Positions 1-52,747 of a stretch of 52,747 bases of DNA are shown one piece after another. Both the position numbers and the translations under genes were made by a program. Origin of the DNA: a virus (taxonomy: Duplodnaviria > Caudoviricetes); IMG/VR virus record IMGVR_UViG_3300025886_000034, positions 1 through 52,747 of that record, one strand, 5' to 3'. The notes beneath the pieces are model-generated. The model saw nothing but the letters and a program-made list of their open reading frames with translations, made no database searches and was not told where the DNA came from. The stretch's first letter is position 1. Every line of letters starts with the position of its first letter.

Positions 1-1158
1 TTCTTCAAGATTTTTACGCAAATCACTAAATGATAGAGATTCCATGTAGTCTTTTGCTTTCAACTTAACGTCGTGAGACTTAGCAAGTTCTGATGCCGCA
101 AATTGTGACAACCACTTGACTTTTGCTTTGGCGATAGTCATCAACTCATCTTTGCTCATATTAGCAATGAATGCCTTTGCTTTCTTATAAGCGGGCCCCG
201 TAACATCAATTCTCTCGATGCTTCCGTATGCTTTTTTCAGTTGTGCGATTTGTGATGATGACATACCTTCATCCAACAAATTCGCAGCTTCAAGTTCTAT
301 ATTTTCATTTTCCCAAATTTGCACAATTTTGTTCCCCCATTGATCTTTTTTACCTAATTCCCTAACAGCTTTGCGTGGATATTTCTTCACAGCGTCGTCG
401 AAATCATCCACAACCCCCATCCATCTTGAAGCATGTTTCCTGTTCTTGTACGGTTTAACTAAATGTGGTCTTACTATTTTACCGCCCAAAGGTTTAGAAC
501 TGTCCGGATTTAGATTTGCTTGATAATCCCCAAGTGCACTCACGGCTTCCTTTACGACAGAGTTCATTGTCACTGCCATGTCACCCTGCGCCATTGTAAC
601 TTTGCCCTGTCTGTTATAGAGATATGATGCTTGTGCAACTGGATTGGCAACGTTTTTTAGCGCAATCTTTTCGAGATTGTACTTTGCTGATTTGCTCTTG
701 GACTTGACAACGTATGTGTTTTCGTTGCCTTTCTTGATAGAAGAATCAAAGTTAATCTTAATCTTGTCACCTTTCTTCAATGACTTGAACATTTCGTCAG
801 AAATAGGCAGTTTCATTTCAGTAATCTCGGTTTCTTCTGGAACACAGTTGGGCACTTCTTTACCATTCTTTTTCTTCATCCCAACCTGTTTATAACCATC
901 CCAGCAGGGATCGTCTTTACGCTTGTCATCTTTCTTTTTCTTGGCTTCTTCAATTTTCATAGCACCCTCTATTGTCCAAACTGCTTTGCTGGTTCCTTCA
1001 GTAGATTTATCCACATTTACTTTCTTACCCAAAAACTTTAAAAGTTCTATGACTTTCTTCAGGTTTCCTTTTTCAATATGCTGAGACGCAATATGTTTTG
1101 TTGCTGGTTTAACGTCTCGTTGTCTTATTCTCAACGATTCTTTAATATCATCTTTCAT
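1..1158 (-). CDS. Large Lys-rich modular protein, probable internal head protein (partial, runs off the window start; absent from the ORF track)
   Basis: Manual translation from ATG at 1158 (overlapping the stop of the 1158..1442 gene) stays open for 386 codons to position 1: MKDDIKESLRIRQRDVKP...DPCWDGYKQVGMKKKNGKEVPNCVP...LRKNLEE. Modules are separated by IEE/ITE/VKE/LDE motifs. Confidence 0.8.
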   Translation of the reverse strand, partial: MKDDIKESLRIRQRDVKPATKHIASQHIEKGNLKKVIELLKFLGKKVNVDKSTEGTSKAVWTIEGAMKIEEAKKKKDDKRKDDPCWDGYKQVGMKKKNGKEVPNCVPEETEITEMKLPISDEMFKSLKKGDKIKINFDSSIKKGNENTYVVKSKSKSAKYNLEKIALKNVANPVAQASYLYNRQGKVTMAQGDMAVTMNSVVKEAVSALGDYQANLNPDSSKPLGGKIVRPHLVKPYKNRKHASRWMGVVDDFDDAVKKYPRKAVRELGKKDQWGNKIVQIWENENIELEAANLLDEGMSSSQIAQLKKAYGSIERIDVTGPAYKKAKAFIANMSKDELMTIAKAKVKWLSQFAASELAKSHDVKLKAKDYMESLSFSDLRKNLEE

Positions 1159-1442
1159 TACAATATTTCCGGTAAGTGTGTCATTAATGATGATATAACA
1201 CCAGCACCAACCAACCACATAATCTTGGTCATTACTGCCATACGTTCTCGCAGAGAGATAACAATCCCATCGATATCATCCATTTTACCCGACATTCTAT
1301 TAAGTCGTTCGTGCCCTTCGGCGCGTCTCACCTCAAGGTCTGTAATTTTTTCTTCTACTCTTGCTAATGCTACAATAGCATCCGACATTTTATCCAACTT
1401 GTCTTCAATCCGTTGAAGCCTATCGTCTGTATGCTGGTCCAT
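1158..1442 (-). CDS. Small coiled-coil protein with one C-terminal TM helix (XhlA/holin-like architecture)
   Basis: Heptad-like N-terminus (RLQRIEDKLDKMSDAIVALARVEEKI), then hydrophobic IMWLVGAGVISSLM. SD GAGGT upstream. Confidence 0.55.
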   Translation of the reverse strand: MDQHTDDRLQRIEDKLDKMSDAIVALARVEEKITDLEVRRAEGHERLNRMSGKMDDIDGIVISLRERMAVMTKIMWLVGAGVISSLMTHLPEIL

Positions 1443-1455
1443 TTACATCTACCTC

Positions 1456-1806
1456 TTAGTTATCTACTTTAGCACTAGCGCGCCATTGGTAACAAGACCA
1501 ATAATTTGCTTTCCATTTAGGGCCAGGATTGTCGCAACCGTGTCTTGCCCTGAATGATTTTCTCCTTTCGGGATCATCCCGTTTAATTTCCATATTCGGA
1601 TCGCCAAAAGTAACTTTTACAACATTACCCTTGTCGTTCTTTACATACACACCAAACTTTTTGTTCGAACCAGAGGGCAACCTAAAAGGATTATTTAGTT
1701 CTACCTTCTTACCCTGATACTCAGATTCGGTTATAACTAATTCTTCTTGTACAGATTCGCACTGACAATCAATCATCTCTTCTAGGTGTTGCCTAAATGT
1801 TTTCAT
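1456..1806 (-). CDS. Conserved basic hypothetical protein with capsid-targeting-like N-terminus
   Basis: Starts MKTFRQHLEE. Core KKFGVYVKN...VTFGDPNM...DPERRKSFRARH.C...YWSC resembles a family I recall from marine T4-like phages. Confidence 0.75.
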   Translation of the reverse strand: MKTFRQHLEEMIDCQCESVQEELVITESEYQGKKVELNNPFRLPSGSNKKFGVYVKNDKGNVVKVTFGDPNMEIKRDDPERRKSFRARHGCDNPGPKWKANYWSCYQWRASAKVDN

Positions 1807-1808
1807 CG

Positions 1809-2897
1809 TTATTCCTTATCAAATATGCCAGAAAATTCATCATCGATCTCTTCATGAATCTTCTTAATTCTTTGTGTGTTGATATCATTCAACGCATTTA
1901 AAACAGAATCCATATCATACTTCATAGTGGCAATATCGGGGTTTTGCCCAGGCGTAGCTCTAGCATAAGCGATAAAAGCATCGTCGGTACCATACTCTAA
2001 AACTTTTTCTTGCAAATCTTCATCCACACTACCATCCGCGATAAAACTATTCACACGAGCAAATCCGAGTTGTTGTGGAGTTTTAAATCGCTGATTTTCG
2101 TATGAATCTAATCCACGGTTATACACTTCCAATACAATATCAAATGGCATATTAGCCCGTTCGGCTTTCTTTACCAAACTAGAATATTCCTCAAAAAATC
2201 CATCAAGTTCTTCGATCTCTTCTTCCGAGAACGACTCCTTACCAGCGCGCAACATAGCAGAAATCATTTCAGACTCGGAATATTCCTCTTCGTCGTCATC
2301 CTCATCATCCTCATCATCTTCTTCTTCGGTGTAGTATTCGAGATAGTCTCTAACCGTAGAAATATAGTCTGACGCTAAAGTGATTTTAGAAAGAATCCAC
2401 TCATCAGGCTCTTCATCCATATCAGACATAATTTCAAGGATTGATAACGCATCTTCCGAGATTTCGTACAGTTGAGCTTCTGCCATCCGTAACCCATCGG
2501 TATTTGGATCATCGTAATCTTCTACAAACAAAGAACCAAAATCCAAATCCAAATCTTCTGATTTAGTTCCTCTTTTTCTTTCGATTTCTTTTCTTCGGAA
2601 TTGTGGAGTTAAACGTGCGGCAACCCGACTGACGAATTTCTTCATCTTTTCTGTGCGTCTATCCACAGTCATTTTCTGTGCGGGTGACAACTTTCCGTAG
2701 GATTTTCCGCCAGCATAACGCTTCTTGAGCATCATTCTTGCTCCGCGTCTGGCTCTTTTAGAAATGCGCGCTCGGTCTGCAAATCGTCGCATAACCAACT
2801 GGCGTTGTCTTTTAATTCTAGTTTTTCTTCTGCGCAACTGCATTCCGCGTTTTCGGCGCTGCTGCATAGACAGAACTTCTGTTTGCATATCTTCCAT
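1809..2897 (-). CDS. Modular hypothetical protein: Arg-rich N-terminus (gp68-like character), acidic linkers and small helical modules
   Basis: 362-aa ORF. N-terminus QQRRKRGMQLRRRKTRIKR..., a poly-D/E tract, and modules EWILSKITLASDYISTVRDYL, EVYNRGL...TPQQLGFARVNSF and EYGTD...TPGQ. Confidence 0.75.
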   Translation of the reverse strand: MEDMQTEVLSMQQRRKRGMQLRRRKTRIKRQRQLVMRRFADRARISKRARRGARMMLKKRYAGGKSYGKLSPAQKMTVDRRTEKMKKFVSRVAARLTPQFRRKEIERKRGTKSEDLDLDFGSLFVEDYDDPNTDGLRMAEAQLYEISEDALSILEIMSDMDEEPDEWILSKITLASDYISTVRDYLEYYTEEEDDEDDEDDDEEEYSESEMISAMLRAGKESFSEEEIEELDGFFEEYSSLVKKAERANMPFDIVLEVYNRGLDSYENQRFKTPQQLGFARVNSFIADGSVDEDLQEKVLEYGTDDAFIAYARATPGQNPDIATMKYDMDSVLNALNDINTQRIKKIHEEIDDEFSGIFDKE

Positions 2898-2950
2898 TGG
2901 AGTTTACCTTAGTCTTATCCCACCGCAGGTTTGCCTTAGCCTTACTGCAG
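2898..2950 (-). promoter_or_regulatory. Tandem two-hairpin RNA element in the 5' UTR of the 1809..2897 gene
   Basis: Minus strand reads CTGCAG-TAAGGCTAAGGCAAAC-CTGCGG TGGGA-TAAGACTAAGGTAAAC-TCCA ATG: two different stems closing near-identical 16-nt segments. Confidence 0.65.
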
Positions 2951-2959
2951 TTATATGTG

Positions 2960-2967
2960 TATTTATG
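2960..2967 (-). promoter_or_regulatory. Probable late promoter variant (CATAAATA)
   Basis: One mismatch to the gp55 consensus TATAAATA. Intergenic, just upstream of the hairpin element. Confidence 0.55.
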
Positions 2968-2968
2968 A

Positions 2969-3583
2969 TTATTTAACTTTTGACATTCCCATTCCAGCCC
3001 TCAAGTCGTCGAACAACTTTTTGGTGTCTGTGGCAGACATGCTGACAGAAACACCTTTCTTAAATGTGTCAAAGTCACCCTTAGAGACATTCGCTCTTTG
3101 CTTAGAAGCAGACATTCCCTCAACCCCTTCTGCGTCAGGGTCTCTATCCCCCGCAGATACAACATTGATCTGTTTAAAGTCATAAAATCCGTGGCGGGCC
3201 TTTACACCATTATACTTATTTAACAGTGTTTCAAATTCAGATATTCTATCAGCACCAACAACCATCGTGACTTTATCAAATCCTTTGGCATGTAGTGAAC
3301 CGGCAATATCAAAAACGTTTTTGACTTTCTTATCCAGAATAATATTTTTAGAGTGTTTTGGGAACATCTTACGAACGTGCTTGATTTTCTGATCGTATGT
3401 CAGAGGATTTTTCTTAGGATCCTGCGAATGTGACAGATATACAAAAAACGGATTTCTGCCCGCTTTTCTGGCAAGCACGTCAACAAGTTTACCGTGTCCA
3501 ACGGTGGGTGGGTTCATTCTTCCAAATGTAAAGAATGCTTCCTTACCTTGTTGCTCATTAATAAACTGTTTGAACGAGTACAT
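2969..3583 (-). CDS. Cytidylyltransferase-like (HIGH-superfamily) nucleotidyltransferase
   Basis: FTFGRMNPPTVGH (HxGH-type motif), VVGADR, and C-terminal MSASKQR (KMSKS-like). N-terminus MYSFKQFINE. Confidence 0.85.
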   Translation of the reverse strand: MYSFKQFINEQQGKEAFFTFGRMNPPTVGHGKLVDVLARKAGRNPFFVYLSHSQDPKKNPLTYDQKIKHVRKMFPKHSKNIILDKKVKNVFDIAGSLHAKGFDKVTMVVGADRISEFETLLNKYNGVKARHGFYDFKQINVVSAGDRDPDAEGVEGMSASKQRANVSKGDFDTFKKGVSVSMSATDTKKLFDDLRAGMGMSKVK

Positions 3584-4792
3584 TTACTTTTGCCATCCTT
3601 TTACTATGTCAGGTGAGAAGTTGTTGTATGAAAACTCCATACGGTCAACAAGTTTTACTGCCGATCCGCTAAGTTTATCAACCGCAACAAATCCTTCAGC
3701 ACCAGTTACTTTGTAACCCTTATTAGTTCTAACGAACGTGTCAATAGATTGAAGCTCGTTCAACTTATTTATTAGTCTAAGTTTAGCATCAACAATTAGC
3801 TTCTGCAACTCGAACATTTTTACTAGACTAGATTTATTCTCTTCGGAAAAAAACTCAAGCAACTCATCAAGTTTTGCTTGCTGGGCACTCTTACCCTTTG
3901 CGGTCTTTCTAGCATCAATTTCTTTTTGGTATTTATCTCTAATCCAACCAATCAACTTTTCTGTATGTTCTTTTGTGTCTCCGATAATTGATCCGGCTCT
4001 GACATAGGTGTTGTTGAAGGTTTCGATGTGCTGTGCGAGATGTTGGTTCGCCTCCAGTGTTCGTAATGTCGTTCCACTGATTGAGTTAAAAAGTACTCCA
4101 ATTTTTGATAAAATTGCGTTAACATCTGAAGTCTCCTTCTTTGTCATAGTTGCTTTCGTAACATCAGTCAAAATCGCATCTTGTGACCATACAGCTAAGG
4201 ATTTTCTAAACTGCGAAACATTCACACCATATGTCGCTCGCATCGACATAAAGTCTTTTCCTGTATATGTGGTGTGCCACACAATCCCTATCTTAGCAGC
4301 ACGAACTGCACTAGCTTGTTCTATAGGAACTGCATAAACAATTGTGTTGGGGTGGAAGGTTGCATACTTTTCACCAGCGATAGTTTTGACTTTTACATCG
4401 CCAGGACCAAACAAAAAATCTCCCTGAACGACACCTTTGATGCCAAGTTTAGGGAGATGCTTTAAAGCTTCTTTCAGTTTAGCGGCAAGATCACCAGAAG
4501 TATCTGCGTCAATATCAGCCGGAGTTTTATACACTTTAGGATTTTTATTGAATATACCCTTCTTAGCAACAAAGAATTTCTTGTCACTAGGATCTATACC
4601 AGCAAAAATAGCAGGGGCCCCGTCCCATTTGACCGAGACGGATCCGCCGTGCCCCGACAGCATATTCCGCATATCACGCAGAGCAAAGATTGCTTCTCGG
4701 GTACCATTTACACCACCGTAGAGAACCTTGTCCTCAATGTGGGTCATGTGAGTGTTCTTCTGTTCCGACAAAAAATTTGAAAAAGTTTTCAT
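3584..4792 (-). CDS. Conserved T4-like phage protein with ligase-type nucleotidyltransferase motifs
   Basis: SVKWDGAP (KxDG motif I), VQGDFLF (motif III-like), AEGFV (motif IV-like), VKLVDR (motif V-like). N-terminus MKTFSNFLSE. Confidence 0.7.
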   Translation of the reverse strand: MKTFSNFLSEQKNTHMTHIEDKVLYGGVNGTREAIFALRDMRNMLSGHGGSVSVKWDGAPAIFAGIDPSDKKFFVAKKGIFNKNPKVYKTPADIDADTSGDLAAKLKEALKHLPKLGIKGVVQGDFLFGPGDVKVKTIAGEKYATFHPNTIVYAVPIEQASAVRAAKIGIVWHTTYTGKDFMSMRATYGVNVSQFRKSLAVWSQDAILTDVTKATMTKKETSDVNAILSKIGVLFNSISGTTLRTLEANQHLAQHIETFNNTYVRAGSIIGDTKEHTEKLIGWIRDKYQKEIDARKTAKGKSAQQAKLDELLEFFSEENKSSLVKMFELQKLIVDAKLRLINKLNELQSIDTFVRTNKGYKVTGAEGFVAVDKLSGSAVKLVDRMEFSYNNFSPDIVKGWQK

Positions 4793-4815
4793 TTATTTTC
4801 CTAAACTACAACCCT

Positions 4816-4823
4816 TATTTATA
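4816..4823 (-). promoter_or_regulatory. gp55-dependent late promoter
   Basis: Exact TATAAATA between the gp41 stop and the 4792 start. Confidence 0.8.
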
Positions 4824-4824
4824 A

Positions 4825-6234
4825 TTAGGAAAACTTCAGTTGCGACCAATCCCTTTCTTGAGTCGCTCGTGTACCAAAATCAGAACGATCGAATATAGGT
4901 TTATCGTCATTCACATGACCACTATCAACAATGTCGTTTTGTGCCGATTGCTCAACATCATACAGTCTCATTTTGGATTTATCAACACCAATAACAAACC
5001 TCTTATATGTATCAGGGCTATTATACCTGTTTTTCAACTGCTTGACCATAATCTGATTTAGGTCTGTCAACTCTTCGGTTGCGATTAATGCTACCATAAA
5101 GTCTGCGGTTGCAGGAAGACCAAATGATTCGCTGGTATCAGTCAAATCCACATCCGAGTTCGCAAAACCACCACGAGTAGTTTGTGTTGCGGATACAATA
5201 GGAACATCATATTCGACAGCCATTCCTCGTAATTCCTCTGCAATACTCTTAATCAAGGTGTAAGAGTTAACAGTAGCACTTGCTCTCATTCTAGAAGATG
5301 AGCATATATTGAGATAATCAATATAAATGATATCAGGCTTGAATTGTTTCTTAAGTTTTACATCATTGATCAAATGTTTAAAATGAGAAACATTTGCCGA
5401 TGCTGTTGGATACTCTTTGACAATCAGTTTACCCTTAGTCTTGCTCTTGATTTTCGATATTTTATTCATGTACTCATCTTTAGATAACTGGTGAAGATAG
5501 TCTAAAGGTGTGTTCATCAAGTTGGCATCAATTCGTTCCGCAATCTTTTCCTCACTCATTTCCAGAGTTATATACAAAACATTTTTACCCTGCGTCAGAT
5601 TTGCCGCTGCAAAGTGACACATAGCAAGTGACTTACCAACGCCAGTGCCAGCAAGAATGATATTCAGAGTTTTGTTGGGCAATCCATTCTTCGTGATTCG
5701 ATTCATATAATCCAAATCAAAAGGAATGCTAGACTCAACTCTATGGTAAAACTCGTATCGCTCTTCAGCATCAGCAATAAAATCGTGCCCGACGTGATTG
5801 TCAAAAGACACAGATAAAGCATCTGCTAGAATCTGAGGAATAGCACCCTTGTCTAATGCTTTCGTATCATCATCAAGAATCTGAATAGATTCCATAATAG
5901 CATTGTATACAGCTTTTTCTTGACAGAACTGCTCTGAGTTTTCTATCAGCCATTCGGTATCTTTTTCTGATACATCATTGTACGCCAGTTCGTCAACATA
6001 ATCAACAACTTTTTTGTGCTGCTCTTGGTTGAGATTTGATATAGAATCAACCTCAATCTTAAGGGCATCAACAGTTGGTGAAGATTTATACTTCAGGATA
6101 TAATCAACAATCTGTTTATAGACTGTCTTCTCGGTTATATCCTGAAAGTAATCTTCCTTGATGAAAGGAATTGTCTTGCGTACAAATTCATCATCATACA
6201 GCAGGTGTTTCAGTATTTTCTTTTCTAAGTTCAT
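4825..6234 (-). CDS. gp41: Replicative DnaB-like helicase
   Basis: Walker A AGTGVGKS, YITLEM, IDYLNI, SATQTTR, TSESFGLPATAD, QLKNRY. Confidence 0.96.
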   Translation of the reverse strand: MNLEKKILKHLLYDDEFVRKTIPFIKEDYFQDITEKTVYKQIVDYILKYKSSPTVDALKIEVDSISNLNQEQHKKVVDYVDELAYNDVSEKDTEWLIENSEQFCQEKAVYNAIMESIQILDDDTKALDKGAIPQILADALSVSFDNHVGHDFIADAEERYEFYHRVESSIPFDLDYMNRITKNGLPNKTLNIILAGTGVGKSLAMCHFAAANLTQGKNVLYITLEMSEEKIAERIDANLMNTPLDYLHQLSKDEYMNKISKIKSKTKGKLIVKEYPTASANVSHFKHLINDVKLKKQFKPDIIYIDYLNICSSSRMRASATVNSYTLIKSIAEELRGMAVEYDVPIVSATQTTRGGFANSDVDLTDTSESFGLPATADFMVALIATEELTDLNQIMVKQLKNRYNSPDTYKRFVIGVDKSKMRLYDVEQSAQNDIVDSGHVNDDKPIFDRSDFGTRATQERDWSQLKFS

Positions 6235-6547
6235 TTGTGTATCTCACTTCCGCTTTATCGACTGTTGCCATTAATATAGAGTTTAGCACAGAACTTATAA
6301 CATTTTCAAATGTTTTTTTGTTTTTTTCATCATTTAAGATAAAATCCTTTTCTTCAGTGTGAATATTATATTCGAACGATACATGCAACTCATCGGCGTC
6401 ATTGACATCAGGATCTAAGCTCACAACACCGTATGAATATTCAACTCCGGAAAATTCACCAGTAATTATCTTGACTTTTGCCAAATCTTTATTTTCTTCG
6501 TATCCTTCTTCTGGATCAATTAAAAGATAATCTTTATTCTCCTGCAT
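6194..6547 (-). CDS. gp40: Probable head vertex assembly chaperone (gp40 position)
   Basis: Lies between uvsX and gp41 as in T4. Acidic ~117 aa. Likely start MQENK at 6547. Confidence 0.5.
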
Positions 6548-7598
6548 CTTCAGTCTCCAGCACCTCGTCAAACTCTGCACCTTCACTACCGTATAAGAAC
6601 TCCTTCTTACATACATCATCAATCATAGCAAGGATTTCTGGTGTGTAATATTTTTCCGGATTCGAATTGATAGACTTACCAAAGACCTTAGTGCCATCGG
6701 GAAACTCATACCGAGTAGAAACTTTGGTGAAGATTCCATACTTCTCAGCAATTTCAAGCAGCCCATAGTATCGATCCAAACCATGCTCGTAGGTTATCTT
6801 GATTTCAACTTGAGCATTCTCTTTGGTCAAACGAGACTTCTGCATCTTTGCTTTGACGATATTACCAACAACCGTGGTGCCATCTTTTTCTTTCTTCTTG
6901 GTCAGCATCACGATTGTGGATGCGGTGTACTTCAACCCAGAACCACCGGACATTGCTTTCATAGGAACATATGATCCCACAACATCATATACGTGATTCG
7001 TTACCATAAGAGGAACACCGATCTTTGCTAGCTTCAGATTGAGAACGCGAAAGGTGGCTTTGAGGATTTGTGCTTTAGTCATATCCTTAGTCTCTTTACC
7101 TTCCATCGTATCTTCCATTTCCTTGGTAGACGATAGTTGCCCGAGAGAATCGAGGATCATAATCATCGGTTCGCGCTTTTTTTCTGGTTGCGCAGAATAG
7201 TTTTCAATGATCTTTAGTGCGGTGTGTCGGAACTTCTGAATCGTATCAGGCTCAGAAATAATAACTCGGGTAGTATCAATACCTCGGTCTTCCATCATAC
7301 CTTTCGTGACAGCCGCTTCGGTGTCGAAGTAGATTACCCCACCTGTCGGATTAGAATCTAAAAATTGTTTTACGATTCCTAAGACAAAGAATGTCTTACC
7401 GGTTGCAGATTCACCAGCGAATGCGGTGACTTTATTGTTGGGAACACCACCATAGATGCTACCCGAGAGAACAGCATTAAGTGCGTAACTCCCCGTATCA
7501 ATACAACCTGTATACTCGGCAGAAGCACCGCCTTCAGATAGTATTTTTGTGTCTTCGTCTTTGAGTGTTTCCACTAGACTGTTAAAAAATTTACTCAT
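6534..7598 (-). CDS. uvsX: RecA-like recombinase
   Basis: [38 protein letters not shown]. Start MSKFF at 7598 follows SD GGAG. Confidence 0.96.
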
Positions 7599-7624
7599 AA
7601 TATAACTCCGTTCAAAGTGTACAT

Positions 7625-7653
7625 AGTATAACACAAAAAGTAAAAAAAAGCAA
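7625..7653 (-). promoter_or_regulatory. Sigma70-type promoter for uvsX, overlapping a terminator
   Basis: TTGCTT-17 nt-TATACT. Confidence 0.65.
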
Positions 7654-7675
7654 GAGCGAACCCTTGCTTTTTTTT
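7642..7675 (-). terminator. Intrinsic terminator after the DUF262/HNH gene (possibly bidirectional)
   Basis: AAAAAAAAGCAAG-GGTTCGCT-CTTGCTTTTTTTT. Confidence 0.8.
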
Positions 7676-7677
7676 GA

Positions 7678-9150
7678 TTAGGCTGCTTGTTTAGCAGCCA
7701 TTCTTTCTACAATATCTCGACATAAGTGATTGGGATATTCCTCCCCATACTTCATTAAGAATTCGTCGAGGTTCATGCGTCCCATCTTTCGGTTTACTTC
7801 CTTAGTGATGACGATTAAGTTATCATCGCCATTGTCTCCACCATTTGCGTGTGAGATGATGTGACCACCTTCGATGTCTTTCATAAAGACTGGTGCACCT
7901 TCGATTGCACATCGTTTACCTTGCTGTTCAAATCGATTTAAGATTTGAACTTCACTAAAGCATCGGACACGCTTTCCTACGACTCCAGAAATTTCACCAT
8001 CAACTGTTATCGCATTTAGGAAAATTCCAATCTTAGCAAAGATTTGATCTTTCAAGTGCAGACCTAACATACCGCTCCAAGTTACCAGTAACCTACTTTT
8101 TTGCCTTCCCTCATACGTGGTTTCTTGGTCAAGAAACATTGAGTACATTGTCGGCACGTAAGTATCAGCAAAGGCTTTGAAATCTACAATTTCTAACTTC
8201 ATTGCCTTTAAGTAAAGCAAAAATTCAAAAGCAAACAGAATCTTAGGTCCGCTAGAAAAAGATTTCTTAGCCATTTTCTCGTCGGAAGCTGAATTGACAA
8301 TTTTAAGCATTTGATCCAAAATTTCCTTCAGAGTTTTGTATGTTTTTTTACACTCAGACAAATCTGTCCTTCCAGGCGTAGATTCATACTGTTCATCTAA
8401 CAGAACTCTATCAATTTCTGTTGCTAAAAACCATTCGCTTAAGTTTTCGTTATACAGGATAGATGCTGCAGCAAGTTTTGCTACCAATTCTTCAGCCTGT
8501 CTACGATCATTCCGCAGTTTAAAGACTTCAAAGAAAGGGTGCAGGGAAGTTCCCAACTCGTCAAAAGGAGTATCCGGATTGACTATTGATCGAACCATAG
8601 AAGTGTAAAATCCTTTTATACCATTTCGTTTTTCTTGGTCCTTTAAATCGTTCCCATCGTTTAGCTCAACAAACTTATCTGCTGCTTCTATGTCCGTCAT
8701 TGCGGAGTTGTATATTGAAGTCGCAATTACAGAATCATAAAACGCTTGCTTATCAGCATCTGTCAAGTGTTCCCACTTTAATGAAATTTTTCTGTAGGTT
8801 TCGGAATTCCCCATAGGCACATACACCCCATCCGCACCTTTAGGTGTGGTCAAAGAGATTTTTCCATTGATATAAAGAAAAATACTTTGCAGCCTCTGAA
8901 GTCCATCAAGGACTTCATATGTTCCATCACCAAGGTCTCTTAAGTGTAGTGTGTTAACACCTTTACGATTCCAGATTGAAATTACAATTTTCTTACTCCA
9001 CTTTGGGCGTGCAACAAAATTCCGCTGGTACTCCGGACTCAATATAATTTTTCCAGCAAACATCATATCGAGAAGCCATTTTACAGTTTTTTCAATATTT
9101 TCTACAGGTACGGCCACGTGTGTGTAACTTGTTAAAGCTTTTTTGTTCAT
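7678..9150 (-). CDS. GmrSD-like protein: DUF262 (ParB/Srx-fold) domain plus C-terminal HNH nuclease
   Basis: [17 protein letters not shown] and [12 protein letters not shown] (DUF262 motifs). C-terminal CAIEG...[11 protein letters not shown]...NL...VNRKMG (HNH). Confidence 0.85.
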
Positions 9151-9246
9151 AATATAACTCCATTGTTTAAGGTTTTTTAGTTGTCCGTATAGAATCGGTT
9201 TCAGAAACTATTTACAGACAATGAATTGCTCATCAATTCAATACAT

Positions 9247-9275
9247 ATAATACCCCATTTTGGTGAACATGTCAA
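9247..9275 (-). promoter_or_regulatory. Sigma70-type early promoter for the DUF262/HNH gene
   Basis: TTGACA-17 nt-TATTAT with an upstream A-tract. Confidence 0.8.
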
Positions 9276-9282
9276 GCTTTTT

Positions 9283-10161
9283 TTAGCGATTTAGTGAAAA
9301 AGGTCCTCTTTTTTTACCCTGATCTTTCATGACTTTATCAAGTTCATCCTTTTCCATTGGGATAGGATCAAGGGTTGTGGCGTCAAAATAGGCGCTCCCA
9401 GACGGCTTTGGGGCGGGTTTGGGCCTACTCTGTATCAAAGAGTAGTTCCCAGCAATCAAAAGCAGTACAGCCAACGGATCAAACACAAATATAATCGTTA
9501 TGATAACCCAAGTGACTGCTTTTTCCAGTATTTCCTGATCTGTTTCACCATAGACAAATGCAGCAATATACTTGATTGGTCCAACTTCAGCCTCAACCTC
9601 TCTCCTTTCTGCTCGTATCGGCGCAAGTTCCAGACGATAACCGGTGATGTTATTCTGCGAAAGTTCTATCTGATCTAACAACTTAGTCCTTTCTTCGGTC
9701 TGTTCTGCTCGTGCGTTTACACCCTTGGTGACCGCACCAAGTTCCGTATATCGTGCGATTTGGTCATTGAGTGTATTGATATCCAATCGGGCTTGAGATA
9801 TGATCTCCTGCTCTATCTCGATTCTTTCCTCAATTAACACTATTTTATCTGATACATCACCGGATGTCAACCCCTGATCTATGTGCGCTTTTGATAAAAA
9901 ACCAAAGATACCCAAAGATGTTATCAAAATGAGAACAGACACGGCAAACACGAAATAGTACTTCAGTGCCTTGGGTGCGGTTCGCCAGTTGCGGTATGCC
10001 CAACTGGCAGCAACAAGCTTAGAAACTTCGAGAGTCGCACCCATAACCCCAATAGACACAGGGCTAGCAGCAAAGATCGCAATGAGCCCTGCGATGGAAA
10101 AGTATGCTGCGACTGCTGAAACAGACAACCCAGTTAGGATCATCATTATTGCGGAGAACAT
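9283..10161 (-). CDS. Membrane protein with three N-terminal TM helices, a long coiled coil and a C-terminal TM helix
   Basis: Hydrophobic segments at about aa 3-90 and 215-240 flank a heptad-rich region. EVGPIKYIA and IFVFDPLAVLLL motifs. Confidence 0.75.
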   Translation of the reverse strand: MFSAIMMILTGLSVSAVAAYFSIAGLIAIFAASPVSIGVMGATLEVSKLVAASWAYRNWRTAPKALKYYFVFAVSVLILITSLGIFGFLSKAHIDQGLTSGDVSDKIVLIEERIEIEQEIISQARLDINTLNDQIARYTELGAVTKGVNARAEQTEERTKLLDQIELSQNNITGYRLELAPIRAERREVEAEVGPIKYIAAFVYGETDQEILEKAVTWVIITIIFVFDPLAVLLLIAGNYSLIQSRPKPAPKPSGSAYFDATTLDPIPMEKDELDKVMKDQGKKRGPFSLNR

Positions 10162-10162
10162 A

Positions 10163-10597
10163 TTAGCCTCTCGTGAGCGAAACTATTTTATTTACTTGCT
10201 CTTCGAGTTTTTCTTTACGATTGGGCCAGTAGATATATTCCTTCTCTGGATTCTTCATCAAGTTCACTAATAGAGGAACAATCATCTTCTCAAGTTCTGT
10301 AAGTTTTGCTTGTGTGGATGCGATAAGTTCCGATTCTTTCGTAGCAAAACTTTCTTCGAGTTGGAGTTTTTGACCATCCAACCCAAAAGTGGTTTGTTCG
10401 TAGATCGCAAGAACACTATCAATCTTTTGCTCAAGTCTGGCAATAGATTCATTAGAAGTGGATACAGTTTCGCGGATAATAGTGGTTTCCAGCGTTTCAC
10501 TATCAGTGACTTGCTGTACTTCAGACTCATCTACTGCACTGAAACCAAAATCTTCTTGTGTTCTTAAATCCAGATATTCTTGTGGTATTGTTGTCAT
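10163..10597 (-). CDS. Conserved hypothetical coiled-coil protein downstream of gp43
   Basis: DFGFSAVDE N-terminus and PLLVNLMKNPEKEYIYWPNR C-terminus. Likely start 10597 overlaps the gp43 stop (ATGA). Confidence 0.75.
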   Translation of the reverse strand: MTTIPQEYLDLRTQEDFGFSAVDESEVQQVTDSETLETTIIRETVSTSNESIARLEQKIDSVLAIYEQTTFGLDGQKLQLEESFATKESELIASTQAKLTELEKMIVPLLVNLMKNPEKEYIYWPNRKEKLEEQVNKIVSLTRG

Positions 10598-13095
10598 GTT
10601 TTGAAAAACCTTCTTAAGTTCGATACTGGTTGTGCTGTCCAACTAAATGTGTTTACTATATTATTTAGTGGTTCTACAAACGATTTTTGGAATTGTAGGT
10701 CATAATCTATGTATTTATCTAACTCAAATTGTTTAGGTAACACAGAAGGAACAGAAATTACATTTTCCTGAGTGGGATTAGGCATCTTCATATAACAAAA
10801 CTTGATTTTCTCACCATCCTTGACCAGTTCATATTTCTTCGTGAGATTATGTTTTTTGAGCATATTATTAAATACCAAAGAACCTCTAACATGGATGGGT
10901 GTCGCTTTTTTGTATAATGTATCTTTGTCAGAGTACTTGGTTAATTCAGATACACCACGAGGAAAAGCCACATCTTCAAAAGGCAACTGAGCAAACTCTT
11001 TTTCGAATTGATTAACGAAAGTGTGTAGATCCGATTCGGTTCCATTCATTACAATATTGAGTGCTTCCTTAATTTTATCCCGGCACGACATGGGAGTGGA
11101 TGATTTGACAGCTTCGATACCCATCATCTTTAGTTTGGGTTTCGTATATCGCACACCCTCATTGTCAGAAACATTTAGGATATATCTTTTCTTTGCGGTC
11201 CATATGCCAATGTCAGCAATCGCTTCACGCTTCATAATCATTTTTTGATCATACGCATTCATATAATCTGCAAGCTCTTGATAACATTTGTCTATGTATT
11301 TTTGGATTTTCTCTTCGCAAACCCTATCAAGGAAGTCAATAACTTTATTCTTATCGGGTAGGCTATCTTTGTATGATGCTTTAACTAACGGCCCTAAGTT
11401 CAAATATACAGAGTCAGTATCTGACGCAATTACATAATCAAAATTGTCAGTTTTTAAAAGTTTGTTTAGGTAAACATTTAACTTGCGTTCTATCCAACGA
11501 ATTGCTAATTGACCAGACAGGGTAATTGCTTCTGCTTGCCGAAGATCGTAAAAACGAAACCACTGATTCCCAATAGCACCATAAGCAGAGTTCAACTGAA
11601 CTTTTTTGGCTAATTGTAAGTTGTCGTATTTTGATATTTGATTTTCACACTCGGTGATGTCTTCTTTGGAAGTTGCGAGTTCTTTCTTCTTCTGCCATCC
11701 GATCATAAGTTTCTTATACTTGGACCTATCCTCGTACATAGTATCCATCATTGTTGGCAAGAATCCACGAACATCTTTTCGAAAGTAATGCCCGTTTGCT
11801 GCCATGCAGTTATTAGAATTTGAAACATAACTTCCAGATAGCAGTTCGTTGATCGAGGTGTTAGTATATTCACCCTCAACAATAGTATCTGGGGAAACAT
11901 TATACTGCATAATCAAATGTGGATAGAGCGAGTTTAAATCGAATGAGCATACCCACTCGTAACGCCCCGGCACAGGTTCCTTGACATAAGCACCTTCATA
12001 CTTCTCGACTTTGTGGTTTCTCTTCTTTGGAGGAACAACAACGTTATTCTTGTATAGGTGATTATGAGTCAATACATCCCACATCTTAACCTGTGTGAAT
12101 ACGTCGGTAAGATTGACTTTGGCGTCATAAGCAAGAGCCATTACCATATCAATCAATTTCATCTTATCATCTATTCGGTCAACCAAGTCAACGTCTTTGA
12201 TATTGTACTCAATGAAAAGTTGATAGTCATGCTTGTATAGTTGATTGAGGTTTTCGTATTCACTATAATCTAATTTGCGTTCCCCAAGTTCGACAAACGC
12301 AATGTGGTCTAATCGATAGCTTTCCTGATTGGAATAGGTAAACTTCTTGTACAACTCAAGATAATCCAATATCGCAATACCAACAAGATCAAAAGCAGTT
12401 TGTTGTCTATTAAAGATTGTTGTAGTTCTTTCACCAATCATCCCCCAAGGCGATAACCTAACCGCAGTCTTTTCGCTGAACAGTTTACATATTCTATTAT
12501 ACAAGTAAGGAACATCAAAGAACTGCACGTTCCAACCCGTCAAGATGTCAGGGGAAGTTCTTTCCCAAGTGTCAAGAAAAGTCAAGATCAAATCTCTTTC
12601 ATCTTCGCATTTCTTATATCGCACTTCAGGGCGATCAGTCACAAACTCACCACAACCAAAAACGTAATAGACGCCACGCATCTTATATGTGATTGCAGTC
12701 AAGGGTTCGTTTGCCAATGCCGGTTCTGGAAACCCATTCTCGGAGCCGACCTCGATGTCTATGTTTGCCACTCGAAGCAGAGACTTGTCGTAGTCTATAG
12801 CGTCTGGGTATTCTTCGTTGATATATGAATAAGCATAGTTTGCGGATCCATATACCGTGAAGTTTGACATATCCTCATACTTCTCAAAGAACGACTTAGC
12901 GGCACCCATACTATCCAACTCTCTCGGTTTGACATGTTGCCCGTCCAGAGTTTTCCATCCGGTCGGTGTCTCGCTGGGAAGATATAGTGTTGGACAGTAT
13001 GGCACCTTGCGGGCATACTTCTCACCATTCTGGTTGTATCCTATCTCTAGGATTTTGTTGCCGCGTCTTGAGAAATTTGTGTAGAATTTTGACAT
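10594..13095 (-). CDS. gp43: Family B DNA polymerase, unsplit
   Basis: Exonuclease DIEV, GWNVQFFD and YNIKDV. Polymerase SFDLNSLYPH, KVQLNSAYG, ASDTDS and KKRY. Confidence 0.98.
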   Translation of the reverse strand: MSKFYTNFSRRGNKILEIGYNQNGEKYARKVPYCPTLYLPSETPTGWKTLDGQHVKPRELDSMGAAKSFFEKYEDMSNFTVYGSANYAYSYINEEYPDAIDYDKSLLRVANIDIEVGSENGFPEPALANEPLTAITYKMRGVYYVFGCGEFVTDRPEVRYKKCEDERDLILTFLDTWERTSPDILTGWNVQFFDVPYLYNRICKLFSEKTAVRLSPWGMIGERTTTIFNRQQTAFDLVGIAILDYLELYKKFTYSNQESYRLDHIAFVELGERKLDYSEYENLNQLYKHDYQLFIEYNIKDVDLVDRIDDKMKLIDMVMALAYDAKVNLTDVFTQVKMWDVLTHNHLYKNNVVVPPKKRNHKVEKYEGAYVKEPVPGRYEWVCSFDLNSLYPHLIMQYNVSPDTIVEGEYTNTSINELLSGSYVSNSNNCMAANGHYFRKDVRGFLPTMMDTMYEDRSKYKKLMIGWQKKKELATSKEDITECENQISKYDNLQLAKKVQLNSAYGAIGNQWFRFYDLRQAEAITLSGQLAIRWIERKLNVYLNKLLKTDNFDYVIASDTDSVYLNLGPLVKASYKDSLPDKNKVIDFLDRVCEEKIQKYIDKCYQELADYMNAYDQKMIMKREAIADIGIWTAKKRYILNVSDNEGVRYTKPKLKMMGIEAVKSSTPMSCRDKIKEALNIVMNGTESDLHTFVNQFEKEFAQLPFEDVAFPRGVSELTKYSDKDTLYKKATPIHVRGSLVFNNMLKKHNLTKKYELVKDGEKIKFCYMKMPNPTQENVISVPSVLPKQFELDKYIDYDLQFQKSFVEPLNNIVNTFSWTAQPVSNLRRFFKT

Positions 13096-13394
13096 TAAAT
13101 TATGATCTTCTTTTCTGGGAGGATGATGTTTCCGAAGATACTATTATACTGTGTTGCGATCTGATTGTCAACCCCAACGCAGTAAATGGCGTGATTTTTA
13201 TTCAACTCTACAATTTCATCTTTAGAGTACACAATCAGGGGGCGGATACTTAAACTTGGAGTTTGACTCTCATCCAAGACCATTGCGAGTGCGCAAGGGT
13301 TTCTAACTACATAATGTGTTGCGTCCTCTTCGATGAGTTCGCCGAGCACATCTTCATTGTTGACAAAATGAATCAATTTTACTTCTGTGTTCAT
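13095..13394 (-). CDS. Small conserved (Sm-like beta-fold) hypothetical protein coupled to gp43
   Basis: VKLIHFVNNEDVLGE...YNSIFGNIILP. TAATG overlap with the gp43 start. SD GAGG. Confidence 0.75.
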   Translation of the reverse strand: MNTEVKLIHFVNNEDVLGELIEEDATHYVVRNPCALAMVLDESQTPSLSIRPLIVYSKDEIVELNKNHAIYCVGVDNQIATQYNSIFGNIILPEKKIII

Positions 13395-13478
13395 AATAAA
13401 TCCTCATAATAAATTAGCCTGACATTTTTATAGATTCGTTGCAGTAGAATCAGGGAACGTCAGCAAACCCACACTATG

Positions 13479-13622
13479 TTACAAATATGGCGCCGGCATA
13501 TACAGACTTGAACCCGCTGTGTACACACCGTAGTTAGGTGTGAAGAGAGGTGCTATTAGACCTCCCAGTACAAGCGAAGCAAAGAATACAATGCCTAACC
13601 AGTTTTTGATTTTCTTAATCAT
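13479..13622 (-). CDS. 47-aa single-TM microprotein (not in ORF track)
   Basis: Manual translation MIKKIKNWLGIVFFASLVLGGLIAPLFTPNYGVYTAGSSLYMPAPYL. SD AAGGA upstream. Confidence 0.6.
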   Translation of the reverse strand: MIKKIKNWLGIVFFASLVLGGLIAPLFTPNYGVYTAGSSLYMPAPYL

Positions 13623-13631
13623 TATCTATCC

Positions 13632-13730
13632 TTACGCGAAGTAAGAAGCGAGAATCATTAATGGTGCAATCGCAAGTACGGTTAAACCTTGATACAATGC
13701 AATCGCGCCTTCGCTTTTTAAAGTTTTCAT
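13632..13730 (-). CDS. 32-aa single-TM microprotein (not in ORF track)
   Basis: Manual translation MKTLKSEGAIALYQGLTVLAIAPLMILASYFA. SD AAGGA at the end of hsp20. Confidence 0.6.
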   Translation of the reverse strand: MKTLKSEGAIALYQGLTVLAIAPLMILASYFA

Positions 13731-13733
13731 TTG

Positions 13734-14165
13734 TTACGTCCTTTGTGAGATTTCTATTTTTCTCGGACGCTGTTCTTCGGGTAGTTCCACTTTGAGTTTA
13801 ATCACTAGTAGTCCATTGACGAATTCAGCTCCATCAACGACAACGTGGTCTGCGAGTCGGAATGTTTCCACGAATTTCTTCGTAGTAATCCCTTTATGAA
13901 GATAATCTTTCTTATCCTCTTCTGGGTTTCCCCGAATGACCAGAACACCGGGCTTAGCCTCGATCTCTAGATCTTTCTTGCGATAACCACCAAGTGCAAA
14001 TTCCATGGCGTATTCCGTGTCAGTATATTTGATAATATTGTGACGGGGAAAACCCTTCTCGTTTGCGCCAGCGGCAGTCAGTTTTTCTATCTCATCCCAG
14101 ACATGGTCGAAACCAATGAAACGAGAGTGGGGGAACGAAAACACTTTTGTTCGTGTAGTAACCAT
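13734..14165 (-). CDS. hsp20: Small heat-shock protein (Hsp20/IbpA family)
   Basis: FIGFD, FPRHNI, FRLADHVVVDGAEFVNGLL, PEEQRPRKIEI. Likely start ATG 14165 after SD AAGGAG. Confidence 0.95.
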   Translation of the reverse strand: MVTTRTKVFSFPHSRFIGFDHVWDEIEKLTAAGANEKGFPRHNIIKYTDTEYAMEFALGGYRKKDLEIEAKPGVLVIRGNPEEDKKDYLHKGITTKKFVETFRLADHVVVDGAEFVNGLLVIKLKVELPEEQRPRKIEISQRT

Positions 14166-14229
14166 TGCTATCTCCTTATTTAATTTAAGCAAGATTGTTG
14201 TCTATCCACCAGATTATTCTGCGTGGACG
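14166..14229 (-). promoter_or_regulatory. ROSE-like RNA thermometer in the hsp20 5' UTR
   Basis: ATCTTGCTTA pairs with TAAGGAGAT (SD) with a bulged G. Upstream hairpin GTCCAC-GCAGA-ATAA-TCTG-GTGGAT. Confidence 0.7.
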
Positions 14230-14233
14230 ATGT

Positions 14234-14264
14234 TATTTATAACACATTTTTTACAAAATGTCAA
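14234..14264 (-). promoter_or_regulatory. Composite sigma70 plus late promoter for hsp20
   Basis: TTGACA-17 nt-TATAAA, where the -10 extends to an exact TATAAATA. Confidence 0.75.
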
Positions 14265-14268
14265 ATTT

Positions 14269-14697
14269 TTATTTATTTTTTTCTGCCCATTCTTTTGCAG
14301 TAGTCCCTTCACTCTCTGTGGTTGCTTCACGGTAGTAGATGATCAACTCTTTCTGTTGTAGCACATAACGTCGAACCTCTTGGAAGTTCTCTGCCATCTT
14401 TTCATACCCGTCCGGAGTGAGTGCGAACACGACGAACTGCCCATCGAGCATCTTCTCGATTTCTTTGAATTTATCTTCTAGGTTTTCTTCGGTGATGACA
14501 AAGAAGTTTACGTTGAGTAAATCAATCTCTTGGGGAAGAGGTGGTTGGTAGATCCGTAAAGGAACCTTCTCAGTTACCGTTACTATCTGTGGTTCCGGTT
14601 GAACCACTATCGGTTTCGGACCCCACTCCAGTCTTGGGAGCATCTGACAACTCGCCAGCATCGGTATCATCAATATCCATAAGTTCTTTCGTATCAT
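14269..14697 (-). CDS. Probable outer-membrane spanin (o-spanin) lipoprotein
   Basis: Signal peptide with lipobox LASC and a Pro-rich N-region. Starts inside the upstream gene in another frame. Confidence 0.75.
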   Translation of the reverse strand: MIRKNLWILMIPMLASCQMLPRLEWGPKPIVVQPEPQIVTVTEKVPLRIYQPPLPQEIDLLNVNFFVITEENLEDKFKEIEKMLDGQFVVFALTPDGYEKMAENFQEVRRYVLQQKELIIYYREATTESEGTTAKEWAEKNK

Positions 14698-15088
14698 TTT
14701 CTAATGCCTCAAACACTTTCTGTGTTCCATTATTTATTCGTTTCTCAATCATGCCGGGTTTGGCTCGAGCAAGACGGGTAAGGTTGTGGTCCTTGAAAAT
14801 CTTCAAATATGTTTGCTTCTCACGATTCAACTCTTGGTTGCGAGAGGTGAGAGCACTCATTGCTGCTTCAGATTTCTTAGCGTTTTCTTCGGCTGCTTTG
14901 AGTGATGCTTCTGCCGTGTTGATGGCAATGTCCAATTGTACCTGATTCTCTTTAAGGGTGCGGTTGTTTGCTTCTAGTTTAGCAATACCCGCTTCAAACT
15001 TAGAGATCGTAACTTGGTGGTAGGAGTAAGCACCACCGATGGCACCGATGGCACCAAACAACAAAAACATTTTCACATAACCAAACAT
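14570..15088 (-). CDS. Probable inner-membrane spanin (i-spanin)
   Basis: N-terminal TM followed by a long coiled coil. Overlaps the lipoprotein gene by 128 nt. Confidence 0.75.
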   Translation of the reverse strand: MFGYVKMFLLFGAIGAIGGAYSYHQVTISKFEAGIAKLEANNRTLKENQVQLDIAINTAEASLKAAEENAKKSEAAMSALTSRNQELNREKQTYLKIFKDHNLTRLARAKPGMIEKRINNGTQKVFEALENDTKELMDIDDTDAGELSDAPKTGVGSETDSGSTGTTDSNGN

Positions 15089-15089
15089 A

Positions 15090-15509
15090 CTATTCTACTC
15101 GCTTTTTAGTTCCTATATTGTATTTCGTTACCAACTCCCAATCACCCCGATCAGCATATGATATGATCTTAATTTGGGATAGTGGTGCTAAGGAATCTGC
15201 ATATTTTTCTGGAGATACAATCTCAACCAAGCCCCATTCGGATAACAGATTTGCTATCGAGTTTCTTCTTCCTATATCGTTATCTTCAAAATTAGTTGGT
15301 TTGCCGTCAAGCGCAAACAGTTCTTTGAAATGCACAATAAAGTATCTACCCCTCTTGTGCAAGATATGACATGATTGGAATAGTTTTTGTTCTTTCCTAG
15401 AAGCAACACCGATTCTTGTCAGTGTTTCTCTAACTTTTAGAAAGTCATCCGGTGCTTTTAGACGAACCTCCAGTAATGTGTCTATATTTACTTCCATAGC
15501 TACGCTCAC
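15090..15509 (-). CDS. regA: Translational repressor RegA
   Basis: PDDFLKVRETLTRIGVASRK...LFQSCHILHKRGRYFIVHFKELFALDG. Confidence 0.97.
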   Translation of the reverse strand: MSVAMEVNIDTLLEVRLKAPDDFLKVRETLTRIGVASRKEQKLFQSCHILHKRGRYFIVHFKELFALDGKPTNFEDNDIGRRNSIANLLSEWGLVEIVSPEKYADSLAPLSQIKIISYADRGDWELVTKYNIGTKKRVE

Positions 15510-15521
15510 TCCCCGAAACGA

Positions 15522-15905
15522 TCATACCGCCGCCTCAGCAATTATCCTTAATTCATTCAGCTGATCACCACTCATGATTTTCAGCGCGTCTCTCGCCTTG
15601 GGTTTACTGTACCCAAACATTTCAGATATCAGCAGCAGATCATCAGATTTTTCCTGCTTATGCCACTTACTAAACCTTTTGCGAGGTCTGACACTATTTA
15701 GTAAATATAAGAATTGTGCCTTCTTCGACAGCATATTGTTCATATTCATTTCATTAGCATAAAAAATAGAATCTGGGAAATACGATAATCCACGATTAGT
15801 CAGAAAAGGTTCGTAGGATTTCTCCGCCAACTCATCGTTAGCAGAGTTTTCCATCAAGTTCTTCTTAGACGTATTTATCGCATTCAAATAATCAAAAGGG
15901 TTCAT
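15522..15905 (-). CDS. gp62: Clamp loader small subunit
   Basis: PFDYLNAIN...YEPFLTNRGLSYFPD...ANEMN...RKRFSKW. Directly upstream of regA. Confidence 0.93.
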   Translation of the reverse strand: MNPFDYLNAINTSKKNLMENSANDELAEKSYEPFLTNRGLSYFPDSIFYANEMNMNNMLSKKAQFLYLLNSVRPRKRFSKWHKQEKSDDLLLISEMFGYSKPKARDALKIMSGDQLNELRIIAEAAV

Positions 15906-16369
15906 ACCAATCCTGCTTCTTCCAATGTCATTTTCACAACACCTTCTTCAATTAACTTGCGACGATTGTTCATGTGAGATACTTGCGTATCTTCTTTGGA
16001 TCCGCCGTAGTAAGGAACACAATGACCTTCTTCTGACATTACCGAAGTAACTGGTCTCCAAGCATCAAGGGTCGAATCATACACCATAAAGTCGCCAAGG
16101 ATACGTCCGAACTTACCTTTCATATCTTCACCGTCGCGAGCAATCTTAGTTTGCAGTACTGGGTTTGGTCCAAGCAGTTCCTTCAATCGCTTGCTTGCGG
16201 CTTTGCCGAAAACTTTCTCTACCTTGTCACGGGTTCGAGATTCTGGAGTATCGATACCCATGATGCGCACTCGTTCTTTCTTTAACCAAACGCCGAAGCC
16301 AAGATCGATATCCACATCAACGGTGTCACCGTCAACTACTTTAATTAATTTTGTTTTATACTCGTACAT
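15902..16369 (-). CDS. Thermonuclease (SNase) family nuclease
   Basis: VVDGDTVD, RIMGIDTPE, GKFGRILG. Confidence 0.9.
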   Translation of the reverse strand: MYEYKTKLIKVVDGDTVDVDIDLGFGVWLKKERVRIMGIDTPESRTRDKVEKVFGKAASKRLKELLGPNPVLQTKIARDGEDMKGKFGRILGDFMVYDSTLDAWRPVTSVMSEEGHCVPYYGGSKEDTQVSHMNNRRKLIEEGVVKMTLEEAGLV

Positions 16370-16381
16370 AATATATCCTTG

Positions 16382-16870
16382 TTAACCGCTAAGGGAAACG
16401 CCCTTAATTCTTGGAGAATAACCAGACACACTGTCCCACTCTTCGGGAGTGGCATCATTCAGTCTGGAGTGATGACCTGGCGCCATCTTTGGGTCATATT
16501 CTGGGTAGTCGTTTTCCGTAAGAAATGACGGAGAGACTCTGGAGTCATCAAGATTTGAGATATTTTCTTCATCGTGAATATATAGTTGAATCAAAGCATA
16601 GTGCAAAACTTTCATCAAATCTTTTCGATGATCTTCGGGGCTTCCCTTCTTACCATATCTTTGTGCATATTTTAGCACATTACCAACGCAAAATCCAGTA
16701 CCATGCCCACCATCAATAACAAACTCCGTTGCCTGAAACTTGTCCTTCGAATAATGACTGTCGTATGTCGAATTTACATAGTCTCTAAACTGATCAAGCA
16801 AATCACCCTCATTGAATTTATACTGAGGTGTAATCAAACATTTTTTCATAACATATTCTCCTATTGCCAC
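16382..16870 (-). CDS. DUF3310-like protein (T7 gp1.7 nucleotide kinase/SaV-like)
   Basis: SHYS...GFCVGNVLKYAQRYGKKG...DLMKVLHYA. Exact start uncertain. Confidence 0.75.
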   Translation of the reverse strand: MAIGEYVMKKCLITPQYKFNEGDLLDQFRDYVNSTYDSHYSKDKFQATEFVIDGGHGTGFCVGNVLKYAQRYGKKGSPEDHRKDLMKVLHYALIQLYIHDEENISNLDDSRVSPSFLTENDYPEYDPKMAPGHHSRLNDATPEEWDSVSGYSPRIKGVSLSG

Positions 16871-17484
16871 CGGTAAAATTTATGTTGCCCTATTCGACCG
16901 ACAACTTGCATTCCCCTATCATCGATCCAGTTTGGCGTAACATATGTTGCATGGTAGTGCGTAGCACCTTCCGTAATTCCCCTGTACTTATCCTGAGTTA
17001 AAGATACTTCAGCAACAGCAAAAGCTTCTTCCCAAGAACCAGCATCGTAAGGCTCATCGGACAATCCATCACAAAACCAACTGAACTGACACATATTTTT
17101 TACTGGAACCACGTCACCTTTCCAGTTAGTTCTTAATTTCGACTGCTCAACAACTTCACATACTGTGTTCGGATACCTATTACTTTCTACTCTATTTAGA
17201 ACGACATCTGCCACAGCAATTTTTCCTGCAAAGTTATCAGATCTAGCCTCATGGTAAATATTTAATGCCATACACTCTACTGCACGAGGGTCAAGCGCGA
17301 CAGACTCAGTTGTATTTGTTTCATCTACACTTTCCTGCGGCAAATTCTCCTCAATTACAACACTTTCTTGCGGCAAATTCTCCTCAATTACAACACTTTC
17401 TTGCGGTGCATCCACAAGTGTCATAAAAGTGTACGTAGTAAATATGCATATCAAAACCCACATCAACAAAAAATATTTCATCAT
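16861..17484 (-). CDS. SleB-like cell wall hydrolase (Hydrolase_2) with N-terminal TM
   Basis: CMALNIYHEAR, AVADVVLNRV, YPNTVCEVV, CQFSW, GATHYHA, IGQHKFY. Confidence 0.92.
   Translation of the reverse strand: MMKYFLLMWVLICIFTTYTFMTLVDAPQESVVIEENLPQESVVIEENLPQESVDETNTTESVALDPRAVECMALNIYHEARSDNFAGKIAVADVVLNRVESNRYPNTVCEVVEQSKLRTNWKGDVVPVKNMCQFSWFCDGLSDEPYDAGSWEEAFAVAEVSLTQDKYRGITEGATHYHATYVTPNWIDDRGMQVVGRIGQHKFYRWQ
17327..17406. repeat. 33-bp in-frame tandem repeat (about 2.4 copies)
   Basis: Unit acactttc(c/t)tgcggcaaattctcctcaattaca encodes PQESVVIEENL x2 plus PQESV. Confidence 0.9.
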
Positions 17485-17699
17485 TTGAAAGCATCTTTTG
17501 CGTTATGTTTACCGCCCCACTTATCAATAAAAACTATCGATGAGGTGTCATCATCAAACTCAACTCCGTGGAAACCCAAAGCTTCAGTTACCCTAGCATA
17601 AGTGCGAATTATTCCGTAGGAAATTCCATTCCGTTTTCCCCAAAAATAAGCACACATCATACAAAACATAGTCAAAATAGTATAGTATACAGGATCCAT
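17481..17699 (-). CDS. Small hypothetical membrane-anchored protein
   Basis: 72 aa with hydrophobic N-terminus. ATGA overlap with the next gene. Confidence 0.6.
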   Translation of the reverse strand: MDPVYYTILTMFCMMCAYFWGKRNGISYGIIRTYARVTEALGFHGVEFDDDTSSIVFIDKWGGKHNAKDAFK

Positions 17700-17711
17700 A
17701 AACCCCCCCTT

Positions 17712-18650
17712 TTACTTGAATTGACAGTCTGCCATCACTTCTGTTAAGAATGATACGATATTTATCTCTTGGTCAGAGACGAATGCAGACTGATACTGGT
17801 ATCTTCCGAGATGAATTATCATCTGCGGTATAGAGTTTTCCTGTAAGATAGCAGTCATACTATCGAATACTTTACGATAGAATGGGGTAACATCACCCTC
17901 CAAGTTTTCACCAACCCACTTCCTCATCGCAGTAAAGTTCTTTTCCCTTAGATGAACAACAAGTTCGTCGATATCGGTGTCCAACGATTTTGTCAATATT
18001 CCCGTATCAATTTTACCCAAGGAAGCATATCTCTGAAGTTCGTTCAGGATGCGCCTCCAGTCTGGATTGTGCTTTTTAATGAGCTTTACAAGAACCACAT
18101 CTTCATACTCAATGTTTTCTTCGTCGAGAATGAATTTAGTTCTCTCAAAAAACTTGCTCGACAATTTATTGATCTCTGCATTAGATACGTTGAAATCTAC
18201 AAGAGAACACCGACTGTGCAAAGGCTCAATAATTTTGTTTGGGAAGTTGCAAGTGAGAATAAATCCACAATTAGCAGAAAACTCTTCGATGAAGTTTCGA
18301 AGTGCTGGCTGGGTAGATTGGGGGTTCAGATAATCTGCTTCATCAAGAATGACATATTTACGCCCACCTTTCATAGAAATGGTAGACGCAAAGTTATGAA
18401 TTTCATTACGAAGCGTATCAATATTCCTATCCATCGAACCATTAATCGTCATGTAAGAACACCCCAATTCCTCAAGCATAGCTTTTGCAATCGTTGTCTT
18501 ACCAATACCAGCACGACCTGATAGTATCAGATTTGGAATAACTTTTTTGCCGACGAACTCCTCGAAGGTTTTTTTAAGACCTTGAGGAAGTATCGTATCA
18601 CCGACAGTTTTGGGGCGGTACTTTTCCACCCACAATACATTTTCTAACAT
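17712..18650 (-). CDS. gp44: Clamp loader large subunit (AAA+)
   Basis: LWVEKYRP, GRAGIGKTT, ILDEAD, LHSRC. Likely start MLEN at 18650. Confidence 0.96.
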   Translation of the reverse strand: MLENVLWVEKYRPKTVGDTILPQGLKKTFEEFVGKKVIPNLILSGRAGIGKTTIAKAMLEELGCSYMTINGSMDRNIDTLRNEIHNFASTISMKGGRKYVILDEADYLNPQSTQPALRNFIEEFSANCGFILTCNFPNKIIEPLHSRCSLVDFNVSNAEINKLSSKFFERTKFILDEENIEYEDVVLVKLIKKHNPDWRRILNELQRYASLGKIDTGILTKSLDTDIDELVVHLREKNFTAMRKWVGENLEGDVTPFYRKVFDSMTAILQENSIPQMIIHLGRYQYQSAFVSDQEINIVSFLTEVMADCQFK

Positions 18651-18677
18651 AGAACACCCCACACATAACAAAGTAAT

Positions 18678-18706
18678 AGTTTAGCATAAATTGGCAACTG
18701 TGTCAA
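18678..18706 (-). promoter_or_regulatory. Sigma70-type promoter for gp44
   Basis: TTGACA-17 nt-TAAACT, with TG at the extended -10 position. Confidence 0.75.
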
Positions 18707-18753
18707 TACATATACTAATATCAAGAAACACAAAAACAGCTTAAAATTGGGGG

Positions 18754-19463
18754 TCATTCGACGAATGAAGATCCAGACTCCGTAGCAATCCAATAATCAA
18801 GATTTCCAGCAACTCGTGAGAAATGCGAGATTCCATCAGTAGAAATTGACACATCATAATCTGCATTTACAATCTTCAGATTTTATCTGCATTTACAATC
18901 TTCAGATTTTCATAGTTAAAAATAGTTTGAAACTCCAACGAAGTTTCACCGACATCAATAGAAAAAACATCACTGTCGGCATTTTTCACATCGATTGCGG
19001 CAATGGAAATATTTTTGCGATCACCTCTAACTACAATGTTAGGCAGTCCCATCACACCAGCCATTTTCACAATCTTAGTAAAGTTGTCAGAATTCAGACG
19101 GAAGTGGATTTTGGCATTCGATAACTCGATGTCATCTTGGGGCGGAGACACAACCAAAACTTCATCGGACAATCCATAGCGAACCTTAGATTTATCATCA
19201 GAAATTACCAAAGAAGAACCGCCATCAACACCAATATCAGGATTATCCATAGATGACAGCACAGACAAAAATCTGTTCAAATCATAAATCGTGAAATTAT
19301 TGTCGAAAGAATCATCAACAGTGGCTCGTGCCAAAATATTTTCTTGCTTGGAAATTGTTCTAATAACATTACCTTGCTTAAACACTAAGCTAGGATTGAT
19401 AATAGAAAAATTTCTAAGAACATTCAATGTATCTTCACTAAGTTTCATATTCACCTCTGGCAT
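18754..19463 (-). CDS. gp45: Sliding clamp, frameshifted in this sequence by a 26-bp duplication (track ORF ends at 18876)
   Basis: MKLSEDTLNVLRNFSIINPSL...IYDLNRFLS. Removing one repeat copy restores ...NADYDVSISTDGISHF...LDYWIATESGSSFVE* ending at 18754. Confidence 0.92.
18859..18910. repeat. Perfect 26-bp tandem duplication
   Basis: atctgcatttacaatcttcagatttt at 18859-18884 and 18885-18910. Confidence 0.95.
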
Positions 19464-19474
19464 AAATTTACCTC

Positions 19475-19503
19475 ATTATATAGCATAATATTTAAAAAGT
19501 CAA
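19475..19503 (-). promoter_or_regulatory. Sigma70-type promoter for gp45
   Basis: TTGACT-17 nt-TATAAT. Confidence 0.8.
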
Positions 19504-19504
19504 C

Positions 19505-19528
19505 AAAAAAGGGCGAATATCTTCGCCC
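19505..19528 (-). terminator. Intrinsic terminator
   Basis: GGGCGAA-GATA-TTCGCCC-TTTTTT. Confidence 0.85.
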
Positions 19529-19535
19529 ATTAATG

Positions 19536-19793
19536 TTATTGCGCTGCAGTAGCAGGATCAGCCGCAACTTCAGTAGTAGGCTCATCAGAACCAGATTCTG
19601 CTTCAGCTTCTTGTGCTTCTCGCACCGAAGTCACAATCTGATTTGAAAACGCATCTTTAGCAACATTCAACTGATCAAGTTGGAATTGCAAGTTTTGCAT
19701 TTTTCCCTGAATATCCTGCACTTGAGCCACCAAATACTTTTGGGTATCGGTTAGTTGCTCTTCAGTGTATTCTGTACCATCAATAGTAATCAT
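19536..19793 (-). CDS. Small coiled-coil hypothetical protein
   Basis: MITIDGTEYTEEQLTD...QLDQLNVAKDAF. Likely start 19793 after SD AAGGAG. Confidence 0.75.
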   Translation of the reverse strand: MITIDGTEYTEEQLTDTQKYLVAQVQDIQGKMQNLQFQLDQLNVAKDAFSNQIVTSVREAQEAEAESGSDEPTTEVAADPATAAQ

Positions 19794-19803
19794 ACTAAAC
19801 TCC

Positions 19804-21384
19804 TTAAGGTTTGTAGTAAACAAATACGGGTTCATATTTAGTAATATTCCCGTTTATTTTGCAACTATTTTTCATAGTTGCTTCGCCAGTTTCGGAATCT
19901 ATTCGATTCGCGCCTGGCATTCTAGCAAGAGCCATTTTAAGAACACCTTTATAGGTCATTCCTAAACCCTCCAGAATTTCTCTGCTATCGTTTTCTAACG
20001 GTAGCATATTTTTTCCGAGTTTTATATCTGCAATATTCCACAGCAAATACCTATCGTTACGCAAATACTCAACCGCAGTTTTTAGTGTTTGTTTTAAAAA
20101 TCCGTCACGCCATACTTCATATGTATCAAACTTCTTGTAGGACTGCTCATCATCTTCAGAGTACGCTTCCTTTGAAAAGTAAGGAGGCGAAGTAAATACC
20201 ATATCCAACTCACCCTTATGTTTCTGGAAGTCTGGATTTTCACCAATAACTTCTGAACCCAACTGATAGATTTCGTGTGTATGAGACTTCTTAAACAAGA
20301 CAGCTTCGTTCTTAGTCTCATTATAGAATCTAGCAACATCATGGTATTTAGTACTCAAACTTCCGTCAGGCAAAGTAATCGTATGGTCTTTATTTGGATC
20401 GGTTCCAATATAGTGTATCTTGTGAGGAGACCTAACTGACATAGCTCCTAACAATCTCCCACCCCACCCAGCAGACGGGTCATAAATCTTAATCGTATCT
20501 TGATTCTCAATGTGCTTTGTGTACTTTTCATACAAATACTTTGCCGTCATAGGTGGAAAGTTTACCGCATACTGACACCAAGAAACTCGGAACGCTCGGT
20601 ATCCGGCAGGGAAAAGTTTCTGCCCCTTCTCATAAAAACGAATCGTATATATGAATCCTTCTTTGTCTTCATAATCAATGTTGGTTTTGCACGACTCGGG
20701 TATATTATACTCTAAAAGTTGCTCCTTTGTCAATAGTAAAAACTCAACTTTATTAATCTTTTCGTTATACCCAGAGTAGTCAATACCTTTCTTGTGTTCG
20801 ATCCAGTAATCGTGTGTGCCGTACTGTCGGGCTTTACTTTCAAACCATTCAACAAAACTCTTGACATCGGTTAGTGTGTGCCTCACACTACCCACCACGA
20901 TTTCCTCACCAACCATCATAGTACGAGAATGCTGATAGAACGAATCTCGCTTGAAATGTCGGCGCGCATACTTTATTGTTTTTTCTAACAACTCATCCTT
21001 GGCAAAGTGATCGTAGATTGATAACCCCACATCTTTTTCACTATAGTTTATTCGCGTCTTCATCATGGTAGGAAACCATTGGTTCACGGCATTACCTAAC
21101 CCAGAATGATTTCTAATGATATCAGACTCACCAGTAAGTTCGTCAATAGTCTCGAACTCGTGTACAGGATATCCAGCCATTTTCTTAAACTGTTTTTTGA
21201 TGTCCTCCTCATCTTTACCAACTCTAGGAGGATTGCCATAGTCATCCCAAATTTGAGCAACGGTTTTTCGCAACTCAATAAACCAATCACGAAATTCTTG
21301 ATCAGACATCCACAGAATTTCGTCAAAAGTTTTGTTCACCTTATGATCGATTAAGTGGTTGTTCTTTTCGTAAAAATATTTCAT
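19804..21384 (-). CDS. SAM-dependent amino-(N4C/N6A)-type DNA methyltransferase-like protein with long N-terminal extension
   Basis: Motif I YDPSAGWGGRL, YIGTDPN, and catalytic motif IV FTSPPY. Confidence 0.85.
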   Translation of the reverse strand: MKYFYEKNNHLIDHKVNKTFDEILWMSDQEFRDWFIELRKTVAQIWDDYGNPPRVGKDEEDIKKQFKKMAGYPVHEFETIDELTGESDIIRNHSGLGNAVNQWFPTMMKTRINYSEKDVGLSIYDHFAKDELLEKTIKYARRHFKRDSFYQHSRTMMVGEEIVVGSVRHTLTDVKSFVEWFESKARQYGTHDYWIEHKKGIDYSGYNEKINKVEFLLLTKEQLLEYNIPESCKTNIDYEDKEGFIYTIRFYEKGQKLFPAGYRAFRVSWCQYAVNFPPMTAKYLYEKYTKHIENQDTIKIYDPSAGWGGRLLGAMSVRSPHKIHYIGTDPNKDHTITLPDGSLSTKYHDVARFYNETKNEAVLFKKSHTHEIYQLGSEVIGENPDFQKHKGELDMVFTSPPYFSKEAYSEDDEQSYKKFDTYEVWRDGFLKQTLKTAVEYLRNDRYLLWNIADIKLGKNMLPLENDSREILEGLGMTYKGVLKMALARMPGANRIDSETGEATMKNSCKINGNITKYEPVFVYYKP

Positions 21385-21857
21385 AAAACCTGTTCCAACT
21401 CTGTCCCACAGTTGTGTAAGAAATGCTTACCAGAACCCTTATTTGCATTATACTCTTCATCATAATATACTTTTCGAATCCCACTCTGATGAATCAACTT
21501 GGCACATTCGATGCAGGGTATATGAGTCGTGAATAATATAGCATCCTTGCACGACTCAGAACTCTGCGCAACTTTAGCAATAGCATTAGCCTCTGCGTGA
21601 AGCACTTCTGGTTTGGAAACATATGTCACATAAGTGTCGTGATCCTCTTCGGGGATGTCATTTATGCTGCCCGCCCAGCTGGGCAGAACTTGCAACTCAC
21701 AGTCATTATCCCAACCGGAAGGCATACCATTATACCCAATGCTGATAATCCTATCATCCTTAACAATGATAGCACCAACTTTAGCTCTCTTGGCGTAGCT
21801 CATCTCAGCGAAAGTTTTTGCAACTTTCATATACGCAACAATAAATTTATTCTTCAT
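21381..21857 (-). CDS. cd: dCMP deaminase
   Basis: KVGAIIV, IGYNG, HAEANAI, PCIECAK. Likely start MKNKF at 21857. Confidence 0.95.
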   Translation of the reverse strand: MKNKFIVAYMKVAKTFAEMSYAKRAKVGAIIVKDDRIISIGYNGMPSGWDNDCELQVLPSWAGSINDIPEEDHDTYVTYVSKPEVLHAEANAIAKVAQSSESCKDAILFTTHIPCIECAKLIHQSGIRKVYYDEEYNANKGSGKHFLHNCGTELEQVL

Positions 21858-22506
21858 AGTATTCCAAAGCTTCTTTAACGAACTCACTATCAGGACCATA
21901 GTTGGATCGATTATCGTGCCATTCCATATTCATAGCCCCGACTTTGGCATAGTAACCTTTACCCACAGTATCACAAAAATCTAGGTCCGGTTCCACATGC
22001 TTACCATCATAGTAGTACTCATCAATGATCTCAGCCAGATCCGTTTCGACAGTACCGATACACAACTTAGCAGGGTCAAAGTCACCTTCAGTCTCAATAT
22101 AAACCTCACCAAACCCACCCTTCTCCTCACTAAAGAAATGAAGCACCGGTTGCAGTTCTGGTGTGATTGGTGCAGGTGCACCTTCTGGGCGTGCAGCATG
22201 AGCACTGATATCATACAAATATGCTTCACGGGCATACAGACCATTGTATCTAAATCGCCCTACTTCGGCAATCTCCTCGTCTTCAGAATTTACTTCGAAA
22301 ACATCATATTCATTATCAGCAAAAGGTCCGCTAATATGTTCGATATCATCAATGTCATGCCATGCTAAATCAGAATCCCAGCCATCAAAATTCTCGATAA
22401 TAACATCTTCATCTGCATACTTTAAATTATCAAAAAGTTCTTGAGAAATCCTACCAATAGTAAGTTCACCACCATACCGCCCAGTATAAATCTTAAATCT
22501 TCGCAT
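21847..22506 (-). CDS. Acidic hypothetical protein
   Basis: Long ORF. Likely start MRRFK at 22506 after SD GGAG. Has its own promoter. Confidence 0.75.
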   Translation of the reverse strand: MRRFKIYTGRYGGELTIGRISQELFDNLKYADEDVIIENFDGWDSDLAWHDIDDIEHISGPFADNEYDVFEVNSEDEEIAEVGRFRYNGLYAREAYLYDISAHAARPEGAPAPITPELQPVLHFFSEEKGGFGEVYIETEGDFDPAKLCIGTVETDLAEIIDEYYYDGKHVEPDLDFCDTVGKGYYAKVGAMNMEWHDNRSNYGPDSEFVKEALEYYEE

Positions 22507-22530
22507 AATATAATCTCCAGTTGAATGCAT

Positions 22531-22559
22531 ATTATAACACAGTTTTTCCTAAAAAGCAA
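22531..22559 (-). promoter_or_regulatory. Sigma70-type promoter
   Basis: TTGCTT-17 nt-TATAAT, with TG at the extended -10 position. Confidence 0.75.
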
Positions 22560-23349
22560 CATTCCAATACAAAATATTTTGTGGTTTATCGTGAGTCTCG
22601 TAATAATCCATCATAGGCTTCCAACCTTTAGCATCGTAGGTAGGAGCTGAAGGAAACGGGGGCATCTCCTTTTCCTTGACAGGACGATCAAATTTATAAG
22701 GGGAAATGTGGTGGATTGCTCTACCTATTTCATTCTCCTTCATTGTATGCCCAACTTGAACAACATGGATTTCTGCATCAGGAAACGCCAACTGCAATCC
22801 CCTGCTAAGAGTACCGGACGATCCTACAGACCACACCGCGTCTGGTTTGATAGGTAAATCCTGAGCGACTTTTATGATGGAAGCCAGAACAGTTTCGTGT
22901 TCCAATCCAAGGGGTAGAACTCGGCGTGTAGATGGAGACTTTTCTACATACTTACGCGCATGGGATTGTGTAACATTGAGCATTCCCATCTTAACCCAGT
23001 GATATTCAGCACCGAGTTCTATCCCCCGCTTCTGGTAGTTGTGGAGTTTGTCCATACTCCTCTCTGCCATAAACAAAACTGCTTTCTTACCATACTTAGA
23101 ACATACTACAGGCAAACTTATCTGTGCATATCCAGTTGCGGGGCAAGACCCAAACACCCACTCTTCCACATCTCTGTTTTCTTCTGCGTGACCAACAAAA
23201 TAATCAATAAATCTAATCTTACTACCATAGTTTAGTAAGTCATCACGCACTACAGATACGCCATCATATTCCTCTATCACAGGCGCGGGGTTTGGATCTT
23301 GCCAACCAGCAAGCAACTTTAAATAATCATCAACCAATAAGTTTTCCAT
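22549..23349 (-). CDS. PLP-dependent fold-type II enzyme (ACC deaminase/D-cysteine desulfhydrase/Trp synthase beta-like)
   Basis: VVRDDLL..GSKIR (Schiff-base Lys context), SVGSSGT phosphate loop, PTYDAK, ILYWN. Confidence 0.8.
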   Translation of the reverse strand: MENLLVDDYLKLLAGWQDPNPAPVIEEYDGVSVVRDDLLNYGSKIRFIDYFVGHAEENRDVEEWVFGSCPATGYAQISLPVVCSKYGKKAVLFMAERSMDKLHNYQKRGIELGAEYHWVKMGMLNVTQSHARKYVEKSPSTRRVLPLGLEHETVLASIIKVAQDLPIKPDAVWSVGSSGTLSRGLQLAFPDAEIHVVQVGHTMKENEIGRAIHHISPYKFDRPVKEKEMPPFPSAPTYDAKGWKPMMDYYETHDKPQNILYWNVAF

Positions 23350-24421
23350 ATAAAGATTCCTTAGTCACAACATCAACAACTAAATGTATTCGGTCTTCGG
23401 AACCGAAGTTCACTGCTTTGTGAGGCTTCCTCGTATCAAGAAACCAACACTCACCAACACTCATACTAACATTCTGTTCTACTCCATCAGTATCCCAGAC
23501 TGTAAACATAACCATATCATTTGTTACGATAGGAAAATGTAATCGTGCCAACTTCCCCAAAGAGCCACCAGAATCGGGGTCAACTTGATCCGTATGGCGA
23601 CTCAATTCACCAGACTTAGGTTTCAATAACATAAATCTGACACGATGAACATCATCACCGTAAGGTTCTATCAGATCCCTCACTTCAGGGAACAGATTAT
23701 ATAATACACTATCTTGTAGGGTAAAGTCAATATCTACGTGATCTTTTTTCCACGCATCCGACATCTCGGAAGGTTTAGTGATAAACGCAGGGTCATCGGT
23801 GTATCCGCGCAAAGATAATGCAGACCAAGACTTTCCTTTGTTATAGTTGCTATAATGATTTGTAAACTCGGGTAGTTTGTCCAGTTTAGATCGTATCGAC
23901 TCAATTAAATCCCCATCAACATTATCAACTTTTTTGATACCAACAAACTCAACAGGGTCTATCTCAGGAAACTCTCTCGACTCGCCCCGATAATATATCT
24001 TATAGATTTCTCCGTATGAAGTAATCTTAGGTCCAACTTCACAAAACCCACATTCCTTCGCCAACTCAACGTGCGAATTATTTTCTGCCCACACGTATAG
24101 CCAACAGTCTGCAGTGTACTCATTAATTTTATTTTTCAGTGTAGAAATGTTACCCGACAACTTTGATATAGTAATATCACCGGATAGCTTCTCACCCAGC
24201 ACAGTATTACCATACACCTTGATCTTAGACTTAGCTTTAGACTCGGCAACTTCCAAACGCGCATCATCTAATAATATCAGCCTGTTCTTGTGTAAAGACT
24301 CCGCAATGTTATTTTTCTTGTACTTAGCAAAAGGCGATAAAGTATACTGATTGTAGTCATCAAACAATTTTTCTATATCTTTTAGATAATCTAGATCGTA
24401 CCCATGCTGCCACGCTTTCAT
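23330..24421 (-). CDS. Fusion of a GNAT-like N-terminal domain and an Asp/Asn beta-hydroxylase-family 2OG-Fe(II) dioxygenase
   Basis: C-terminal RHTD...RLHFPI...KPHKAVN...DRIHLVVD (HxD..H..R). N-terminal WLYVWAEN...LAKECGFCEVG resembles GNAT motif B (less certain). Confidence 0.8.
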   Translation of the reverse strand: MKAWQHGYDLDYLKDIEKLFDDYNQYTLSPFAKYKKNNIAESLHKNRLILLDDARLEVAESKAKSKIKVYGNTVLGEKLSGDITISKLSGNISTLKNKINEYTADCWLYVWAENNSHVELAKECGFCEVGPKITSYGEIYKIYYRGESREFPEIDPVEFVGIKKVDNVDGDLIESIRSKLDKLPEFTNHYSNYNKGKSWSALSLRGYTDDPAFITKPSEMSDAWKKDHVDIDFTLQDSVLYNLFPEVRDLIEPYGDDVHRVRFMLLKPKSGELSRHTDQVDPDSGGSLGKLARLHFPIVTNDMVMFTVWDTDGVEQNVSMSVGECWFLDTRKPHKAVNFGSEDRIHLVVDVVTKESLYGKLIG

Positions 24422-26133
24422 TGCTCTACCATCCGAGAAAAATTATTGTGCTTTTCGAACTTCATAACATCAGCAAACTTGTCTTGCAGGATATCACCCT
24501 TATGGCTAATAACAAATAGATTAGTCGCTTCTAGCATATTGAGAAGTTTCATAAGATCCTCTGTTCCATTATTATCGAGAGAAGAATCAAAGACTTCATC
24601 CAAAAGCAAAATATTTGTGCTAGCTGAGTTCTTGAGTTTTGCAATGGTTCTCCAAGTCAGCATTAGTGCCATATCAATCCGCTGTTTCTCACCCTCAGAG
24701 AAGGAAGAATACGAAAAGTCATCGCGGTGCCTAGACTTGATAGTTTCTTTGAACGCTTCGTCAAGATTGAAGTTCACGAAGAAATCCATAGACGCCAAAT
24801 ACTTATTCACCAACTTGTTTATAATCGGAATGTATTGTTTGATGATTCTAGTTTTAATTCCAGTATCCTTGAGCAAGGTAGATGCAATCTCCTGATGATG
24901 TTTTTCATCGAGCATTATGCGGATATTATCCTCGATATCAAGCAGTTCCTGTTCGTATTTGGCAAGCTTTTCTTGCTGCTCTTTGATGTTATTTTTAGCC
25001 GATTCTGATCTAGAAATTTCGTGTTGTAGTGAACCAATATATTTCTGGGATGCCGTGTTTTCGCTCTGTAGACTAACAATTCGTTTTTGTAAATTGTCGA
25101 TTTTATTCATAGATTCATTGATAGACTCCATACGCTCTTTCAGAGACTTATGCTTGCACTTCAGTTCTGACAAACCTTCGCTCACCTGAATCTTTTTATT
25201 TGCCCGCTCAGAAAGCACACTAGACTTAAAAACACCGTCTATATCCTGCTTGCAAGTAGGGCACTCATCGTTACCCTCATAAAAAGAAATTTCACTATCA
25301 ATTTTCTTGACGGTACGGCTTAGATCTTTACGAACATCTTCTAGTTTTTTTAGTTTATCGGAAACCGACGAGGCGACTTTTACGTCTTCTTGCAGTGAGT
25401 TACGAGCAGACTCCAAACTATCAAGATCATCTTTGCGCTTTTCTATCTGAATCTGCTCATCATCAATTTGTTCTTGCAGAACAGCAACCTTTTCTTTGTT
25501 ATCTCTCGTGATATCATCGATATATTGCTTGTGTACATCAATCTTTTCTTCAACAGAATCTGATTTATATTTTGTGTTAGACACCTCGTTTTTTAGTTTT
25601 AAGTGTCTTTCCTTTAGTAAGGAATTCATAGTGGTAAAAATTCGAATGTCCAGCAAATCTTCAATAATAGATCTACGGTCAGCCGCAGACAACTGCATAA
25701 AAGGTGTAAACGAGGCACTACCCAATATCACAATCTGTGTGAATGACTTGTAATTCAGTTTCAGAATAACCTTTTCTAAAGTATCTTGATAATCTTTTAC
25801 TGCAGCGTCTTGATTCAAGAACTTGCCGTTACAATAAATCTCAAAGATGTTAGGCTTCATACCACGAACAACACGATAGGATTTATTGCCAGCATCAAAC
25901 TCAACCTCAACCACCGCATTTTTTTGGTTGATGCTGTTAACCAATTGTGGCTTATTGATATTCCGAAAAGGCTTACCAAACAAACTAAAACACAAAGCAT
26001 CTAGCATGGTAGACTTACCCGAGCCATTAGCACCAAGAATCAGGGTGGAAATTTCTTTGTCCAGTTCAATTTTCGTGAAATAGTTTCCTGAAGACAAAAA
26101 GTTTTTATACTTTAATGTTCTGAATACGATCAC
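24418..26133 (-). CDS. gp46: Rad50/SbcC-like recombination ATPase
   Basis: GANGSGKST, CPTC zinc hook, FSEGEK signature, LLDEVFD. Confidence 0.97.
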   Translation of the reverse strand: MIVFRTLKYKNFLSSGNYFTKIELDKEISTLILGANGSGKSTMLDALCFSLFGKPFRNINKPQLVNSINQKNAVVEVEFDAGNKSYRVVRGMKPNIFEIYCNGKFLNQDAAVKDYQDTLEKVILKLNYKSFTQIVILGSASFTPFMQLSAADRRSIIEDLLDIRIFTTMNSLLKERHLKLKNEVSNTKYKSDSVEEKIDVHKQYIDDITRDNKEKVAVLQEQIDDEQIQIEKRKDDLDSLESARNSLQEDVKVASSVSDKLKKLEDVRKDLSRTVKKIDSEISFYEGNDECPTCKQDIDGVFKSSVLSERANKKIQVSEGLSELKCKHKSLKERMESINESMNKIDNLQKRIVSLQSENTASQKYIGSLQHEISRSESAKNNIKEQQEKLAKYEQELLDIEDNIRIMLDEKHHQEIASTLLKDTGIKTRIIKQYIPIINKLVNKYLASMDFFVNFNLDEAFKETIKSRHRDDFSYSSFSEGEKQRIDMALMLTWRTIAKLKNSASTNILLLDEVFDSSLDNNGTEDLMKLLNMLEATNLFVISHKGDILQDKFADVMKFEKHNNFSRMVEQ

Positions 26134-27188
26134 GCAATAGTCTCCTGAGATAATGCTTCAACATATAATTCACGCATAAGAGTTTTTACCTCCTCAGATT
26201 CATCAATGTTTTGTTGGTCAATATAGTTAGATAAAATCGTCAGAGTATCTTCTGCCTGATCGATCAACTCAGAATCTATATCACCAAGAGTTTCATCCGC
26301 AAAATCTTCTATCACAGAAATGTTTGCAGGATCTACATTATACAGCTCATCGAGCAGTTTGTCAAATAAATATGGACTTTGTTTATTCAGTACGACAATC
26401 TTAACATAAGAATCTGCATAGTCATCAAAATCAATATCAGGCATATCCTTAGAATCGTCATAGTAAATCTTCTGAAACATATTATATTGCGTTTTTACAA
26501 ACTCGATCTCAGAGGTATCAGTATCAAATATCCAAAACCCTTTAGGATCGTTATAGTCATTCCAAAACAACTCGTATGGAGTTCCTAAGTAGCGGATCTT
26601 GCCCACTTGAGATTGTGTGTGAAAGTGCCCACTGTATACAGAATCATATCGATCAAGAAAATCGGAGTTCATACCATCGTGAGACGGAATACCTTTCATC
26701 ATCTGAAAACCAGCCAACTCAAAATGACCAATGCAAAATGGAGAGTTACTTCTATCAATAAAGTTGAAGATCTCTTCCTGATTATCCTTGCAAATCCAAG
26801 GTATCATATCAAACACCGTATTACCCACGGTCAGAGAACCCGGCCCCTGCCACAGAGTAATGTTATCATAACCTCGAAGTAACAAATCTGGAGAGTTTAC
26901 TTCCACACTATTTTTCCAGAAGATATCGTGATTGCCAATCAACGCATGAAAATCAATATCAAACTCCTGTAACCTGTCAAAAAAATACCTGCGGCTTTCT
27001 GACAGAGAAACAAAGTTGATATACTTCCTGCGATCAAACAAATCACCCAGCTGAATAACTGTTTTAATACCATGTTTTTCTATATAAGGAAAGAACTGGT
27101 TTGTGTAGAAGTTGTCATAGTATCGATGAAACGCCAACGAATCGTTACGTACACCAAAATGAGTATCACCTAAGAGGCACACTTTCAT
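26130..27188 (-). CDS. gp47: Mre11/SbcD-like nuclease
   Basis: GDTHFG, GDLFD, GNHD, SGHFH. Confidence 0.97.
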   Translation of the reverse strand: MKVCLLGDTHFGVRNDSLAFHRYYDNFYTNQFFPYIEKHGIKTVIQLGDLFDRRKYINFVSLSESRRYFFDRLQEFDIDFHALIGNHDIFWKNSVEVNSPDLLLRGYDNITLWQGPGSLTVGNTVFDMIPWICKDNQEEIFNFIDRSNSPFCIGHFELAGFQMMKGIPSHDGMNSDFLDRYDSVYSGHFHTQSQVGKIRYLGTPYELFWNDYNDPKGFWIFDTDTSEIEFVKTQYNMFQKIYYDDSKDMPDIDFDDYADSYVKIVVLNKQSPYLFDKLLDELYNVDPANISVIEDFADETLGDIDSELIDQAEDTLTILSNYIDQQNIDESEEVKTLMRELYVEALSQETIA

Positions 27189-27218
27189 TTAATAAATCCA
27201 TTTCTAAGTTAATTGTAT

Positions 27219-27247
27219 ATTATAGACTAATATAACAACAATGTCAA
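27219..27247 (-). promoter_or_regulatory. Consensus sigma70 promoter for the gp47-gp46 operon
   Basis: TTGACA-17 nt-TATAAT. Confidence 0.88.
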
Positions 27248-27774
27248 GACTTCTTTTTTGATTTCTTTTTCTTGGTTGCTTCAAAGCTTTGGATGAAGTT
27301 TGCAATGAACTCTTCGCTGTATGCATCGTGCATCATACCATTGAGCTGAGTGGTTACGTGATCCTCACCCAAGTTTTGAATCAGCGTATTGATGACCTCA
27401 TTTTCCATGCTCTTATACTTAATGTATAGATGTTTCTTTTCTTTCTGAATCCTTCTTAGGAATGCGTAGTATATGATCTGCGTGAAATATGAAAATGGGT
27501 TTTTTGATTTCTCGGGGTTAAAGTTGTCGATATACAATAGACAGTTTTCTACGCCATCCGAAATCATATCATCTCGAAAGGTATAATTGACAAAGTTTGG
27601 TCTGCGTGATAGATGCGTTGCTATCTTGAACAGGCAGGAGCCAATATACTCAGGCACTCTAGGTCTAGGCATCTCGTTCTCCCTAGCTGCTAATACGGAG
27701 TTTCTATACACGACCATATTCTCTAAGAACAGCTGGTTGTCTACGTAATGCTTCAATGGCTTATCTTTTTTCAT
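27244..27774 (-). CDS. gp55: Late-transcription sigma factor
   Basis: HYVDN, YIGSCLFKIA, PNFVNYTFRDDMISDG, NPFSYFTQIIYYAFLRRIQKEK. Confidence 0.96.
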   Translation of the reverse strand: MKKDKPLKHYVDNQLFLENMVVYRNSVLAARENEMPRPRVPEYIGSCLFKIATHLSRRPNFVNYTFRDDMISDGVENCLLYIDNFNPEKSKNPFSYFTQIIYYAFLRRIQKEKKHLYIKYKSMENEVINTLIQNLGEDHVTTQLNGMMHDAYSEEFIANFIQSFEATKKKKSKKKS

Positions 27775-27850
27775 AATATTTTCCTAAAGTACTTGACATT
27801 TCCTTGACAATGTGGTTAAATAACAGTGTAGCCTATCCATAAGGGTATTT

Positions 27851-28195
27851 CTAATGTATATCCTTTTTATCAAAATCTTCAAACTCATCTATAGCTTCTT
27901 CAGCTTTCTTCTTCTCATAAAAGTGTAGTTCATTATCTACAACTTCTACATATGACTTTTCCAGATTAAATGTTGGGTCAGAAACAGAAACGATTGCCGT
28001 TTTGTATATTCTGAAAGGCTGATCAAATCTTGATGCCCAATCCCAACGGATAACTTCTAACTTCATGTTCTGATTATCAAACGTAGAATATATCTTAAAA
28101 GGATTCTTCACTTCGACATAAGATATAGTTTCACTTAGTATCTGTGCAACTATAGTGTCGCCACTTACGGTTTTGATTATTTTATTAATTTCCAT
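27851..28195 (-). CDS. Conserved hypothetical protein between uvsW and gp55
   Basis: 114 aa. IIKTVSGDTIVA Sm-like N-terminus. SD AAGG. Confidence 0.7.
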   Translation of the reverse strand: MEINKIIKTVSGDTIVAQILSETISYVEVKNPFKIYSTFDNQNMKLEVIRWDWASRFDQPFRIYKTAIVSVSDPTFNLEKSYVEVVDNELHFYEKKKAEEAIDEFEDFDKKDIH

Positions 28196-28198
28196 ATT

Positions 28199-29653
28199 CT
28201 AACCTTTCAGTTGTATTTGATACATCTTGTAATCAAACTTTTCTTCATTATATATTTTCATTCTTTCCACAAAATGTTGCAGCGTGTAGTTTTGTTTTTT
28301 CCCATGTGTCAGATCGTCAGCAATATCGTATAGGGTAGCATACTCTTTATTGTCACCTAATCTTAATCCCCTTCCTATAGACTGCAATGTTCTAACTTTA
28401 CTTTTACTGGGCGAAGCAAAGATTACATTGTGCAAGTTCCTTATATTTATACCAGTAGAAAACGTACCGAAAGAAGCCACAATGATGGAGTTGCTTTCAC
28501 TTTCCACTATCCCTCTAATATCTTCCCTGACACTGGCCTTGGTTTCTCCTGACACATAAAACACTTTTCTGTTTTTATCAACTTTTTCACATATGGTATT
28601 ATACAACATTTTCCCGTGTTTGTCTACATATTGGAACAAAAGAAGTGTATTTCCCCCTAAAGATAGCGTAAGATTTGTGATAAATTTGTTCCTTGATTGG
28701 CTAGAAACCAGATAGTCGATTTCCTCTTGATATTTGTATTTACTCACCAACTTACAGTTTTCTTTAGTGTGCTTCAGTATGAGAGATTTTATCTTAAACT
28801 CCGCAAGATTACCTTGGTCCATTAGCGTTTTTGTTGTTGTAACTTTTTCGACTTGACCGAACAGCCCCTCCAGCACCAGCTTATGAGTTTGAGTTCCGTC
28901 CAGAGTTCCAGTAAAGCCATACCGGTATGAACATCCATCAAGGTTTGTCATGATTGTTGTCAAAGATTTTGCTTTAAACTGGTGAGCCTCATCTCCGATA
29001 ACAACATCAAATTGATCGAACCAATCCTTCTTTTGTTTATAGATAGACTGCCATGTGGAGATTACCACTGGCTTGTCTGTATTTTTATCTGCGCCGGACA
29101 TAATCGGGTGAACATATTTCTGCGAATCATATCCATACTCATAGAAATCTTTTTCTAACTGAGATACTAAAGATGTTGTGGGAACAATAATCAAAGTCTT
29201 TCCGTCGAGGAAACGGGTAACAAGGTAGATTATCAATGACTTGCCGGATGCAGTTGGAGACAGCATCATCGCTCGCCGCTTTCTTATGGCATGAACAAAG
29301 GCATCAACCTGATAGTCTCTAGGATCAAGTTTCATCTGCAAAGTTTTTATAAATTCTCTGGCTTCCTCTACAGAAAAATCTTCGTCAGCATCCACCGAAC
29401 GATCCACCTCGAAGGTGTACCCCCTATCATCACAAAACTTTTTTAGGTATGGTATTAGACCATAATAGAGTGTTTGATTATATGAATGATATAGTCTTAT
29501 CTTACCGTCCCATATCTTATTGCGGTATGCTGGCATAAACTTATAGCCAGGAACCATAAACGTAAAGTGCTCGCTTATCTCCATACCTTCGCCTTTTTCG
29601 CAATGGATGTATGCATACACTTCGTTTAGTTTTGATACCTTTATTATTGACAC
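28199..29653 (-). CDS. uvsW: SF2 RNA-DNA/DNA helicase
   Basis: WDGKIRL, PRDYQ, SPTASGKS, GDEAH, TGT, QSIGRGLR. Confidence 0.96.
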   Translation of the reverse strand: MSIIKVSKLNEVYAYIHCEKGEGMEISEHFTFMVPGYKFMPAYRNKIWDGKIRLYHSYNQTLYYGLIPYLKKFCDDRGYTFEVDRSVDADEDFSVEEAREFIKTLQMKLDPRDYQVDAFVHAIRKRRAMMLSPTASGKSLIIYLVTRFLDGKTLIIVPTTSLVSQLEKDFYEYGYDSQKYVHPIMSGADKNTDKPVVISTWQSIYKQKKDWFDQFDVVIGDEAHQFKAKSLTTIMTNLDGCSYRYGFTGTLDGTQTHKLVLEGLFGQVEKVTTTKTLMDQGNLAEFKIKSLILKHTKENCKLVSKYKYQEEIDYLVSSQSRNKFITNLTLSLGGNTLLLFQYVDKHGKMLYNTICEKVDKNRKVFYVSGETKASVREDIRGIVESESNSIIVASFGTFSTGINIRNLHNVIFASPSKSKVRTLQSIGRGLRLGDNKEYATLYDIADDLTHGKKQNYTLQHFVERMKIYNEEKFDYKMYQIQLKG

Positions 29654-30090
29654 TACAACTCACCACCCGTTAGCTTCATATAATCAATCGCATTTTTGAT
29701 TTGAAAATTGCGCTGATTTAAATTTTTCACAATCTCTTCCAACAAAGACATTTTTTCTTTTTGGTTTACTGTCTTAATATTGGTCTGTATGATATCTTTG
29801 TCTGATTGCATATACATTTCGGATTCGGATTTCAATAAGATTTTTTCGAATGGCTCCCAGCCACGCTCTCGGAGTTCTTCTTCGGACATTTTACCTGTGT
29901 AGTATTCGTGCTTTGCTAACTGCAAATCTTTAATCTGAAATTCTATCGCTTTTAGTCTGCGTCTTTCCTCATAGTATATTTTCATGTACTTGCTGTGTAG
30001 AACTGGAATCTTCAGAGACTCTGCGCCAAGCGCGGTAGAGTCCAACTGACAATCATTTCTCCACTCATCAATAATTTCATCGAGCGTCAT
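29653..30090 (-). CDS. uvsY: Recombination mediator
   Basis: ESLKIPVLHSKY, EYYTGK, RNFQIKNAIDY. Confidence 0.92.
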   Translation of the reverse strand: MTLDEIIDEWRNDCQLDSTALGAESLKIPVLHSKYMKIYYEERRRLKAIEFQIKDLQLAKHEYYTGKMSEEELRERGWEPFEKILLKSESEMYMQSDKDIIQTNIKTVNQKEKMSLLEEIVKNLNQRNFQIKNAIDYMKLTGGEL

Positions 30091-30119
30091 ATATTCTCCA
30101 TAATATAAGTAGGCATACT

Positions 30120-30148
30120 ATTATACCATATTTTTAAGGTGTTGTCAA
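30120..30148 (-). promoter_or_regulatory. Consensus sigma70 promoter for uvsY-uvsW
   Basis: TTGACA-17 nt-TATAAT, with TG at the extended -10 position. Confidence 0.88.
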
Positions 30149-30646
30149 CTTAGTTGCAGTAAAATAAGTGTAAGCAAATGTAACAGATGTTGTTTGAAAA
30201 TCTTGACCTTCGGCAGAACTCATTTGAAACCCCGTAAGTTCCATAGGAAAGATATCATAAAATTGCACATTTATATTGTCATTGTTTGAGTTTGTTTTAA
30301 TCAATAAACTTGCATCAGAAACAACACTATTTTCTTTGCCCGCGACTGTTGTTAGTATTCCCAATTTATCAAGCGACGTTGGGTTACCGAGATTTGTCAT
30401 CCAATTGTAAATTTCAAACCACGATTGCATATCTTCGTCTATAACGTAGGTGACCTGTAACTGCTCATATGTCAACTGATTTGCAGGCTGATACAACTGT
30501 GTGTATGGTGTGTTTGTCTGCACAGGGTTCATAGTTAGAGAAGGCATGTTTATGCCTTGCACAAAAAAGGTAAAGTTGGGTAAACGATCTATAACAAATT
30601 GATATTTGTTATTTGCAAGAAAGCTTGTGTTGGTTGGAGTCGCCAT
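30134..30646 (-). CDS. gp3: Tail tube terminator / tail completion protein
   Basis: FFVQGINMPS, IDEDMQSWFEIYNWM, SDASL, FYDIFP. Located between gp23 and uvsY. Confidence 0.88.
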   Translation of the reverse strand: MATPTNTSFLANNKYQFVIDRLPNFTFFVQGINMPSLTMNPVQTNTPYTQLYQPANQLTYEQLQVTYVIDEDMQSWFEIYNWMTNLGNPTSLDKLGILTTVAGKENSVVSDASLLIKTNSNNDNINVQFYDIFPMELTGFQMSSAEGQDFQTTSVTFAYTYFTATKLTTP

Positions 30647-30676
30647 TTGTTTTGATTACCTTATTAATGATATGTA

Positions 30677-30684
30677 TATTTATA
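30677..30684 (-). promoter_or_regulatory. Late promoter for gp3
   Basis: TATAAATA. Confidence 0.8.
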
Positions 30685-30688
30685 AGAC

Positions 30689-30713
30689 AAAAAAAGGGGG
30701 CCGAAGCCCCCTT
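30689..30713 (-). terminator. Intrinsic terminator after gp23
   Basis: AAGGGGGC-TTCG-GCCCCCTT-TTTTT (cUUCGg loop). Confidence 0.92.
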
Positions 30714-30741
30714 GAATGTCATTTCTAATGATGACTTAATC

Positions 30742-32094
30742 TTACATAAGATTGACAATCTTGAACTTGCGGTAGTAAGCATTAGTACCGGAAGTGATTG
30801 TTCCATCAGATACATCCGCAGCACCCTGCACAGATCGTGAGAAAGGATTAGCGACCATGCCGTAGCGAGTCTTGAATCCGATCTTTGGTTGGAAGCTATC
30901 TTGACCAACCGCACGTACCATCTGGAGAGGAACGTAAGGGCAGTAGAATACACCAGAATCGTATGATGAAGAACCTTTGTATCCCATAGTTGCATAGTGG
31001 CTACCAGCAGATCCTTGGAAGTATGGATCGATGTAAACTTTTACGCGACCATTCAATACACCAGCGAACGTGCTACCAGTGTCATCAACCTGAAGGCTGT
31101 TAGACAAAGCAGGAGTGTAATCCAGAACACCAGCCATCTGAAGTGCAGAAGCAACGTCAGAAGAACAGATGAGGATGTTACCCTTACCACGACGAGTATC
31201 TTTAGCGATTTGGTTTGCTTCACGCTCTAATTGGAACATCAAACCCTTGAACTTCTCTACTGACCAACGGCCATTAGCGTCAACATCAAGGTCAAATGTG
31301 CCTGGAGTAGCAGTATCAGCAGCACCAAGCTTGGCACCAAAGTTAACTGTACGAACAACTTCGCGGTTGATTTCAGCAAGAATTTCCGTTGACAGAATGT
31401 TAGCAAGTTCTGACTCGGCGTCCAAACCATGAACAGCTTTAAGATCTTGTGCTAATTCCATCGTGTATTCTGCTTTCAGAGCGCGGCTCTTAGCAACAAC
31501 ACTAACTTTCTCGATAGAGAATGCCATTTCAGCGAACTGATTACCAGCCGCGTCACCGAGTGCTTCGGATTGTGCTGTAGTCATACCACCAGCGCTAGTG
31601 TACCCAGCAGCTGCAAACGGGTCTGTTGTTGTGCTTGTTGCTACAACACCGCCTGGCGCGTCCTGAGCTGCGTTCTGGCCAGAGAAGTTTGTATCAGATT
31701 CGTCATAAAAAGATTCATCACCAGTTTGGCTTGTGTACCTTGCGCTCATTGCGAAAATCAAACCAGTAGGACCTGACATAGGCTGAACACCAGCAATATC
31801 ATAAGCAATTAAGTTTGGCATAGCGCGACGAATCAGTGAAATCATTACTGGATCGACAAAATTGATGTTACCAGAATCACCCCCAGCAGCTGCAGAAGCA
31901 CCCATAGCATTAGTTGGTGCTTCTAACAGTGAAGTTTGCTCACTGTACCCACCAGACTGACTTTCGCGGATGGCTTGCTCTTGGTTTTCGAGCATTTGAG
32001 CAATAGTAGCTCGCTTGTGAGAGTCCGTAATCTTTGGCAAATCTGCATGCTCAAGAATAGGGGCCCATTTTTTTTGTAAAATATCTGTTGACAT
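30742..32094 (-). CDS. gp23: Major capsid protein
   Basis: KWAPIL, LIRRAMPNLIAYDIAGVQPMSGPTGLIFA, SRALKAEYTMELAQDLKAVHGLDAE, YCPYVPL, QPKIGFKTRYG. Confidence 0.98.
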   Translation of the reverse strand: MSTDILQKKWAPILEHADLPKITDSHKRATIAQMLENQEQAIRESQSGGYSEQTSLLEAPTNAMGASAAAGGDSGNINFVDPVMISLIRRAMPNLIAYDIAGVQPMSGPTGLIFAMSARYTSQTGDESFYDESDTNFSGQNAAQDAPGGVVATSTTTDPFAAAGYTSAGGMTTAQSEALGDAAGNQFAEMAFSIEKVSVVAKSRALKAEYTMELAQDLKAVHGLDAESELANILSTEILAEINREVVRTVNFGAKLGAADTATPGTFDLDVDANGRWSVEKFKGLMFQLEREANQIAKDTRRGKGNILICSSDVASALQMAGVLDYTPALSNSLQVDDTGSTFAGVLNGRVKVYIDPYFQGSAGSHYATMGYKGSSSYDSGVFYCPYVPLQMVRAVGQDSFQPKIGFKTRYGMVANPFSRSVQGAADVSDGTITSGTNAYYRKFKIVNLM

Positions 32095-32130
32095 AGTTTT
32101 CTCCTTTGAGTAAATTCTAAACTCTGTTAT

Positions 32131-32138
32131 TATTTATA
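32131..32138 (-). promoter_or_regulatory. Late promoter for gp23
   Basis: TATAAATA. Confidence 0.85.
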
Positions 32139-32143
32139 AAAAA

Positions 32144-32959
32144 TTAACTTTTAACAATGCGTGAAAGACTGTTAACATAAGCGTTCATCGATGATGAACT
32201 GAGACTTTCTGTCAACTCTTCGGTAGAGTCTTCGGTGAGACTCGGCGCTTGTGATGAATTATCATTAGATTCTGAAAAATACTTCTGCTTGATCATCCCA
32301 ACCTTATCTGAGAAATCTTCTTCGGATTCGAAAACGATATTTTCTGATAAAGACTTGAATTTCTCAACCTGTACTTCGGTCAAACCTTCAGAGACATTTT
32401 CAACAACCTTTTCTTTCTTCAACACTCTCAACTGCTCGGCGAGTTCGTTGTTTGTGTTGACTGCTTTGTCAAGTTCACCCTTCAGAGAATCAACCTGTGT
32501 TGCAAAGTTTTCTACTACGTCAACTTTGTCTTCGGGGATTTCTACATAGTGTTCTACGAAAAGATTTTTAAGACCTAACATAAAGTCTTCTACCATTTCA
32601 GCACGAATACCATGATCTACTGCGAGTCTGTTTTCTTCCATCCACTCGGAAACAACATACTCTAAGTACTCATCGACTTTAGATACTAAACCTTCAGAAA
32701 AGGCTTCAGCTTCTTCTTCTAATTTTTGGTCAAACTCTTCTTGCAAGCCTGCAGTAACTTCTTTTACTCGCTCAGTTACAACGGCTTCAAAAATAGACTT
32801 GGCCTTTAACTTGTATTCTTCTGACAATTCTTCGCCAGAAAACAATGAATCAACGTCAATAGATGATTGCTCTTCAACAACTTCCGTCGTTTCTGTAGTT
32901 TCTTCTACCGCTGTTTCAACAGTGTTTTCCTCTAGTTCATGTTGAATTTCTGCTGTCAT
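32144..32959 (-). CDS. gp22: Prohead core scaffold protein
   Basis: ELSEEYKLKAKSIFEA, VDEYLEYVVSEWMEEN, GLKNLFVEHY. Confidence 0.93.
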   Translation of the reverse strand: MTAEIQHELEENTVETAVEETTETTEVVEEQSSIDVDSLFSGEELSEEYKLKAKSIFEAVVTERVKEVTAGLQEEFDQKLEEEAEAFSEGLVSKVDEYLEYVVSEWMEENRLAVDHGIRAEMVEDFMLGLKNLFVEHYVEIPEDKVDVVENFATQVDSLKGELDKAVNTNNELAEQLRVLKKEKVVENVSEGLTEVQVEKFKSLSENIVFESEEDFSDKVGMIKQKYFSESNDNSSQAPSLTEDSTEELTESLSSSSMNAYVNSLSRIVKS

Positions 32960-32996
32960 ACGATTCTCCTTATAATTTTTGAGTCAATTATTAAGT

Positions 32997-33004
32997 TATT
33001 TATA
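32997..33004 (-). promoter_or_regulatory. Late promoter for gp22
   Basis: TATAAATA. Confidence 0.8.
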
Positions 33005-33020
33005 ATAATACGGTTTTTGA

Positions 33021-33671
33021 TTATAGCCGACGAAGAAAGTTTTCAAAAATCTTTAACTTTGCTTCTCGGAGCTGTTTTGTGGATGCTTTCTTAATAATTT
33101 TTTTAGACTCTTCTATTTGTTTTTCCATCCAATGACCATCAACGCAAATCCACTCTCTGTTTTCCATAATACCTCGTACAAAGGCGTCTGGCGCAGAAGG
33201 ATCTGCTACGATATCTGCTGCTGTTGCGAGATGGAAGTCATCGCAAACAACCTTGTAACCCTCTTTAGTGTCTTCGAGAGTTCCCATTCCGCGAGTAGAT
33301 ACACCAAACTGCGCACCCTCACCGATTAAATTCTTAACAATGTTTCCGTATGGAGTATCTAAAAGTTTTGCTTTCCCGTAGAAATTGGAGCCTTCTGCAC
33401 GAAGATCTTTGATAAGATGACTAACGCGCTCTAAGTTAATTGTTGGTCCTTCGGGGTGTCCGAGTTCACCAAAAGCGCGACCTTTTTTTACGTATTCTTC
33501 GTTATACCTTTCAGTCTCTTTATTTAAAACACTAAAAGGGTACATGCGCCCATTCCGATTTGCAATGTCGGCTTGCATAAAGATACCTTCAATGAACATA
33601 TCCTTTTTACCATCTTCTCTTTCTTCTGTTACGAAACTAACTGTTTCGTTAAGTTCAGTTATGAGTCTCAT
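33021..33671 (-). CDS. gp21: Prohead protease
   Basis: IEGIFMQAD..NRNGR.Y, GELGHP, GVSTRGMG, DIVADPSAPDAFV. Confidence 0.97.
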   Translation of the reverse strand: MRLITELNETVSFVTEEREDGKKDMFIEGIFMQADIANRNGRMYPFSVLNKETERYNEEYVKKGRAFGELGHPEGPTINLERVSHLIKDLRAEGSNFYGKAKLLDTPYGNIVKNLIGEGAQFGVSTRGMGTLEDTKEGYKVVCDDFHLATAADIVADPSAPDAFVRGIMENREWICVDGHWMEKQIEESKKIIKKASTKQLREAKLKIFENFLRRL

Positions 33672-33814
33672 TGTTGTGCCCCTTTATGTTTCGTATAACC
33701 TTTCTTAATCTCCTTTTTTTTGTCTTTTTGCACCGAAGATTTATTATATTTATATGCATGCTTCGCTACAAAATTTGGAGATTTTTGTTCTAAAAACTGT
33801 TTAAAGGATTTCAT
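33668..33814 (-). CDS. Small basic protein with capsid-targeting-like N-terminus
   Basis: MKSFKQFLEQ...NFVAKHAYKYNKS...KGYTKHKG. Likely start 33814. ATGA overlap with gp21. Confidence 0.65.
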   Translation of the reverse strand: MKSFKQFLEQKSPNFVAKHAYKYNKSSVQKDKKKEIKKGYTKHKGAQQ

Positions 33815-33883
33815 ATTGCCCCACGAACAACTCTGTGGCATACCCACATACAATCCATAAAAGTTTTTCTAAAAACACCTTAG

Positions 33884-34090
33884 TTACTCTTCAAATTTAG
33901 ACAGAGCAAACATTACGAGTTTCTCTGTATCAGTATCTAAGCGTTCTCTAAACTTATCTTTGTTCTCTTCGTTAATGCTGTTATATAGAGCAACAAGTGC
34001 TTGTTGACCGCGCTCATCATCTACCATAGAAGCAATCTCTTCTTCTATGGTAGGTTGTTCAGATGTAACGAATTCTAAAAAAGTTTTCAT
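33884..34090 (-). CDS. Small head-module protein with capsid-targeting-like N-terminus
   Basis: MKTFLEFVTSE...ALYNSINEENKDKF. Occupies the gp68 position but lacks the basic gp68-type tail. Confidence 0.7.
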   Translation of the reverse strand: MKTFLEFVTSEQPTIEEEIASMVDDERGQQALVALYNSINEENKDKFRERLDTDTEKLVMFALSKFEE

Positions 34091-34351
34091 TTATTCTTCC
34101 TCTGGGATTTCTGTATCATCCTCTTGAGCCAGATCTGGTTCTTCTTCGGCTTCTTCTTCAGCGTTCAGTTCAAGATCAACTTCTGCTTCCGGCTCATCCG
34201 ACTTGAAAATATTTCCGGCCAGCTCCATTTTTTTGAGTTCCAAGTTATTGGATACTTTGTCTTCGATTGCTGCGGCGATAGCATCTTTAAAAGATAAAAC
34301 ATCTTCCGCTTTGGCTGCTTGTACAGCAGCATTTAAATCAAATTCGCTCAT
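34091..34351 (-). CDS. gp67: Prohead core protein (gp67-like)
   Basis: Short helical N-terminus plus very acidic C-terminus. Late promoter directly upstream. Lies upstream of gp21. Confidence 0.65.
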   Translation of the reverse strand: MSEFDLNAAVQAAKAEDVLSFKDAIAAAIEDKVSNNLELKKMELAGNIFKSDEPEAEVDLELNAEEEAEEEPDLAQEDDTEIPEEE

Positions 34352-34365
34352 ATCACTTTCTCCTT

Positions 34366-34373
34366 TATTTATA
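34366..34373 (-). promoter_or_regulatory. Late promoter
   Basis: TATAAATA followed by SD AAGGAG. Confidence 0.8.
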
Positions 34374-34386
34374 ATAATTCAATATT

Positions 34387-34998
34387 CTAACTCAACGCAA
34401 TATACTGGTTTTTCTTGATATTGTCTTTCAACTTCTTACCAGCACTTCCTTCTATTTGATGATCAGTGAGCAATTCATCCCAAACCTTATCCGCTGCTGC
34501 ATTAGAAATATTATCAATATCAGCTTCTGTAATCGCAACCGCAAGCGCTTCTACCGTAATCAAATCAACGATGTTAGATCTAACCAACGACACTGAAACA
34601 CCATTCGCAAATCGAAACGGCGTTTCCCCAGCCTCTCTAGTATATATGTTGCCATTAATAGTTAGAGTATACGACGTTCCACTAGAAGCAGGTTGTATCC
34701 TCCATCCATTTTCCAAGAAGTAGGTGGTGCCCAAGTCTTGCGTCTGAGTAATAGGGTCACCCCCAACAGCCGTAAACGCTTTTGGCCATGTTGATGCTGT
34801 GCCCGCTTCCTGAGAATATATCGACCACTCTTTCCACGCAGAGTACAAATCGATTTTCACATCAAGTTCCGTGATACCTTCTGCAACAAAAATGATTTTG
34901 TTGGATCCATCAAATGATACCTTTTGGTTTGGGTAACCACCTTCATCTGTTGGTAACCAGTTCCACCACGATCCATAGTTGAAATGAATAGATGGCAT
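34387..34998 (-). CDS. Putative virion accessory protein
   Basis: FDGSNKII...DLYSAWKEW...GGDPI...YFLENGWRI and C-terminal ADKVWDE...GSAGKKL. Likely start MPSIH at 34998. Confidence 0.7.
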   Translation of the reverse strand: MPSIHFNYGSWWNWLPTDEGGYPNQKVSFDGSNKIIFVAEGITELDVKIDLYSAWKEWSIYSQEAGTASTWPKAFTAVGGDPITQTQDLGTTYFLENGWRIQPASSGTSYTLTINGNIYTREAGETPFRFANGVSVSLVRSNIVDLITVEALAVAITEADIDNISNAAADKVWDELLTDHQIEGSAGKKLKDNIKKNQYIALS

Positions 34999-37742
34999 TA
35001 CTGTGTGCGCTCTCGCCAATAGATAGACCAGTTTAACCTAACGTTGTTCCAATCCACCGCTAAAGCATCACCATCAGCATCTTCTTCATTGCTATCAAGG
35101 TGTTTGGCCATAAACGTCCACACCGCTCGTGGTGGGGGGCTAGCGTATAACGCAAGACCAGTCGTAATGTCTACGTCTGCACCCATACCTAAATCGGTGT
35201 AAGTTAATGCTTTTAATGATGTCCAATAATCGTTCGCCAAACTGGCATTAGTTGCAGTAGATGCTATAGTACCACTACCACCACCATCTGTTGTAAATGC
35301 TCCGCTGTAGGACGCTTCAGCAGCACTTCTGCCACAGATAGCAACCGTACCAGCATTAGATGTTGCAACAATAGTTCCTGTTCCGCCCGATGGGGCTGTT
35401 GCGGTCGCAGTAAAGATTTCGCCGGGAACATTTCGGGATGCACCAGCAGCGGTTGTATAATCAGTACCACCAACAGTGACGATTTGATATTCAACACCAT
35501 TTGATGCTGTTGACGCCGCAATTACATTAGCATCTTCAACTCCTTTGTCAACATCAATCTTCATAATAAAAGCAGTATGACTTCCTGTGGTGACAGTTAA
35601 TTTCTGTCCAATGTCCAAACTTGTGCAATTATTTACAGCAAGAGTTCGAACAAGACGATCATCCGCGATGTCTGCTTGAGAATTATACAACCAAGCCTGG
35701 CTTCTTGTCACATACGACAAATAATACCAATCATTCGGATTATCTACTTGGTCTTGGCTAGCATAACCTGAACCACCGGCCGTCTTACCTGTAAAAGTTG
35801 TACCGAGAACAGTTGCAACATCTTGGTCACCATCTGTTTCACGAATTACAACTGGCTGAGTGTCCGCAAAATAATGTTTGGATTCACCAAATACTGGGTG
35901 GGGTCCCACATCAATAAGAACTGTAGAATGCCCTGTCGTATACTTATCTTCGACACTCTTCCAACTTGCAATGGGGTGCAGAGCCCGAGAAAGGCTTTGG
36001 TCAGAAAGATTTCTTACTGTACCGTATTGGAAGTTGTCAGACAAAAGATCAAACCTGAACAGACCATCACCTTGAACAACAAATTGTCCAATCTCTTGAA
36101 GGTGTGCCAAATGGTCTGCACTTTCATCAACTATCACAGTAGGAGAAGATATGGACGGACTACCAAAATCAAACCCCCGATTAATACAACCATAAAATAA
36201 TCTGATTTCTACTGGTACTGCATTCCCCGTTCTGATGTCGTATGAAGACACTTCGAAAGATAGTGGTTGATATATCGAGTGATTCTCGTCACCGTTTGAT
36301 AAGAACTGGATTGGTGATAATGACCCGTGATACTGGGTAGATGTTCCCGAACTGGCAGTACCAGACTTCAGCGTTGCTGGAAAACTGGTGGAACCATTTC
36401 TAGTTTGTTTAGTTCTCCAATAAGGTTCTAAGTCTGTTCGGCCGAAATGTTTTGTATCCCACGATTTACTGATCTGTTTTGACGCCCGAAGTGGATCTGT
36501 AACCCCCTCGATAAAGACACCAGCACCATATGCATAAAATTCTGAGGAACTTCCTGTAGTACCATAATTTGCTTGAGCCCAACAAACTGGACGATTTGGA
36601 TTTCCTATCGGGTTATTGTTTTGTGTGCCGATACCAATACCATTGTGATGGTACATTTCGTGGCACACAATACGTTGTCCTTCAAAAAATACACCCCAAC
36701 GAGTACGACCACCACCCATGAATTGAAAGTCAATCCAGTAAGTGTTAATCTTAGAAACATCAAGTTTAATACCTGATGGATTGTTCGCACCACCGTTGCC
36801 TAATAAGGTATCTGTGTTCCACTCTTTTTGTACAATTTCGTGATTTTTTGTTGCTTGATTATTAAAAGTAAAACGATGTACTACTCGAAGTGCGGAGCCT
36901 GGTCCTGTGCCAATTGCATCTGCCGGAGTTGCTCTTCCGCCTGGGCTTGAGTCGGATCCTTTTATTTGAAAGAAAAACCCGTCAGTGGCGTCAAATGCCC
37001 CCCAAAGTTTTGTGTTATTTTCTGTTCCGGTTTCTACATCAGCACGAGCCGCCATAACAAATAACATTGAAGTACCTTCTTCATAAGAATGAAAAAGATT
37101 TGACGTATGGGTTACTCGTTCTCCTGCGGTTGTTCCTACAGTAAGTTTAACTCCTCGTGTTAATGGATCCCAAGTGTTAGATACTGCGTTACCACCTTCT
37201 CTTGAGTTTACAAACTCATTCGGAAGATTGGATTTTGAAAAGTCATAAGACGCAAGCAATCTGGCATCATTTATCTTAAGACTACCCATACCAGTGATTT
37301 GCGGGTTGCCTTCCGCAAAAGTTACTTGCCCCGATCCAAATCGGTCGATATCCCAACCATATTCGGGATTGTCGTATCCCATAATGTTTTGTGCTGGGAT
37401 ATACACATCATAAAATACATCGACTTGAGCAACATCTTGAGAATCATATGAAATTGCAGCGTTTTGTGTCGGTTCGAAATTGTCAAACTTAGCAGTCTTA
37501 TTATAATGAACTGAAAGGATACCAGTCCCATTACCCCTATCGAATACACCATGAACATGAACCTTGCCGCCGCCACCAAAACCAACAATATCATACCTTT
37601 CGCCGACTTTCCAAACATGGTCTGTAGATCCACCAGCAACCGAGTTGAAAGTTTTGTATTCAATCTCGGCAGTATGTATCATGTACACGCGGTCGCCAGT
37701 ACTCTCTGGTGGTATCCTAGTATATCTCTTTTCGCCTGCCAT
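34998..37742 (-). CDS. Large putative virion protein with lectin/beta-sandwich-like region
   Basis: 914 aa, Gly/Thr/Ser-rich. WGAFDATDGFFFQ...YWIDFQFMGGGRTRWG core. Confidence 0.7.
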   Translation of the reverse strand: MAGEKRYTRIPPESTGDRVYMIHTAEIEYKTFNSVAGGSTDHVWKVGERYDIVGFGGGGKVHVHGVFDRGNGTGILSVHYNKTAKFDNFEPTQNAAISYDSQDVAQVDVFYDVYIPAQNIMGYDNPEYGWDIDRFGSGQVTFAEGNPQITGMGSLKINDARLLASYDFSKSNLPNEFVNSREGGNAVSNTWDPLTRGVKLTVGTTAGERVTHTSNLFHSYEEGTSMLFVMAARADVETGTENNTKLWGAFDATDGFFFQIKGSDSSPGGRATPADAIGTGPGSALRVVHRFTFNNQATKNHEIVQKEWNTDTLLGNGGANNPSGIKLDVSKINTYWIDFQFMGGGRTRWGVFFEGQRIVCHEMYHHNGIGIGTQNNNPIGNPNRPVCWAQANYGTTGSSSEFYAYGAGVFIEGVTDPLRASKQISKSWDTKHFGRTDLEPYWRTKQTRNGSTSFPATLKSGTASSGTSTQYHGSLSPIQFLSNGDENHSIYQPLSFEVSSYDIRTGNAVPVEIRLFYGCINRGFDFGSPSISSPTVIVDESADHLAHLQEIGQFVVQGDGLFRFDLLSDNFQYGTVRNLSDQSLSRALHPIASWKSVEDKYTTGHSTVLIDVGPHPVFGESKHYFADTQPVVIRETDGDQDVATVLGTTFTGKTAGGSGYASQDQVDNPNDWYYLSYVTRSQAWLYNSQADIADDRLVRTLAVNNCTSLDIGQKLTVTTGSHTAFIMKIDVDKGVEDANVIAASTASNGVEYQIVTVGGTDYTTAAGASRNVPGEIFTATATAPSGGTGTIVATSNAGTVAICGRSAAEASYSGAFTTDGGGSGTIASTATNASLANDYWTSLKALTYTDLGMGADVDITTGLALYASPPPRAVWTFMAKHLDSNEEDADGDALAVDWNNVRLNWSIYWRERTQ

Positions 37743-37797
37743 TTTAGATCCTGTTAAATTCCGTTGTTATCATTCTATTTATTCTTCGTAATATTCA

Positions 37798-38361
37798 TTA
37801 CTTTAAGTAAACTATTTCATGAATTTTAGGTGTTATAGATTCTCTAGCTTCTTCAGTATCCGAGCTGCCCGAAGTCTCCGCAAGTTGTTCTGCAATTTTA
37901 GAGTCTAAAACTTCTTGCGTAATCTCAACTTTTTGCTGAGGTACTCTTTTTATTAATTTTGTAAGAATTCTTTTATTGTCTGGATCTTGCCTTACGATCC
38001 ATTCATCTCTATAATTCGTCCAGTCCATAATTCCATCTAAGAATTGTGCCTCCATAGATTCGATAATAGCGGTTTGTCTTTCATCAAATTCCGGTTCAGC
38101 ATTTAATTTTACAGCCATCTGTTTTTGAGCACAAACAGTTTCAACTTCAGATAGATTTTTTATAGAAGCAATAATTCGTATTTCATTATTAACAATAGCA
38201 ACGTCCCAGAAATCATTGAAACTATGCCATGACCAATTCTTCTCTTCGATCAGCGGTTCTACTAGTTCAATGTATTGAGGATATTTAGGAGATTTGCCTT
38301 TCTTCATAGAAAAACAAGTATTTCGAAGTTCGTATCTATCAATTTTCATAATTATTCCCAA
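37798..38361 (-). CDS. Hypothetical protein with an apparent internal two-fold repeat
   Basis: WSWHSFNDFWDV and MDWTNYRDEWIV segments. 187 aa. Confidence 0.65.
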   Translation of the reverse strand: MGIIMKIDRYELRNTCFSMKKGKSPKYPQYIELVEPLIEEKNWSWHSFNDFWDVAIVNNEIRIIASIKNLSEVETVCAQKQMAVKLNAEPEFDERQTAIIESMEAQFLDGIMDWTNYRDEWIVRQDPDNKRILTKLIKRVPQQKVEITQEVLDSKIAEQLAETSGSSDTEEARESITPKIHEIVYLK

Positions 38362-38365
38362 TATT

Positions 38366-38391
38366 TAAAAATAGGGGGGACGAATCCCCCC
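38366..38391 (-). terminator. Intrinsic terminator after the 681-aa gene
   Basis: GGGGGGA-TTCG-TCCCCCC-TATTTTT. Confidence 0.85.
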
Positions 38392-38407
38392 GTGATCTTA
38401 CTATTTA

Positions 38408-40453
38408 TTACGCTGGGTTAGCGTAGTTTCTTTCAAGTGGAGCAACAAGAGATACCGTTAAGTCAGCACGTTGGATTGTCGATGTTGCAGACACCCACTG
38501 TGCAGTTCCTAGACCAATCGCAACAATAGTAATTGGTGCATCTTTGGCAGCACTTGCAGTGCCACGTTGAACGTTTGCATCATATGCATACGAGAACGTT
38601 AGTGATGATTGTGTGGCGTTACCAGCAATGTCCGTGTTAGTTTGATCTTGAACAATAATCGCAGTTGCAGTACCAAAGTCTCTTCCAGTATTATCACCAT
38701 CATCGTCGTTGGTAAAGAATACACGGTAGATTGCATCAGTATCAGAAACAAGGTTACTGTTAAAGTTCAATGTCAAGCTAGATACAAACGGGAAGGTAAG
38801 ATTATCAAATCGTGCAGGTGATGCCAAAGAACTTGCATCAACAGTACCAGATTCATCTCCTCCGGTTTGTGCAAACGTAAAGTTAGAACCAGTAGCACCT
38901 GTCAATTCAAACGTTCCATTGAAACTTGTCGCACCGCCCGTCACACCAGAAATTGTAATATAATCGCCGGTAGTGAAAGTATTGGTTGCTGTTACTGTAA
39001 CTACGTTGGTTGCTCTAGCAATTGCTGTAATTGTTGCCGCAGCATTAACTTCTGAACCATATCCCCAGAAGTGCAATCTGTTCTGGTCGGCTGAAGCGAA
39101 GTTATTAATGTAAACACCTTCGAAGTCTTCAGCGCCGGGAACGTCATCTTGACCAAGAGTAAAGAGATCGTCTCCAACAAATCGCAATTTCAGGGGGGTA
39201 ATATCACCACGTCTTACACCAGTATTACTGGTATTGAGGTTGATATCGCCGGTCTTGACCAGCTGAGCCTGTACATACTGATATACTTTCTCAGCAGTAG
39301 GGTTAGGATTTTGTGTAGAACCAACATCGGCATCAATTGTAACAGTAAAGTACGCTTCGGGAACAGAAACACCAGTTGAATCAAAGGTGTCATTGAAACC
39401 AGTTTGTTGAGTGTTGTCACCAGTAGCCGCCCAAGAAATGCTCATATTATTGGTTTGAAAACCAGAAGCAGAGGCGGGTGAGTCTGAGGCCTCAGTAGCG
39501 TTTGTAACATTCGCGTAAGTGAATGTAGTGGCTCCAGTTACAGTAATAATATTATTAGTACTATTAAACCCTGTTTCAGTCGCACTAGTAATATCTATTA
39601 CATCGTTTGTTGCCAAACCGTGAGCAGCTTCAGTTGTTACTGTGACAGTAGTTCCATCGCCGACGAGAGTGTCGATCGCAATAAGGTCACCAGAAGCGGC
39701 AGCCTTAGACTGTGTTATCTTAGGATCAGCAGTGTTAACAAGTGGGAAACGGTATGCTTGATATGTAACACCATCCGCAGCACCGATGTCCGCTAAGTTT
39801 GTTTGTGCATATGTTTTACCAAATGTACGAATAAACGTTTCGAAGAAGCCAGAGTTGTCCGTATCAGGACTACCATCGGCATTCGTGTCAACGTAGAATT
39901 GTACGGCTTGGTTGACTGGACCAGTCAAAAGAAAGTTAGTAGGCGCTGTTGTTGTATCATCAACTTGACGATAATATACTTGGTCGTTTACATCCAACGC
40001 ACCTAGAGTAATTACATTGATCCAACGTTCAGAGTCGTTTGTGCCAGGACCAGCGTTAACCGCCCAACCACCAGTTCGAATCAAACCCGTAGTAGTTGCA
40101 CCAGTTGCAGATGATCCACCGAGGCCGCCAGTACCAGTAGAAATTGTATCATCTAAGTTCCATCCGTTTGTGAATTCAAACTGTTCGTCCGTAATAGGAG
40201 TCATTGGAAACGGAAATTTAATTAAGTTAGCGTCAGCTTTCCATCGTTCCTTAAGAAACGAGTAAAGACACTTGAGTGTTAGACCAGATACGGTCATACC
40301 ATTACCAGTATCTACCGCTACATAGATGAGTTTGTTTAATGTATCAATGTGAATCTCATCTGCGGCAGTTCTACTACCAGCACCAGAAGTATCAACGGTT
40401 GCTGTTAGATCGTCCGGATCTGTGATTACATCACTAGCGACAAATAATGCCAT
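38408..40453 (-). CDS. Putative abundant virion accessory protein with two small beta-barrel insertions
   Basis: 681 aa, Thr/Ala/Gly-rich. Has its own late promoter, strong SD AAGGAG and a terminator. Confidence 0.75.
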   Translation of the reverse strand: MALFVASDVITDPDDLTATVDTSGAGSRTAADEIHIDTLNKLIYVAVDTGNGMTVSGLTLKCLYSFLKERWKADANLIKFPFPMTPITDEQFEFTNGWNLDDTISTGTGGLGGSSATGATTTGLIRTGGWAVNAGPGTNDSERWINVITLGALDVNDQVYYRQVDDTTTAPTNFLLTGPVNQAVQFYVDTNADGSPDTDNSGFFETFIRTFGKTYAQTNLADIGAADGVTYQAYRFPLVNTADPKITQSKAAASGDLIAIDTLVGDGTTVTVTTEAAHGLATNDVIDITSATETGFNSTNNIITVTGATTFTYANVTNATEASDSPASASGFQTNNMSISWAATGDNTQQTGFNDTFDSTGVSVPEAYFTVTIDADVGSTQNPNPTAEKVYQYVQAQLVKTGDINLNTSNTGVRRGDITPLKLRFVGDDLFTLGQDDVPGAEDFEGVYINNFASADQNRLHFWGYGSEVNAAATITAIARATNVVTVTATNTFTTGDYITISGVTGGATSFNGTFELTGATGSNFTFAQTGGDESGTVDASSLASPARFDNLTFPFVSSLTLNFNSNLVSDTDAIYRVFFTNDDDGDNTGRDFGTATAIIVQDQTNTDIAGNATQSSLTFSYAYDANVQRGTASAAKDAPITIVAIGLGTAQWVSATSTIQRADLTVSLVAPLERNYANPA

Positions 40454-40494
40454 GTGAAATCTCCTTTAATTTTATGTTAATATTATAACAAAAC

Positions 40495-40502
40495 TATTTA
40501 TA
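40495..40502 (-). promoter_or_regulatory. Late promoter
   Basis: TATAAATA. Confidence 0.8.
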
Positions 40503-40514
40503 ATATTGTGTTGT

Positions 40515-43487
40515 TTAAGGGTTGAAGTATTGCCTGTCAATTACTTGCGTAATTGGAATAGACGTTGATTCATCATTTAGAATAATATTACTCAACCTTA
40601 AAGATTGAAAATTCAAGTTAAATATCACTACAAAAACATTAATATCTGATGCATATGTGTAAGTATATACAAAGGTATTATCGTTCGTTGATCCTAAAGT
40701 AGTTACTCCTGTTGTTGGTGAAGTTCCTGTGCCATTAGTTATATCCTCAACACCCGCAACGTCGGAAGTATCAGATGTTTGATATATTCTTATTTCAGTA
40801 CCATCTTGCAAACCGGTCAAACTAAACGTAACCTGCAATGGTGGGAATCGTGCAACACCATTATTATCAATTAACTGGTAATTTGTAATATCCGCGGCCG
40901 CTATGTTAGTTAACCACACCCCTTGTGCACCAAAGAAACGACCACCAGCAAATGTACCGAATGGTGATTGTTTATTATCTACGTTGCTGAAGTTTGCTTC
41001 ATTCGCATTACGATATTCATAACCATCGTCGCCGTTAACTGTCTGCGAGAAGTCAAATGATGTAATATATTTAGTGCGTTCATAAACTTCTTTAAGTGTT
41101 CTACCGCTACAATCAACAATAACACTATATGGTTGATTACCATTTCCATCACCAATATCTTGTGAGGTTGCTCCAAAGGTTGTTGTTACGTTTGTATATC
41201 CAGCCACCGTACCAGAAGCGGTTTCATTATTCAAATCTGGTAAAGTTGAAAGTGCGACAATATTCTGCCCACCATTGGATAGATCAGCAAAGAAGTGGTC
41301 ATATAGATCGCCATATTCTCTTGCGAACAACCAAACCCCACCATCAACATTGGTTGCTGTATCATCAGTTGATTGAATAAATGTGCCGTCTTCTACTTTA
41401 ACTAAAACGTCGATGTTACCGTCAGGCCACCAAGAAGTCAAGGCAGCGTCAGATGCTTCAACGCCTTGAACAATATAAATTCCTGTTCCTGTTTCTACCG
41501 AACCGATTGTTTTGACATTAGACCAAAGTAATGAATTAGCATTATCAAAGTATGAACCATCATATAAGAACTTGTGGTCATTATCTTTTGCACCAAAGGT
41601 ATAACCATTGATGAATTCGTATTGCACTCTGGTGATTGATTGGATAGGCTCAGGGAATTGCATAAAAGCAGTAGCTGCAAATGTATTCATTGCAAATTCG
41701 TATAGATCTTGGGAAGTATCAATTGCGCTGTAAGCACTAAACGGAAGAGTAGGGCCAGATGTCATCGTAATAGTTTGAGCACTAGTATCAATAGTCCAAG
41801 TATTATTTAACGTTGGTACTGCAACCTGCTGTCTGTCGTTAATAAGTGTGACTAGTTGTGATACTGAACCTGTTGCAGTGCCCAAAGTTGTTTCAAATGG
41901 CAGGTCACCAAATCTTCTTACTCGAAGCGTAGTGTTGTTTGAACCAACATAACTTTGTTGTGGGATATTACCACTAGCATCAGTAGTACCATTAAAGATT
42001 GTGATAACACCATCATTCAACCAAACAAATGCGCCAGATACATTAACCCCATCTTCATCTTTTACGTTAACATCAATAGTTTTCGGTGCATTTCGAATAG
42101 TAACAGTGCCACTGTAGTTTGCCCCAAATCGAATACTTGGAACAGTAATACCTGTAGGAATATTCAATATTAAATCTGTTGTTGAGGTAGCACTTGGGTT
42201 TATGTAAAGAGTTGCATTGACATTGGTGCCCGTAGTAAAATCACCAAGAGATCCGGCAAGATATCCTGAAGAAGTATGGTTCCAAGTATACTCTGAAGGA
42301 ACTGTTCCTGTGAATTCAACTGCATGGTTCGAACCATCACTGGTGAAAGAACAAGTTTGCACATCCGTTAAACTGTTCACTGACAGACTTATTGTTCCTG
42401 TACCGTTAATAAAATCGCATGATGTTATTGTGGCACTTCCTTGTGTAACTTGAGCGCATCTTAAAAATGATGTAGAAACTACTGTAGTGTTAGCACCAAA
42501 TACAAATGTATTCATATCACCAAAAGTACAACCATCCAGACTAACAGTTGCGCCGTTATTTACTAAAAAATTACCCTTAGAGTTATCGAATGATAATGTG
42601 TCAATATAACGCAATTTGTTTATTGTGATATTATTAAACGTTATAACCGATGCGGAGTTATTAATTTCAAGCACGTTAAAATTCGTATATACTTGTCGAG
42701 TATCATCAATGTTTATTGTTCTATTTTGTGCCGTAAATAAAAGAGATGATGCAGTTGTTCCCAGTTCAAGTTTACCTTTCCATAAGAAAGAACCACTAGC
42801 CCTTTGAAATAATCCCCATCTGTTAGCAACTGTATCATTAGTGTCTGCAATGTCATCAAATGTTCCAGCAGGTGAACCACCGGTGTATTGAATTAATCCT
42901 CTACCGTAACGGATAGCATCAACAACAAGAGATTGTCCACGAGACGGAGCAGAGGCTATGTTAGGAAGAAATCCAAAGTTTGAATATGTAGAGGCCGCCG
43001 GAGGTCCGTCTGTGAAAGAAGCAGATTGGCCCGGATCAATCGCTGCGTTTTGCCATCCGCCATATGGATAACGACCATAATCTGACCCACCAACTGCGTA
43101 CCAATCATGATTAGTAGTAGAGGATCCGATGCCTATAAAAAATCCAGATGCAGTTCCTGGCGAGTTTTGTGACGGCGCAGTTTGTCCAACCGTTTCGTTG
43201 TAAGCATTAATAGCGCCGGGAAACAGGAAAAGCCACCAAAAGAAAAATACATCTGTACCATCAACGAATCCGGTAGGATCTGCAACGGCGTAGTTCAATC
43301 CAGAAGCAGCACCAGTTTTATTAGCAGACACTTGTTGAGATACACAATCCGTACCTTGAAGGAACGCCTCTGTTTCTGACGATGGAGAAGCACCAGAACT
43401 GTAAGAGGAAAGTTCTGTCCACCCAGTAGTTCCGTCTGCATACAGAGTTTGCCCGCCTGTTAAATCAGTTGTCGGTGTGTTAGCCAT
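40515..43487 (-). CDS. Large putative virion protein (beta-helix-like central region; C-terminal half paralogous to the 681-aa protein)
   Basis: 990 aa. LDGCTF/ITSCDF/VQTCSF repeats. C-terminus DRQYFNP versus ERNYANP in its neighbour. Confidence 0.72.
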   Translation of the reverse strand: MANTPTTDLTGGQTLYADGTTGWTELSSYSSGASPSSETEAFLQGTDCVSQQVSANKTGAASGLNYAVADPTGFVDGTDVFFFWWLFLFPGAINAYNETVGQTAPSQNSPGTASGFFIGIGSSTTNHDWYAVGGSDYGRYPYGGWQNAAIDPGQSASFTDGPPAASTYSNFGFLPNIASAPSRGQSLVVDAIRYGRGLIQYTGGSPAGTFDDIADTNDTVANRWGLFQRASGSFLWKGKLELGTTASSLLFTAQNRTINIDDTRQVYTNFNVLEINNSASVITFNNITINKLRYIDTLSFDNSKGNFLVNNGATVSLDGCTFGDMNTFVFGANTTVVSTSFLRCAQVTQGSATITSCDFINGTGTISLSVNSLTDVQTCSFTSDGSNHAVEFTGTVPSEYTWNHTSSGYLAGSLGDFTTGTNVNATLYINPSATSTTDLILNIPTGITVPSIRFGANYSGTVTIRNAPKTIDVNVKDEDGVNVSGAFVWLNDGVITIFNGTTDASGNIPQQSYVGSNNTTLRVRRFGDLPFETTLGTATGSVSQLVTLINDRQQVAVPTLNNTWTIDTSAQTITMTSGPTLPFSAYSAIDTSQDLYEFAMNTFAATAFMQFPEPIQSITRVQYEFINGYTFGAKDNDHKFLYDGSYFDNANSLLWSNVKTIGSVETGTGIYIVQGVEASDAALTSWWPDGNIDVLVKVEDGTFIQSTDDTATNVDGGVWLFAREYGDLYDHFFADLSNGGQNIVALSTLPDLNNETASGTVAGYTNVTTTFGATSQDIGDGNGNQPYSVIVDCSGRTLKEVYERTKYITSFDFSQTVNGDDGYEYRNANEANFSNVDNKQSPFGTFAGGRFFGAQGVWLTNIAAADITNYQLIDNNGVARFPPLQVTFSLTGLQDGTEIRIYQTSDTSDVAGVEDITNGTGTSPTTGVTTLGSTNDNTFVYTYTYASDINVFVVIFNLNFQSLRLSNIILNDESTSIPITQVIDRQYFNP

Positions 43488-43950
43488 TTGCTACTCTTCT
43501 ATATTCTGCGAATTTTAAAAGTACATTACGTTGAACATCTCCATCACGACAAAAAACTTTTACTTCTGGTGTATCATATTTTGTAAGTACTACATTATAT
43601 CCTTGTTGATTAAATGCATCAATTTGTTTAGACCCATATTCTGTTATTGGTCGATCTGGTTTTATCGTTCCGACAAATAAACTGTCATCCAACTTTTCAA
43701 ATATTACACCACATTTATCAGGCCTTAATTCAATTGGTGCACTTTCGTGTTGCGTATAAGCGCACTCATATGTCCTGCATATCAACGGTCTATCTTCATG
43801 AACCGTACAACCTATATTTTTATCACAGTAATTGCACAGTTGACCAGCTGGTGAATCAATTGCAATTAATTCTATCTCACCATCTAAAAGAGGTTTCTGT
43901 GAGTCTATATGTAATAACTCACAACATTCTGTGCATTCACCACATTCCAT
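43480..43950 (-). CDS. YkgJ-like Cys-cluster (putative Fe-S/Zn) protein
   Basis: CGECTECC...C..C...GCTVHEDRPLICRTYEC...RPDKCGV. Confidence 0.85.
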   Translation of the reverse strand: MECGECTECCELLHIDSQKPLLDGEIELIAIDSPAGQLCNYCDKNIGCTVHEDRPLICRTYECAYTQHESAPIELRPDKCGVIFEKLDDSLFVGTIKPDRPITEYGSKQIDAFNQQGYNVVLTKYDTPEVKVFCRDGDVQRNVLLKFAEYRRVANG

Positions 43951-45134
43951 TAGCTATACTCGTAAGTTGCGCGGTCATCCCAAACTTTGGCAAAATCTGC
44001 TGTGTTGTCGGCCCATATAATTTCTAAGTCATCACCCTGTTCATACACACGCTTAATACGCCACGTAGAGGCGTCTCTCGCGGTGCCTGGGACGGATTCG
44101 CCAATATATGTATAATCACCTTCAGTATCAACTAATCTGTCGTATTGTTGTTCCATACCTATTTGCAATCTCTCTATGATATCGTTAAATGATTCAGAAA
44201 CAAATTTCTGTTTTGATGCATCAAAGATTAAAAGAGAATCGCCTTCGACTTGATGTCTCTTTTTAAATTCTACATCATCGTTTTCCAATATTCGAACTGA
44301 ACCACCACCACCAGAACCACCCCAGCCGTTAGCGATTCTCTGTCGCATTTCGTTCAAGCTTTTTTCTAGATCGCGCTTGACTTTCAACTCAAAATCTTTT
44401 ACATATTTATCTGCGGTTTTTATTTCATCATCAATTTTTTTAACAAAATCTGTTATACTTTCTTCTGTTTTCGATACAAATTCCGTAATTTCTTTCTTGA
44501 TAGACTCTTCGTCGGCTGGAGTTCCGGCGTCGCCCTTAAGCCCTTGTGCGCCCTGTGGGCCTGTGTTTCCGACAGGACCTACATCACCACGCTCTCCTCT
44601 TTCTCCAGTGTCACCCTTCTCACCCTTCTGGCCAGGTTCGCCATCTTTTCCATCTTTACCGTCAAGACCAGAAACTCCATGTATTCCTTGCTCGCCTTGC
44701 TCGCCTTTTTCTCCGCGATCCCCTTTCTTTCCTTTATCACCCTTCTCACCCTTTAACCCCTGTGGTCCTTCGGGTCCGCGCTCTCCACGTTCTCCATTCT
44801 CGCCAGCAATTCCAACAACACCTTGAAGTCCTTGTTCACCTTGTTCACCGCGTTCTCCACGCTCTCCTTGTGGTCCTTGCGATCCTTGTTCTCCGGCATC
44901 ACCTTTATCTCCCTTGTTTCCTATAAAACCCCTTTCACCTTTCGGACCCACAGGGCCGCGTTCTCCGGCAGCACCATCTTTACCATCAAGCCCAAAAATT
45001 CGTACCGGCTGCACATCTTCAATAACCTGAAAAATTTTATTTTCAAGCTTGTCAATTTCTTTCTTGGTATATGCAACAGAGGTTGCTATACTAACAGCTT
45101 CGGTCAAATTCGGATCATTTTTCTTCTTTATCAT
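43950..45134 (-). CDS. Collagen-like fibre protein
   Basis: 53 uninterrupted G-X-Y triplets, then a coiled coil, a GGSGGGGS linker and a small C-terminal domain (YIGE..PG..WRIKR..WDDRATY). Confidence 0.9.
44517..44993 (-). repeat. Collagen G-X-Y repeat tract
   Basis: [12 protein letters not shown]...GDA-GTP, 53 triplets by manual count. Confidence 0.9.
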
Positions 45135-46746
45135 TGCTACCCTCTTCTACCAAACTATCGAAAAACTTTGACATAGATTTAGCTAACTCGCTTTGATCTT
45201 CAGTCTCTTTCGGTATAAATTCGAACGTCTCATTCGAAATTTTTGGTTGAGGTTTTTCATCTTCTATCCTTTCTTCGTATTCTTCGTCGCTACCTTCTTT
45301 ATCAATTTCTTTACCAATCTCTTTAATGTCTTCTTCGGACATTTTCAAAATATTTTTCTTGATGTAATCGTGAGAGAAATATTTACCAACATACTGATCC
45401 ATATCGTTCAGCATAGATATTCTTTCTCGAATTATTTCAGTTTCTTTTAACTCAATAAAATGCGAATCCGAAATGAAATCATAATTGATATTTTCTTTTA
45501 ATTCCAACCACTCTTTCTTAGTGCATACACCTTTCAATAACAATTGAGTTTCCAGCAATCGGTCAAACAAGTGCGAGAAACGCATTCTCAATCGACCAAC
45601 GAACTTGCTGAATTTTACTTCATCCCGTGTGATTTCCGAAGCACGCCCTAAAGAAAAACCGGTATCGGCCTCCAAACGTGATGCCGGTACATTCAGCGAT
45701 TTATAAAGTTTTTTCTGAAAGTATAATACGTCATCAATCTCGCCGAGGTTCTGTCCGCCAGGCAATGTAGTAATCTCCGTACCTCTACCACCTTCTCTAC
45801 GAGGCAACCAGAAGTCTTCTAACATGGTTTGATAACGACGATCATCCCTAACCTCACCTGTGTTAGCGTCATACACCAACTTGTTCTTATACTTCTGCAT
45901 CACGTCGCGCAAGTATTGTTCAGCCTTCATCTTGGGAAGATTACCAACATCGATATAAAAAATTCGACGTTCTGGTGCGCGAGAAATCCTATAGATAACT
46001 GTCGCATCCTCAAGCATCCTTAATTGGTTCAAAGGCTTGATTGCTTTGCTCAAATGTGACAGAATATCTTTTCCATTATGGTCAAGAATTCCAGAATGCA
46101 CATAGCACACCGAGTCAGGTGAAATCTTCAATCCATTGTTAGCGTCTTTTTGGAAGCCTTTTTCGGAATAGATAAAATACTCTATAGGTTTTGTATATAA
46201 AGTGTCATTTACGTTATTAGTTTTTTTATCCTTCGGGGTTTCTCTAACCTTACGGATTTTCCGAGGGTCAATATAACGAATCTCTTTCACACCTTTCTTT
46301 GGTGATTTTTCGTCGATGACCATATGGTAGTATAGTTTTCCGTCTACATACCATCTACGAAAAATATCATATGCTTGATTATTGAAATCTAAAAGTTTCA
46401 TTGTGTGATGAAACTCTTCTCTAATTTTATTTTTGAATGCTTCTGATTGTTCTAGTTTATCGAGTATAATTTGCACTGGGTAGTCATCCTCAGAATAAAT
46501 AATAGACTCATTAACAATATCATCTATTGCAGCATCACATTCTGGTTGCGATGACATTTCTCGATACTTACCAATTAAGCTGCTACCGGATTTGGCGGTT
46601 CCTTCAAGATCGACATATGTACCATACACACCGTTACCAGAAATGGTTATTGCGGCGTCATCGTCGGTTGGAGGAACAAAAGATTTTAGTGCTGCTGATT
46701 CAACATCATCCTTTCCAATTTTATATCCAAATAATGTAAATGCCAT
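45115..46746 (-). CDS. gp20: Portal vertex protein
   Basis: FRRWYVDG, LNQLRMLEDATVIYRISRAPERRIFYIDVGNLPK.KAEQY, EDFWLPRREGGRGTEITTLPGGQNLG. Confidence 0.98.
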   Translation of the reverse strand: MAFTLFGYKIGKDDVESAALKSFVPPTDDDAAITISGNGVYGTYVDLEGTAKSGSSLIGKYREMSSQPECDAAIDDIVNESIIYSEDDYPVQIILDKLEQSEAFKNKIREEFHHTMKLLDFNNQAYDIFRRWYVDGKLYYHMVIDEKSPKKGVKEIRYIDPRKIRKVRETPKDKKTNNVNDTLYTKPIEYFIYSEKGFQKDANNGLKISPDSVCYVHSGILDHNGKDILSHLSKAIKPLNQLRMLEDATVIYRISRAPERRIFYIDVGNLPKMKAEQYLRDVMQKYKNKLVYDANTGEVRDDRRYQTMLEDFWLPRREGGRGTEITTLPGGQNLGEIDDVLYFQKKLYKSLNVPASRLEADTGFSLGRASEITRDEVKFSKFVGRLRMRFSHLFDRLLETQLLLKGVCTKKEWLELKENINYDFISDSHFIELKETEIIRERISMLNDMDQYVGKYFSHDYIKKNILKMSEEDIKEIGKEIDKEGSDEEYEERIEDEKPQPKISNETFEFIPKETEDQSELAKSMSKFFDSLVEEGSNDKEEK

Positions 46747-46778
46747 TGTCGCTTCCTGTATGTATTAGTTTCTTATTC

Positions 46779-46786
46779 TATTTATA
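46779..46786 (-). promoter_or_regulatory. Late promoter for gp20
   Basis: TATAAATA. Confidence 0.8.
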
Positions 46787-46807
46787 ACACGAAAAAACTC
46801 AACCAAT

Positions 46808-46831
46808 AAAAAAGGAGGCAATTGCCTCCTT
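46808..46831 (-). terminator. Intrinsic terminator after the tail tube genes
   Basis: AAGGAGGC-AATT-GCCTCCTT-TTTT. Confidence 0.85.
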
Positions 46832-46857
46832 CTTTATACCAATATAATATATGATTA

Positions 46858-47385
46858 TTATTCGGTTGTCAAGTGTGAATACTGGAAAGTTACCGAATAT
46901 TCAGCAATTGTGTCAAAGTTGTCATATGACAAGTCTAACTGAGCCAGTTCTGTTGGGAATGCATTTTCCAAATTATATGTTCTCAGATCAGAACCACTTT
47001 GATCAGTATGAATAACACTGATAGTTCCTTGATAATCGTTGGTATCACTTCCTGCCAAATCTTCCTGACTGTAATCTGAAGCTTTGATATATTGCAACCA
47101 CGCTTCCATATCTTTGTGAAGTTGCATTTTTTCATCTGCAATAAACGTTGCGGTCCATTCTGCGAAGGTTCTGTCGCCAGGCACCTTCATTTTACGACCA
47201 CCAAAATGTGGAATCTCAACTACACCAACTGAAAATGCTGGGATAGCTGCAGTTTTACACAGATATCTGATGTTGGTATTAGTAACACCAACTTGGTTGG
47301 GAAAAGTAATGTCCACATAGAAATTGTTAGGTCTGGCTGCAACGCCTAACGCGCCTTTGAAGCTTGATAATTTTAATCCTGCCAT
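46858..47385 (-). CDS. gp19: Tail tube protein, paralog 2
   Basis: ARPNNF, CKTAAIP, GRKMKVPGDRTFAEWTAT, FPTELAQLDLSYD, EYSVTFQY. Confidence 0.9.
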   Translation of the reverse strand: MAGLKLSSFKGALGVAARPNNFYVDITFPNQVGVTNTNIRYLCKTAAIPAFSVGVVEIPHFGGRKMKVPGDRTFAEWTATFIADEKMQLHKDMEAWLQYIKASDYSQEDLAGSDTNDYQGTISVIHTDQSGSDLRTYNLENAFPTELAQLDLSYDNFDTIAEYSVTFQYSHLTTE

Positions 47386-47395
47386 TTCGTTCTCC

Positions 47396-47914
47396 TTATG
47401 CTACTAACGTGGTGAAGTAATCATACGTCCAAGTAACAGTATACTCTTCAACAGTATCTGTAGTATCGTAGGATAAATCGATTGTACCAATTTCACTAGC
47501 GAAACAGTTTATTAAACTATACGTTCTTACTGCAACACCCGCAGCGTCAAGCTGAGAGACTGTGAGAGTAGATCTTCCTGCGGTTCGATCACCAAGCGAT
47601 TCCGCTTCGAAATCAACATCAGTAAACGAACTTTGATGAGTTTCTAGTGCTGCGCGAATAGCAAAGCTTTCGTCATTAATGACGGTAGCAGTCCACTCAT
47701 TGAACACTCGATCCCCAGCAAGTTTTAGTCTTCTGCCACGAAACGGAACTTCGATCAAACCCACTGTGGAGCTAGGCAGTGCGGCCGCTTTAGTCAAAAA
47801 CGAAAAGTTTGCTGCCACACCATCAAGACCACCACCACTATAAGTTACTTCGAAAATATTGGAGCGGGCACCCGCTCCAATTGCTGTTTTCATGTCTTGT
47901 AATGTAAATGCCAT
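47396..47914 (-). CDS. gp19: Tail tube protein, paralog 1
   Basis: GARSNIF, KAAALP, PFRGRRLKLAGDRVFNEWTATVINDE, IDLSYD, EEYTVTWTY. Confidence 0.92.
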   Translation of the reverse strand: MAFTLQDMKTAIGAGARSNIFEVTYSGGGLDGVAANFSFLTKAAALPSSTVGLIEVPFRGRRLKLAGDRVFNEWTATVINDESFAIRAALETHQSSFTDVDFEAESLGDRTAGRSTLTVSQLDAAGVAVRTYSLINCFASEIGTIDLSYDTTDTVEEYTVTWTYDYFTTLVA

Positions 47915-47940
47915 TTTTATATCTCCTTATTGACTTTTAA

Positions 47941-49869
47941 TTAACCCCCGATCTCTGCAAATGCAGCGGCACCGGCAACTGAAGTAAAGTTCAGTTGGAT
48001 GAAGTTAACAGAAGCAATAGGTCGGACAAAAATGTCACATACAAACTCATTAGCATTTACTACAGAGTCTGGATTGTTAGTGCCGTCGCATATTACGCGG
48101 AAGTCAGTAACACCTCGACCACCCTGCACTGTGCGCAAGTATGATCCAACAAGATTGCTAAATGACGCTCTTTGTGCTGCATCATTCTGACCAAACAAAA
48201 CGTCTCCAGCAGCATCCCCAATAATACTTTGGATAGTGATGAACAAACGACGAACATTGATTCGGCTAAATGAAGTTTTCTTCTGCGTGAAAGTCTTGTC
48301 ACCAAACAATACAGTTCCGCGACCAGGCTGAGAGAAGATAGGATTGATACCTAACTTGTACAGTGAGTCACGTTCTGCTTCTGTAGGATTCCAAGCAAGA
48401 CGTACAGAGTTTAAGATACGGCCGTTTTGATAACCAGCAGGAGAGAACCAAGGCTCACCATTAGCATCAGTACGTGCAATACACCCAGCAACATCAGCAT
48501 TACAAGGAACATATGTATAAACATCGTTGTAACGATCAAAAGCATACTTCCAGTTGGAATCGGCGACTGCGTAAGTAGAACGAGCACTTATAGTGTCAGC
48601 GAAAGCAGCAATGTTAGTAGATTCTGTACCAGCAGAGTTTACAACGTCAGCTCTTTGTGGTGAGAATACAGCGACACAATCTTTACGCGCTTCGGCGATT
48701 GTAATTGCTGCGTTTACTACGGTAGCTCCGCCTTGACCGCAGATGATAACATCAACGTCAAGATTCAGCTTATTAGCAAACAACTGTATACCAACAATTC
48801 TTTCTGCATCACCAACCCCATCACCTTCAGCACCACCGCCGAGCGAATCAATATGAACCAAAGCGACACCACCATCAGCAAATGTTGTTCCTGATGCAGT
48901 ATTTCCCCAGTTTGATGATTGCGCAGCTACTGTACCTAAACCACCAGAAACATAAGTGTTTGTGATTCCAGTCGCGGCGATTTCAAAAGTACTACTGGTA
49001 ACAGCTGTGATAGCACCAGTGAGATCAAACTCACCGCCAGTTGCAGAATCAATAATACCAGTTACTACAACTGTTTCACCAACGACAAGTGTGTGAGCAG
49101 CAGAAGTATAGGTAACTTTATCTACCGAGAAAACAGCATCCGTGATTGTTGCGGTCTTTTCAGCAACAGTAGCAACGTGATTAGCCCAACGAATATACTG
49201 TGAAGTATTGTTGATTACGTTCTTGTAGTAGTTTGTTCCACCGTCGATCTTGCGAGCGTCAGAAGCTTTAGATACAGCTTCAAACTTCTCAAGAAGTGTG
49301 CCAGGCACACCAGTGATCTTTCCATCTTCATCGATAACTGCAACGTGAAGTTCGTCATTTGATCCGCCGAGGGCGGTAGCAAAGTCAGAAGTTCCAGGCG
49401 CAACATCAAAGAAACCTTTAAAATCTGAGAAAGATGAATCTTCGAAACCAGTAGCACTTTCACAAATCACAACTTTAAGTGAGTTACCCAAAACACCAGC
49501 GTGTTTTGCAACCCAATGACCAGAACTAGTTAAGGTTGCCTCAAGATATGCGTCATCGTTTTTGACAAGAGTACCGGATCCAGCAGAATCTGCGTTTAAA
49601 GCATTATCACCAACAACACGCACAACGTACTGTGACGCTGAGTATGCAAGATAACTTGATGCAGATAAAAAGTCTACGTTATTAGTTATACTAGGTACAC
49701 CAAATTTAGAAACAAGATCAGTTTCGCTTGTTACTAATGTGGGTTGGTCGATAGGACCCCAGCTAAATGCTCCAACAGAAGCGCCTGTGGTAGTTCCAAC
49801 CGAGCCTACTGAAGTGACTTGATCCGCTTCAGTAATTTTTATTCCAGGCGATTGTAAGTTAATTGCCAT
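47941..49869 (-). CDS. gp18: Tail sheath protein
   Basis: SPGIKITE, FSWGP, PWFSPAG, GTVLFGDKT, RINVRRLF, NFIQLNF. Confidence 0.97.
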   Translation of the reverse strand: MAINLQSPGIKITEADQVTSVGSVGTTTGASVGAFSWGPIDQPTLVTSETDLVSKFGVPSITNNVDFLSASSYLAYSASQYVVRVVGDNALNADSAGSGTLVKNDDAYLEATLTSSGHWVAKHAGVLGNSLKVVICESATGFEDSSFSDFKGFFDVAPGTSDFATALGGSNDELHVAVIDEDGKITGVPGTLLEKFEAVSKASDARKIDGGTNYYKNVINNTSQYIRWANHVATVAEKTATITDAVFSVDKVTYTSAAHTLVVGETVVVTGIIDSATGGEFDLTGAITAVTSSTFEIAATGITNTYVSGGLGTVAAQSSNWGNTASGTTFADGGVALVHIDSLGGGAEGDGVGDAERIVGIQLFANKLNLDVDVIICGQGGATVVNAAITIAEARKDCVAVFSPQRADVVNSAGTESTNIAAFADTISARSTYAVADSNWKYAFDRYNDVYTYVPCNADVAGCIARTDANGEPWFSPAGYQNGRILNSVRLAWNPTEAERDSLYKLGINPIFSQPGRGTVLFGDKTFTQKKTSFSRINVRRLFITIQSIIGDAAGDVLFGQNDAAQRASFSNLVGSYLRTVQGGRGVTDFRVICDGTNNPDSVVNANEFVCDIFVRPIASVNFIQLNFTSVAGAAAFAEIGG

Positions 49870-49940
49870 TATTTTTCTCCTCCGTTAAGATTTTATAATA
49901 GGAATCACGTAAAAATGTTTGTTTTCCAGATTACTACTAT

Positions 49941-49948
49941 TATTTATA
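49941..49948 (-). promoter_or_regulatory. Late promoter for gp18, overlapping the gp17 stop
   Basis: TATAAATA. Confidence 0.8.
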
Positions 49949-51575
49949 AAAATTCAACTTTCAACGGTTCGGCAAAATCCCACACCTGACCGCTATCATC
50001 TACATACTTTTCTTCTTCCAAACCATTATTTATAAAACCGACAGGTGCAACATTATTCTCTATTGCCTCTATCTGATTTTTATACATCTCCTCTCGTATA
50101 TTAATATCAGTTAGGTCTTTAAAATAAGGATCGGTGAACAGCCAAGAAAACAAAACAAGTGTCATAACCAAATCATCATGGTATCCCTCATCTGCAGAAT
50201 AACTTCCTTTGTTTTCTATGAAGGTTGATATTTCCGATATGATATCCATATCAGTTATTAAAAGTTTCTTTTCCTCAACCAAAGATTTAAATGTAGAACA
50301 TCCAATGCGTTTTATTTTTTTATCTGTTGTGATACCATATTCTGTTCTACCAGACCCACCGAAACCGCTGTTGATTTTTTGCCCAGTGCTAGATCTACTG
50401 ATAAAAAGTAAGTTTTCATACTCGTATTCATTATGTAGTATTTGGGCAACTTGCTCGGATGAATTGATTTCTACTAGTATAAATGATTCATTGTATTGTT
50501 TAGCAACAGTATGTATAACTGAAGGGTACAACAAAGGGCTAATCTTATTGTTACGGTATTTAGCAGATATTGTAAATGGAGATTGTGTAATATCAATAAC
50601 AGTAAATGCAGAATAGTCACCCCCAACACCCTTCGCGGTGTCAGCAACCAACACGTAAACGTGACCAACCTCTGGATCCTTAAATATATCCAACCCATCT
50701 TTATGCATTGTGGGTGGAATGCCTGACATTTGTGATATAACATCTGAGTTAATCAATGTCAGACTTGACCCGAGGAACTTACACAAGACTTCCTGATTGT
50801 ATTTTAGATCTCCCAGAAGTCTGCGCTGTTCGTTTGCCCACGCTTCGTCTCTGCCGGGAATTTCCCAATACGGAATAAAAAGATTTACAAAACCATTTCT
50901 GTCTTCTTCCGCATCATTCCAGAACTTCCAGAAATGATTATAACCAAGCGGAGTAGACGAGAGTAAAATCTTTGTGGTTTCACCAGAAGAAATGGTGGGG
51001 TATACAGAAGTAAAAAAGTCTTCTGCAACGTTATTGGGGATAATTGCTGCTTCATCTACGTATAGCATATTAACGGATCGCCCACGAATTGCACTGGATG
51101 ATGTTGCGGACGTGAATACTTTGGATCCGTTCTCTAATTCTATGTCACCCTTATTCCAAGTCGTAACACCTTGCTGTAACCATACAGGCAAGTGTTCATA
51201 CATAACTTGATATCGAGATAATACTTCCCGCGCTGCGGCAGCCTTATTAGCGAGGATCGCAACCGTTTTGTTTGCGGAAAACAAGGTTGTCCAAAGAATA
51301 TATGCAGCCGAAGTAGTTGTCTTTCCCTGTTGACGCCCTTCCATCAAAATAATTCTACGATTTTCGTGAATAATATTGATTTTATTCTTTTGACACTCAT
51401 ACAAATCGAACGGTTGTAATCCGTGATCAAGCGTTACAATCTTGCAATAATTTATAATAAAGTAAATAGGATCGCCAGCACATCTCATGTACTCTTCGAT
51501 CTGTTCTCTAGTAAAGTTTACTGCAACACCAGCGGCCTTTAGGTTTTGATTACCAAGATACTGTGTTGTTGCCAT
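49944..51575 (-). CDS. gp17: Terminase large subunit
   Basis: YLGNQNLK, RQQGKTT, YVDEAA, SSTPLG, ADTAKGVGGDYS, HDDLVM. Confidence 0.97.
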   Translation of the reverse strand: MATTQYLGNQNLKAAGVAVNFTREQIEEYMRCAGDPIYFIINYCKIVTLDHGLQPFDLYECQKNKINIIHENRRIILMEGRQQGKTTTSAAYILWTTLFSANKTVAILANKAAAAREVLSRYQVMYEHLPVWLQQGVTTWNKGDIELENGSKVFTSATSSSAIRGRSVNMLYVDEAAIIPNNVAEDFFTSVYPTISSGETTKILLSSTPLGYNHFWKFWNDAEEDRNGFVNLFIPYWEIPGRDEAWANEQRRLLGDLKYNQEVLCKFLGSSLTLINSDVISQMSGIPPTMHKDGLDIFKDPEVGHVYVLVADTAKGVGGDYSAFTVIDITQSPFTISAKYRNNKISPLLYPSVIHTVAKQYNESFILVEINSSEQVAQILHNEYEYENLLFISRSSTGQKINSGFGGSGRTEYGITTDKKIKRIGCSTFKSLVEEKKLLITDMDIISEISTFIENKGSYSADEGYHDDLVMTLVLFSWLFTDPYFKDLTDINIREEMYKNQIEAIENNVAPVGFINNGLEEEKYVDDSGQVWDFAEPLKVEFL

Positions 51576-51578
51576 AAT

Positions 51579-52022
51579 TTATTTTTTCCCAATTAGCTGC
51601 TGAAGCTCTGCAGTACTCCCAACAAAAAGTGTATTACTTACGTTAGTAACCCCAGACGCCAGCGCATCTTTCGCATCTTCTTTCTTGACATCTTTGACTT
51701 TCTTCGACAAGTCTAAAAGGTCTTTGTTGGTATCAGCAATCGTTTTGATTAATTGCCCCGCAACTTCATACGCTCTTGGAGACTCGGTTTCTTTTGCAAG
51801 GTACATCATATTGGTTATAACATCCTTACCGTTCTCAATCAGCCCCTTGAGATTGTTTCTGGCATACTCATAGTCTGCTTCTACGTTCTCATTTTCTTTG
51901 CTAGAATGAACAACTTCTTGCTTTGGCTTTTCTTCTGTATAAAAATCTTCTTCGCTTATTTCGATGATACCATTGTCAATATTCAAGAAATCACTTATCT
52001 TTTCGTCTACAGTTTTCTTCAC
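51579..52022 (-). CDS. gp16: Terminase small subunit
   Basis: DYEYARNNL, SPRAYEVAGQLIK, LFVGSTAELQ. Confidence 0.93.
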   Translation of the reverse strand: MKKTVDEKISDFLNIDNGIIEISEEDFYTEEKPKQEVVHSSKENENVEADYEYARNNLKGLIENGKDVITNMMYLAKETESPRAYEVAGQLIKTIADTNKDLLDLSKKVKDVKKEDAKDALASGVTNVSNTLFVGSTAELQQLIGKK

Positions 52023-52744
52023 GTTATTACCTCCGTAACATTAAGGCCCGCATCACCAATATAGTTGTATGTGTCAGTAGCGACATTATCATCCCATTGG
52101 AAATATGCAACCTCTGCGTTAGTGATATAATCAGATGTCGTTACAGGTCCAAACAAGTATCCCTTGACAGTAAAATCTAAATCCCAAGATAATATCCTAT
52201 TGCTACCATAATCCCCTTCGTAACTATCATCAGAAGTCACGGAGCCAAGCTCTATTGGAATATCCATAGTAGCATTGACATCAGGCAAAACCTTCATCGT
52301 CACCGTATAATCAGGTACAAAGAAAGGTAAGATTTGTTCTATAAGCTGGGTACCATCTTCAGCATTCTTAGTCAAAATACTTAGTTGGAAATTAAAATCA
52401 TATGGCACCGGAGCATATGTCGTGGGAACATTTGAGTTTACTGTGTCCAGTGTTCCCTGAAACTTAGAAAATGGATTTAGTTTTCTTGTGGGATTGTATC
52501 CCATACTTGACATAGCAAATCCTATGCGTGGTAATATAGTAGAAACAGGTCTAGTAAAATCTGGATCTGCCAACACCCTTTCGATTTGTTTTTGTTTAGG
52601 GCCATAAGAAATGGGAACATTCAGCGTCTGCGCAACAGCACCCAAAGAATCATATCTTTTGATCTGCATATCATTAAAGATATTGCCAAACATAATGACA
52701 TATCTTCTAATTGTTCCGTGATAAAAATCGTGACCAAAAATCAT
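52019..52744 (-). CDS. gp15: Tail sheath stabiliser / tail terminator
   Basis: FYHGTIRRYVIMFG, VPISYGPKQK, LPRIGF, PVPY, QLIEQILPFF. Confidence 0.93.
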   Translation of the reverse strand: MIFGHDFYHGTIRRYVIMFGNIFNDMQIKRYDSLGAVAQTLNVPISYGPKQKQIERVLADPDFTRPVSTILPRIGFAMSSMGYNPTRKLNPFSKFQGTLDTVNSNVPTTYAPVPYDFNFQLSILTKNAEDGTQLIEQILPFFVPDYTVTMKVLPDVNATMDIPIELGSVTSDDSYEGDYGSNRILSWDLDFTVKGYLFGPVTTSDYITNAEVAYFQWDDNVATDTYNYIGDAGLNVTEVIT

Positions 52745-52747
52745 TTA

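Follow-up and report, generated by a model that had tools for sequence, protein, structure and literature searches.

According to the available part of the report by Lee et al. (2021; PMC8989533), phages M6, ViI, and PaMx11 carry out thymidine hypermodification by hanging an amino acid on the DNA base, which a PLP decarboxylase and an acetyltransferase then sculpt. In that part, M6 gp52 and ViI gp226 were purified and had polymeric DNA as their substrate, M6 gp52 being a decarboxylase that acts on amino acids carried by DNA bases, and no role outside DNA hypermodification is given for its family. A PLP enzyme also accompanies a methyltransferase in the siphophages vB_EliS_R6L and ZS04 (Erythrobacter phages) and Mae-JY30 (Microcystis phage), in which a CPPY motif is combined with a ParB N-domain in the methyltransferase, no hydroxylase is present, and the records are annotated 'DNA modification methylase' only.

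In the RNA pathways to wybutosine and acp3U, the methyltransferase-fold enzyme TYW2 uses SAM as an aminocarboxypropyl donor and the 2OG oxygenase TYW5 then hydroxylates the side chain; no PLP decarboxylation is known there. In caprazamycin and muraymycin biosynthesis, the side-chain transfer enzyme is PLP-dependent and not methyltransferase-like. As far as described in the available part of PMC9814697, these actinomycete small-molecule antibiotic pathways (Cpz13, Cpz10, and Mur23) include AspH-family 2OG hydroxylation or PLP decarboxylation of a nucleoside side chain: Cpz10 introduces a beta-hydroxyl group into a four-carbon amino-acid side chain that is 'proposed' to be SAM-derived, and the same compound is a substrate of the PLP decarboxylase Mur23. 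The pelagimyophages, T4-like phages of aquatic habitats (Zaragoza-Solas et al. 2020, PMC7029224), encode an Asp/Asn beta-hydroxylase and, 'inside a DNA metabolism operon', a deformylase, a gene layout like that of the loci related to ours; the available part of that paper proposes no function for the hydroxylase and mentions no link to a methyltransferase or PLP enzyme, and 'methyltransferase' occurs 0 times in its main text.

Gene organization of the locus

The window, i.e., the whole 52,747-nt stretch of DNA that was analyzed, contains five tightly packed minus-strand genes between gp46 (24418–26133) on one flank and orf99 (19536–19835) and gp45 (18876–19463) on the other, and all five predicted ORFs were confirmed. 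They encode a 363-aa fusion of a GNAT-fold domain (G) and an AspH-type 2OG/Fe(II) oxygenase (H) (G-H; 23330–24421), a 266-aa predicted fold-type II PLP enzyme of the M6 gp52 family (P; 22549–23349), a 227-aa acidic protein with a pI of 4.2 (21847–22530), a 172-aa dCMP deaminase (21381–21899), and a 526-aa amino-methyltransferase-like protein (M; 19804–21384). The gp46 and 363-aa ORFs overlap by 4 nt, as do the 172-aa and 526-aa ORFs; the 363-aa and 266-aa ORFs overlap by 20 nt, and 18 nt separate the 266-aa and 227-aa ORFs. Pfam, PHROG, and fold searches bore out the domain descriptions in the original prediction, whose observations as a whole were partly confirmed and whose interpretation was partly supported.

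In sequence, P is homologous to M6 gp52, and a cluster of the M6/ViI/PaMx11 kind in Mycobacterium phage LilMcDreamy includes an H homolog. In contrast to those systems, the partner enzyme here resembles methyltransferases and has an exocyclic-amine motif, a 2OG hydroxylase is additional, and searches here found no 5-hmdU DNA kinase, aGPT-PPlase, amino acid:DNA transferase, radical SAM enzyme, or M6-type thymidylate-synthase homolog; the lack of the first two had already been noted. The siphophages named above have a PLP enzyme of the same family as P (37% identity) and a methyltransferase belonging to M's PHROG. M and H are likened to the wybutosine and acp3U enzymes by chemistry alone, and P to Mur23 by reaction alone. 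Literature searches for an earlier description of the M/G-H/P unit turned up none.

Features of M, G-H, and P

The N-terminal domain of M (residues 1–262; 20599..21384, minus strand) is conserved across 30 homologs and was modeled with a pLDDT of mostly 75–94; searches of Pfam, PDB, and Atlas gave no family match for it. The catalytic domain (residues 263–526; 19807..20598, minus strand) adopts the class I methyltransferase fold and carries motifs X (NFPP), I (DPSAGWGGR), and IV (TSPPY), the predicted DPSAGWGG and TSPPY being located at residues 302 and 398, respectively. M scored 21.9 bits against Pfam N6_N4_Mtase (PF01555), under the cutoff of 26.7; its best PHROG was phrog_12517 (1.9e-12), it also matched phrog_498 'DNA methyltransferase' (2.6e-8), and its similarity to ParB-type methyltransferases was weak (BLAST 1.5e-5 and 3e-6; hhalign Prob 66). 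The nearest folds were Trm11 (5e72, Z 15.5) and TrmN (3tma, Z 15.0) (VIA), and Trm14 (3tlj, Z 14.5), tRNA m2G methyltransferases that exceeded generic methyltransferases by only about 1–3 Z. Judging from the SPPY motif, the active site of M is of the exocyclic-amine methyltransferase type, so its target would probably be N6 of adenine, N4 of cytosine, or N2 of guanine and not C5 of thymine; transfer of a methyl and of an aminocarboxypropyl group are indistinguishable from sequence.

G-H has 864 homologs of about 364 aa, and its AF2 model had a pLDDT of 91. Residues 9–150 (23972..24397, minus strand) are modeled as a GNAT fold, an assignment by fold match only, with 2pc1 as the best match (Z 11.7, rmsd 3.7, 137 aligned; VIA), followed by 8zt3 (Z 10.5), 2fia (Z 10.5), and NAA60 (6tgx, Z 10.1). 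A separate GNAT gene of related phages, c15, was weakly similar to this domain (E 4e-4). Residues 154–355 (23357..23962, minus strand) form a double-stranded beta-helix oxygenase domain that matched Pfam Asp_Arg_Hydrox (PF05118; 3e-12, 47.1 bits, cutoff 22.6), and the predicted HTD..H..R signature corresponds to H276-T-D278, H334, and R344, which were invariant in 28/28 aligned homologs. Its fold matches were 1e5r (Z 15.2), Cpz10 (7v4p, Z 14.9, tied with proline hydroxylases), and 4p7x (Z 14.8), with EF-Tu prolyl hydroxylase (4iw3, Z 12.8) and OGFOD1 (Z 11.4) weaker; Foldseek returned 4p7w (1.3e-10) and 7v4f (4.3e-10). By homology, H looks like an active 2OG/Fe(II) enzyme of the AspH, proline-hydroxylase, or Cpz10 type, which hydroxylates amino acids. 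The H homolog of LilMcDreamy, gp4 (29% identity, E 1e-22), is preceded by genes for a ParB-like protein and for an amino acid:DNA transferase of the ADDT type (PF18724, 2.7e-12).

In P, the predicted GSK lysine, K44, was invariant in 29 sequences, as were S178, G179, and T180 of the GSSGT loop, with G176 and S177 nearly so. P scored 17 bits against Pfam PALP, under the cutoff of 35, and matched phrog_7093 (1.1e-33), which includes M6 gp52 (own match 2.2e-159). In an hhalign comparison of the P family with M6 gp52 (Prob 97.6, E 4e-12), K44 paired with K36. By homology, P is assigned to the fold-type II PLP enzymes, in the family of decarboxylases whose substrates are amino acids attached to DNA bases.

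Natural fusions of M, H, and P

Metagenomic fusion proteins joined M, H, and P (1081 and 1138 aa), M and P, H and P, or GNAT and P. The 1081-aa protein P0362, whose cluster has four full-length members, covers M residues 253–526 (E 7e-33), G-H residues 79–363 (35% identity, E 1e-46), and P residues 7–265 (54% identity, E 7e-87), and the 1138-aa P0374 has the same three-part make-up. The fusions are carried on separate contigs, P0367 being found on 14, up to 217 kb. The unusual motifs DPxAGWGGR and TSPPY are common to M and the fusions, and the M domains of P0362, P0363, P0367, P0374, and P0375 were 29–30% identical to M over 250–283 aa. Among 34 long proteins chosen by eye from the best 150 P-profile matches, 17 contained an M-type or ParB-type methyltransferase part, three a G-H part, and one a c15 GNAT; a Pfam scan of 20 of them detected N6_N4_Mtase in 13, YunG in five, Asp_Arg_Hydrox in three, and ParB_N in one.

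In two cultured siphophages, the P domain is inserted within a ParB-methyltransferase. The order in vB_EliS_R6L gp1 is ParB-like domain, methyltransferase half A, PALP (residues 395–622; 40.6 bits, cutoff 35), and methyltransferase half B. In Mae-JY30, neighboring genes encode the methyltransferase (phrog_12517, 1e-101) and the PALP protein. It is difficult to account for repeated fusions in different orders, and for a P domain placed within a methyltransferase, unless the parts are functionally coupled. Together with co-occurrence, the fusions support joint action of the methyltransferase, hydroxylase, and PLP genes.

Distribution among related loci

M has 2126 full-length environmental homologs, and relatives were found on viral contigs (n = 249); every related locus fetched contains M, always with gp46 upstream. 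Co-occurrence was counted in the 59 loci whose gp46-to-M interval was complete. G-H and P were both present in 23 of them, corresponding to 23/27 of the G-H loci and 23/30 of the P loci, and in 7 of 17 groups when loci were grouped at 85% or higher M identity. M occurred without P and without G-H (363-aa form) in 25 loci, P without any H in seven, and G-H without P in four, three of which also lacked a free GNAT and one of which had it. M is clade-wide, and H and P are accessory to it, not an obligate set. When loci were anchored on P, 57/80 held M; in 10/80, no M-like gene lay within 4–6 kb, and P stood beside glycosyltransferase-like genes.

Proposed pathway and alternative explanations

We propose, at a probability of roughly 50%, that M, G-H, and P belong to a single pathway of post-replicative base hypermodification, with the phage's own DNA as its most likely target. 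Judged from sequence, the three proteins probably build a bulky, so far undescribed DNA base in many aquatic T4-like phages. That the substrate is most likely a DNA nucleobase, as in the original prediction's main reading, is supported by the homology of P to M6 gp52, the H homolog beside ADDT, and the fusions of M and P to ParB. Phage ParB-like proteins activate post-replicative DNA-modifying oxygenases, according to the available part of PMC13229309.

Minimal M and P systems contain neither a kinase nor an amino acid:DNA transferase, so SAM is the only amino-acid-bearing donor available, and we therefore propose steps in the order M, H, P, and G. Of the options in the original prediction, the second is the best fit: aminocarboxypropyl transfer and subsequent tailoring, to which we add PLP-dependent decarboxylation. 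M would attach the 3-amino-3-carboxypropyl group of SAM at an exocyclic base nitrogen, H would hydroxylate the side chain, P would remove the carboxylate to leave a cationic aminopropyl arm, and G would acetylate the amine. Alternatively, P may decarboxylate SAM first, and M would then transfer aminopropyl. Swapping of H, P, and the free-standing GNAT between lineages would give different final bases.

It is unlikely that the unit instead modifies tRNA, rRNA, or a translation-apparatus protein, by acp3U or wybutosine chemistry or by ribosomal-protein hydroxylation and acetylation. The known aminocarboxypropyl modifications occur in RNA only, which counts for this explanation, as do the tRNA m2G methyltransferases among M's top folds, the IMG automatic name of the fusions ('tRNA1(Val) A37 N6-methylase TrmN6', a tRNA m6A methylase), the resemblance of H to 4iw3 and OGFOD1, and the peptide deformylase adjoining these genes in 53/59 related loci; deformylase, ribosomal protein S21, and Asp/Asn beta-hydroxylase are also listed among the pelagimyophage core genes in the available part of PMC7029224. 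However, the only characterized relatives of P, as described in PMC8989533, work on DNA. The siphophage M/P pairs are fused to ParB N-terminal domains, an amino acid:DNA transferase adjoins the H homolog, and M matches the DNA-methylase families PF01555 and phrog_498, all of which argue for DNA as the substrate.

Somewhat less probable still is that the genes are independent, M being an orphan m6A/m4C anti-restriction methyltransferase and G-H, P, and the deaminase unrelated auxiliary metabolic genes that have gathered in a plastic region. SPPY is a motif typically seen in N4-cytosine methyltransferases, and the many loci with M but without H or P, together with those having P without H or G-H without P, are in line with this explanation. 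The gp46-gp45 interval is a hyperplastic island that in relatives also carries peptide deformylase, CobS/CobT-like, MazZ-like, and glycosyltransferase-like genes, so position alone says little. Against independence stand the absence of a role for the P family beyond DNA hypermodification in the available part of PMC8989533, and the recurrent fusions in varied order with P inserted in a methyltransferase.

A role before replication, with small molecules or free nucleotides as substrates (for example, a modified dNMP/dNTP, turnover of SAM, or metabolism of a polyamine-like or amino-acid kind), would accord with the dCMP deaminase between P and M, with the free proline, pipecolate, or nucleoside-amino-acid intermediate hydroxylated by H's nearest solved relatives, and with spermidine synthase, a case of methyltransferase-fold aminopropyl transfer. 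We consider it the least probable explanation, since the SPPY motif and ParB fusions suggest polymeric substrates, M6 gp52 and ViI gp226 work on polymeric DNA (PMC8989533, available part), and neither the window nor 161 loci yielded a gene for a nucleotide kinase, a thymidylate-synthase-like protein, or an M6-type hydroxymethylase.

Neighboring genes and transcription signals

The prediction of a five-gene unit did not hold: the acidic ORF and dCMP deaminase are neighbors not linked to the M/G-H/P unit. The deaminase (Pfam 1.5e-22, 79.8 bits, cutoff 25; phrog_174, 3.3e-51), whose translation contains HAE and PCIEC motifs, lay within the gp46-M interval in 18/59 loci and elsewhere in two others (L045 and L079); it is probably a nucleotide-pool enzyme and a bystander. 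The acidic ORF had no match in family searches, Pfam and PHROG among them, and occurred in only 5/81 fetched loci, the nearest relatives, with 91–98% identity in L002–L004 (L002 and L003 being one contig) and 34% in L010 and L011. Its translation may begin at the second ATG (22506), which is preceded by GGAG, instead of at the annotated one.

Sigma-70-like sites, suggested to drive the cluster, were not enriched (35 versus 31.3 ± 5.6 in shuffles), and the proposed internal promoter at 22531–22559 failed the sigma-70 scan, being weak, with only an extended -10 (TGTTATAAT) and a -35 matching 3/6. Perfect 12/12 sites were found on the minus strand at 27247–27219, 26365–26337, and 20733–20704. The first, with a 17-nt spacer, lies upstream of gp47 (start at 27188) and is, from its sequence, the probable promoter of the gp47-gp46-cluster unit. 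A terminator-like hairpin after orf99 (19511..19528, minus strand), with a 7-bp stem containing five GC pairs followed by TTTTTTG, is the probable end of the transcription unit.

Gene arrangement between gp46 and gp45

The analyzed DNA is a 52.7-kb piece of an uncultured viral contig with an estimated completeness of 29%, and its source is a T4-like phage. Its gp46 shares no more than 48% identity with any cultured-phage gp46, the top matches being those of Synechococcus phage S-CREM1 and the Methylophilales Melnitz phages. On the minus strand, gp47 (26130-27188) and gp46 (24418-26133) are followed by G-H, a 363-aa fusion of a GNAT domain (G) and an AspH-type 2OG oxygenase (H) (23330-24421); P, a 266-aa PLP enzyme (22549-23349); an acidic ORF of 227 aa (21847-22530); a 172-aa dCMP deaminase (21381-21899); and M, a 526-aa amino-methyltransferase-like protein (19804-21384). 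A 99-aa ORF (19536-19835) separates M from gp45 and is followed by a terminator-like hairpin (19528-19511), beyond which gp45 and then gp44 are located on the same strand. Re-checking the ORFs and homolog alignments confirmed the coordinates, the close spacing of the genes, and every motif quoted in the original prediction of a five-gene hypermodification cluster. The 99-aa ORF, which is acidic (pI 4.05) and matches phrog_21153 of unknown function (4e-13), lies where rpbA stands in the T4 gene order.

Sigma-70-like sites showed no overall enrichment (35 found vs 31.3 ± 5.6). Three perfect 12/12 TTGACA-17/18-TATAAT sites were present on the coding strand, where about 0.004 would be expected per 20 kb of both strands by our own estimate, and a chance origin is unlikely. 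They are located upstream of gp47 (27247-27219, minus strand), within gp47 (26365-26337, minus strand), and within M (20733-20704, minus strand; approximately codons 218-227). The site within M could give a transcript of the catalytic half alone; no conserved in-frame start was found downstream of it in M. The internal promoter proposed at 22531-22559 is weak: its extended -10 element (TGTTATAAT) is good, but its -35 element is poor. The site directly adjoins the acidic ORF at its first ATG.

Judging from its matches to PF00383 (79.8 bits vs 25) and phrog_174 (3.3e-51) and from the zinc motifs in its translation (HAEANAI and PCIECAKL), the deaminase is an ordinary dCMP deaminase. The acidic ORF (pI 4.2) yielded no match in Pfam, PHROG, NCBIfam, or Atlas and was present in only 5 of 81 fetched loci (two being the same contig), all of them the nearest contigs. 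Its first ATG is at 22530; since GGAG lies 8 nt upstream of the second ATG (22506), the latter is probably the true start, giving a protein of 219 aa, the length called for the homolog in comparison locus L003.

Domain identities and catalytic residues of H, P, and M

H, P, and M each contain an identifiable enzyme domain with conserved catalytic residues. Residues 184-352 of G-H matched Pfam Asp_Arg_Hydrox (PF05118; 3e-12, 47.1 bits vs a gathering cutoff of 22.6), and the iron triad (H276, D278, and H334) and the 2OG-binding arginine (R344) were invariant in 28 aligned homologs. The AF2 model of G-H (pLDDT 91) had two domains. Residues 154-355 were predicted to form a double-stranded beta-helix (Z 14-15), the nearest structures of which were proline 3-hydroxylase 1e5r (Z 15.2), Cpz10 7v4p (14.9), L-proline cis-4-hydroxylase 4p7x (14.8), and AspH (14.1), with the top matches tied within 1 Z; Foldseek matches were 4p7w (1.3e-10) and 7v4f (4.3e-10). 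The N-terminal half was modeled as a soluble GNAT fold (residues 9-150; 2pc1, Z 11.7, rmsd 3.7, 137 residues aligned; further matches 8zt3, 2fia, and 6tgx, Z 10.1-10.5). An LpxO-type lipid A hydroxylase, an alternative raised in the original prediction, would be expected to show membrane anchoring and to lie in a lipid A setting. Residues 1-175 had no GNAT match in Pfam, NCBIfam, or PHROG, and the GNAT half matched c15, the separate GNAT gene of related phages, with a BLAST E value of only 4e-4. Because the model combines a GNAT fold with a beta-helix fold, the GNAT-like/AspH fusion that had been proposed is right by fold, although its GNAT half is invisible to sequence profiles.

P scored below the Pfam PALP cutoff (17 bits vs 35). 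Its residues 28-265 gave a full-length match to phrog_7093 (positions 15-278 of 279, 1.1e-33), a family that is also matched by gp52, the PLP decarboxylase of phage M6 (2.2e-159). Alignment of the P family with gp52 by hhalign (Prob 97.6, E 4e-12, 225 columns) placed K44 of P on K36 of gp52. In 29 sequences, the Schiff-base lysine K44 was invariant, as were S178, G179, and T180 of the GSSGT loop, which we take to be phosphate-binding; G176 and S177 were nearly so. PDB sequence searches with M, P, and their profiles gave nothing significant. By these alignments, P is a homolog of DNA-acting decarboxylases: purified gp52 and ViI gp226 were shown to decarboxylate amino-acid:nucleobase conjugates within polymeric DNA (Lee et al. 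2021, PMC8989533), and the same report proposes K36 of gp52 as the aldimine lysine (PMC8989533).

M carries DPSAGWGGR (motif I) at residue 302 and TSPPY (motif IV) at residue 398, in the classical order with about 90 residues between them. Its predicted model has a class I methyltransferase fold (best Z 15.5), and the closest folds were the tRNA m2G enzymes Trm11, TrmN, and Trm14 (Z 14.5-15.5), which barely exceed generic methyltransferases; Foldseek with the model returned generic class I methyltransferases only. IMG automatic names, like these fold neighbors, point to tRNA enzymes. The score of M against PF01555 was below the gathering score (21.9 bits vs 26.7), the alignment covered residues 394-458 only (profile positions 2-60), and motif I of M lies upstream of motif IV, opposite to the PF01555 order. 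The N-terminal 262 residues were conserved among homologs, and in Atlas this domain matched only unnamed viral clusters (scores ≤0.80). Metagenome homologs numbered 2126 for M (full-length, unnamed, and environmental, with 249 relatives in IMG/VR), 864 for G-H, and 771 for P. None of the 24 matching cultured-phage records reached at least 80% coverage of M, and by megablast the cluster matched no cultured phage.

Natural fusions of the three modules

The decisive evidence that M, H, and P work together comes from natural proteins in which the three modules are fused. A tblastn search of cultured phages with P (37% identity, 92% coverage) led to matches annotated as "DNA modification methylase". 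In gp1 of Erythrobacter phage vB_EliS_R6L (807 aa read), a ParB-like N-terminus precedes a methyltransferase that is split in two: the segment bearing motif I comes first, then a PALP domain (residues 395-622, 40.6 bits vs the cutoff, 35), and then the segment bearing motif IV (FSCPPY). The PLP domain thus interrupts the methyltransferase. In Microcystis phage Mae-JY30, an uninterrupted methyltransferase matching phrog_12517 (1e-101), the best PHROG of M, has a PALP gene immediately after it. The similarity of M to the ParB-methyltransferases is weak, and hhalign of the M family with R6L gp1 aligned the motif IV region alone (Prob 66).

Searching 1.84 billion representative proteins with the P-family profile gave 1392 matches at E ≤0.001, many of them long. 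Among 34 long proteins chosen by eye from the best 150 of these matches, 17 had an M-type or ParB-type methyltransferase part, three had G-H, and one had the GNAT that is free-standing in relatives (c15). Two of these metagenomic proteins, P0362 (1081 aa) and P0374 (1138 aa), carry the M catalytic domain, then G-H, and then P in one chain (E values for P0362 of 7e-33, 1e-46, and 7e-87, respectively). P0363, P0367, and P0375 are fusions of M and P, P0370 consists of G-H, YunG, and P, and P0399 consists of GNAT, YunG, and P. Pfam concurred in the 20 fusions scanned (N6_N4_Mtase in 13, Asp_Arg_Hydrox in three), and the unusual motifs of M, DPxAGWGGR and TSPPY, were common to the fusions. The fusions were found repeatedly and on separate contigs, and their domain orders differ from the gene order in the window, so they are not read-through artifacts of its layout. 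IMG/VR searched with P0362 and P0367 gave unfused forms only. A complex predicted for P and the M catalytic domain scored 0.00 in a run without controls and weighs neither way. YunG (PF24585) adjoined the PLP domain in five of the 20 scanned fusions (P0364, P0370, P0391, P0399, and P0469), with scores under the Pfam gathering cutoff in all five.

Gene content of related loci

Across 80 fetched loci, M shared 57-100% identity with the window copy, always came after gp46, and was about as slow to change as gp46 and gp44. The usual order in relatives is gp47, gp46, peptide deformylase, and G-H or a stand-alone 200-aa hydroxylase; then, each in some loci, P, a 142-aa GNAT, and dCMP deaminase; then M, a phrog_459 "peptidase", an AAA_5/CbbQ_C ATPase, a small ORF, an Anp1-like glycosyltransferase-like ORF, a MazZ-like or other ORF, and gp45. 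The gp46-gp45 interval is so varied in content that it is regarded as a plastic island, where position alone is little proof.

Gene content was counted in the 59 loci whose gp46-to-M interval is complete. G-H and P were both present in 23, GNAT only in 13, the 200-aa hydroxylase with GNAT in 11, P only in seven, and G-H only in three; one locus had G-H and GNAT, and one had none of these. A GNAT function, fused or free, was found in 51 of the 59 loci, and the deaminase in 18. The co-occurrence anticipated for the hydroxylase, the PLP enzyme, and the methyltransferase was seen in part: G-H and P were associated (Fisher 1.3e-6 over 59 loci, kinship ignored; both present in 7 of 17 groups formed at ≥85% M identity), but many lineages carry M with neither H nor P.

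In L032 (6404-6985, 9714-13343, and 13867-15083) and other relatives, the deformylase was identified at 5e-39 and the MazZ-like ORF at 1.7e-33 (dGTP_diPhyd_N). The phrog_459 "peptidase" and the AAA_5/CbbQ_C ATPase form a CobT/CobS-like pair by our own reading; an assignment of these genes downstream of M as NrdA/NrdB was wrong. The deformylase, the CobT/CobS-like pair, and the Anp1-like and MazZ-like genes were absent from the 52.7 kb of the window by tblastn.

Comparison with known hypermodification systems

In tblastn searches, which detect close relatives only, M6 gp51, gp53, gp54, and gp58 matched neither the window nor the 161 loci searched, whereas gp52 matched 98 loci, including the window. 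Unlike the known thymidine hypermodification clusters, the window and these loci thus have no detectable M6-type kinase or amino acid:DNA transferase, and, unlike the M6 cluster, no detectable radical SAM enzyme or thymidylate-synthase homolog. The reported lack of a 5hmdU kinase in the window was borne out within the same reach of close relatives.

The sole cultured-phage homolog of H was gp4 of Mycobacterium phage LilMcDreamy (29% identity, E 1e-22). The gene order in this phage (L203 1-3759) is ParB-like gp1, gp2, gp3, and AspH-type gp4. Gp2, recorded as a queuine tRNA-ribosyltransferase, matches Tet_JBP only weakly (0.0022, under the cutoff), and gp3, a "hypothetical" protein in the record, belongs to the ADDT amino acid:DNA transferases (PF18724, 2.7e-12). 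From these matches, gp1-gp4 look like an unannotated thymidine hypermodification cluster, with the layout that PMC13229309 describes for ParB-dependent phage T-dioxygenase clusters.

No account of a methyltransferase/PLP/AspH DNA-modification system turned up in the literature that was searched. Amino-acid-based DNA hypermodification is known; what would be new here is the initiating enzyme and probably also the target atom.

Proposed pathway and its implications

We put at about one half (0.5) the probability that M, H, and P belong to one pathway that modifies bases of DNA. Counting against it are the tRNA-enzyme neighbors of M, the lineages that have M but neither H nor P, the P loci that lack M, and the weak similarity of M to the ParB-methyltransferases. 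The minimal systems consist of M and P, and the P family needs a base-tethered alpha-amino acid; therefore, SAM is the most economical source. M would transfer the 3-amino-3-carboxypropyl group of SAM onto an exocyclic amine, the kind of group that an SPPY motif binds. Decarboxylation of the adduct by P would leave an aminopropyl arm; H would add a hydroxyl to the side chain, and G an acetyl group to the amine. This specific aminocarboxypropyl chemistry is tentative. The reverse order is equally possible, in which P would decarboxylate SAM first and M would then act as an aminopropyl transferase. A route of methylation, then oxidation, and then PLP-dependent amino-acid capture, the first option in the original prediction, is a poorer fit, since the fold matches of H are with amino-acid hydroxylases rather than AlkB or TET enzymes. 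Cpz10, which ranks among the top three structural matches of H, beta-hydroxylates a four-carbon amino-acid side chain "proposed" to be SAM-transferred onto glycyluridine; this intermediate is also a substrate of the PLP decarboxylase Mur23 (both PMC9814697). For the base of phage PaMx11, an acetyltransferase is reported as the finishing enzyme (PMC8989533).

Under the aminocarboxypropyl reading, a methyltransferase-fold enzyme would take SAM as the amino-acid donor for an exocyclic nitrogen of DNA. PLP decarboxylase, AspH-type hydroxylase, and GNAT, in sets that vary with the lineage, would lead from the adduct to aminopropyl, hydroxy-aminopropyl, or acetamidopropyl bases. These might be the first aminocarboxypropyl-derived DNA bases, in a large uncultured aquatic T4-like phage group and some siphophages, a claim we hold with considerable doubt. 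If true, DNA chemistry of a combinatorial, polyamine-like kind would exist that does not need the 5-hmdU kinase/amino acid:DNA transferase route. The phage DNA hypermodifications known so far take 5-hydroxymethyl pyrimidines or 7-deazaguanine as their starting point; a methyltransferase-like enzyme with SAM would be a new entry point, probably with new target atoms, the exocyclic amines, and would supply DNA-modifying enzymes of a new class that could serve as tools. The pathway would also explain M, which was found in every related locus fetched of these very abundant environmental phages, and would bear on restriction and CRISPR evasion and on virome sequencing bias. It would further give a function to the "Asp/Asn beta-hydroxylase" of the pelagimyophage core, where the hydroxylase and deformylase are listed as core, with no hydroxylase function given in that listing (PMC7029224).

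P-family genes outside the M context

Ten of 80 P-anchored loci had no M-like gene within 4-6 kb, and a further 13 were too short for judgement. In the ten M-less loci (L105 5084-8141, L106 5986-9028, L114, and L103 among them), P lies among UDG-superfamily, RNase H, and exonuclease genes, and the next gene encodes a 457-aa protein with a weak Glycos_transf_1 match, a c54-like ORF, or an Anp1-like ORF. These neighbors suggest that the PLP family of P may have a second, glycosyltransferase-linked use.

In the record of phage M6 (L165 9283-12249), three enzymes of Lee et al. 2021 are annotated under other names: the PLP decarboxylase as "threonine dehydratase", the radical SAM isomerase as "DNA repair photolyase", and the 5-hmdU DNA kinase as "terminase small subunit". 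Genes annotated as "threonine dehydratase" that match P were also present in Bordetella phages CN1, FP1, MW2, CN2, and LK3, and CN1 (L164 6797-9759) has the same three-gene order as M6.
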